Shown: positions 1-47,675, counted from the first letter of the whole stretch. The stretch is 47,675 bases of DNA, filler included, from Porpidia crustulata (GCA_964255105.1; 2 parts of 2 records of this genome joined end to end with filler, not necessarily neighbours in it), one strand, 5' to 3'. Translations and numbers: made by a program. The notes: generated from the sequence alone by a model not told the origin.

Positions 1-635
1 CCCCACATTTCTACCTCATCCTCCTCCCCTTCGCCACCTACGTCGGCTTCTTCAACTCCCTCTCCTCCCTCCTCACGCAAATCCTCACCCCCTACGCCTT
101 CTCGGAAACCCAATCCGGCATCGCCGGCGCCCTGCTCATCCTCGTCGGGCTCGTCGCCGCAGCCGTCATCTGTCCCGTCGTCGATCGCTCAAAAGCCTAC
201 CTGCCCGTCATCAAAACCCTCGTGGCCGTCGTAGCGGTGTGCTATCTCGCATTCATCTGGGCGCCGCCGACGCGCCACATCGTCGCGCCCTACATCATCC
301 TATCCGTCCTCGGCGCCGCGAGCTTCAGCATCATGCCTGTAACGCTCGAGTGGTTGGCCGAGGTCACGTACCCCGTGGGCCCCGAAGCGTCGAGTGTGGT
401 CTTGTGGACCGGAGGACAGCTGCTGGGTGGACTTTTCATTGTCATTAGTGATGCCCTGAAGGCAGGGAGCGAAGGGACGCCGCCGTTTCACATGCAGCGG
501 GCGCTGATTTTCGAGGCCGTGATTACAATGACGGTGGCGCCGAGTGTATTTGCGCTGGGATGGGTTGGAGGTAAAATCACGAATCGCAGGCTGGATGTTG
601 ATAAAGGGAGGACGGACATTGAAGTGGCGAATTAG
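1..635 (+). CDS. MFS transporter (FLVCR/MFSD7-like), C-terminal part, 5'-truncated by window edge
   Basis: Frame is open from base 3 (PHFYLILLPFATYVGFFNSLSSLLTQILTPY...) into ORF 222-635. Several hydrophobic helices; PVTLEWLAEVTYPVGPEASS motif typical of FLVCR-like MFS proteins. Confidence 0.8.
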   Translation, partial: PHFYLILLPFATYVGFFNSLSSLLTQILTPYAFSETQSGIAGALLILVGLVAAAVICPVVDRSKAYLPVIKTLVAVVAVCYLAFIWAPPTRHIVAPYIILSVLGAASFSIMPVTLEWLAEVTYPVGPEASSVVLWTGGQLLGGLFIVISDALKAGSEGTPPFHMQRALIFEAVITMTVAPSVFALGWVGGKITNRRLDVDKGRTDIEVAN

Positions 636-1376
636 GGTGCGTACACACAAGGTTCTCGGGTTTAATTGGGGTGTTGGTATCTCCATGTTATCGTCGGCGA
701 GGGCAACGGAATAATGTTTTCGGGCGAAAATGGGCATTGGGTCTGAGCCGGCGACCAGTACGCTCGGGTGAAGCGCAGGATACTTTTATTGTCAATGGGA
801 ACGCGGAAATGGATGGCCAACGATGTAATGGCATGGACATCTCATACGGCGTTTATGATATCTGCCTCGTTTTTCTTGCACTTCTTCCTTTGGATATAGC
901 CAACGTATCAGTCAATATAACGCAAAAGAAATGAAAATATTTGAGCGCTCTCAAGGCGCAGATAACAAGGAAAGACATCGTCAAGGTAGCAATCTGGATC
1001 TTAAGCACATGAAAGCGTTCAACAGTATGACCCAGGCAAATATATCTCAGTTGTTAGGTTGCTGGTGCACACAACCACCACAGGGGGAACGATATTTTCC
1101 AAGATGCATATTGATGATACACTCTATTTCGACCTTCCGCGTATGACAACTCTGTATGAATGCAAACCCCCTTCCACTTCGGCACACGATAGAATTACAA
1201 TCTAGGATGCAGAAATGTCCCCCGAGCAAGCGTGGCTTGCTCAGGGCAAACCCGCGAAGAACACTTGTATATACAACAATGCAGGATCCAAAATCTCTGA
1301 TACTTGAGCAGCTAGGTAGTATGCCTCTCTCTCTGTTTCCCCTCTTTTTCCGCGCGCTCCCGGAGCGGGTTTCGTT

Positions 1377-2220
1377 TTACTTCAGCATGCGGAAGAGCTT
1401 TGGCGCTGCACATTGGGTTGCGCAGTGGGAGAGGTGGAAGACTGAACCGGTTAGCCGGAGCTTACTTCTTCAATATATCATTTCCTTCTCCGTTTCTCCG
1501 GGGGTCTCTTATTTCAGCGGCGCCCTACCCCCAACTCGACATATGCCTCCGAAATATAGAGATCAGAGGGACGGGACTGCAGACTCACATTCCTCGACAC
1601 AATCCTCCTTGGGCCCCTTATGATCTGGGTTCTCGTGCTGCTGCGTGACGCGCTCGACGCACTCGTCGTAGTGGTGCTTCAGAGGGGCGCATTGGGCTGA
1701 GTGGGCGCATTCTATGTTTTAGAGATGGAGTTGTTAGCAAAGAGTTCCATCGATCTCGGGGAGGTCTGTGAAAATTGGGGGGTAGGTGTAATGGATTGCT
1801 GTACTAGAGATAGAAAAAGGACGACATAGCAATGCAATGGAGTGGATCGGTACGAAAAATTTGATCCATATGCCATTGATGCAGTTCACGATACACCAAC
1901 CAAATATCCAAGTAAGAATAGTGAATTAGCATACCCTCCTCTAATTTCGGCTTGATATCCTCCGGCTCCTCCTCCTCTTCCTCCTCTTCCTCTGGCTCCT
2001 CCTCCGACTCGTCGCCGGCCTCCTCCTTCTCCTCGCCCTTGTTTTCTGCCTCCTCCTCTTCCGTGTTTTTTTCTTCCTCTTCTCCTGCCTCCTCACCCTT
2101 GTCCTCCCCGCCCTCTTCTTTTCCCTCAGTCTCTTTTTCCTGAGAGGCCGGAGCGTCGGCGTAGGCTTCCGTAAAAGATATGGACGCGTAGAGGTCGGAT
2201 AGAAGATCCGTGAGGCCCAT
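1377..2220 (-). CDS. QCR6: Ubiquinol-cytochrome c reductase subunit 6 (hinge protein), 3 exons
   Basis: ATG 2220 (MGLTDLLSDLYAS) and a Glu-rich tract. GT-AG intron 1934-1712, exon 2 ECAHSAQCAPLKHHYDECVERV...EDCVEE, second intron, exon 3 FFHLSHCATQCAAPKLFRMLK, TAA 1377-1379. Confidence 0.93.
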
Positions 2221-2585
2221 TGTGACTGACTGGACGGTACTCAGATAGGTAATTGAGGATCGGGGAGAGGTTACCGGGCTGGAAAGGTGGAGGGAGTAAA
2301 AGAAAGTTGTGACGGAAGGGACTTGCCGGGTGAGTCGAGGGATTTTGATTGGCTGGCGGATACTGCCCCGGAGGACTTGGCGGGCCAACTTCATGCATTG
2401 ATGTTTACACCAACATTTGAACAAGATCATTTACTTTTAGAAATGTCTGAGCATTATTGAGATATACGAAGTACGGTCTGGATTCATCCCCTGCTTTGAA
2501 ATGCGTCAAGCACTGTCAATGCCTTAAAACTCCTTACAATGCCAACCCTAACGCCAACGCTCAAAAGGTAACGGCTATTCCTTTC

Positions 2586-3540
2586 TCAATCTGCCTTCCT
2601 GATACTCTGCTCCAGATTGTCGGCTATGCTATTCTGTTGAGTTTCTTCATAGCCTGGAGGTGGCTCATTTGGCGGTGGAACATTGTCGACAGCGCTAGCC
2701 GTTGAAGGGTTTGCGTGATGTTGGTCATTAGACGAGACTTCTGCCCTACTTCCCCTAATTGAATTCTCAGGAGCCATCGTGCTCGATATCGGTATTGGTC
2801 GTTGTAGTACAGGTCCGGTGGTCGCCTCTTCATAGGCAGGGAGTTGCTCCAAATTCATGCTAGACAAGTCGACAGCAGAGGGTCTTCCACTTTCAACCGC
2901 CATACTTACTGCCTGAGACAATGTTTCTTTTATTCGCTCGTATGTTGATGCAAAATCAAATGCCCCACCCTCCTTAAAGGTCATCTTAAGCTCAATATGC
3001 GCATGATGCGGCAGTATTCCTCCACCAGTCACAGGTCTTAATATTCCAGTCCAGCCGTTCGCGCCGAAGAAAGGGGCTTGCACATGAGTATCTTGGAGAT
3101 TTAGAATCGGTACCGAAAAAGATTGGAGTTGCGCCGATGGGACAGTAGGTAGGTAAACGATCTAGAGCTCAATCCTATTAGCTATCGTAATAGAGCTTCA
3201 AACAAGTAACAAAAGACTCACCCGCTGGTTCGTAACATAAACCGTGCCCGCACTGCAATTTATAGCTACTGGTTCCTTGCCTGGATATTTGCTTGGAGTT
3301 GACAGGGTTAACGATGTTCGGGGTGGCGAGGTAAAGAGTATGGTTTCTCGGGGTAGGTGTACAAAGTTTTGGCGTCCATCGAGCATCACCCAACTGTAAA
3401 TCTTAGCGCATTACTTTGAAGCACCTTGACTTTTACTCAAACTCGAAAGTGGTGAAGGTAGAGTTAATTGAGACGAACAGCCTGTAAGTATTTGGAAGAG
3501 AAGGAAAAATGGGCAAAAGATCCACTAACTTTAAAGACAT
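2586..3540 (-). CDS. WW-domain-binding protein 2-like (GRAM/PH-like domain plus PPxY motifs), 3 exons
   Basis: Spliced start MSLN|WVMLDG; GTVYVTNQR; QAPFFGANGW; FKEGGAFDF; LPAY and PPPGY motifs near the C-terminus. Confidence 0.8.
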
Positions 3541-4655
3541 ATTTATTTGCCCACCCCTCCGGAGAGAGTATCAAAAACTCCTCTAGAATGCCTTGAGAAA
3601 ACAATACACCGATAATACACTCTCTAGTTCCCTCTTCCAGAATGTGATGTCAGGGACGACAAATTCCGAGCAGGCGTAAGGATGACAAATTGAGATTAGT
3701 TGCACCCAAGAATTTCTGAGATCAAAGGGATGCCTTGCAACTCTCCAAGCTTTTAAGCTTTTGGTAGATAAACTGCTAAAATCAGTATTAGTGGTGAAGA
3801 CGAATCTGAAGGAGGTCCTTTCATAGATTTACCACGTGGATGGTCTTCGAAATGGAAGCCCACTTCAATGATGCAGTACTTAGTCATCATCACATGCTCC
3901 AAAAGCAGCATGCTGTTGAAGGAAAAAATGGCATTGGGCATTATCTAATTTGCAACAACACCAGTTCTTCGACCGCCTTATTATTTAGACACGCAGGGGG
4001 AAGAATAAGACTAACCCAGCAAAATCGATAATGAGAATCCCTCAAATAATTTATCTGTTTAACCCGTTGAGCTGTTGTTGCTTCACGATTGCTAGTGATT
4101 GTCTGGTGTCTTTCAGATAAAATTCCATCGTGACGGGGATCCCTGAATGCCGCTCATGGCCCAATTTCATTTTTTTTTCAATCGCATGCTAGAATGCTAG
4201 GGTAGCCTTGACCTGCGCTGGTGTATCAGATAGGTCTGCGCCCTCCATAGTAAATGGACGATTTTCGTATTCGAATCACAATGGCATGGCGCGAAGCAAA
4301 GAATACAAGCAGATCAGTTGGGGGATGAGGAAGGCTGAGAGAGGTAGCTTTTATTCTATCGTACAGCAAGGACCCCCCAAAGCTGCCAGCTTACCCTACC
4401 GTAAATGCGAATGCCCGTAGGCAGAACGTTGGTTATGACCTATCCATTCCTTCTATGATATCAAAGCGCTGTAACGACACCGTCTATCCGTGAATATAGT
4501 GCGAGGAGGTGGAGCGAGGATTTGAGAAGAGTTGAGGATGCGCTAAAGCCAGAGCGCCAATGCAGATAGATTGCAGCTTTTGACCATGAAGATTGCTTAC
4601 CATCATTGTGATATCCATATGATGTGGGACAATATCTGTACATGTAAGATCGCAT

Positions 4656-6014
4656 TTACATGATGATAGCCGGAACTAAGCCAAAGTCAGTGCCGCCTTT
4701 GTCGCGAGTTACGAAATTGCGAGGACTTCTTACCATCAATGTTCTGCTTTATTGATTTGTGAGGTAGGATAGATCCTCCGTTAACGTAGATCTCATCGCC
4801 AACTGTCACATCATCTCCAAGCACCGATACATTCTCGAGTCGTGCCCACTTGCCGATTGAGCTATTCCACCCAACAATAGTCGATTTCACCCAGGCGTGG
4901 TCTTTGACTCTACAATTGGCGAGAAGGACAGAGCGTTGTAAACGAACGCCGTCGCCAACAATAACATTCGGACCAATAGTCACATTAGGGCCAATCCGGC
5001 AATTCTTTCCAATCTTTGCCGACGAGTCGACAAGTACGTTTCCGCCGTAGACGTAGGGCTCCGATGTGGAAGTAAGCTTTTTTGAACCTTTCTTAGTGAG
5101 TGAAGCTAGGTAGAGACAAGTGCCGCTCAAGAAGTCTTTCGGCTGCCCGACATCCATCCAAAAACCTTCTAGGTCAAATGAGTGCAATTGGCCGTCTTTA
5201 CAGATCGCAGGGAAAATTTCTTGTTCGATGGATGTAGGTCGAAGCTCGATGCGTTTAAGGACGCTCGGGTTGAGGATGTATATTCCAGCATTGATCCGAT
5301 TACCCACGAATTCCACTGGCTTCTCGACGAATCGGTCAATTCGAGATGCATGTCCTGGTTTGTGCACGACTACTCCGTACTTTGAAGGTTCTTCGACTTT
5401 TGTTACTACGATTGTTCCCTCTTCACCATGCGACTTGTGAAACTCCGCTAGCTGGTGGAATGGGTAGTCGCAGATTACATCGGCATTGAGGACAAAGAAT
5501 GGCGAGTCATCCTTGCCGAGTGTCTTCTCCGCTAGTTTCAAAGGGCCAGCCGTTCCAAGTGGTTCCGTCTCAATGGAGAATTCAATGTTGACGTTGTACA
5601 ACTTCTCGTACTAGGCAAACACTTAGCATTTTTGTATCTATGAAGCAGAGAGTCTCTCATCTCAACGCACCTTTTTCAGCGCTGCCGCCATGACCTCTGG
5701 CCGATAGTTGACAGCCAAGACAATGTCAGTCACACCGGCAGCCGATAGATTCTCCACTTGATGCTCAATCATGGGCTTGTTCGCAAATTCAACCAAGGGT
5801 TTGGGGAGCGTGAGGGTCTGCTGGCAGTCAGAAAATTTGAAGTCAATCGACATTCCACTCTGAGCAAGTGCCCAGACTCTGGCACTTGGTGTGAGTAGAG
5901 CCGTACCAGAGGCCGAAGACGAGTCCCATACCCGCCGACCAGGATAAGAGCTGTAGAGCCAAGCATCAGACAGAATTACCACAATGACGCATCGTATTCA
6001 ACCTTACCTTTCAT
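4656..6014 (-). CDS. MPG1: Mannose-1-phosphate guanylyltransferase (GDP-mannose pyrophosphorylase), multi-exon
   Basis: 7-nt first exon ATGAAAG|GTAAG, then [55 protein letters not shown] and a hexapeptide-repeat tail. Last exon VPAIIM* ends at 4656. Confidence 0.97.
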
Positions 6015-6691
6015 TATTCAAATCCGTCAAGCGTCCTCGAACAGCTCGCTTAGCGCTCGGATTCAGCTGTGTTAATAGCGTAGTAATAACTCAAATGAGT
6101 GTATCTGTCAGATGTCGCTCTCGGGATGACAAACGTGGAATTTTGAAGCACGGCGGAGGACGTCTGGTCTTATGAAAAGAGCGTAAGATGAGTGAGTTTA
6201 GGACACGTTCAGGATACGAGTTTTGGGTCTGGTAAGGAAAAGCATAGCGTAAAACCCGAGCAAATATTTAGGGCCGCCGATATGATCGACAGTGCATTAC
6301 ACCCGTGGGCCTTAGCTAGGAGCTGGACCATCAATCATATCCATCTGTCAAACTCCCCACTATCTCCCTTAAGGAAAGAAGTAGATCAGTGAAAGCTCTG
6401 TGTCTGAAGTAGTGAATACGATACAAATAGTCAGACATATCACTTAGCAATACCACATTTTCGTTACTAATTGATTAAGGATCTCTTTTTTATGCGGTGC
6501 TATGAGTGCGCCATTATCGAGTATCAGTCCAATGAACAGCATAATTCTTTGATGTATGGAGAATTTATATTTCAGACAAATAGCGTCACTTTCCACATTC
6601 CTTTGAAATTGATCCCAGAGCCACAAAATTGTATATCTACAGTGTTAACATGCTGTACCGAGGGCTCCCTCGGCTGGTCCTCAAATCAAAG

Positions 6692-8631
6692 TCATTGCCA
6701 TCTCTCGTCCCAATCTGATCTAGACCCGCGAACATTGCCGACCCTTTGCTGCTTAAGTAATGAGATATTCCCTGCTTTCTGCTCATATGCCGGGAAGCGT
6801 AAGGCATCATTCTTGGGATTCCATTTGGCGACCACATCTGCATCTATATCAGCTGTTTTCGTAGGTCCACATCTATAGACTGGATCGGGGTGTTGGTCCA
6901 AAATAGCGACCATATCTATCTGAACGACCTTATCCTCGACTCCGGCATACCAGCTCGGCGATGAAGGAGAAGGAGAAGATAGAGAGTACACAGGAGAGTC
7001 TGATACTTGATACCCCTTTCTGTTACCGCGGTAATCGAGGAAGACATTCCAGTCCAAACGGCTTGGAACTTTATACTGATCATTGCAGCAAGTGGACTGA
7101 GTCACGCAGGAAGCTTTTGAAAGGCTAGGAGAAGTAATGGAAGAGCAAATATCAAATTTTGCGGCATGATAAACCTTACTACCTGGCATCCGGAGATCGA
7201 AAACTTTGAGTGTGGAGTGACGAGCGCCACCAGCGACGAAACGCTCTCGCCCAAACGACATCAAGGAGTAGATTGCGGAGCCGGCGTCAACAAGATCAAT
7301 GAACGAGGCTACAGTCGGGGATGGCGAGCGAAGATCATGAAGTCTAGATGAAAACCTGTCAGCTTACTTTCCTGAACTAACCGTCCGAAAATGGATAAGG
7401 AATCGTCGATGGATGGATGGATTGTTGTAATATCCGCCACATACCGAGTAGTACCATCATATGCCCCAGTCAAAAATAGATCTCCTTCAGCACCTCCGGC
7501 CGAAGAGGATGATGTGAGTGGTGCGATCGAGTAAATTGTCGAAGTTACATTTGCTACACAGTCTAGCTTGTCGAGTCGATTGTCTGTAGCTGGAGCGCAT
7601 ATTGCGAATTTTCGAGGAGATCCTGTTGAAACACTACCATGCCCGAGTTCATAAACATGGAGAGATTGCTTATGAGGACCAAGCCCTACCGCAAGCCGGT
7701 CATGACGTAAAAATTTTGCGGACCAAGTTCGACCGGACTGTCCTGCGAGAATTGCAGAGATGTTCCCCACTGGTTCTAAAAGAGATTGAGCTAGATGGAA
7801 GGAGAAAAATGAGATTGTGCTGTCCGCCACACATACGGCTATGAGCGGATCTGGGCTTGAGTTCACACTGGCGGACCGCACAGGTCTTCCCATTTTGAGC
7901 CCAGTCACTTCAGAGCTTTGTGAGTTGGTCCTGGAAGCCTTTACGATGCCGAGATGGCCACTTGCTCTCCCGACCACTATATAATCTGAATTGGTCGTGG
8001 TTTTCTGCGAGGGCCGCAGCATATTCACGGATATAATGTCATCCCTGCCCTCGGCCACGCTAGCCTTCCTGTACACCATCCACTGGGTCATGTGTTGGTG
8101 CTGGTCGAAGAGCTCGTGATTTGTATCCAGAACGCGGGATTCCTGATACGCTCTCTCTGCTTCTATTCCCATGCTCTTGGTTCGTACCACAAGGTCTGCG
8201 CCGGCACCCCAAGTCAAAACTTCCTTCCTCGAACTCCAACCTTCACTATGCCAGTCAATATAACTGTCGATCACGGGCTGATATCCCATGGTCTGTGCTC
8301 TTCTTATTGGCCGCAAGCCAGACTTTATTCCATGATACGACAGCTTTCTTCCGCGATCGTTGGGAATCAGACATCTTGCAATGAGAGCTTTGCGTTCCCA
8401 GGCTCGCGATAGCGTAGTCAAGGCATGCGCAGCATCTTTCCAATACGGTGGCGTCTGTATAGAAGGAAACTGGGTTTGTACAAATACCCGATACCCATCT
8501 CTCTCAATGTAATCGCAAATCCTCCTGCAGGTTAGAGATAGGTTTAGCAATGCACGAGCAAAATCCAAGTGGGATATTATCTGTGATAGAAGCTCTGGTG
8601 GTAGCTCATCAAGTGACCTTCCCGCAGCCAT
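6692..8631 (-). CDS. F-box protein with degenerate WD40-like beta-propeller, 2 exons
   Basis: N-terminal F-box LDELPPELLSQIISHL...LSLTCR. An intron at ~7346-7444 joins GAYDGTTR to LHDLRSP and then GARHSTLKVFDLR. Confidence 0.8.
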
Positions 8632-8801
8632 TGACAAAGCACTGTATCTAGCTCGGACGTTGATATGCCGCTCGGTAGCTTCACATAAAAGACCCTCTGA
8701 ATATGAACGCCATTGGATTCAATTTATGATACACAATGGGCCTGTGATGATCATCCGAGATCAAACCCTAAGACACTTACCCATCCAAAACACTAGCACT
8801 T

Positions 8802-10317
8802 ATGGCAATGCATGCTGCAATATCCAATCTATCGTTGAAGCATCCTCTAATATCGCTGATAACATTCTTCACAATTTGGAAGACCTGCCTCCTAGTGGTC
8901 GCACTCTTAGCCCCGGGCCCGGGCTATGACACCTCCACAAGAATACTCTTCTCTGAAAGCAATGATTCCAGCCAATTAACGCTCCCGAATCTCATAGTAT
9001 TTCGCTTTAGCAATTTGGTCAGATGGGATGCCATATATTTCACCCAAATCGCTCATCGCGGGATCGCGTTTGAACAAGAATGGGCATTTGTTGGATGGGG
9101 TGCTACCAAGCTTTTAAGGCTGATCTCTTCAGGTATCCAGACTATTACGTTAGAAATGGACGAGAATTAATCCCTGTAAGGCATTCGAGGCATTACATTC
9201 ATCAGGGATAGCTATAATGAAGCTTTAGCTGGTATTCTGTTAGCTCATGGTTTCCACTTCTTGTCTACGCTTATGCTATATCGCTTGTCTTCGCACATCA
9301 ATCCAAATATGCCCGGTGTCGAATCTTCTAGGTTCGCCTTCCTCACAGGAATCCTTCATATCATATCTCCCGCCGGATTGTTTCTGTCTGCGCCATATGC
9401 CGAAAGCCCTTTCTCATTTCTGAACTTTACTGGTTTCTTTTTCTATACAAGAAGCCATCAGATTCGGCTCCAAGGTAGAGATGGGATACCTGACTTACTG
9501 CTTCTGGCTTCGGGTATCACTTTCGGTCTGGCCAGCGTGTTGCGGAGTAACGGTCTTTTGAGCGGCTTGATATTTTGCTACGAGGCTGTTAATGGTATCT
9601 TGGCACTTTCTCAGCTCAACAACTTCGGTAGAGGTCTTCGACGACTACTTCTCATTTTTATGGCTGGCAGTATAATGGCTCTCGGACCATTTTTACCACA
9701 ATACCTAGCGTATAGGCAATACTGCGTCCCTACGGAGATTATCCAGGATAGAAGACCATGGTGCTCAAACTGGGTACCAAGTGTATACGCTTGGGTACAA
9801 GAATTCTACTGGTAAGACCGAGAAGTCCTACCTGCTTCCTAAGCTGACAAAATCTAGGGATGTTGGGTTCCTCAAATACTGGACTATTTCCAATATCCCT
9901 CTATTCTTACTAGCGGCCCCTATGCTATACATACTCATCTGGTCCAGTATGTGGAGTTGTGGGTTGGACAAGATAGCCAAGACTAGATTGAGTGGGATGA
10001 CTGCAAGTGAAGCTGAAGACAAATTCCAAAAACTTTCATCAGCTTCGTCTAGCAATAGAGAGATCCTATCTCGCATCGCAGTACCGCAGGCTATGCTTGC
10101 TATTCTTGCATTGACAAACTATCATGTTCAGATCATCACTCGGCTCTCCTCCGGCTACCCTGCTTGGTACTGGTGGTTGGCAAGTATGGTTACCAACGAT
10201 TACAGCCCGCAGATGCTCAATGCAAAGTGGACACGGGCCGAAAAAATGATAAGGTGGATGATAGTCTATGGACTCGTACAAGGAGCTCTATTTGCAAGCT
10301 TCTTGCCGCCCGCATAG
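8802..10317 (+). CDS. GPI18: GPI mannosyltransferase 2 (PIG-V family), 3 exons
   Basis: VRWDAIYF, FEQEWAF, SPAGLFLSAPYAES, RSNGLL, WDVGFLKYWT..NIPLFLLA, HVQIITRLSSG, C-terminal FASFLPPA. Introns ~9133-9180 and ~9812-9857. Confidence 0.95.
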
Positions 10318-10399
10318 GCCCTTTAACCTTTCAAGTGGATATCATTGAAGTCTGCGAAAGGTCCAACATTCACTGATAACATGAATCAGCACTCGACCT

Positions 10400-10429
10400 G
10401 TCATCGCACTGGTTGTCATCGCACTGGTT
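10400..10429. repeat. 15-bp tandem duplication in the GPI18 3' region
   Basis: GTCATCGCACTGGTT twice in tandem. Confidence 0.75.
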
Positions 10430-11472
10430 TTGTTACATCCAAGTAGACACCTTGAAAATTGCAATGGCCTCAAACAGACTACACGATCGGCAAAGAAATT
10501 GTTGAATAACGTAAGAAACGTAGCTATCGCGAAATAGGCATATAACAAGCGAATAAGGACACTCCTTCATTTTTATGAAGAGCACGACACTGGCGCCAAT
10601 TTTCTATGGAAACGGGCGGAGCGGGCTGTGGCCTCTCGCCACAACAGTGAACAAAAGATGGAATTTGTCAGCTAGTCCATTTATGAGACGTGGCACAAGA
10701 TATCTTGCACGCGTCGCTGATGCCTAAGAAGTGAAAGCTGTTTAAGACTCAAAAATTGAATCGCCTATATAATTAAAATGCATTCGTAGGAGATAACCTG
10801 TACACCTATACCAAACCAACGCTCAGGTTAAGTTTCGCTTTTGGGACTATCGCATCTTCCATTACTGGCAAGGACTTCGATCGTTCCTCGTTGAGAACAG
10901 AGCTTGGCATACTCTGTATCGTGGCGGAGCTCATATCCGCCGCCACTACTTCGAGCCTTCGAGACTTATTTCTTTAAAGCGATCGTCTTCCACAGTATCA
11001 GGTGGTATTATGGGAAGAACACTCTCTCCTTGCAAATTTGCAATTCTGGACAACAAACTATCCGCCACCCTCGCGTTCGAGTACTAAGGTGGTAGGAGCG
11101 GTACCTAGGTAAGTTAAGGTAAGGCTGATATATGACTAAGCATAGCATACTCATTATATTATCCCGTCAAGTCAATAGTGATTATCGTTGGGGTTACTAT
11201 ACTACATTTATGGCCTGAGAAGCTTTTCTTGAGCTCTATCTCGAAAAATTCATCTTCAAATACTAAGCAGGAAACTAGATTGGTCAGCCCGGAATCCCCT
11301 GCGTCACGTAAGTCCTGAATCTTCTATGAGAGCTCCGTTACTCCAGCTTCAATCCATTGCTTTTCAAGTCGGAAGACACTTTACTGACTACTTTGACCAG
11401 CCACAGATTCTCCGGAAGTTCGGCCGTCATAAGAACTGGCGCTCATAGTTCATTTGGCTGCTTTTGTTGGCC

Positions 11473-14400
11473 ATGGATGGCGCTCAAGATCGGATAGCTG
11501 AGCTTATTGCATCGCTTGACGGCAAAGATGGACCAGGCTTCTCTCGTGTCAGCTCACCAGGTGGAGAAGGAATTTGTCCAAACAAACAAACGGCTCGTAA
11601 TCGGCCGCGAACCTATCCCTACTTTCGATATCTACCTTATGAAGTCGAGGACGAGGCTGAAAGGCAAAGAAATTTCGATGAGATCTTGAAGCACCTCTAT
11701 GTTGCTGTGGAGGCAGGAGACTTTATGCCAGGCGCAGTACATTGGACGAGGGAGCTCAGAAACTGGTTGGGACTCAAATTCGATCCCTCCAAGGAACAGA
11801 GGCTTAGAATGGTGAAGCTTTACTATGAACTCGCCCTTGCGCCCGGCATTGATGTGACAGCGGCTGAGAGGTTCTCGAGCATGTTCATGGTTTTAACAAA
11901 GTGTGTTCATCTTTATCTTTCCCTCTCTGGGTTAATAGCTGACTCCATGGAAGGCGAAAACACTATCTTCGGTCTGGTATAGATTTGACTCTCGACTGGA
12001 AGCCGCTGTTTCGAGAACTGAAGGTCTTTCTTCTCCCATCAGAGTCAGGCATAGTTCAAACGACAAATTTGAAACGAAGTTTCCGCACACTTACCAAACT
12101 CTGTACATTTGCCCAGTTGTACTTTGACCCTGTAACCATACCAGTAATGCTGAAAGAGATTCTGCCCTACTTTAGTACATCATTCACTGAGGGTGCGTAT
12201 GTAGTAGCTGGGTTATTGAACCTACTATTACCAACTGTTCCAGCACCGGTCGCCGAGAGCACCCTGGTACCGCAGCAATACCTTCCAACACTCTTTCATT
12301 TATGGTCCTTGGTCAATCGCTCCAGGGTGTTTGATACGTACTTCCTCGATCTCTTCTCGAGGCTAGCTCGTGATTCCCTGCCCGCAGATCACATTCAATT
12401 TACAGAGTATGGGTTGTACACGAAAGACCAATCATCCCTCATTTTCACCGCCGTCCTGCGTCTCCTCGACATTCCTGTCGGTCAAGCAACCTCACCATAC
12501 AGCGGGACAGTGGATGTCGGTGCAGGGCTTGCGATCATGCTGGAGCGAGATCCGAAGAAGCACCCGATTGCGCATCACATCGCCCGATGGATTGTAATGT
12601 CACTCTCTCCGGCGTGTATGGATAAGTCCAACTCGATCGTGGCCAGCCTAGAGGGCCTTATTCAAGCCGTGGAAACTTTTTTCCACCCATCAAATTCAGG
12701 TGGCTGGACAAAGACGTTGTCGCAACTGGTGTACTACCTGGCAGACTTTTTCGTTATGAGGTGGAACCGCGAAAAGAGTGGAGAGATGGACATACCCGAA
12801 GACCGCAAGCTCAGCGATGCCCTCAAGCGCCGTTTCGTATTATGTCTTAGGGATGTTGTTTTCATGGGGATCTACTCAAAGAGTGGGACTGCAATGAACT
12901 TCTCCCTATCTACTCTTCAAAGCTTAGCATACCTGGAACCAACTCTGGTATTGCCAGGAGCACTCCAGCGAATCTATCCCTCAATGCAGGGCCTGGTCGA
13001 GGTTCACCGCACGACGTCTTCCCTTCGCTCACTGCAAATACTTTCGAGAGTCATGGTGAGAACCAAAGGGTTTAGGTGTCACGTGACGACGATGTTAGGC
13101 CTCGCTCTGCCTGGAATAGATGCGAACGACCTGGAAAAAACCCTCTACACGTTGTCATACATTCAGTCAGTATGTTACAATATACCTTTCCATGATCTGA
13201 CCAAGGGGAAAGACAACGTTAGTGGCAGTATGCTTGCAGTCGAGTGGATCACCTCCGAAGTTGATCGGATGGAGCAAGAAGGCGTCAACGTAGAGCTTGA
13301 CTACCAAAATACGCTTAGCAATGAGGATGAGGAGATTATACTCCGTGCATCAACGGCATCGTTCGCTGAATTCCTGAGTTCTTTTCTAGGCCGAGTCTTT
13401 ACCTTGTTAGAAAATCTCCCTGATGCTTCAAGGGTAGTATCAGGTTCGCCTGAAGAAAATGTTGTGAATACCTTGCCAGTTACCTTTACGCCTCTCTTAG
13501 CTACTTTGTCTCCCGAACTTTACGACTTAGCACTGAATAAAATTGCGGACTTTGTTGGCAATCATGTCATACACCAGGCCCGAGATGCGATGGCCTTTAT
13601 TTGCAGCACTCTATGCAAAGTGGAACCCGTAAAGGGCCTAAAGCGTTTAGTTCCAATGTTGATCCAGTCTATTCGGACGGAGATCGACGAAAATGGCGCT
13701 GCAGCAACTCGCAACACTGGCACAGATGTTCTGCCTCGGGATCGTGGGCTTGTTTGGAGTGTTAGTATGCTCAGCATGTGTGTGGTCCATGTTGGGGACG
13801 CCGTCTTGAATCATAAGCGAGAGCTTTTTGACATCGCGATCTACATGCAGCAGAAGTGTAAGGGCATCCCAACTGTCCACATATCCAATTACATACACCA
13901 TCTTCTTCTTAATCTTACAGGTACCTACACTGTTGATTACTCTCTTTACGAAGAAGATGCTCTGGCCAGAGGTCTTGGACCCCAAGATTGGGGCATGAGC
14001 CCAGACCCTCAGCAAATGAATATTAAATGGCACGTTCCCTGTAGACAGGAAATAGACTTCGCTGTGGAGTTGTTCAAAGATCAGGGCGAAAACGCGCTAC
14101 ACCATCTGGAATCACTCACTGACGGAAGTTCAAGTATCAAAAGAGACGGTACTGGCAAAGAATGGTCCGATGAGGTGTCTCGGAATCTTGTGCTTCTTAG
14201 ACTTCTGCTCTCAGGTGTCTCTTTGCTATTTGACGCAAACACTGTCGAAGAACAGGGCTCTGACTTGGATACAGAAATGATCGATGATGTGAACATTGTT
14301 CACGCCAATGGAATTTCGCCCGAGTCTCAGAATACCGATTCATATTCCCCAAGCGAAGACTCTGAAGAAGACGAGGTGAAGCCAACGTTTAAGTATCCTA

Positions 14401-17400
14401 CGGGGTATTTGCTTGGAGGAGACGATCCAGCCTATCGAGAGGTCCACGATGTACGTAGAAGGGCGGGGGAGCTTTTGCATAGGGTTCATCGATTCTTGGT
14501 CGAAAAGCAAGAAGATGACGTTGCATGCTTTCGTGCTCTATACACTGCATACAGATCTTGGTTCATCGACGTCGGGATTGAGAGATCTGCTCATGTACTA
14601 GACAGGGTCACAAGGCTTCTATCCGCAGATACACAGCCATACAAAGTGAGCGGACTCAGGAAGGAATATCCAAGGCCACTCCTACTCCGAAGAGCAAACG
14701 TGTATCACTTGCAACGTTTGCGTCATAATTCAACTCCAAGGGCCAAGTCAAATCTATCAAAACAATTGCTTCTTGATCTCGCGGAATCCGGTGTCTCACT
14801 TTACACAGATGTTCGCCGCAATGCGCAGAGTGCGGGTGAAGCCGCCTTAAAGTCCATTATTGGAGGACGGCCTTTTGTGATACCTCTATTACTCCATGCA
14901 CTCGAAACAGGCGTAAAAACAAACGACTTCGCACGCATCAAAGGCGCCATCTATTCGCTGCTATATGGCAGCCTTGCCAAAACCATCGGCCGAGACTGGA
15001 GATATGCTCCCCCTATCATAAAGGCATATATTACTGCAAGCACAACGGATAAACCCTCGATTCAAAAGATTTGTTCTCAGGCCACCCTCCAAATCATGGA
15101 CTTTGGAAGGCCGCTCGAGCGGACAGTCATTCTTGGGAAGGACGTAGTCCGAGCCATTGCGCCAACCGACAATGTTGAGACGGTAATCGACAAAAGAAAG
15201 GAGAAAGTGGCGCACAAGCGATTTCAAACAGAGGCCAAGAAGGCTGCTTTGTCGGAAGAGTTAATTGACATGGCTAGGAAGTCGCACTGGAAAAAAGCCA
15301 GCCGTACTGCCGCGATTGTGATCACACTTGGCTTTAGATTTGACGGGATCGCATCTGAGAATATGATAGATCTGATTTCCCGTGGCGCAATCGACTCTCA
15401 TCCTGGGCTGAGAGGTCTGTATTCTGGCGCTCTTGTCGCTCTCTTTTCCTTGATAGACTCTCGCGCGAGTGCACAGCATAGCTACGAGAATTACCTTGTG
15501 GACAAGCAGTACTTTCCAGCCAAGATTCAGGTTCCGACACACCAAGAGGATCCCGAGTGGACCCAGGCTTTCCTAGCAAAGTTCGCACACGAAGATGCAG
15601 AATACTATATCGACCATGATCACCCTGGATGGCTTGTGTGGGATAAAACAATGCCTGCTTACAAATCCAACCTCAAGATCGATTTAGACTATGATGATAC
15701 AGAACGAAAAGCACTTGACCAAATTGGCAAACTCCTTGATCGAGCATGGTTTGCGGCTTTCTTTGGTTATCTCAAGCAAGAACCGCGTGATGCTGCCGCC
15801 GACCGCTTCCGGATGTCCAGCGCGCTAATGCTAGTATACGCTTTTGAGCTTATTTATCGAGGCTCCACCAGTGCCGTCATATCAGACATTCAAGAAGAGG
15901 TTGCCCAGGTCTTTGGCGACGGGTCTGACAAGCATCAGCATCGTGCAACAGCGGAAATACTTGGAGCACTTCTAACGTCTACTGTTGACAAGCCCATCGA
16001 GATTCGTACCATGATCTGGGATTATGCATTCCCTATCGTGGAGAAGGTTTTCACAGATGGTCTTACACCTGAAAACTCCTCCTACTGGATGACGTTCTTG
16101 CATATGGTCCTCCAGGGAAAGGATCCAAGACGGTCATGGCCTCTTGTAGATTGGCTTGCCTCTTTCAGGTTAGACATGGCTTCGAATGCGGCCTTCAAAG
16201 AAAGCTCAAAAATACAATTGCTACAGCAGTGTATAAGTGATGTGGGATGGCACTTCCAGATGGAGAAACCCATTATTGAAGATTTTATGAGGCACCTAGA
16301 CCATCCCTACAAGGGTGTCCGTGAAGCCATGGGACACACGCTTGCTACCATCTACCGCTCTCGGTACCATGAGTCTTACAAAGACATCGATACCCTGATT
16401 GAGGAGCAACGAATGGCATCTTCAATCGGCACACGCCCGTATCAGCCATCCGAGGAATTCGCTAAGACCATCAACGACATCTTTGAGCGGCTAGAGGTTT
16501 GGAGGCTAGAACGTACGCCCGGCTCACAAGCACCATCGGCATATACTTCCGGCAGCAAGACGGTGCTCTTATGGCTTGACTCGACTTTATCATCTCACGA
16601 GTGCACTCAATTACTACAATTCTTCCCTAATGTGTTCATGGAGCAGCTACTGCACATGATGGACATTAAAGAGGATCAGGAGCTCCAGGGGCTAGCGTAT
16701 CACGTTTTTAGACATCTTCCAAACATTCCACATCGAAAGGGCGAAGACGGGGAATTCATCGCTGCTCTGATTCGCATTGGCACCACATCCCCATTGTGGC
16801 ACCAGCGTCTCCGGGTTTTGATCAACATGCAGGTAGTATACTTTCGACGGCTGTTTCTTATATCGCGCGAACAGCGGCAAAAGCTGCTCAGCTGCGTGGC
16901 AAGCATGTTGGAAGATACACAGCTCGAGGTACGGTTTGGTGCCGCCTCGACGCTTTCTGGTATGATCCGATGCTCCCCAGTTGCTTTGCGTACGGATATT
17001 GTCCACGATCTCAACAAGAAATTCACACGGATGCTTCTCGAATCGCCGCTACCGAAGAAACCGAGAAACGGTGTTTCAGTAGCAGCTTCAAGGACCAGTA
17101 CGCCCACTCCAGAGCACACAAAGCTTGTCCTTACTCGCCATGCCTCTGTGTTGGGACTCGGGGCCCTTGTGCAGGCCTTTCCCTACAGTTCCCCGCCACC
17201 GTCTTGGATTCCCGGTGTTCTAACAACCTTAGCTAACAAAGCCAATTCTGACCCCGGCATGGTAGGCAAGAGCGTTAAGAGCATCTTGAGCGACTTTAAG
17301 AAGACAAGGCAAGACACTTGGCACATGGATTTGAAGGTACGTGGATATGCCCGTCATTCGGAAATTCCGTAGTGATGCATTCCTTTATTGACTACTCGGA

Positions 17401-17468
17401 ACTAGGCATTCTCCCAAGAACAAGCGGAAGATCTAGACGGCGTACTGTGGAAAAGCTATTTCGCATAG
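11473..17468 (+). CDS. BLM10: Proteasome activator Blm10/PA200 (PSME4), 3 exons
   Basis: ~2000-aa helical-repeat protein; FFHPSNSGGW, LPGIDANDLEKT, LSDFKKTRQDTW. Introns ~11902-11954 and 17338-17405. Last exon ends WKSYFA*, a HbYX-like C-terminus. Confidence 0.95.
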
Positions 17469-18272
17469 CAAAGCGCACACCAATTAGGATGGATTTTCAT
17501 TTCGTGTCTCTAAGGAATTTGGCCCTGGAACATGTTACAATGGAGATTTCAACTGCACTGTAGCGCGGCGTTGGGCGGCGTACTTTTGCACATTGAGCCA
17601 GGAGCCGGCTACATAGCATCACGGTACAATAGCATGGGCGACATAGAAGTTACTAGAAGTGCAGATACCACTGTATTATTAACGATATATGCCTGGCAGA
17701 AGCGTTTCTATGATCGTTTCTGCGAGTTCTCTAACGTCCACAAGCGTCATGTGCTTCCTAGGACCCCTTATGTTGCATAGATTGCTAGGAACGAAGTCAT
17801 TTATGCTCCCTCCGCTCCGAGTGTTCGTCTGTGAAGCTGAATTTCACCATAGATACCCATTTGGGATTCTTGTATATAACATCTTTCGAAAATGGCAGCA
17901 CACGAGGGATTCCCATGTGATAATGTTTTGGCGCGACTACCTACTTTGCTACTGATCGGTTACTTTAACCTTCACACTTTACCCCGCGTCAATGAGGGCT
18001 TACGGGACCAATTGATATTATTTATTTATTTACAGGGTACAGTATCCAGACGAGGGGTCTGATTTACTGTTGAGTAGTACAACCGACATCTTCCTGGAAC
18101 ATCGATGCGTTTCTGTCTTCTTGATTGCGTCGAGCAGTGCTCTTGTATATGAGGTCTCTTGGAAGAACTCCTATTGAGCGCGAATTGTCACAACACCTCA
18201 GAACTGACCTTTCTACCTTGGCAACCGCTCCCCCACACGTGCTTTGGCAGATGCTAGAGACTATCAGTAGCA

Positions 18273-20022
18273 ATGGCCGCTTCGGATCCGCACATTTTAG
18301 AGCACGATACGAACAGTGAGACCAAAAGCTTACACGAGAACAACGAGAGGCTCAAGAACTCGTTCATTGGTTCGATAGACCAGGGCACAACGAGCACAAG
18401 GTTCCTTGTCTTCGACGGTCTAGGCACACCAGTAGCTTCTCATCAAGTAGAGTTCAAGCAGATATACCCGCATTCGGGGTGGGTGTGCCATGCAAGACGT
18501 TCGAGGATGTAGCTGTCAACGTTAATTACTCTGTAGGTGGATAGAACACGACCCCCAAGAGATAATCGACTCGGTTGAGACATGTCTCGAGAAGGGAACA
18601 GAAGCATTCGTTGACCTCGGACACTCAATCTCCGAAATCAAGGCGATCGGCATCACCTCCCAACGAGAGACTACAGTGGTTTGGGATAGTGAGAGTGGTG
18701 AAACTCTGTACAATGCTATTGCGTGGCCAGATACAAGAACGCACAACATAGTGCGAGAAATGAAGGCACGTAAAGGGGCCGACAAGCTTCAGGACATTTG
18801 TGGTTTACCTTTGTCAACATACCCGTCGTCGTTGAAGTTGATGTGGTTGCTGCGAGAATCAAAAAAGGTACAGAAGGCCTATGAATCATCCCGCCTCATG
18901 TTTGGGACCATTGACACGTGGCTGCTCTATAAATTGAATGGAGGAAAAGACCACAATGTGCATATCACTGACGTGACTAATGCTTCAAGAACCATGTTTG
19001 TGAATCTTCAAACTCTAGAATACGACTCATTTCTCTTGGAATTCTTTGGATTAGACAGGAAAAAAATCATATTACCAAGAATCGTACCTTGCTCGGACCG
19101 AAATGCATTTGGCTCACTAGCCTCGGGTCCATTGAAGGGAGTGAAGATAACAGGATGCCTCGGAGACCAATCGGCTGCACTCGTGGGACAACTAGCTTTC
19201 TCTCCTGGCATGGCCAAGAACACTTATGGCACCGGTTGTTTTCTCTTATACAATGTTGGCGAGAAACCTGTCATGTCGAGCCATGGACTGCTGGCAACCG
19301 TCGGGTATCACTTTGGCGGTAGTCGCAAACCGGTGTATGCCCTGGAAGGCAGCATTGCAGTAGCTGGAAGTGCCGTAAAGTTCCTGATGAGCAACTTCGG
19401 ATTCTTCAAAGCTTCCAGCGAAATCAATGATGTTGCGGCTAGTGTAGAAGACAGTGGAGGCTGTGTGTTTGTCACGGCTTTCAGTGGACTTTTTGCACCG
19501 TATTGGGTTGATGATGCCAAAGGAACAATATTTGGTCTCACGCAATACACTGAAAAGGGACATATAGCGCGAGCCACCATGGAAGCTACATGCTTTCAAA
19601 CAAAAGCAATCCTAGAGGCCATGGAAAAGGACAGCGGCCACAAACTAGCTCAACTAGCAGTCGACGGTGGTATGAGTAATTCCGATCTCTGCATGCAGGT
19701 GCGTGCACCCAATTCGCCCCGAAGTTTGCTAACCATGAGCCATATCTGAATCCGCTAGACTCAAGCCGACATAATTAAAATTCCTGTCGATCGACCCGCG
19801 ATGCGGGAGACCACAGCCCTTGGTGCTGCCATTGCCGCAGGCTTCGCAGTAGATGTGTGGAAAGATTTTGATGAGCTGAAAGATGTCAACCAAGAGGATC
19901 GTAAGTTTTTCAAGCCGCAGATCTCGAACGAGGCAAGTGAGAAGATGTATAAGAGGTGGGAGAAAGCCGTGGAAATGTCGAGAGGATGGCTCGATTCCGA
20001 AGATGGCACAGAAAGTACATAA
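18273..20022 (+). CDS. GUT1: Glycerol kinase (FGGY family), 3 exons
   Basis: [73 protein letters not shown]. Introns ~18479-18536 and ~19699-19759. Confidence 0.97.
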
Positions 20023-21256
20023 TCCGAGGTATCAGATGAGGTACCTAATGGGATAGAACTTGTTAGCCTTTGCTTGTAAATTATTGAATCCATTGTATCT
20101 ATTCTGTCACGCTTCCTGCATGAGAGCAGACCTTGCTTTTTGCGAGTGCAACTCAGCTTGAGCCAATGGTCACGGTGATGGGTGTCATCTAGAAGAGCCG
20201 CAGGTTGTTGTGTATCGGTGAGCACCGCGCCGTTTGAATATAAATGTGCCTCACTGACATCCAGTCGGCTCAATAGAGTCTCAAGAAAAAGCAGAGCTTG
20301 CTAGGAGCCCGGAGCTGACCTGATGTCTGGCAATCCAACCAACGAGAAGCCGATGAATGATTGTTTGGATGTCGACTTAATGAAAATTCCGTTCTGTCGC
20401 GAGCTCCGAAAGGAGGCGCTACATAATTAGACCGGCGGGAGGAACGGGCCACTGCGACATATTGCTGAGTGAAACTGCCTCGCAAAATGCAGCTACTGCG
20501 TCTTCATCTTATTCGGAAGCCACAGCGGAGAAGCCGTCGTTTTGAACGCTCTTCCGGTCCCAGACCGTTACTTGGGCCTGTATCTCGCATGATCTGGGAC
20601 CCGCTATGAGTACATGTCCAATCAAGTCTCTGTCAGCGAAGCCGCGTTCAGATTGGCAAAGCGTGCCTGGACAACGCCTAAGGCAAGGACTAGCTGTGAT
20701 TGGCACCTGCTCTGCAGGCCCTGTCAGAATGGAAGCATGTCAGTTGTTTCCTTCTCAACCAACGAACGTTCAGAGCAAAGCCCTCTAAACCGAATCCCTC
20801 AAGCATCCTGCAGCCCGAGATGTGTAGTGGATGGCAGAGATGTCCCTTCGACTCGAGAGATCGATGAGTCAAGCCAGTCGGGCTCTAAAAGCCCCTTGTT
20901 CGAACTTCTCCGCTTTTCGATGGCCTTTGCCGCGGATCAATGATAGACGAATTCCACAGTCTACCACATCTACGTAAAACGAGGCCGATTCACTCTATCC
21001 GGCCAATTCAGGATCCATGCCTTTCCTTCCAACATGAATTGAACCCCGATCTCAAGGCCCTCCCTGTCATTTGCAGAGCGCCTCGACAACTAGCCGTTAC
21101 GAGCTATCTTGTCGCGTGATGCTCCTCCTTCTCCTCACAATAAGCGCATTGGGCCCCTCTTAACACCCTCCAATGGATAGAAAAGTCTCAGAATGCCCAG
21201 ACCCATCACCCCACCAATCTTTCGTGTTCAACCGTCAGTCCCTCCACGTTCTAAGA

Positions 21257-21677
21257 ATGTGTGACTACACGCAAGTCAATTACCAATGCGGTCACGTACG
21301 CTATATTGTCAAAGCATGGTGTACTCGTTACCAATCCACGCAACAGCGATGTCCTCCCAACGTTGTTGCAGTGTAAGATCTACCCGGCTAAACGGGAGTT
21401 TCTACCTGTCATTGAAGACTTTGGACTGACATCATCCTTGACAGAGAAACCAAGGCTAACGAGAAATGCGGTATGTTCTCCTACCGCAATCCCAAACCTT
21501 TTATCCATCCCCGTTTCTATCATCTACAATGCATCTCTTATGTTCTTGCTTTGTCGGAACCTCGATAGATTCAGATGTCGCTACATTATAATATCTGAGC
21601 CTCTGCGTTTCCACCAAAGCCTCATAGTCCTGAGTAGTGTATCTCTAGGGGACTGCAAAGCTACGCCGGCAAAATGA
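21257..21677 (+). CDS. Small Cys-rich protein (56 aa), putative zinc-binding, 3 exons
   Basis: Two canonical introns (GTAAGA..CTGAC..CAG; GTATGT..TAG) give MCDYTQVNYQCGHVRYIVKAWCTRYQSTQQRCPPNVVAVETKANEKCGDCKATPAK*. Confidence 0.75.
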
Positions 21678-22846
21678 AAGCTTTGCGTGTCCACTACGCA
21701 GTACCGCGGAATCCACCAGTGCCATGCATGAATATATCGTTCGTTCCTGTCGAGGATTGCAACACCTAGAACGTTATTCGAAGGCCTTTCAAGCCAAGAA
21801 GAACGTTCTGATCTATCTTTCCAATAATCTATGAGCCATAGATTCCTTACACGATCAAGCCGTTGACCATCTGATTTCGCCCCAGGATACCTGCAGAAAG
21901 CCAGAATATCCGTCCGAAACAAAGCACCGACCTGGAGGCTACATGGCATACCTACGACTGCTTTTGCTTTGCATGCATCTAATGGTGGCTCAAGTCTTCC
22001 ACGGTTTGAAACCCTTTGCCCCGGTTTCCCAGAGGCGGATTCATGGTCATCAACGCTCGCCACAATAAGTCGGATTTCCTTGACATGCCGAACCAACCTT
22101 CCAGATTGACATCTACGTTTCCGCCAAACACGGAGTTCTGGGTATAGCGAGGATCCAGTGGGTCATGGGCCGAAACAAACGACGTCAAATGCTGGGAGGT
22201 TGGGTTGGAATAGGTTAGAGGATTTGCCTCGTTACCTCTGGCCTCGCTCCGCTTTTTGTCGCTGTAACATCAAATGTACATCTGTCTCTTTCTCTTGCCT
22301 GTGATGAGCTGCGTGAACACATCAGCTTTCAATCTCATTCATCAATGTCCTATTAGAGATGTCACATCGATTTGGGAGGGTTGCATATTTCGAGGGAGAC
22401 TGAGAATTACTTTTGTTAGGTGGAGTCAGCATTCCGCCAGCTGCTTTATTTAGACCAGGATCGCACCGCTTCAGACGCCAACAAGGTCCTCAATACAAGA
22501 TTTCAGGGCTTCTAATACGAGGTGCTGATTTTTCGTACGCTCGTGCTACCAGCGATCAGGACACCGGTCCCGCAACTAACCGTAGTAGTGGCATCGAATG
22601 ATGAAGATCATGTTCAGCCACATTACTAACAGCCACAAATGACAATGGATGTGTTCGCCGTGCAGTCCTTTACCAATTTCTATCCCCAGCATCTCCGTGG
22701 TTTTCATCGGCGTTTTGATACATGACCCAACAAAATCAATACTTTGGAGCGCCATTGCATCTCATGCCGCTGACTTCACCCGTACTATGACTCCATCACA
22801 CCTCCTGCATCATACCGGACAGACAAATGGATAGTGCCAGCTCTGG

Positions 22847-23806
22847 TCAAGCTACATAGCACGAGAGATTATAGACCACACATGCAATTCCTTCCAGCGC
22901 AAGGTACAAAATACTCCAACTGCCCTGCTCTTCTCTCTGCATGCACCAGCATCTCGCGCTACGCTTTAGAAATTGTTCAATATTAAGCAGCTCTCGATGC
23001 ACCGTCTGATGCCCCGGCAACCCTTGCCTACACAATTTCCCTACTTCCCGAGCCCGCCTAATGAATATAAGTGGAGTCTGCAAGGAAAGCATTTCTAGAG
23101 CTTGATGAACGACGAATCCATCGTTCTTAATCCTTATACTCTGGGAAAATCCTGGCCGCTGATGTCTACTTCCAGAATTGATGTTCAGGAATTGCATGTG
23201 CTAGTACTCGCACGCACAGCAAAAAATTTCTCTCTCCTTCTCATCGAGTTTGTTTCGGACTCTTACTCTAATCAAAACTCGACTTGTGTCATCCTTTCTA
23301 CGTGAATCTTCCAAATCGTCCAAGCGTTCGTACTATTCTATCGAGACTTTTAACCCTCTTTCCCGTCCCGGAGTATAATATTGATCTTTTCCGAGATTCT
23401 TATATTCAAGCCAAAACATTTTATGTGCTACCTTGTCTCCCCGTAGCTTCCAAGTATTATGAGCCTCCGTATCGATGTCAACATCCTCTCCAAGAAACAA
23501 TTCAAGCCATTCTGTCGTCACGGCGCTACCTTTTGTCTTCTAAATATTCCAAAGAAGCCGAGATTTGCTACATGACAACCGCAAACCCGATCTAGCAGAT
23601 TCTCACGATACAGCCTTCTCTGTGATAGATATAACAAAAAGCACCAGCTAAAACTAGCATCGTGAATTCAACGACACGGATTATCCTTCTCATCTAGTCA
23701 AGCAATACCGGATCCGAGATACACCCTTCAAGAATCCTCCTTCCTCCACCTCCACTTCCAGCGCACGTATCCCATGATCCAGACCTCTCCATCCCCCACA
23801 CAACCC
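22847..23806 (-). pseudogene. Probable decayed coding sequence of unknown family
   Basis: ORFs 23333-23521 and 22847-23197 share one frame, and the stretch between them reads as protein interrupted only by TAG codons (IE*YERLDD...IFCCACEY*HMQF). More stops lie upstream; runs into the gap. Confidence 0.4.
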
Positions 23807-23906
23807 NNNNNNNNNNNNNNNNNNNNNNNNNNNNNNNNNNNNNNNNNNNNTTAATTAATTAANNNNNNNNNNNNNNNNNNNNNNNNNNNNNNNNNNNNNN
23901 NNNNNN
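23807..23906. other. Artificial contig-joining spacer (N44-TTAATTAATTAA-N44)
   Basis: Exactly 100 nt and symmetric; the central 12-mer carries stop codons in all six frames. Confidence 0.97.
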
Positions 23907-26710
23907 GTATCAAATTTGACTGTAGGTGCAAAGGTGTCCTCGTAGTCAACACCATAGACCTGGGAAAATCCACGAGCAACTAGTCTTGCCTTCAGCTTGT
24001 CCAGGGAGTCATTCGCGTGCGTCTTAGGCTTGAAAACCCATTTGCTCGTGACGATATTACAGTCTCGTGGTGGAACCACTTCCTCCCACGTTCCGTTACT
24101 GGCCAGAGCCTGGAGCTCAGCTTGAATGGCCTCTTTCCACAACTCCCCCCATTTGGGATCTCCCACTGCTTCTTGATACGTAGTGGGAGTGGGGACGGTG
24201 TAGCCGGCTGAAAAGGCTGTTTCGTTGCGGACGTACTCGCTCAGGTTCTCCGTCACCATACCCATCATAGCGTGTATGATTTTGGTGTGGCGATCATCTG
24301 GCAAACTGTCGTCGTCGTCTCTTTTCCGTTTAGGGACTTCCACATGGAGGAAGGTCCTGACGATAGGGGCAGGTGCTGACATAGGGTTCTGAGGATCATT
24401 GTTCTCATCGGGGACTGTTACAAGTGTCGCAGGATCTTTGTATTCGGGACAGTCAGCGTCTTCGGAACCATTGTGGGAAATCGCAGGCCCAGGCTGGTGA
24501 GTTCCAGAAGAATCAGGAACGACGTTCATTGAACTCGCAGGTACGTTTATTGAACCTTTAGGCACGTTCAATGAACTTGGTGTGGGCTGAGAGACAGATA
24601 TAGGAACAAACGGAATGGCTGTGACATCTTTCCTCGGCCGACCAACTGATCGTCGTTCTGGCAGTACATTCATTGTCTGTTTGCTCAGATTAAGATCAAT
24701 GTCACCTCCTTTCTCGTTCTCGGAGAACTTGACTGCATGGCTCTTGATGATGCGCTTTAGATCAGGAGCCCACATATGGTATTGACTGGTGGTTTCTTCA
24801 ACGTATCCAGTGAATACTCCCACTCTTCCTCTATCCATGAACTTGTCCTTCCGTCCATCTTGAGGCAGAGACTTTGGATCCACGTAGGAATAGCACTTGC
24901 ATCCCCATACACGTATATGGTCAACCGATGGCTTAGATCCAGTAAATGCTTCTTCGGGGCTTGAAACCGCCCCGGCAGTTTTAGGTCCGACAGCAGTACG
25001 ATTACGCAGGTAGGCGTTTGTCTCGGCTGCTTCCACCCAAAATTCGATAGGCAGGCCGGCGTCTTTGATCATCGAGGGACAGCATTTTCAGTGGTTCGAA
25101 TAGATCTTTCGGCCACACCATTCTGAATTGACATGTATGGGACAGTATACTCTGGTACCACTCCAAAGGATGAACACCAGCCATCCAGGACAGATTTCAG
25201 TTCCGTAGCGTTGTCGCTTCGTACAGACATTACTTTGGCTCCTGTTTGGAGTTCCACTTGCAGGCGCCATTTGCGGAGAGCGTCTGGTGCATCCTCTCGA
25301 CGATTAAGCGCAAGGGTCCACACCTTTCTTGAGTGGTTGTCGACAATCTCAAGGAAGTACGAATAGCCGTCTCGGGATAATGGGAGGGGTCCGCACACAT
25401 CGATGGATACCAAGGCGAGGATGAAAGCTTTCCGTTCACTAACAGTATGCCCTCTTCTGTTCAGGAATTTGGTGAGGGCGCAGACTTCACAGACATCATT
25501 GTCATCATGGACAATCGGAATTGGCTTCTCCAAAGTGGTCACTTTATGGAGCTCACTGAGTTTGGCAGAGCCGAGGTGAGCAAATCGCCTGTGCCACAGT
25601 TTGTACAAATCAGAACAATGTCGTCTGTAGGTGACATTGTCAGGGCGATGTTGCCCATGGGTGACATTGTTGGCTGTGGGTGGTTCTTCAGATGTCACAG
25701 GCAGAGTGTCAGCAGAAACATCGTGGGAGCTCGCAGGCCCAGGCTGGTGAGTTCCAGTAAGGACAGGAACAGTGTTCATTGAACCTTCGGATATGTTCAC
25801 TGAACCTTTAGATGCGTTCAATGAACTCGCAGGCCCAGGTTGGTGAGTTCCAGCAGGGTAGGCCTGTTCCGGACGGAGTCCTGTGGTTAGCACATCATGA
25901 TATAGCATGGCTGCCAGTGCGAATTCGTCGAGTCCCTTTGCAATGTGATTGACTATGTAGACTCCCCCATGTTCGCGTGCTTCGATTGCCAGGTTTCCGT
26001 GTCTATCATGCATGTACAGAGCTTTCTCATCGAAACTCCCTCGTAGGCCCTTCCCACACATCCGCTTTCCAGACAAGAGGTTGACACCAAGCTGAGGCAC
26101 ATAAAGCACAGAAGACAAAAGAGCAGAATTCCCGGCCTGATCACACATCCTGACTGTTCCGCAGTAATCTGCGTGCAATCTCCCCCCACCGACCTTAATG
26201 TACCGCCTCTTAATACGAGTTAAGGGAGTACTGAAGAGTCGGTGTTGGTCAGTCATGTGTGACGAGGCGCCGGAGTCGGCCACCCAATCAGATCTGGGGA
26301 CCTTACTGGCTTGCTCCTTGGACAAAGCGGCGGTGTCGTCAGCGTAGTCTTCGTCAGGGTCGCTTTCCGCGCTGTCAGACGATGAGACCTCATCGGCTGC
26401 GTACCCACGCTGATGTTTCAGATGCTTTGCGTATTTGCCTTTGCCCACGCTCTTTCCTTTACTCTTGGCTACCAGCTGAGAGGCTATACCGCGTATTTCC
26501 TCGAGAAATTCGCATTCTCGCATGCGGTGAGCCTCATCGCATATAAAGCATCGTAGGCGACGAGTAGGCTTGGTAGTGTGATGGCGTCTATTATCGGCAG
26601 GGGACACCGAAGTCTTTCTGGCTGTTCCAGTCTCTCGTGGTCTGCCAGCATAGAAGGCGGCATTGATAGCCTTCAACTGAGCCTCCTTATCTTCGAGTCG
26701 TTTGATTCCT
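23907..26710 (-). mobile_element. Ty1/copia LTR retrotransposon gag-pol fragment, 5'-truncated and frameshifted
   Basis: Zinc knuckle CFICDEAHRMREC, protease WVADSGASSHM, LWHRRFAHLG and CEVC, integrase (IDVCGP, VRSDN, QNGVAERS), then the RT start (SKWVFK, KARLVARGFSQVYGVDYEDTFAP). PR-IN-RT order is copia. Frameshift near 25075; cut by the gap. Confidence 0.95.
24473..25853. repeat. Internal ~105-bp duplication in the copia element (24473-24577 and 25723-25827, partial third copy 25827-25853)
   Basis: TCGCAGGCCCAGG(C/T)TGGTGAGTTCCAG at 24481, 25731 and 25827. Each full copy has three GTTCAnTGAAC-type palindromes at 21-bp period. Confidence 0.9.
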
Positions 26711-27224
26711 ATTTGAATCACCATCTTATATATAAATGAGGGTTGTTGCACTCGAACATTCAATGCTCTGGACACTGCCTCGGTGACGGTTGAATACTAC
26801 ATAATCATTAAGACATCCAGCTTAATTGTTCCAAGAGAACCCCGCCCCTCGCACATGGCTTGTCGCTGTTAAAAATTATTGACGTACGAGGAGTCGTATT
26901 TGCCCACGTTACGACATGCTAAGGTTGAGAGCGGCTGGATTATCACGCTAAAAGCGGACATATCCGCGCAGCGACAACCTTCTGGCAATGGGCGAACGTG
27001 GCATCTTCTATCTTTGCTCCAAGCGAAACCGGGCGTAGCCTGTAACATGCGCAAGGTAACGGAGCAGGGTTTTCATGCGTATCATTGGCCGAAACCTTTC
27101 TCCTCCCGCGTCTGCCTCGTTCCGATGGTCTAAGCACGCAGCCTTACCGCGCAGCCTCACCACGTAGCCTCAACACGCAGCCAGGTTTTGCAGCCTGATT
27201 TTGCGACACAGTCACTAGCGTACG

Positions 27225-29131
27225 ATGTCACCAATCGGTATCACTTTCGGCACACCGACCAATCCTAGATTCCAATGGTTTGATAGCCTCAAGGGTCTTG
27301 CAGACAAAGAACTTGACGAGATCGCTGTTCATTGTCGTAGCGCGACGGCTGCTATTTTCACTGAGCTTTCGGACCGGCGTAACCCTTGGAAGGACCGGAC
27401 CTTGGAGGGCTATCACGATATGCTTCTTAAAACTGCCAATGAAATTAATAGAAAAGGATTGACCAACGAGAATGAGCTTTACCTGAATAACTTATATACA
27501 TATCTGGCAGGGCCAGATGACGCTCGCATTGAAATCAAGGTGGTAAGGCAATTTCTATGGCTCGTCTCAAGAGTCATAGGTTGGTCCTATGCACTCTTAA
27601 TACTTTGCACCCTGGGCAAGCACAAACTGCAGAAACTCGATGAAGATCGACGTGTAAAACTGGTCAAACATATCACCCAACACCGTGGCTCGCTCTTCTG
27701 TCCTATACTTGAGGATAAAGCGGTTCGTTGCAACCTTCACCAAATACGTATGACTATACCTCCCTATCTTGTTACGTCTATTGAACTATTGCAGATATGA
27801 AAGTGGACCCTCCACTCACAAGAGGCCGCAAAAAGCGGAAGCGCAACAGCAGCGAAGACGCCGCCGTTGATGGAACGGCTCCAGTACTGGATGGTGAAGG
27901 GAAGGACACAAAGCACCACTCTGACAGCGAACATTGTCTCCGCAGAAGTCGCACTCCTTGAATCTCGTACGTGACCGAGGGAGTCAGCTCGTCAACTCCA
28001 TCCCATCTATCAATTCCATATGTGGATGCCATTGAATTCGCCCGATTTGACTCAAAGGACCGTGATCGAGCAACCCCCCCACAGGTTGTTAGCCTTGATA
28101 AGACAATGATGAGTCCCACCCACCCTTTTTTAAAATGACTGACTTGTGCAGATGCCGATACGACCTCTCTACTTCAAAGTACCTCTGGGCAGCGCAAACG
28201 TGGACAAAGGGACAAAAAAGCCCCCTCCATCGCGTGGACCGATAGAGCGTCGGCCTCCTACAACACAAGTAGTCCACGCAACATCCGCCACATATCTCAA
28301 CAAATCGAGAACGAAGTCCAAAAAGGGGCAAATCAGCGCAACTCTTACCACGGTAGCGAAGTCAACGTCTTGCCCATGCTCGAGACTCGCAGCGATATTC
28401 TCACGCCTGTTTCGAATACACGAAGATTCCAGGCTTTCAGCCGCAAGGTGAGCCCAGATATTGGCGGTCGCAATTCCTTGGTTGAGGCATCTGCATATTC
28501 CGGGTATGCAAACGTACTTCAAACTAGTGATCTAGAGTCAAGCAAAGGACTCTGAACCTTCTCCAATCAAGCATATACATACAGTACTACGGGTCTGGCA
28601 AGGGAAGACAGTTTCAACCGACTCTCAGTTCCACTGTGCCAGAGACCATACGGTGAAAACATACCAGGACTACAGAAAAGAAAATCAGCGGCGGAGGCAT
28701 CGCCGAGGAAGCCGCAGAGACCAGAAACGGGGCTTGTACAGAGGCCATGCCTTCGCACGCCCCGATCACGCGCCGAAGAGGAACAAGCTGCTGATAGTCA
28801 TTCTTCAGCACGCGACACAAGATTATCTTCGTTTCAGAGCGACAGCTTCGCTTCGACATCATCAACAACGAAGAGTCAACAATTTTTAACGTTGAATCGT
28901 ATCAATTATGAGATGATCGAGCAGTCTGTGACGAGCGCGCAAGATCTGAATCAATCATACAATTTATAGTCTGAAACAAATCAATCGAAACAAAAAATGT
29001 CATCGAAATTATTAATGCGAGAGAGACAGCAGCAAAGTCAAGAATTCGTATCGTATTTTATTAAAGACACTTGACTCATCTTTACGACATCGATATCTAC
29101 AGTCTCATTCGTCGACAAAAAATTTGTTTTC
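27225..29131 (+). pseudogene. Uncharacterised spliced gene with helical N-terminal domain and KKRKR NLS, decayed toward the 3' end
   Basis: Clean first exon of ~174 codons, canonical intron 27748-27794, exon 2 HMKVDPPLTRGRKKRKR, in-frame TGA at 27959. Further frame segments with stops run up to the LTR-like element. Confidence 0.6.
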
Positions 29132-29282
29132 TGTTGAGATATATGATGGGCTGACTTAGGGTGAAAAGGGTTGTGGATTGAGTCGGTCTAGCTACGTGTC
29201 TATATATCGGAGGTCAGGTGATCTTACTAGCGTAAGCACCCCGAACACCTAGTCGTAGGACCTAGATGCTCTGTTTTCAACA
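29132..29282 (+). mobile_element. Solo-LTR-like remnant (151 bp)
   Basis: Bounded by the inverted termini TGTTGA...TCAACA, with an internal TATATAT box. The flanking 5-mers (TTTTC / AACTG) do not form a target-site duplication. Confidence 0.6.
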
Positions 29283-29636
29283 AACTGTTACATTGCCCTT
29301 TCAATAACAGATCCAGGGCGGGAAGGCCACGACGTACTAGCGCATCTGCCCGTACATGGTGGCCCTAGGATCAGATCCATTTGTAAATCTTTTCATGATG
29401 TTGTTTGGGAGCGTCCAGTGTGAATTTGAAGTTTTACGAACCTTACGAAGTTCATGGAAAAACCTCTTCCGGACCAAATAACGATAGCTAGGATCCAGTA
29501 TCTTGCTGCGTCAAATTCCTTGTTCAATCTTTTCTCTGCCTCATCAAAAGATTCCAATTGACTGACATTCATCTCGATACACCGTAAATACAAGTACTTG
29601 AAGATAATGCAATCCTGCTTCGCCTCATTAGACAGG

Positions 29637-30577
29637 ATGACGTCCGAATGCTGCATCTCCGGCTACCAATGGGATGGCAAGCCGGAAGGAAAAGAAACCA
29701 AATTGGCTTCGAATGACACCTACGTTGTTGGCTCGGAAAAAGACGTTGCGATCCTCTTGATCTACGACATCTACGGCTGGACGCTTCCCGATCTCCGGCT
29801 GCTGGCGGATCATTTCGTGAGAGAGGTGGGTGCGGTGGTTTATCTTCCTGACTTGTATGTCCCTTCCTATTAAATCTGTTTAATATTGCACCTCTGCCCT
29901 TATTCTGCCCCGGGTTGTCTGGGTTGCAAATGTTGACCGGCGTTTAGTTTCGCAGGAGAAGTAGTCACGCCCGACACCTTCGAGAGCGAAGAAAAGCGAA
30001 AGGCGTTCAATCTGCCAGGTTTCATCAAGCGTCACAACAAAGAGCTTCGCGGGCCTGAAATTTTCGCCTGCGCCAATTCATTGAAGGCGGACCAAGGGTT
30101 CAAGAAATTAGGGACGATTGGATACTGCTACGGCGGGTGGGCAGTCTTTCAGCTGGGCTCGAAAGGTAAACCTTCGGCTTTTTTGCTTAGGCCCCAACAT
30201 TACTTCCGGCACTCCCTACAAGACTCTGAATAAAATGTACAATGCTTACTACAGTTGACACAGAAAACAACCTCGTCGACGTCACCTCCACCGCCCACCC
30301 GTTCCTCCTGACGCGCGAGGAAATCGACGCCGTCGCCGTCCCCGTCCAGATCATCGCCCCCGAGCACGATCCGGCCTTGACCCTCGAGCTCAAGGCCTAC
30401 GCCAACACCACCATCATCCCGAGCCTGGGCGTCCCGTACGACTACCAGTATTTCCCGGGTGTGGCGCACGGGTTTGCGGCCCGGTGCAATCTGGAAAGCG
30501 GGAGCGAGAAGAAGGCTTTGGAGCGGGCGAAGAATGCGGCGGTAGGGTGGTTTAGGCAGTTTTTGAAGCTGGCATAG
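29637..30577 (+). CDS. Dienelactone hydrolase family alpha/beta hydrolase (AIM2-like), 3 exons
   Basis: MTSECCISG..G.PEG start, YDIYGW, nucleophile motif GYCYGG, AHP, APEHD, FPGVAHGFAAR. Introns ~29854-29947 and one starting at 30166. Confidence 0.9.
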
Positions 30578-30821
30578 ATTTTCTCCAGTGGTGGCTTCCC
30601 AACGGCTATGAAAAAAATGAAACGGTAGTGTATCTTTGTTTCTAGAGATTATGACAACAACGATAACATTGAACTCAATGAAGATATGACCATGAAAATG
30701 CTGGAGTCAAGAAAAAGGTATACTAAGCCTACGCTGCCTATATGGACTCACATGTTTTAAAGAACTAGGTTCCATTGAAGTTTCAATCACTCAACCATTT
30801 TGGTAACATCCAACCGGTTCT

Positions 30822-30859
30822 GTGAACTATGCTTGATCCATGAACTATGCTTGATCCAT
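30822..30859. repeat. 18-bp tandem duplication
   Basis: TGAACTATGCTTGATCCA twice in tandem. Confidence 0.8.
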
Positions 30860-33493
30860 GGACCATGCTAGAGCTATGAATCATGCTGTTCATGCTCCAG
30901 CCACAAGGGAAAGGTGAATAATGGAAATTGCTGAATGAAAATGATTCGATTGACTTTAATGCGAATATATAAATGTAGAAAGATCATGATCATGACGACA
31001 ACAATTGATTCCATTTGAAACATCACGATTGAATGTGACCGTGAGAATGCTTGATGGGATAGAACGGTTGAATGGGTATATTTTGATTTCAGAGATGATG
31101 ACACCGACAATGACAATAATGTTGAACTCATGCGGAGATACGACTTTCAAATGTGATCAATGCAAGCGGAGGTAAGCAATCGGCAATATCGTTTGGCAGA
31201 TATCTTAGGAAAGGTGGGAGGACATTGAATGGATTTGCAGGTTTAGGGTTACAATTTAGATGAAACCCTAGAACACGTGCGTGCTGTTGCGTCAAAGAAG
31301 ATTTTCTTTCTCAAGGCTGTCTTTGTCTTTGCCATTGTCATTGTCTTTGTTTTCGGCTGAGATGCAGAAACTCGAAAATCGCTATATTTCAAAATTAGTC
31401 ACTAACATTGCTGAACGCATTTCGAGATCAGACTTCCTTCTTCATTGTCTCGTTTTATGGTAGAGATAATGGAAAGACAAAGTCAATGATGACAGGATCA
31501 TGACAGACTCTTTTATCTCACCCAAATTTGTGTCTTATGGATTCATCAAGACAGAAGTATCGTTGGCGAAAAAGGATCGAGAATCGAAAACGCGCAGTGC
31601 GTTGCTATAAAGCAGTGGTAGACTGAATGAGAATACAGATATCTTGAATATAGGTACAGAGGATTGTGACTTACGCTCTCAATACGCTGTGCCACCTATG
31701 TTCACGAAAATTGTTTCAAGGCCTTACTTCCATCATTTTCTGACCTAAAATTGTTGTCGTGAGACTTATATAGCATTTGTTCTTCCAGTACGATTGTGTT
31801 AGTAAACCATGTCCTTCTCTTCCTGCTCCTCGGTCAATTGTTCTCTACTTTTTGTTCATGCATTCTTTTCCTAATTATTAAGATTCTCTCCCTTGTTTCA
31901 TACCTCATGATTACGAAATATACTGTACAGATGAGCAAGTAGACGGAATCTAAGGGCGGCGAATCTGCAAGTTTCATGCGTAATTTTCCGTAGTATGAAA
32001 ACACAAGAGAGGGCAGAACAGAAGGGAGGAACAGGAGACATTGCATAAAGGCTTCCTGATCTCCACACTCATTACAAAGTCTTGGCAGGATTCCAGCAGA
32101 GCCGAAAAAGAACAGGGACAAAGGCTTTGACACGTGGTGGATATGTGATTACTAGGAAGCCGGTATGTCAACAACGACAGCGTCGGCTGAGTCTGTGCAA
32201 CAAAGGCTTCGATATTGCTTTGATTTTTGTATGGCAGAAGAAAACAGACGGAAAATAACTTCGTCCGATTCTATTCTTGGTCCAGAACGGCGACGATTTA
32301 TTGTCTCCGTTCAGGAAGGAATACCTGGAGGCGCACTTGTAAGACTGGTCCCTTTGCAGCTCCTTTCTGGCATAAATTTGAAGAAGTCAACAGGAAGTCA
32401 AGAAGCAAACAGATCAAAATCAGTCAAATCTGAAAGAGTAAAGTTCATTGGAATGGCCATTAAAATGTCGTCTTCTGACATCCAGCAGCCGCAGCAAAAA
32501 CACTCACGTCCACAATCTCACCAGCAGACCCGCCCTGCGCCATCAAGGTCTCCGCCAACCCCTCACTGTCTCGTCCAAAAGTTCTCCAAAGGCGACATCC
32601 AATGTTGCCACTGCCGCAGCTTATTTGAACCGAGCGAGCCAGTTGTATACTGTTGTTTGTGTCGGGTGCGGGCATAGTTGATGTAGGCGATGTGTCGCAT
32701 TTTGAAAAATAAGTCATGGAAAAAGAGAGGGGGGGGGGCAAGTATAGAGATTAAGGAGGGAACATAATGAGGTGTGTGCACAGTTTGGCGATTGGACCAC
32801 TGGAAGGGTTTGGTCACGCCGAGGTAAAAATTGGTAATGGAGAAGGTTTAGGAGGTGGTCGAAAGGAAGGGGAGACTGGTTCACCTTCAACATGCTTGGA
32901 TTTGCGCATGGCCGCCGTGTAAGTGATCCTCATTTAATAGAAATATACTCCACTGTCAGAAAACTTAGTCGCTTCATGCGGCGGTATTCATGCGATATGA
33001 AAGAGTCGGACATAGACACCACTCTTTTGCAACCACAAATTCAATCTCGCAGAGTCAATACTTCCACGACAGTTCCTCCAACGCGTCTCACTTACGCGCC
33101 TTACTTTAGCCCAAACCTTCCGTCACTCAGTCACGTGACTTGCAACCAGCTTCTCTTTCCGAAAGACCACGGAAAGTGTTCCCCTTACCAGATCGGAAGT
33201 AGAACTCTCTCCCAGTCTGACGCAACGTACGAGAGTGAAGGGACGCAAAATCCGGAAAACAACGCAGTGTTTCTGCGAAAGTACAGCGGAGAAGAAAGAT
33301 TACGGTCATGACGTAATTTCAATGTGGCAGCCTTCGTCATTTAGGATGGGATGGGATGGGATCTATGCTGTTGCCTCGAATCTCTTCTTGATTAATATAT
33401 GAGAGAGTGTTGAGTCGCAGCAATTGGCTATACTACCTTTCTTTTGATATTTGACACCAAACTTCGATATCACCGTCGAAGTTCATCATCATC

Positions 33494-34018
33494 TTGCCAG
33501 AACCACTCACCAAGTTCGAAGTAAACTCCAACACCAACCCCTCGGTGGCCAAAAAATGGGACGACACGACCCCGAAATTTGAATAAATCACCGAATTCTA
33601 CAAGACCGTCGACGGCCTCCAAATCGGTCTGCTCACCACCTTGCGCGCCGGCATCGGCCCCGTCTCCCGTTCCATGCACGTGGCCAAACGCTCGGGACCG
33701 GACTTCCTCTTCCTCGCCAACGTGCACTCGCGCAAATTCGCCGACCTGGCCGCCGATTCGACGGCGCAGGTCACGTTCCAGAATAGCTCGAGTCAGGATT
33801 GGGTCAGCGTCAGCGGGACCGCAACGACGGCCAGTGCGGACGATCCCCGTATTGGGGAATAATACAGTAAAGGGACGAGTGCGTGGTTTAGGGTTTTGGG
33901 CGACGGAGTGCACACGGGTACGGCGGAGGATAAGCACATGGCGCTTATCGAGGTCAAGGCGAAGTATGTGTCGTATTGGAAGAGCACGAGGACGAGCGTG
34001 GGTTTTGTCAAGGAGGTC
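33494..34018 (+). pseudogene. BLI-3 / pyridoxamine-5'-phosphate-oxidase-like (split-barrel, general stress protein 26-like) pseudogene
   Basis: (L)PEPLTKFEVNSNTNPSVAKKWDD..IGLLTT..PVSRSMHVAKR..DWVSVSGTA..DPRI..AWF..LGDGVHTG. TTG at the expected start, TAA at 33584 and 33860, C-terminus lost. Confidence 0.8.
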
Positions 34019-34344
34019 CCTATTCTTCCCTGTCGGCTCGACCTCGAAACTTGAGTATGGATGAGGCTATGCTGAGCTGTGAAGTAGATGTTTCCGGTCC
34101 AGAAGGCGTCCATCTATTCCGTTGTCTATAGTATAAAGGTAGGATACTTCGATCCAGTGTTTCAATCACGTCCTCTTCCTTTAGACTTCCACAGTTCATC
34201 TGCTCCGCCCATCTTCCCCTTGGATGAAACCCTTGCTGAGCACCGACGTATATAAATGTCCTCGGACTTGCAAGACCCCAAGGACACCATGTATAATATG
34301 TTTTGGATATCCATCATTTAAGTTCGCCTCGCTCGAAAATGAGC

Positions 34345-37300
34345 TCACCATCTGAACAATTCAGGATCAGATCCATTCGCGCGATGTTTCTGTTGCTCTA
34401 GCAAAGCGACCCCCGGCATGCCAGAATCATAGAACCTGGAGCCTTCTATTGGCTCTGTGACTTCGCTTACGATATCGTCCGATTCTTCCCATGCGCCGAG
34501 GCATTCGTTCGGGATTTGAACAACTTCGGGGTGAAGATTTGGCTTCGAGAGGTCAAGGTCACCCATTTCGATCCAACGTATCAGCATAAAGCCGTAGCAG
34601 GCGATTCGAAGTTGTTCTTGGGAATTTTTTGGTTGGATAATCTTCAAAGAAGAACGGCCAAGTTGGTCTTGGGATAACAAGGCGATCTGTCGTCTTTTCA
34701 CCTTCAGTAGCTTTGAACGAGGGACTATCAGATGCCACATGATCTTGTTGGGAATGGCGTTGACTATCAGATGCATGGTATCTCCCTCGATCTGTGCAGC
34801 GCCGACCGATACATGATTCCAATCCTGGCAAATCCGGAGTGTAGCTAGTCTGTCTCCGGTGCACGCATTCTCAAAGACAAGACATGCTCCGTGCCGATGT
34901 AAGATCTCAACGCTGCAACAGACGAGACCATCGGCTGAAACGTCGAATTTTGAACGTAAACCTGTATTCACACTTAGCGTGAGAACACAACTTCGAAAAC
35001 TGAAATCATAATCACCTCCGATCTCTGTTCTCTCGACCGTTGGATCGACTCTAGTTATTTCGGGATTATCTCTATCATATTGAATCCTTTGAAAAGGAGA
35101 GTGTCCTTCATCGCCGAATCGAAATCGAAATGTTCTCGCAATGGCTCTGCTCGAATTGCCCCCCCGGTAAATCAAGTCTAGGAGACAGAATGCTATTGGC
35201 TTCGTTGGGTGAATCACTGCGTTGGCTCGCGCCCGAGACACATTGCGTAGCTCGTCTCGCTCTTGGAAGATATGAGAGCAATAGACATCCTTGTCGAGAT
35301 CGTAAAGGTATAGATGAATCATGTAGCAAACCATGTTGAGTTTCCTTACCACTTTAATGATCACGCAAGACGAGTAGCAGAGAAGACGCTGGGAGTGGCA
35401 ATACGTAACACTTGTCCAAATCGTCGGCGTGCCGACCAATTCGGGCGTAACGCTTAAATACTGTTTCAGGCTTTTACTGACTCCACAAGGAATTGAAAGT
35501 TGATGATTCAAGAGGCTGATCTTGCCCGTCAATCGATATTCGTAAAGCTTCGACAACTCAATATCTAAGAAATCACATTCGAGTGTCGCACTGATTACTT
35601 CATCAATGAAGGGAAATGACTCGTAAATGTACTGTAAAGAGTTCTTTCGGGTCGGAGCCTTCCCAAGCTTCGATCTGATCCATCAGGTGAGATAAAATTC
35701 GTCCAGCTAGAAGAGATCTATTGATTTTTCATAGCTTACCTAGAGGGATAGAACACGATCAATTCATCTTGCGACGGACTCAGATCCGAGATGATTTCAG
35801 AGTTCCGCGTTGTGGACTTGATCGAGATTGGCAGCGTCGTAATCGGTCCTTCGCTAGAGCCGTCAAGCTCAACGTGACGGATAGTTGCATCGTCGAGTAG
35901 GACATATAGAACCTTTGCTGCCAGGGCCAGTGATAATACCTTCTGGCCAGCATCGGTTTCCAGACAACGTTGCTGAGACCAGGATGCACTCTGATCCTTG
36001 CAAAAGCGACCAGAAAATAATTCGAAGGGACCCGTAGGCCAACCAATGATGAATCTACCGTCGTCTTGAACGGAGGTCAGGCCACCATTCGCAAATGCTT
36101 GGCTGAAGAGTCTCTCGGCTTCTGTCTTCTGAGCTTCAATCTTTTTCAATCTGTGTACGCACATGAAAGTGCCATCTGTCCGCACAACACCTAACATAAA
36201 AGTCGAATCTAGTTCGTCTAGTTTTTGTTCCCATACGAGGATCACGGCGATTTCCCCCCCCGGACTTACGCCCAAGATCTCCACTTTTTGCCAATTTGCT
36301 GAGCTTTGTACTTGGCTCTCTTTCCCGGTCCGGGCGTCGAAAATCATAATATTTCCTAGGGATGTCCCCCAAAAGAGGCTAGCGTGAAGATTAACGGTCA
36401 AGTCCCTAACATCCGGTCGAAAGAAGGAAGAAGACGACCAAATTTTCGCGCCGTCTGCAATCGAAAATCCTCCGAGCGGCGTTATAAGCAACGTCTCATC
36501 GTCACTGATAGCTATAGTATTCTTGGAACCAACAAATCCGATCACAGTTCCGGAGCCCACACCACCGTCACTTTCAGTCCACATCAGCGGCTGGAAAATC
36601 GGCATGTCTCGTTCACCATACGCTATCCGCCACGCGTAGAGTCTGATTTGCAACAGGTCTTCAGAGTCAGATTTATCGGACTCGGCAATCACGACAGCAA
36701 TAAAATTTCCTTTGGCTGAAACTGTTACAGCGGCAGTCACCACATCTCGTCGTGGCACAATCTCGATTATCCTTTCGTCTTTCCGGTGTGTCAGTAAGTC
36801 CTGAGCAGTGATAGACCATTGCGAATCAGGAGAAGCGAATCGGGTACTAAAAATGGTCTTCCTGGTCGAGTCCCACTCGACAATCAGGCTTTCCTTGATC
36901 AGAAACCTGTCGGACAAGACTGAAGTAAGTTGTATTCGTCCCGTCTCCGCGTCCACGTTCTCGGACCCACTCGGCCCGCCATTTGTACCTGTAGGCCTCT
37001 CTTCAAGACTGACGGTGACTTCTTGGCATGTTCTCGAATCAAAGATGGGAACAAGTGGAAGTACCTCTCGTACAAAGTGGACCTCTGAAGCACTCTGGAC
37101 AAAGGTCTGATAGTGAAACCTCAGTCGCAAGCTTAGGACTTGGTGTGCCCAATCCTGCACGTTGATACGCTCCCCAGCTAAAAATTCGCCATCTTCGCGC
37201 TCTAGCCATCCGACAAGTAAATGTGCAAGCAGTTCAGGACTTGACTTAGGTAAATATGAGAGCAGAAACATGGCTTCTAGCCACGTTCGCGAGTTTGATA

Positions 37301-40064
37301 TCCTTGTATACTTGTCGACCGCTCGAAGAAGCTGAGGATTTTTGGCTGAAGCTGAAGTGACGTGGTCAATCCAGAAGAGAGCAGAGTAAAGCAAGAAGGA
37401 GTGTCTTTTTTTCAGTTCTCTTGTATCATGCGAAGTAAACCGAGAGAGACCACTCAAAGGCCTAGCGAAGACCGGAAGGGAAAGATAAGAGACGCAACGA
37501 GTGGCTAGTTGTGCATGCGCGTCGTCCATGTCGCAGGCAAAGTCTGATAGTTCTTTGGACAAGAAAAAGTCGACACCGTTCCGCAGGAATTGTTGGACGG
37601 AGGTATGGACGAGGCGCACATCGCCACCTTCGATGGCAATGAGACTGCCACAGACTTTCCTAAGTTGGCCTTGGCAAAATTCTTTGGACTGCATGTCAAG
37701 TGCAACGGCAAGTTCTGCTATTGTCAACGGCCGCCGCGCGTATGCCATCCAGCGAAAGGCCCGAGAGGCAAAACTTCTTCGCGCGACCTCGATACGACAG
37801 AGAAACTGTAGGTAGTAGGCTGCAAGAGAGCTAGGAATCTGGTCAAGCACAACCATTCCTCTGTACTCGGCCTCTTCAATCATGCATTTGGGGAGAAGGA
37901 ATTGTCCATCGGCACATCTTAGCAACTCTAGCTTCACCTTCCTGAGCGACTGCTCGTTACCCTCCATCAGTTGCTGGATAGCTTCGTTTGAGTCTACAGC
38001 ACCATCAATAAAAGTCTCGATGTCGCGCGAAACAAGACTTGGGTCTATGTTGATCACTCTCTCAACGAAACTCAATTTATCTCGCATGTGCTGATCGCGA
38101 CTGGTAACGCAAGTTTTCACCAAACAGGATCGGCATGTTCGCAGACTTCGTAGAGCCTCAATAAGCGCATCTTGACCTCGTTGGTCGAGTTCATCGAGGC
38201 CATCGATGATGATAGTGATCTCTTTAAGCCTTTGGACAGCGGCCAAAAACAGCTTCCGTAGTTTGTCGGGCGATGTGATCCTCACCTGACCACTTTTCTT
38301 GTACTCTTCGCTCATCAAGTCCTGAACAGCGGATTCGGTCTCAACAATTTGTATGAGGAGGTTTCGGAAAACACTTGACGCGGTCATTTTCTCTTCATCT
38401 TTCGCGTCGCAGAAAAACAATATCGGAGGGCGAGCCGTCGTCGTTTCAAAGAGACTCTCCGCAAGAAATGCGGCTAGTACTGATTTACCACAGCCAGGTA
38501 TCCCTCTGATCCACAGACTGCTAGAAGACTGATCCGCAACCCAAGCGCGAGTGGTGTCGTGAGAGCGAAGCCAGTGGCAAGTGTCCGATTTTCTTGAAAG
38601 CAGATGGCGGTAGAAGTCGACATCGGTCGACTTTGGAATGCCGTCTAGGTTCCGATACTCGGACCAGATGTCTTCGTATATTTCAAGCGGGCCGATCCAG
38701 ACGCGCACTTCTCGATCCAATTTCGTAATCGAAGGTCCATGTGGATTCCTGTAGGTGAGGTCTTTCCCAACTTCACCGTCGACCAGGGACAAGCATCAGA
38801 AGTGTAAGCCCAAGAAGCATGCGTCTTCACGTACTAGAAGATGGTAAACTCGGATTCCTCAATATGGCAGCACAGTCGCCTAGCTGCTCTGTGTGCTTGT
38901 CAAGGTAGCCATCTGTTGCCGCAGCCATGATATTGATTTTATCATGCTCCTCCAGGCCGATGCCTTGCATCCCTTGATCGACATTGAAGCGAAAGTACCG
39001 TCCATCTCCAATTAAATTTCGATAAGATCTCTTGAACCGCTCTGCAGTCTGCTCGGTGTCGGTCACGATTTCGGTGCAAGCTTCAATGACGGACTTGAGG
39101 TCTGAGCCTAATCCTCTGGTCTCCATTCTCCCGGTACCGATACTAACGACGCAAGCGATATGATCGTCTGGCCATTCTTCCCGCACTTGTTCGACCATCG
39201 CAAAAATAGGGTTGTTGTTTCGCATGCCTCCATCCGCGTAGATTGACCCTAAGGGTCCAATCGTGATGGGCGCAAAGAATAAGGAGGCGGCCGACGTTGC
39301 TCTTGCTGCTTCCCAGATTGCGCAGGGTACCGGAGGAACCAAACTCGAGAGATATCCGCGGAGGACCGCCGGATCGCTATTTTCTGCTCTTGTGACACAC
39401 ACCGCACTGATTTTGAACGATTCAGCAATCGGGTGTAGATGTTTTGACGCCAGCTTGCAGACTCACACTTTGCATCTAGAGTCGGCAGTCTCGAACGCCT
39501 CTCCGGTCCGGGATTCGCCAAGCGCTTCCCCGACAACTTCTTTCACACAGTTTTCATACTCTGTTGAGTTGAACCATTCCTTCCCTCGATACGCAGCGAC
39601 CCATTTGGCGGTCGTATTTAGCCAGCCGCTGGATTTCTTTGGAAAGATTCGACGAGATAGAAGAACGTAACGCTCGATGCAGGTGTCGATATCGAGCTCC
39701 AAACGACCTAGCATTATGGCCAATAGGCTGGATCACATTCAGCTTATGATCTACCAGATCGGAATGAAAGCAGACGTGCCCGCCCGTGCTGGTCCCATAT
39801 ATGACATCGAAATAGTCGCAAGGCTTCGGCAATTTGCGATCTCTGGTTTGCGGATCGATTCGATGCATGAGACGCTTGAGAATAAGCAGCTCGGAGAGCC
39901 CGCGCACTCCACCTCCATCTATTCAAATGTCAATTGGATGCAGCAAAGAGTTTGCTATGGGATGTACCAAGAGCCAAGAGCCGAAGAGGTCGTGGATACG
40001 GCGGGGGGGGAGGTGAGGATGCTGCCGCCCGGCCTGGGCGGTGGAGCATAGCTGTAGAGCTCAT
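34345..40064 (-). CDS. Fungal NLR-type protein: patatin-like phospholipase + NACHT NTPase + degenerate beta-propeller-like C-terminus (~1800 aa, ~6 exons)
   Basis: LRLLAL|DGGGVRG, GTSTGG, WEAARATSAA, DGG..NNNP; Walker A GIPGCGKS, Walker B IIIDGLDE, VTSR, RPLTIAELAVAL, LVHTSVQQFL. Intron 35739-35675 splices in frame. The patatin-NACHT junction needs an intron from GTACGT at 38834 to an AAG acceptor. Confidence 0.85.
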
Positions 40065-40168
40065 TGTGCTGGTAGCCACAAGTTGAAGATGTTGCCAGTG
40101 ACCAGTACGGCCCCCAGGTTCATGACCTTTTGTTGGCAGGTTCATCAGATTGGTGCTGCGGCTACTTA

Positions 40169-40230
40169 AGTCAAGCACGGCAACTACTCGTTCTCACCCC
40201 CCAACGGTCCGCACCCCCCAACGGTCCACC
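40169..40230 (+). mobile_element. Single Fot1/pogo-like terminal inverted repeat remnant
   Basis: TA followed by AGTCAAGCAC, which matches my recollection of the Fot1 terminus, then a tandem subterminal repeat CACCCCCCAACGGTCC x2. No partner TIR or transposase seen. Confidence 0.45.
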
Positions 40231-40235
40231 CTACC

Positions 40236-40268
40236 TAGGGTTAGGGTAATAACATAGGGTTAGGGTTA
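40236..40268 (+). repeat. Short interstitial telomere-like TTAGGG motifs
   Basis: CTAGGGTTAGGGTAATAACATAGGGTTAGGGTT. Confidence 0.6.
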
Positions 40269-40950
40269 TGGATGTTAGGAAATCGCCGCTATGAGCTGAA
40301 AATTGGTAGCAATGACAACTAACGCCTATTCACCATTCTTTATAGAGTAACATTGATCCCCAGTTTAACATGCGATACTCATAGAAAAGATACCTGAGAT
40401 GATTTCAAATGATATTAAAAGTAGGAATTCTTATAAAGTAAATAAGACAAGCTGATTAACGAAGCGATCTGAATCGAGAATGATCTTTCTACAATCTGAT
40501 AGAGAAAAAGAAAAAGAATCGATCTGATATTGAAAGTACACTTGTCGATACTGTCTTCGTAGACTATCGCTGCGTGCAAGATTCTGCGTATGGCCACGTT
40601 TTGGATTATCATAAAGCAGTAATTCACCTGCACACGTTTGAACAATCCTTAATTATTACGAAGCTAGGTATGACGTCAGTGCACATGAGCGCTAGTTTAA
40701 AATACATGAGGGATAATACAATAATCAACCTTCATCTTGTGTAATAGGCATTATTCATCCACAACTGGTACGTTTACACATCCTAACTCAACCTCTCAGA
40801 TGAAGTATGTACCGATCCTGAAAGAAACCTAAATGCTCGCTTTGAGCAAGTAGTCCGAAGTGGCACATTGTTCTCTAGCTACTGGACTATCTTTTCACGT
40901 TGTCTTGCGAAGCCTTCCACATCTGAACCCTTGGATCTGATCCAAACATA

Positions 40951-41808
40951 ATGTCCTCTGGTTTCGTGTCTGGTGGTACTAGTGATAGACCAATTAAACG
41001 TGACGATGAGTGGCTGAAAGCTCAACAAGAGCTCGAGGCATTACGCCACAGAAAGGACGAAGAGAGCAGACAGGAAGGTGGAAAGACACTCTACGAAGTT
41101 CTTCAGGCTAACAAAGGTGACTACAAATAAAATACTATTGGAGAATTAGGTGGAAACAATCGTTCACATCGCTAACATGTCAGGTGCTTTGCGCTACCTG
41201 AAGCTTCAAAACAAGAAGCTTTCGAAGAGTCGATCAGATTGAAGAACCAATTTCGCAATCTTGATGAGGACGAGATCGAATTTTTGGATTCTGTACTCGA
41301 GTCTACACGCGCTAAGGAAGAAGCTGTCAAGAAAGAGACTGCTGAACAGCTTGATCTCTTTCGGCGGCAACAAGAAGAGGCTGACAAAGCATTGCTGAGT
41401 GAGGCGGGAGCATCATTCGACACTACAGCTCACGTTGAGGCAGGAAGTCCTCCGGGTACTGAACCACAGTGGACCGTGAAGTCGAGAAAACGCAAACGGA
41501 CGAAGGACAAGGAGGGGCTATCGGCAGGTCTTAAGCTTAGGAGGTCTTCCACCAGTCAAACATCAGCGGTAGGGACGTACAAGCATACAATTGCACCTTT
41601 GCCCGGTGCAGTGGCAGAGACGAACAATATTGAGCCTGATCCTGCAAAAAGGGACGTCATAGAGTTTATCAAATTAGCGTCGGCCTCGCAGCCCAGCAAC
41701 AGTACTTCGCCGAAAAGCTCGGTAAAGAAGAGTCAATTGGTGGTTTTAGGCGGCACAGAAGCCTTGACTGGCTTAGGCTTAGCGGGATACAGCTCCGACG
41801 AAGATTGA
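40951..41808 (+). CDS. FAM192A/PSME3IP1/Fyv6-like nuclear protein, 2 exons
   Basis: MSSGFVSGGT..RDDEWLKAQQELE..GKTLYEVLQANK, intron from ~41117, then SKQEAFEESIRLKNQFRNLDEDEIEFLD; C-terminal GLGLAGYSSDED. Confidence 0.88.
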
Positions 41809-42151
41809 GATATTGTGAAAAGCTCAAGTATTTCAACGAGGACTTACAAAAAAAAAAGTCTTGACAGTGTTCACGGTAGCTCGAAACTCGGCATGATTAC
41901 TCCATACACCAACTTCATAGATGTGCCTTGTCATTCATATTGGCTGGAATTCGAAAGTGTTGTCACAATCTTGATTACTCAAGAGTCTCACTTCAGACAT
42001 CAGGCTCCCTTGTTGATAGCGGCTGTGTCATTTCCTTTGTCGTACGAATCGTTGTTTTTTCAATCGCTTTCTCTGTTCATAGATGCGAAGAAGCATCAGC
42101 TTTGTTTGCTTTGCGTAGCTCTTTACGCACCCAAAAACTGCGGTTCATATA

Positions 42152-44368
42152 ATGGCAAGCTCCGCCGCCGTCCGCACAATCTCCGTTGATCGATTGTCGC
42201 ACAAGGAATCGAGTAACAAAGTTTTTCAAACGCCCTTTCCTTTGCTACCACCTGCACAGCTCGTGTCAATGGCTAGAGAGATGATCTCGCCTCAAAAAGA
42301 GTTGCTCGAAGACCCGATTCAACCGGAGCTGATATCTCAGCCTGATGGACAACCAATAGATTTAGTTGAAGGACGGGCAACGAACGTGAAGGGAACCCCT
42401 GTTTCAAAGGATCCTCAGGCTAAAGATGAAGACCTGTCTGAAACCCCAACTTTATTTGATTCGAATTCTAGAAGTCCGGGACCCAAATCTCCAAAGTATA
42501 AGGGGCTCAGGGGGGAAATCTCCGACGTTGCGCATCTGCAGGCTGAAAAATCGCCTTCTGAGAATTCGACCTTTCGGACATCACATCACAACCATCCTAA
42601 CCTACAAGTTGCTCAAGCCGACAGTCTAAGTCTTGACAACGCCAAACAAATGAACAGGAAGCATAAGGCACTGGAGGATAAAGTAATTAAGCCCAGGAAC
42701 TTAAATTCAGCATCATCGCCTCCGCCTCGCAATAACGTGGACGAAGCCATGGAGTCTTTAATCAGCCAGCTAGATAAGATCCTGAAAATAGAGGATAAAG
42801 CAACGACGGCTTCGAAAATGGTTGAAGTACCTTCGGGTTATAAATTAGATTTAGAAGTTGGGCCTGAGGAGTTTTACAAGATACAGGAAGAGTGTAAGCT
42901 CTTGGACAAACGCAAGCGGGCCGCTGGACTGCTTCCCATGTCAACAAAGCGTTACCAGAGATACGGATATCGACCTGAAGAACTCCTCGCTACGGGCGCT
43001 CTCTATTCGCCGAACGCACGACAATCTAATCTTACCAACGAAGTGCATCCGTTCTTCCATCGCAGACGCTTCGACGATACTCCCGATACCATATATAATC
43101 AGCTCGTACCAGGACTACGTTTAGCTACAATGTTCCTTACTCAACCGATCTGCTGTGGTTATTGGGTGACCCTAGCGAAGGGTCAGAGAAAGCATGACGT
43201 CACAATGAGCAAGGAACTGGGAAGAAGGTGCCTGCGCATTGCTCAGAATGTACCGCTCTCCATAGAGAATGCGACTGAGGTTATCGAATATATCAAGAAG
43301 CTGGACGACGCTAGTATAATCCATTTTTCGTTCAGGAAAGATCTCTATCTCAACAAGCCAAGAGATGTTCTTGCCAGAACGCGCCCTGTCTGTGATGTCG
43401 ATTTTGAGATTCCTGAAGGCCTTGCATTTAGACCTAAGCGGTCGCATGTTTGCCTGCATCACGACTTCTACACCGCAGCCCACAAGCTCAGTAAATTGAT
43501 ACACCCAGACCCAGCATTGATACTCCGATTCAACTTCTTCCTAGCATGCAACATTCTCCACGAGATGGCGCACGCAATAAATGTAGCCCACTGTTATTCG
43601 CAACAGGCTGGAGGCTTGAGTGCTGGCATCGACTACAACGAGCCGTTTCTGTTTGATGACGACGAAGCCGAGCTCGGTAATGCTTGGGAAAAGCAGACAT
43701 TTGGCGGCCGTATCGCACCCATTAACGGACGCGTTGATACTTCCCATGGTCTTTCGATCTGCGACTGGCCATATGTTGGCTTACCTAAAGACATACCTCC
43801 TATCGTAGGTCTGCCACCCTGTTTCCGACGCGGCTCTCTATTTTCTACCGCTATGGACGATAAACAGCATGTGTTCCGCTCAATACCTATGGATTTTGTC
43901 GAACAAATCCAGCAAATGAGCTTGTGGGAGCAAGAGTTTGACCTCACTACGGATACGGATATCTTTCACATCGAACGCACAGGTGCAGTCTCCATAAGTA
44001 TGAATCGATTTACTACGATGCCTTGGTCCGAAGAGCTCCGTATAGTCGTCGAACAGCTTGCACGGCCCTTTGCCCGTTCCGCTGATGATGATGAAGAACC
44101 TCCCACTAAGAAAAGAGAGACTGGCAGAGGCAAAGCCGTGCGAACAGACATATTTGGTAGGACGGTGGTGCCTCGCGAGGAAGCGGCCGAAGAAGATGTG
44201 AAGGGATTGAAACAAATAGATTCGGCCGCTAAAGGAAGCGTATTACAAGGTGCAAAAACTAAACATCGAGGACGGCAGAACCGGCATTTGAAAATGTTGA
44301 GAATGAGGAATGAGGAGAGGAGACGGAAGCAAATGGATGTGGAAAGGAAAAATGCGGGACCCCATTGA
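42152..44368 (+). CDS. Uncharacterised protein with HExxH zincin-like motif
   Basis: 738-aa single ORF; ILHEMAHA followed by EPFLFDDDEAELGNAWE; disordered N-terminus and basic C-terminus. Confidence 0.75.
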   Translation: MASSAAVRTISVDRLSHKESSNKVFQTPFPLLPPAQLVSMAREMISPQKELLEDPIQPELISQPDGQPIDLVEGRATNVKGTPVSKDPQAKDEDLSETPTLFDSNSRSPGPKSPKYKGLRGEISDVAHLQAEKSPSENSTFRTSHHNHPNLQVAQADSLSLDNAKQMNRKHKALEDKVIKPRNLNSASSPPPRNNVDEAMESLISQLDKILKIEDKATTASKMVEVPSGYKLDLEVGPEEFYKIQEECKLLDKRKRAAGLLPMSTKRYQRYGYRPEELLATGALYSPNARQSNLTNEVHPFFHRRRFDDTPDTIYNQLVPGLRLATMFLTQPICCGYWVTLAKGQRKHDVTMSKELGRRCLRIAQNVPLSIENATEVIEYIKKLDDASIIHFSFRKDLYLNKPRDVLARTRPVCDVDFEIPEGLAFRPKRSHVCLHHDFYTAAHKLSKLIHPDPALILRFNFFLACNILHEMAHAINVAHCYSQQAGGLSAGIDYNEPFLFDDDEAELGNAWEKQTFGGRIAPINGRVDTSHGLSICDWPYVGLPKDIPPIVGLPPCFRRGSLFSTAMDDKQHVFRSIPMDFVEQIQQMSLWEQEFDLTTDTDIFHIERTGAVSISMNRFTTMPWSEELRIVVEQLARPFARSADDDEEPPTKKRETGRGKAVRTDIFGRTVVPREEAAEEDVKGLKQIDSAAKGSVLQGAKTKHRGRQNRHLKMLRMRNEERRRKQMDVERKNAGPH

Positions 44369-44765
44369 AGAAATTACGAAGGCTTGTCTGGTTTTCTCTG
44401 TTCGCTCGGAAAACGTCGTGCCATGTTCTGCCACATAAGATTTTTCTCCAAATATAATCACATTAGAGAGTGAGGACAGCTATACCGGATCATTCTATAT
44501 GTCTTGGATTGAGAGTATGGTAAATAGCCGCTCGTCGAATATAGCTCGTGGAAAGAGTCTATCATTAAGTATAGTATAAAGGTCAACGAAGAACAACAAC
44601 TGTGAATTAAAGGACATTATGATAACAGTACCCAGGCTTGTTTTTAATCTTCGGATACAAACAATTGATCTAAGGCCGGAATTTCCGCTTCTGTGTTCGA
44701 AGATCAAAAACCATGCTGGTAGACTACCCTTGCTCGCCTTAGTAGATTTAGGTGGCATGAAGATA

Positions 44766-44836
44766 TTATCTTATCTTATCAGATCTACTCCATCTACGAA
44801 ATTGAGATGTGTAGATATATCATCTTATCTTATCTT
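44766..44836. promoter_or_regulatory. Cluster of GATA elements upstream of COX19
   Basis: Tandem TTATC repeats (GATAA on the minus strand) in two blocks; TTATCAGAT at 44776-44784 is the reverse complement of ATCTGATAA. Confidence 0.4.
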
Positions 44837-44919
44837 GTCCCAAGTACCGAATCATGATGCTTGCCTGCGACCACTTCCCGGACAACTATGAAACCTCCAT
44901 CTACTAAGTAGCCCAAGAA

Positions 44920-45458
44920 ATGAGTTTTGGAGGACCTGGTGGGCGTCAAATATCTGCCAAACCTATCCCACCGGAACGTGGCAGCTTTCCATTGGAGTAT
45001 GTCGATCCAGTATCTTGTATGATGTTCCGATTCAGTCTAACTAAACAACTAAAGTCATGATGGTCTGCTGATTAGGATACCTATCTCATAACGCTCTAAC
45101 TAATAGATACTGTGGGGCCCAGGCGATTGTAAGCCAATAATTGCAAATTACCTACGATGTCTGAGGAGGGTGAAGGGGACCAACGATCAGGAATGTAGGA
45201 TGATGGCAAAAGAGTATCTGAAATGCCGGATGGAGAAGCAAGTATTTCCATGTAGCGTCATAAACTATACTTGAATTTCAAGTTGGTGTGGCTGATCAAG
45301 CTCTGGCTAATTGTTTTCGGACGTTTAGCAATCTCATGGCTCCGGACGAGATGAAGAATCTTGGATTCTCTGAGGAGGAAATAGCTGAGCCTATACCAAA
45401 TCATGCCGGAGGGGCGACGGCACATAAGGTCAGGGATGATGGAAAGAAGATATCGTGA
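44920..45458 (+). CDS. COX19: Cytochrome c oxidase assembly protein Cox19 (twin CX9C-type), 4 exons
   Basis: [63 protein letters not shown]. Includes an 8-nt micro-exon 45055-45062 and a GC-AG intron 45238-45328. Confidence 0.93.
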
Positions 45459-45778
45459 AATTACACATGACTGGTAAAATCGAGTCATTTGACGGCGCCT
45501 CGATGGCTACTGGTCAGAAGATAGGCTGCCCTGATCACGGTGATAGAGCATGTCGGCCAGCCGTTCTACCAAACAGTGTTGGAGAAAACTTAAGTTTGTA
45601 GCAACATTTGAGGTCCTAGACAGTCGTTGTTGAATTTCGTAGCCATGAACGAGAGTTTCTCCAACCGCAACGCTATCCGTTTGATACTGCTGTAGACTCA
45701 AGATTCTCAACGATAACTGGGAGATCTTTCTACATTAAGCCTGTATAATGATACCGTGAAGTTTATCTCGTGAGTTGA

Positions 45779-47675
45779 ATGGCATCTCCCCCTCTGCCCC
45801 CCAACCCCTGTCTCGTCGCCATCATTCTTATGGTGAAATTCTACAACGAGCCGCAAGTCGTTTTCCATTATCCTCCTCGACCCGGTGAAGATAACTCGCA
45901 CTACAAGAACTACTTATCCGGCGATCTTACCGATGACGACTCGACAAACTCGAGTGATGATGAAAGCACAAAATCCTCTGATGAGCGCTCCAAGCATGAT
46001 GGCGGAAAGGCAGAATTCAGTAAGAATGGCATCAGTCCAGATGCAGATCCGGATCCGGACGATGCAGGTTCAGCATCGCCAGAGAAGCGCGATAGAGTCA
46101 ATCCGGCACGTCAGGCAAGGTGGAACGATCTCTTTGGCTTCCCCTCTACTATGCTAGCAAAGCTTCTTTGTCCGGTGTCAAGCAACCACAAAAAGAGATT
46201 TGAAATGGGTATCGATGAAAAGGTTTTTCTTGGTTGGCCTGTATACAAAAGAGATGGGAAAGGTTGGGAACGGAAGAGGCGGCCACGTATATCAAAGAGT
46301 ACGGACATTGGTTCGGAGGTGAAGAATTTCCTGGGACAGGGAGGGCGAAAGAGCATAAGCGAGAAGACATCAGATCAACTCAGCGAGGAGCACATTGAGG
46401 ATTTGGGACCCGGGACAAAGTCGGAAGATGAACCACCTGCGTTGAGTGAGAGTGTTCCTGCTGTTGAGCTTGCACCCGGGAGACCATCTACTCAATCCAT
46501 TGGGAACCACAAAGATATCGAGCAGGAACAGGACATGGCTGAATCCAAACCGATAGACACATTGGAGATGTTTAATATCGTCTTCGTGCTTGATCCCCCA
46601 CCTCTTGAACACCATCTACGTGTGGATGAAATGTATAATCATGTTGTAAAGAAATTTTCCCGAGCCTTGAAATGGGAGCAAGTCCGTTCAAAGTATGTGG
46701 CCAGGGAAGCTTCATCAATTTCACATTTGTACAGATACGGCGGTGAGATGTACGCTCAAGGCTTCAAGAGGAATCTGATTGTCTATAGGGCCAAGTCAAG
46801 CCCTGGCGCCATTATACCACAAGCTCCTCTCGCAGTCGAGCCTCGCAAAAGCGATATCCACCCTCTACACTAGCATATCAAGCTCTCGAATCGCTCACAT
46901 CAACTTATCACCGTCTTCCAATCTTTCCCTACAGATACCCATTCCCACATCAACTCCGATCCTGCCAAGTCCTATACAGCCTCAGCTGCCCGGCCTCTGG
47001 CTCACTACGGCTACTTCGCTCCCACCAGATGACGAAGTCGACGCTACTGGCTTCCAACCCGCTACCCATTTTACACTCCTCTTGCTGACGGATCTCTCAA
47101 CCATTCTTGCTGACGTCAAGGCCACAGTCTCGCCCCTGACTGCCCCTTTAAGCCACTTCCTTCATGTCACCAAACCCAGCAAATCCTTCCTCCAGATTTC
47201 CCGATCCTCTGGCATCCCTCTCCCAGATATTCAATTCCTCGCCTCTCACCTCATCTACTGGCGCCGCGCCCGTGCTATTCCTCCCTTGCATCAACGAGAT
47301 ACGTACATAGTGTCGCCCAATGCTGACATGCGTAAATTGTCTTCGGCCACCTCCGCGTTCGCGAGAAGATTTCCCGCACTACCCTCTCTACCCAAAATTC
47401 TAAGCATGCTTTCCTTTACCCCCCGACCATATTCGACACTCATCCCCAGCAAGGATCACAAGGAAGCTTACATGGACATTCTGGCTTGGCTGCTCTGGGG
47501 AGGCTGGGTGACACAGCTACGTATGTTCGCCTGGGTGCGCGTGCCGGAACATATCAAGGCGACCGTGGAAGCCGATCACAAGAGTGAAGAAACCAAAGTC
47601 CAAGACGCAGAAACCGAAGACAACAAGGAAACGAATCTCTCCAGCCCTCCCCCTTCCTCTCTTAGCACCACCACC
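45779..47675 (+). CDS. NPR3: Nitrogen permease regulator 3 (SEACIT/GATOR1 subunit), 3'-truncated by window edge
   Basis: LPPNPCLVAIIL..PQVVFHYPP, KKRFEMGIDEKVFLGWP, MFNIVFVLDP, KFSRALKWEQ. After an intron at ~46743-46788 it continues to HLIYWRRARAIPPLHQRDTYIVSPNAD. Confidence 0.93.

Follow-up and report, generated by a model that had tools for sequence, protein, structure and literature searches.

A CC/GG-free tract in a truncated TPR gene copy, and the case for a RIP-like, CpC-preferring hypermutation

A run without CC or GG and its surroundings

Which process can strip every CC and every GG from several hundred nucleotides of DNA and leave CG, CA and TG in place? The question is raised by positions 28781-29148 (368 nt) of the window, by which we mean the whole stretch of DNA analysed here (47,675 nt). 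This is the longest run in the window without either dinucleotide: it holds 0 CC and 0 GG, against 13.7 and 11.5 respectively (about 25 together) expected from its own base composition (128 A, 104 T, 71 C and 65 G; GC 0.37). CG, CA and TG are still common in it, as the preliminary description of this DNA had said, with 22 CG (observed/expected, o/e, 1.75), 34 CA (o/e 1.38) and 17 TG (o/e 0.93). TC and GA are in excess (35 vs 20.1 expected and 34 vs 22.6 expected, respectively), and their joint surplus is about equal to the count of missing CC and GG.

The expectation of such runs was obtained by a Markov calculation, with chains trained either on the window or on low-GC blocks. Runs of at least 368 nt were expected 2e-12 times per window under the window's own chain, 7e-6 times under a chain from 22 low-GC (0.32-0.42) blocks of 200 nt, and about 0.004-0.006 times in a 40-Mb genome consisting solely of low-GC sequence. 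The runner-up run (168 nt, 40424-40592) fits chance, its expectation being up to 1.6 under the low-GC model, and the o/e of CC+GG is at least 0.49 in all other 300-nt windows of the 47,675 nt. The 368-nt run is real and chance is not its source; local base composition, the explanation that would have refuted the preliminary description, leaves it unexpected at 7e-6 or less per window. Elsewhere, positions 30600-31800 are also poor in CC and GG.

The upstream edge of the run is as sharp as first described: the GG at 28780-28781 is intact, and CC and GG are plentiful from there back to 28425. At the other end, the last 19 nt (29130-29148) lie past the homologous gene fragment, where a repeat begins, and it is by chance that they contain neither CC nor GG. 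The preliminary description had also pointed to the absence of Pro, Gly and Trp codons, which is correct and a trivial consequence of the absence of CC and GG. Classical RIP indices scanned along the whole window flagged no canonical RIP region, and in the tract itself TpA/ApT (0.47) and (CpA+TpG)/(ApC+GpT) (1.34) lie outside the classical RIP thresholds (>0.89 and <1.03, respectively). The features of the locus are:

28122..29129, plus strand: truncated pseudogene copy of a multi-copy TPR ('Clr5-type') gene, from homology and loose ends at 29129
28553..28555, plus strand: in-frame stop TGA in the unmutated part; relatives have TGC (28555 A vs C)
28781..29148, unstranded: maximal CC/GG-free run, 368 nt; 0 CC/GG, chance at most 7e-6 per window
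28805..29120, unstranded: hypermutated core, first to last derived C>T/G>A site, from alignment with relatives
28967..28969, plus strand: in-frame stop TAG, C>T at a CpA site (ACA context); relatives have CAG
29072..29074, plus strand: in-frame stop TGA, C>T at a CpG site (TCG context); relatives have CGA
29132..29282, unstranded: short high-copy repeat at the truncation point, from k-mer depth and loose ends

The hypermutated tract is the 3' end of the truncated pseudogene copy, which is cut at 29129; beyond this point relatives carry ~1.1 kb more coding sequence. Homology to 28122-29129 begins at 28122 in a contig of organism B and at 28425 in four metagenome loci (L002, L005, L006 and L004). 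The L002 counterpart of this segment is part of an intact 747-aa ORF (P0001), whose C-terminal match to TPR_12 is below threshold, and an upstream exon of L002 has sub-threshold C2H2-type matches. Relatives of P0001 (45-80% identity over the C-terminal half) are found in many Pezizomycotina classes, and several carry the source name 'Clr5-domain protein'; members of its 90%-identity cluster are named from four Lecanoromycete genera (Xylographa, Psora, Alectoria and Stereocaulon). The family is multi-copy, with several diverged copies per related metagenome (L001-L006). Because proteins so unusually alike occur across such distant genera, this distribution suggests that the TPR gene is probably mobile. 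No transposon domain was found in the other ORFs of L002, and Pfam gave no domain for the window ORFs at 28139-28552, 28536-28886 and 28556-28966. The nearest named Lecanoromycetes to the window's PSME4 protein are Lambiella (86%) and Xylographa (84%).

The element next door, described at first as LTR-like, is a repeat of ~151 bp in high copy (29132-29282). In X1 (share 0.97), the run that looks like the source, its summed k-mer depth, which is not a strict copy number, is about 2900-3300 vs 10.8 in the flanks; single short contigs reach a depth of 737-760, and many distinct loose ends cluster at its borders (29125-29131 and 29282-29284). Rfam and a tRNA scan gave 0 matches each for the repeat, and its terminal inverted repeats are weak. 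The proposal that mutation spread into the tract from this element is unlikely to hold, because the repeat is rich in CC and GG without hypermutation and its far flank is unmutated too. The other proposal, that the tract marks a segment duplicated elsewhere, found no support: X1 yielded no second copy of the tract down to a likeness of 80% (a single contig with a flat depth of 10.8), and a self-comparison of the window gave no diverged repeat of the tract, the sole match being an 82%, 114-nt repeat at 24465/25715.

Polarity and context of the substitutions

Four sequence sets were aligned on 28000-30000 at 80% likeness: X1, X14 (organism B, same study), and X2 and X3 (rock-metagenome runs). 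Many rock-metagenome runs contain part of the stretch, and the relatives' contigs span 28311/28425-29129. From 28805 on, nearly all listed differences have T in the window vs C in the relatives, or A vs G, while those upstream of 28805 are few and of mixed kinds. Over the whole region aligned with X14, the differences (window>X14) are 21 T>C, 17 A>G and 10 others. Moreover C or G stands at the window's T or A sites in five homologues (the X14 contig, runs X2 and X3, L002/L005, L006 and L004).

An exact-pattern scan of metagenome contigs yielded six loci (L001-L006). L002 and L005, with 2 differences in 8,022 bases (99.975%), align to the window ungapped over 28425-29129, as does L004 over 28427-29129; L006 has one gap. 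With L002 as ancestor, 42 of the 46 differences in 28790-29128 are C>T or G>A and 4 are of other kinds, vs 4 of 12 (and 8 others) in the 364 nt upstream (28426-28789). The first derived site is at 28805 and the last intact GG at 28780-28781, so the edge is resolved to 24 nt; of the 705 nt in common with the L002-type gene, the mutated part takes up 325. GC is 0.37 in the tract vs 0.50 in its L002 homologue. Changes by neighbouring base (28790-29128 vs L002, mutated/available) are:

3' neighbour: CpC 21/22; CpT 13/48; CpG 5/54; CpA 3/45
5' neighbour: A 10/37; C 5/22; G 13/50; T 14/60

The target is the 5' C of CC, because 21 of 22 CpC sites are mutated and the 5' neighbour has no influence on the mutation rate in the tract. 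CC and GG are gone and CG, CA and TG kept because CpC is saturated, CpT partly hit, and CpG and CpA almost spared. Among longer motifs in the tract, CTA is mutated at 6/6 sites, CAY at 0/8 and TCG at 3/25.

In a strict ancestral set, which takes the base on which L002, L006 and L004 agree and drops disagreeing columns (157 sites), CpC is mutated at 18/19 sites vs 20/138 for non-CpC (Fisher p = 2.9e-12). The aligned copies therefore carry the excess of CpC>TpC that the preliminary description had predicted. Its claims of saturation at CC on both strands and of a difference from Neurospora-type RIP at CpA are likewise borne out: the polarised alignment gives 21 C>T and 17 G>A, intermixed along the tract and switching every few bases, and CpA (3/45) and TpA/ApT bear no mark of CpA-type RIP. 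Aligned with its relatives, the tract is shown as the footprint of dense, local C:G-to-T:A hypermutation that is saturated at CpC on both strands.

Related patches in other members of the family

L004, an independent 2,446-nt metagenome contig, is unmutated over the window's mutated part (C>T/G>A at 4/150 sites; CpC 1/21). It has a patch of its own at virtual positions 28116-28821, where CpC is changed at 30/74 sites vs 29/261 for the others (p = 5e-8); by triplet the counts are CCT 14/17, CCC 6/12, CCA 6/18, CCG 3/24, CAC 6/12 and CAT 4/11. G>A changes number 39 vs 20 C>T in this patch, and its left 430 nt, with 17 G>A vs 2 C>T, look like a processive one-strand pass. No stop codon was observed in L004 vs 3.0 expected, a deficit that is only weakly suggestive.

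Predicted proteins of the family were screened with L002 codons as ancestor, counting amino-acid changes explicable by a single C>T or G>A. The set comprised 144 members at least 55% identical to P0001, with the PSME4 matches P0080-P0199 left out. The median rate over the 144 proteins is 0.087 at CpC and 0.073 in other contexts. Six stand out with a CpC spectrum, as inferred from codons:

P0023: CpC 65/92; CpT 23/108, CpG 7/91, CpA 5/85; Pro 14 to 0, Gly 23 to 0
P0216: CpC 37/52
P0219: CpC 40/64
P0280: CpC 41/60; CpA 22/61
P0259: CpC 30/47; CpA 22/52
P0274: CpC 22/47

P0009 is a mild case (CpC 18/110 vs 11/328 for the others). The mutual identity of the six hypermutated proteins is just 59-82%. 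Since in the tract region they share mostly CpC-site changes with the window and each has private changes as well, the six arose in parallel, through separate hits at hot sites, and do not form a single lineage; no close relative sharing the mutated state of P0023 was found. As judged from contigs and predicted proteins, the CpC signature thus recurs independently in L004 and in at least six members of the family.

On the other hand, L006, which is the locus of L002 in a close relative, carries ordinary CpA-type RIP. C>T or G>A account for 381 of its 389 private changes, distributed as CpA 202/394, CpT 71/378, CpG 69/377 and CpC 39/284, with CAT changed at 64/65 sites and CAC at 53/55. The changes occupy a 2.4-kb zone around a 1.18-kb AT-rich insertion, which had no match to anything searched; GC in the zone falls from 0.50 to 0.29, and the classical indices are those of RIP (TpA/ApT 1.28, (CpA+TpG)/(ApC+GpT) 0.50). 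The signatures can be sorted into three types: i) pure CpC(+CpT), in the window and P0023; ii) pure CpA, in L006; and iii) mixed, in L004, P0280 and P0259. Because L006 is purely CpA and the window and P0023 are not, CpA-type RIP is active in these fungi, and the CpC signature can be told apart from it; and because CpA and CpC patches lie in very similar sequences, one enzyme cannot explain both unless the hosts differ.

A further trait of the hypermutated family proteins is that their in-frame Trp codons are kept (18/18), while TGG in other frames is mutated (31/44). In P0023, nonsynonymous C|CA sites are changed at 22/23 vs 0/6 for Trp (Fisher p = 1.5e-5). Ascertainment by the gene caller plays a part in this retention, as P0280 terminates immediately ahead of W533 and P0259 immediately ahead of a CAA codon. 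Trp is kept 6/6 in both P0023 and P0219, which is hard to obtain by ascertainment, and the retention hints that nonsense variants were purged.

Mechanism, rival explanations and meaning

We judge it fairly probable that the tract arose by RIP-like, repeat-triggered, CpC-preferring hypermutation of double-stranded DNA in a dead TPR gene copy. The first three of the following points are shown and the others proposed: i) the target is what remains of the 3' part of the multi-copy TPR gene, in a dead and truncated copy, in a lichen-forming, Lecanoromycete-like fungus; ii) CpC is converted to TpC (GpG to GpA on the other strand) to saturation, CpT partially, and CpG and CpA are left nearly untouched; iii) the patch starts abruptly between 28781 and 28805 and extends to the cut at 29129, its right end hidden by the truncation; iv) the process would be of RIP type and triggered by repeats, and its enzyme would be cytosine-C5-methyltransferase-like (RID/DIM-2 class), with a 3' preference for CpC and not CpA; v) it would act in repeated rounds on members of the TPR gene family; and vi) it may run alongside ordinary CpA-type RIP, as in the neighbouring relative.

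Specificity by the 3' neighbour is a trait of RIP and of C5-methyltransferase-type enzymes. This specificity, the variation of RIP contexts among lineages and the presence of RID and DIM-2 homologues in lichen fungi (described for a Cladonia lichen fungus in the available part of PMC12542154) are the reasons why we infer a RIP-like process. The RIP-like label of the preliminary description is thereby retained as the best-supported mechanism, its repeat trigger and its enzyme being the inferred parts. Several findings speak against the RIP-like reading: i) X1 yielded no partner for the tract down to 80% likeness; ii) the mutated part is limited to 325 nt of the 705 nt that align with the L002-type gene; iii) each characterised RIP system compared (N. 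crassa and T. reesei) puts CpC last among its contexts, as far as the accessible text of the sources cited below extends; iv) the classical RIP indices are all negative in the tract; and v) CpA and CpC patches occur in very similar sequences, L006 on one side and L004 and the window on the other.

The tract resembles the products of Neurospora RIP in several respects. Both consist of C:G-to-T:A changes alone, packed densely into bounded patches that measure from a few hundred bases to >1 kb. The changes fall on both strands, and a lightly hit copy such as L004 shows runs confined to one of them; specificity depends on the base that follows the cytosine; and members of multi-copy families are targeted. 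RIP variants such as that of T. reesei are similar to the tract in that the dinucleotide preference differs between fungal lineages, the RIP context of Aspergillus and Penicillium being CpG. In contrast to Neurospora RIP, however, the context order is nearly inverted (CpC >> CpT > CpG ~ CpA in the tract), TpA is not gained, and stops of the CpC type can arise at Trp codons alone. The available part of PMC5496416 gives CpA>CpT>CpG>CpC for N. crassa and, for T. reesei, CpA~CpG and CpT>CpC with CpC least used; the accessible portion of PMC5555474 also has CpC as the least used RIP context, and in that of bioRxiv 10.1101/344036 both Neurospora pathways (RID- and DIM-2-dependent) prefer CpA. A CpC-to-TpC index is defined in RIPCAL, yet CpA dominance is what its paper reports in the part at hand (PMC2621366), and in two sooty-blotch fungi CpC fell with CpA still predominant (PMC5737583, partial text). 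A further parallel is the RIP-like hypermutation of Microbotryum (Basidiomycota), which in the available text of 10.1101/2022.08.03.502670 targets TCG: as in the tract, repeats undergo C-to-T hypermutation of a non-CpA, lineage-specific kind, but TCG is spared in the tract (3/25) and its CpG o/e rises to 1.75. No CpC-dominant RIP was found in the openly searchable full-text literature on CpC-type, lichen-fungal and Microbotryum RIP.

Could the tract have been mutated elsewhere and then imported? Recombination or gene conversion from a CpC-hypermutated paralogue, with the edge near 28800 as the conversion boundary, would still require a CpC mutator, acting at another site, and we regard it as unlikely. 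Such an import would suit the sharp 5' edge with its 24-nt resolution and the lack of a partner copy in X1. In the tract region, moreover, 13 derived residues of the window recur in P0280 and 11 in P0023, and X2 record 15 and X3 record 18 have part of its derived states; yet the shared states lie at CpC hot sites, which saturate independently, and private derived residues number 12-14 in the window and 11-12 in P0280 and P0023. The end of the L004 patch (28821-28834) lies within about 30-50 nt of the start of the window's patch, but two boundaries less than 50 nt apart in 705 nt are not very improbable (estimate about 0.1). A donor sequence was not found.

It seems quite improbable to us that an AID/APOBEC-like deaminase made the cluster in a kataegis-like manner, without repeat recognition, on DNA left single-stranded by transcription, replication or break resection. 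Clusters from such an enzyme would be short and dense, as these are (0.3-1.3 kb), the left 430 nt of the L004 patch are strand-coordinated (17 G>A vs 2 C>T), and the CC motif, with its CC-associated C-to-T clusters, recalls the hypermutation of retroelements by APOBEC3G. However, AID/APOBEC enzymes choose their target chiefly by the base that precedes it (TC, WRC, or CC mutated at its 3' C), and the substrate of APOBEC3G is the 3' C of CC in one strand of single-stranded DNA. In the tract it is the 5' C of CC that changes, the changes occur on both strands, and the 5' neighbour has no effect. In addition C>T and G>A alternate in the window instead of being strand-coordinated, saturation at 21/22 is far above known kataegis, and the target is a multi-copy family.

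That no special process was at work, the tract reflecting local composition, selection or damage of a general kind (for instance by UV, which hits dipyrimidines, in an organism living on rock surfaces), is very improbable. The unmutated homologue of the tract is indeed already poor in CC+GG (o/e 0.51, with 22 CpC sites), the dipyrimidines CpC and CpT account for 34 of the 42 events, and L002 itself shows sparse CpC-biased change (12 of its 22 private C>T). Nevertheless the chance expectation is 7e-6 or less, 42 directed transitions in 325 nt stand against 4 in the adjoining 364 nt, and general damage would be neither patchy with a 24-nt edge nor saturating; selection on coding is excluded because the tract is a pseudogene with three in-frame stops. 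Least credible of all is an assembly or sequencing artefact: the window does join two contigs by an artificial linker (23806-23907), and X1, the sole run with a near-identical sequence, may be the window's own data set and so gives no independent confirmation of the exact allele, but one X1 contig covers 28000-29158 with 0 differences across mutated and unmutated parts, the same signature occurs in the independently assembled L004, P0023, P0216, P0219, P0280, P0259 and P0274, and we know of no artefact that converts just C before C on both strands.

RIP is a textbook genome defence of fungi, and its preference for CpA (sometimes CpG) underlies the indices and programs by which it is detected. 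Because the CpC type brings no gain of TpA, the classical indices miss it, and a CpC-preferring form of RIP would escape all such indices. It would imply either that some C5-methyltransferase-like enzyme has a novel target preference or that RID is accompanied by another mutator. The window offers a clean, saturated example with a base-resolved edge, and since the signature recurs in related sequences, the question is testable in sequenced lichen fungi. The outcome for a gene would also be altered, with Pro and Gly lost and few stop codons gained; because CpC-to-TpC makes stops at Trp codons alone, reading frames would be rewritten and yet stay open. A further idea, to which we attach limited credence, is that lichen fungi may have a second, separable, repeat-directed CpC arm, and that a still-functional, horizontally spreading gene sheds its target sites or diversifies; the in-frame Trp codons kept by the hypermutated family members, from which all Pro and Gly have gone, would then point to purged nonsense variants. 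If true, this would be an arms race in which mutator sites are shed, or a case of a gene diversified rather than killed.

Pro and Gly depletion by CpC-type changes

In the predicted proteins of the TPR gene family that carry the CpC signature (P0023, P0216, P0219, P0259, P0274 and P0280), Pro and Gly have disappeared completely or almost completely via CpC-type changes (C to T at a C followed by C), but in-frame Trp codons were retained in 18 of 18 cases; P0280 ends immediately ahead of a Trp codon. A sparse CpC bias was present over the whole 8 kb even in the intact reference copy, metagenome contig L002 (and in L005): 12 of the 22 private C>T/G>A changes of L002 were at CpC, i.e., 12 changes at 208 CpC sites versus 10 at 819 other sites. 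Six of these CpC changes cluster in about 230 nt (27183-27412 in window-aligned, "virtual" coordinates).

Classical RIP around an insertion in a homologous contig

Another metagenome contig homologous to the pseudogene, L006, carries the following feature:

L006 ref 1200-3600, window orientation: zone of CpA-type RIP surrounding a 1.18-kb AT-rich insertion

Within this zone, 381 of 389 private changes were C>T/G>A, and their spectrum was of the classical CpA type (CAT, 64/65). The insertion itself has a GC content of 0.32 and was unalignable, and RIP spreads outward from it over about 1.5 kb on one flank and 0.9 kb on the other. The pattern looks like leakage of RIP out of an inserted repeat.

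Other genes and CC/GG-poor stretches of the window

25072-26796, minus strand: open Ty1/copia-type gag/pre-integrase/integrase fragment, 575 aa (Pfam Pol_BBD, rve, gag_pre-integrs)
30600-31800: 1.2-kb stretch of low (CC+GG)/(TC+GA), downstream of the dienelactone-hydrolase gene
35739-39462, minus strand: large NLR-like gene with patatin-like phospholipase fragment, NPHP3_N/NACHT NTPase domain and winged-helix domain
40424-40592: second CC/GG-free run, 168 nt, GC 0.36

At 23806-23907 the motif TTAATTAATTAA is flanked by an N run on each side and looks like an artificial six-frame-stop linker between two contigs; thus gene order across this interval is not real. The Ty1/copia-type fragment has normal GC, and neither CpC-type mutation nor CpA RIP was evident in it. 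In the 1.2-kb stretch, (CC+GG)/(TC+GA) was 0.30-0.45 and TpA/ApT was low; this stretch and the 168-nt run are compatible with either chance or a milder CpC-type mutation. The domain make-up of the NLR-like gene is typical of filamentous ascomycetes.

A high-copy repeat at the truncation point

29132-29282: GC-normal repeat of ~151 bp, from k-mer depth in X1

This repeat, with no match in Rfam or to tRNA and with only weak terminal inverted repeats, reached very high k-mer depth in X1 (a public sequencing run near-identical to the window), where its flanks were many, differing and often AT-rich. It may be a MITE-like element, and it is placed exactly where the pseudogene is truncated.
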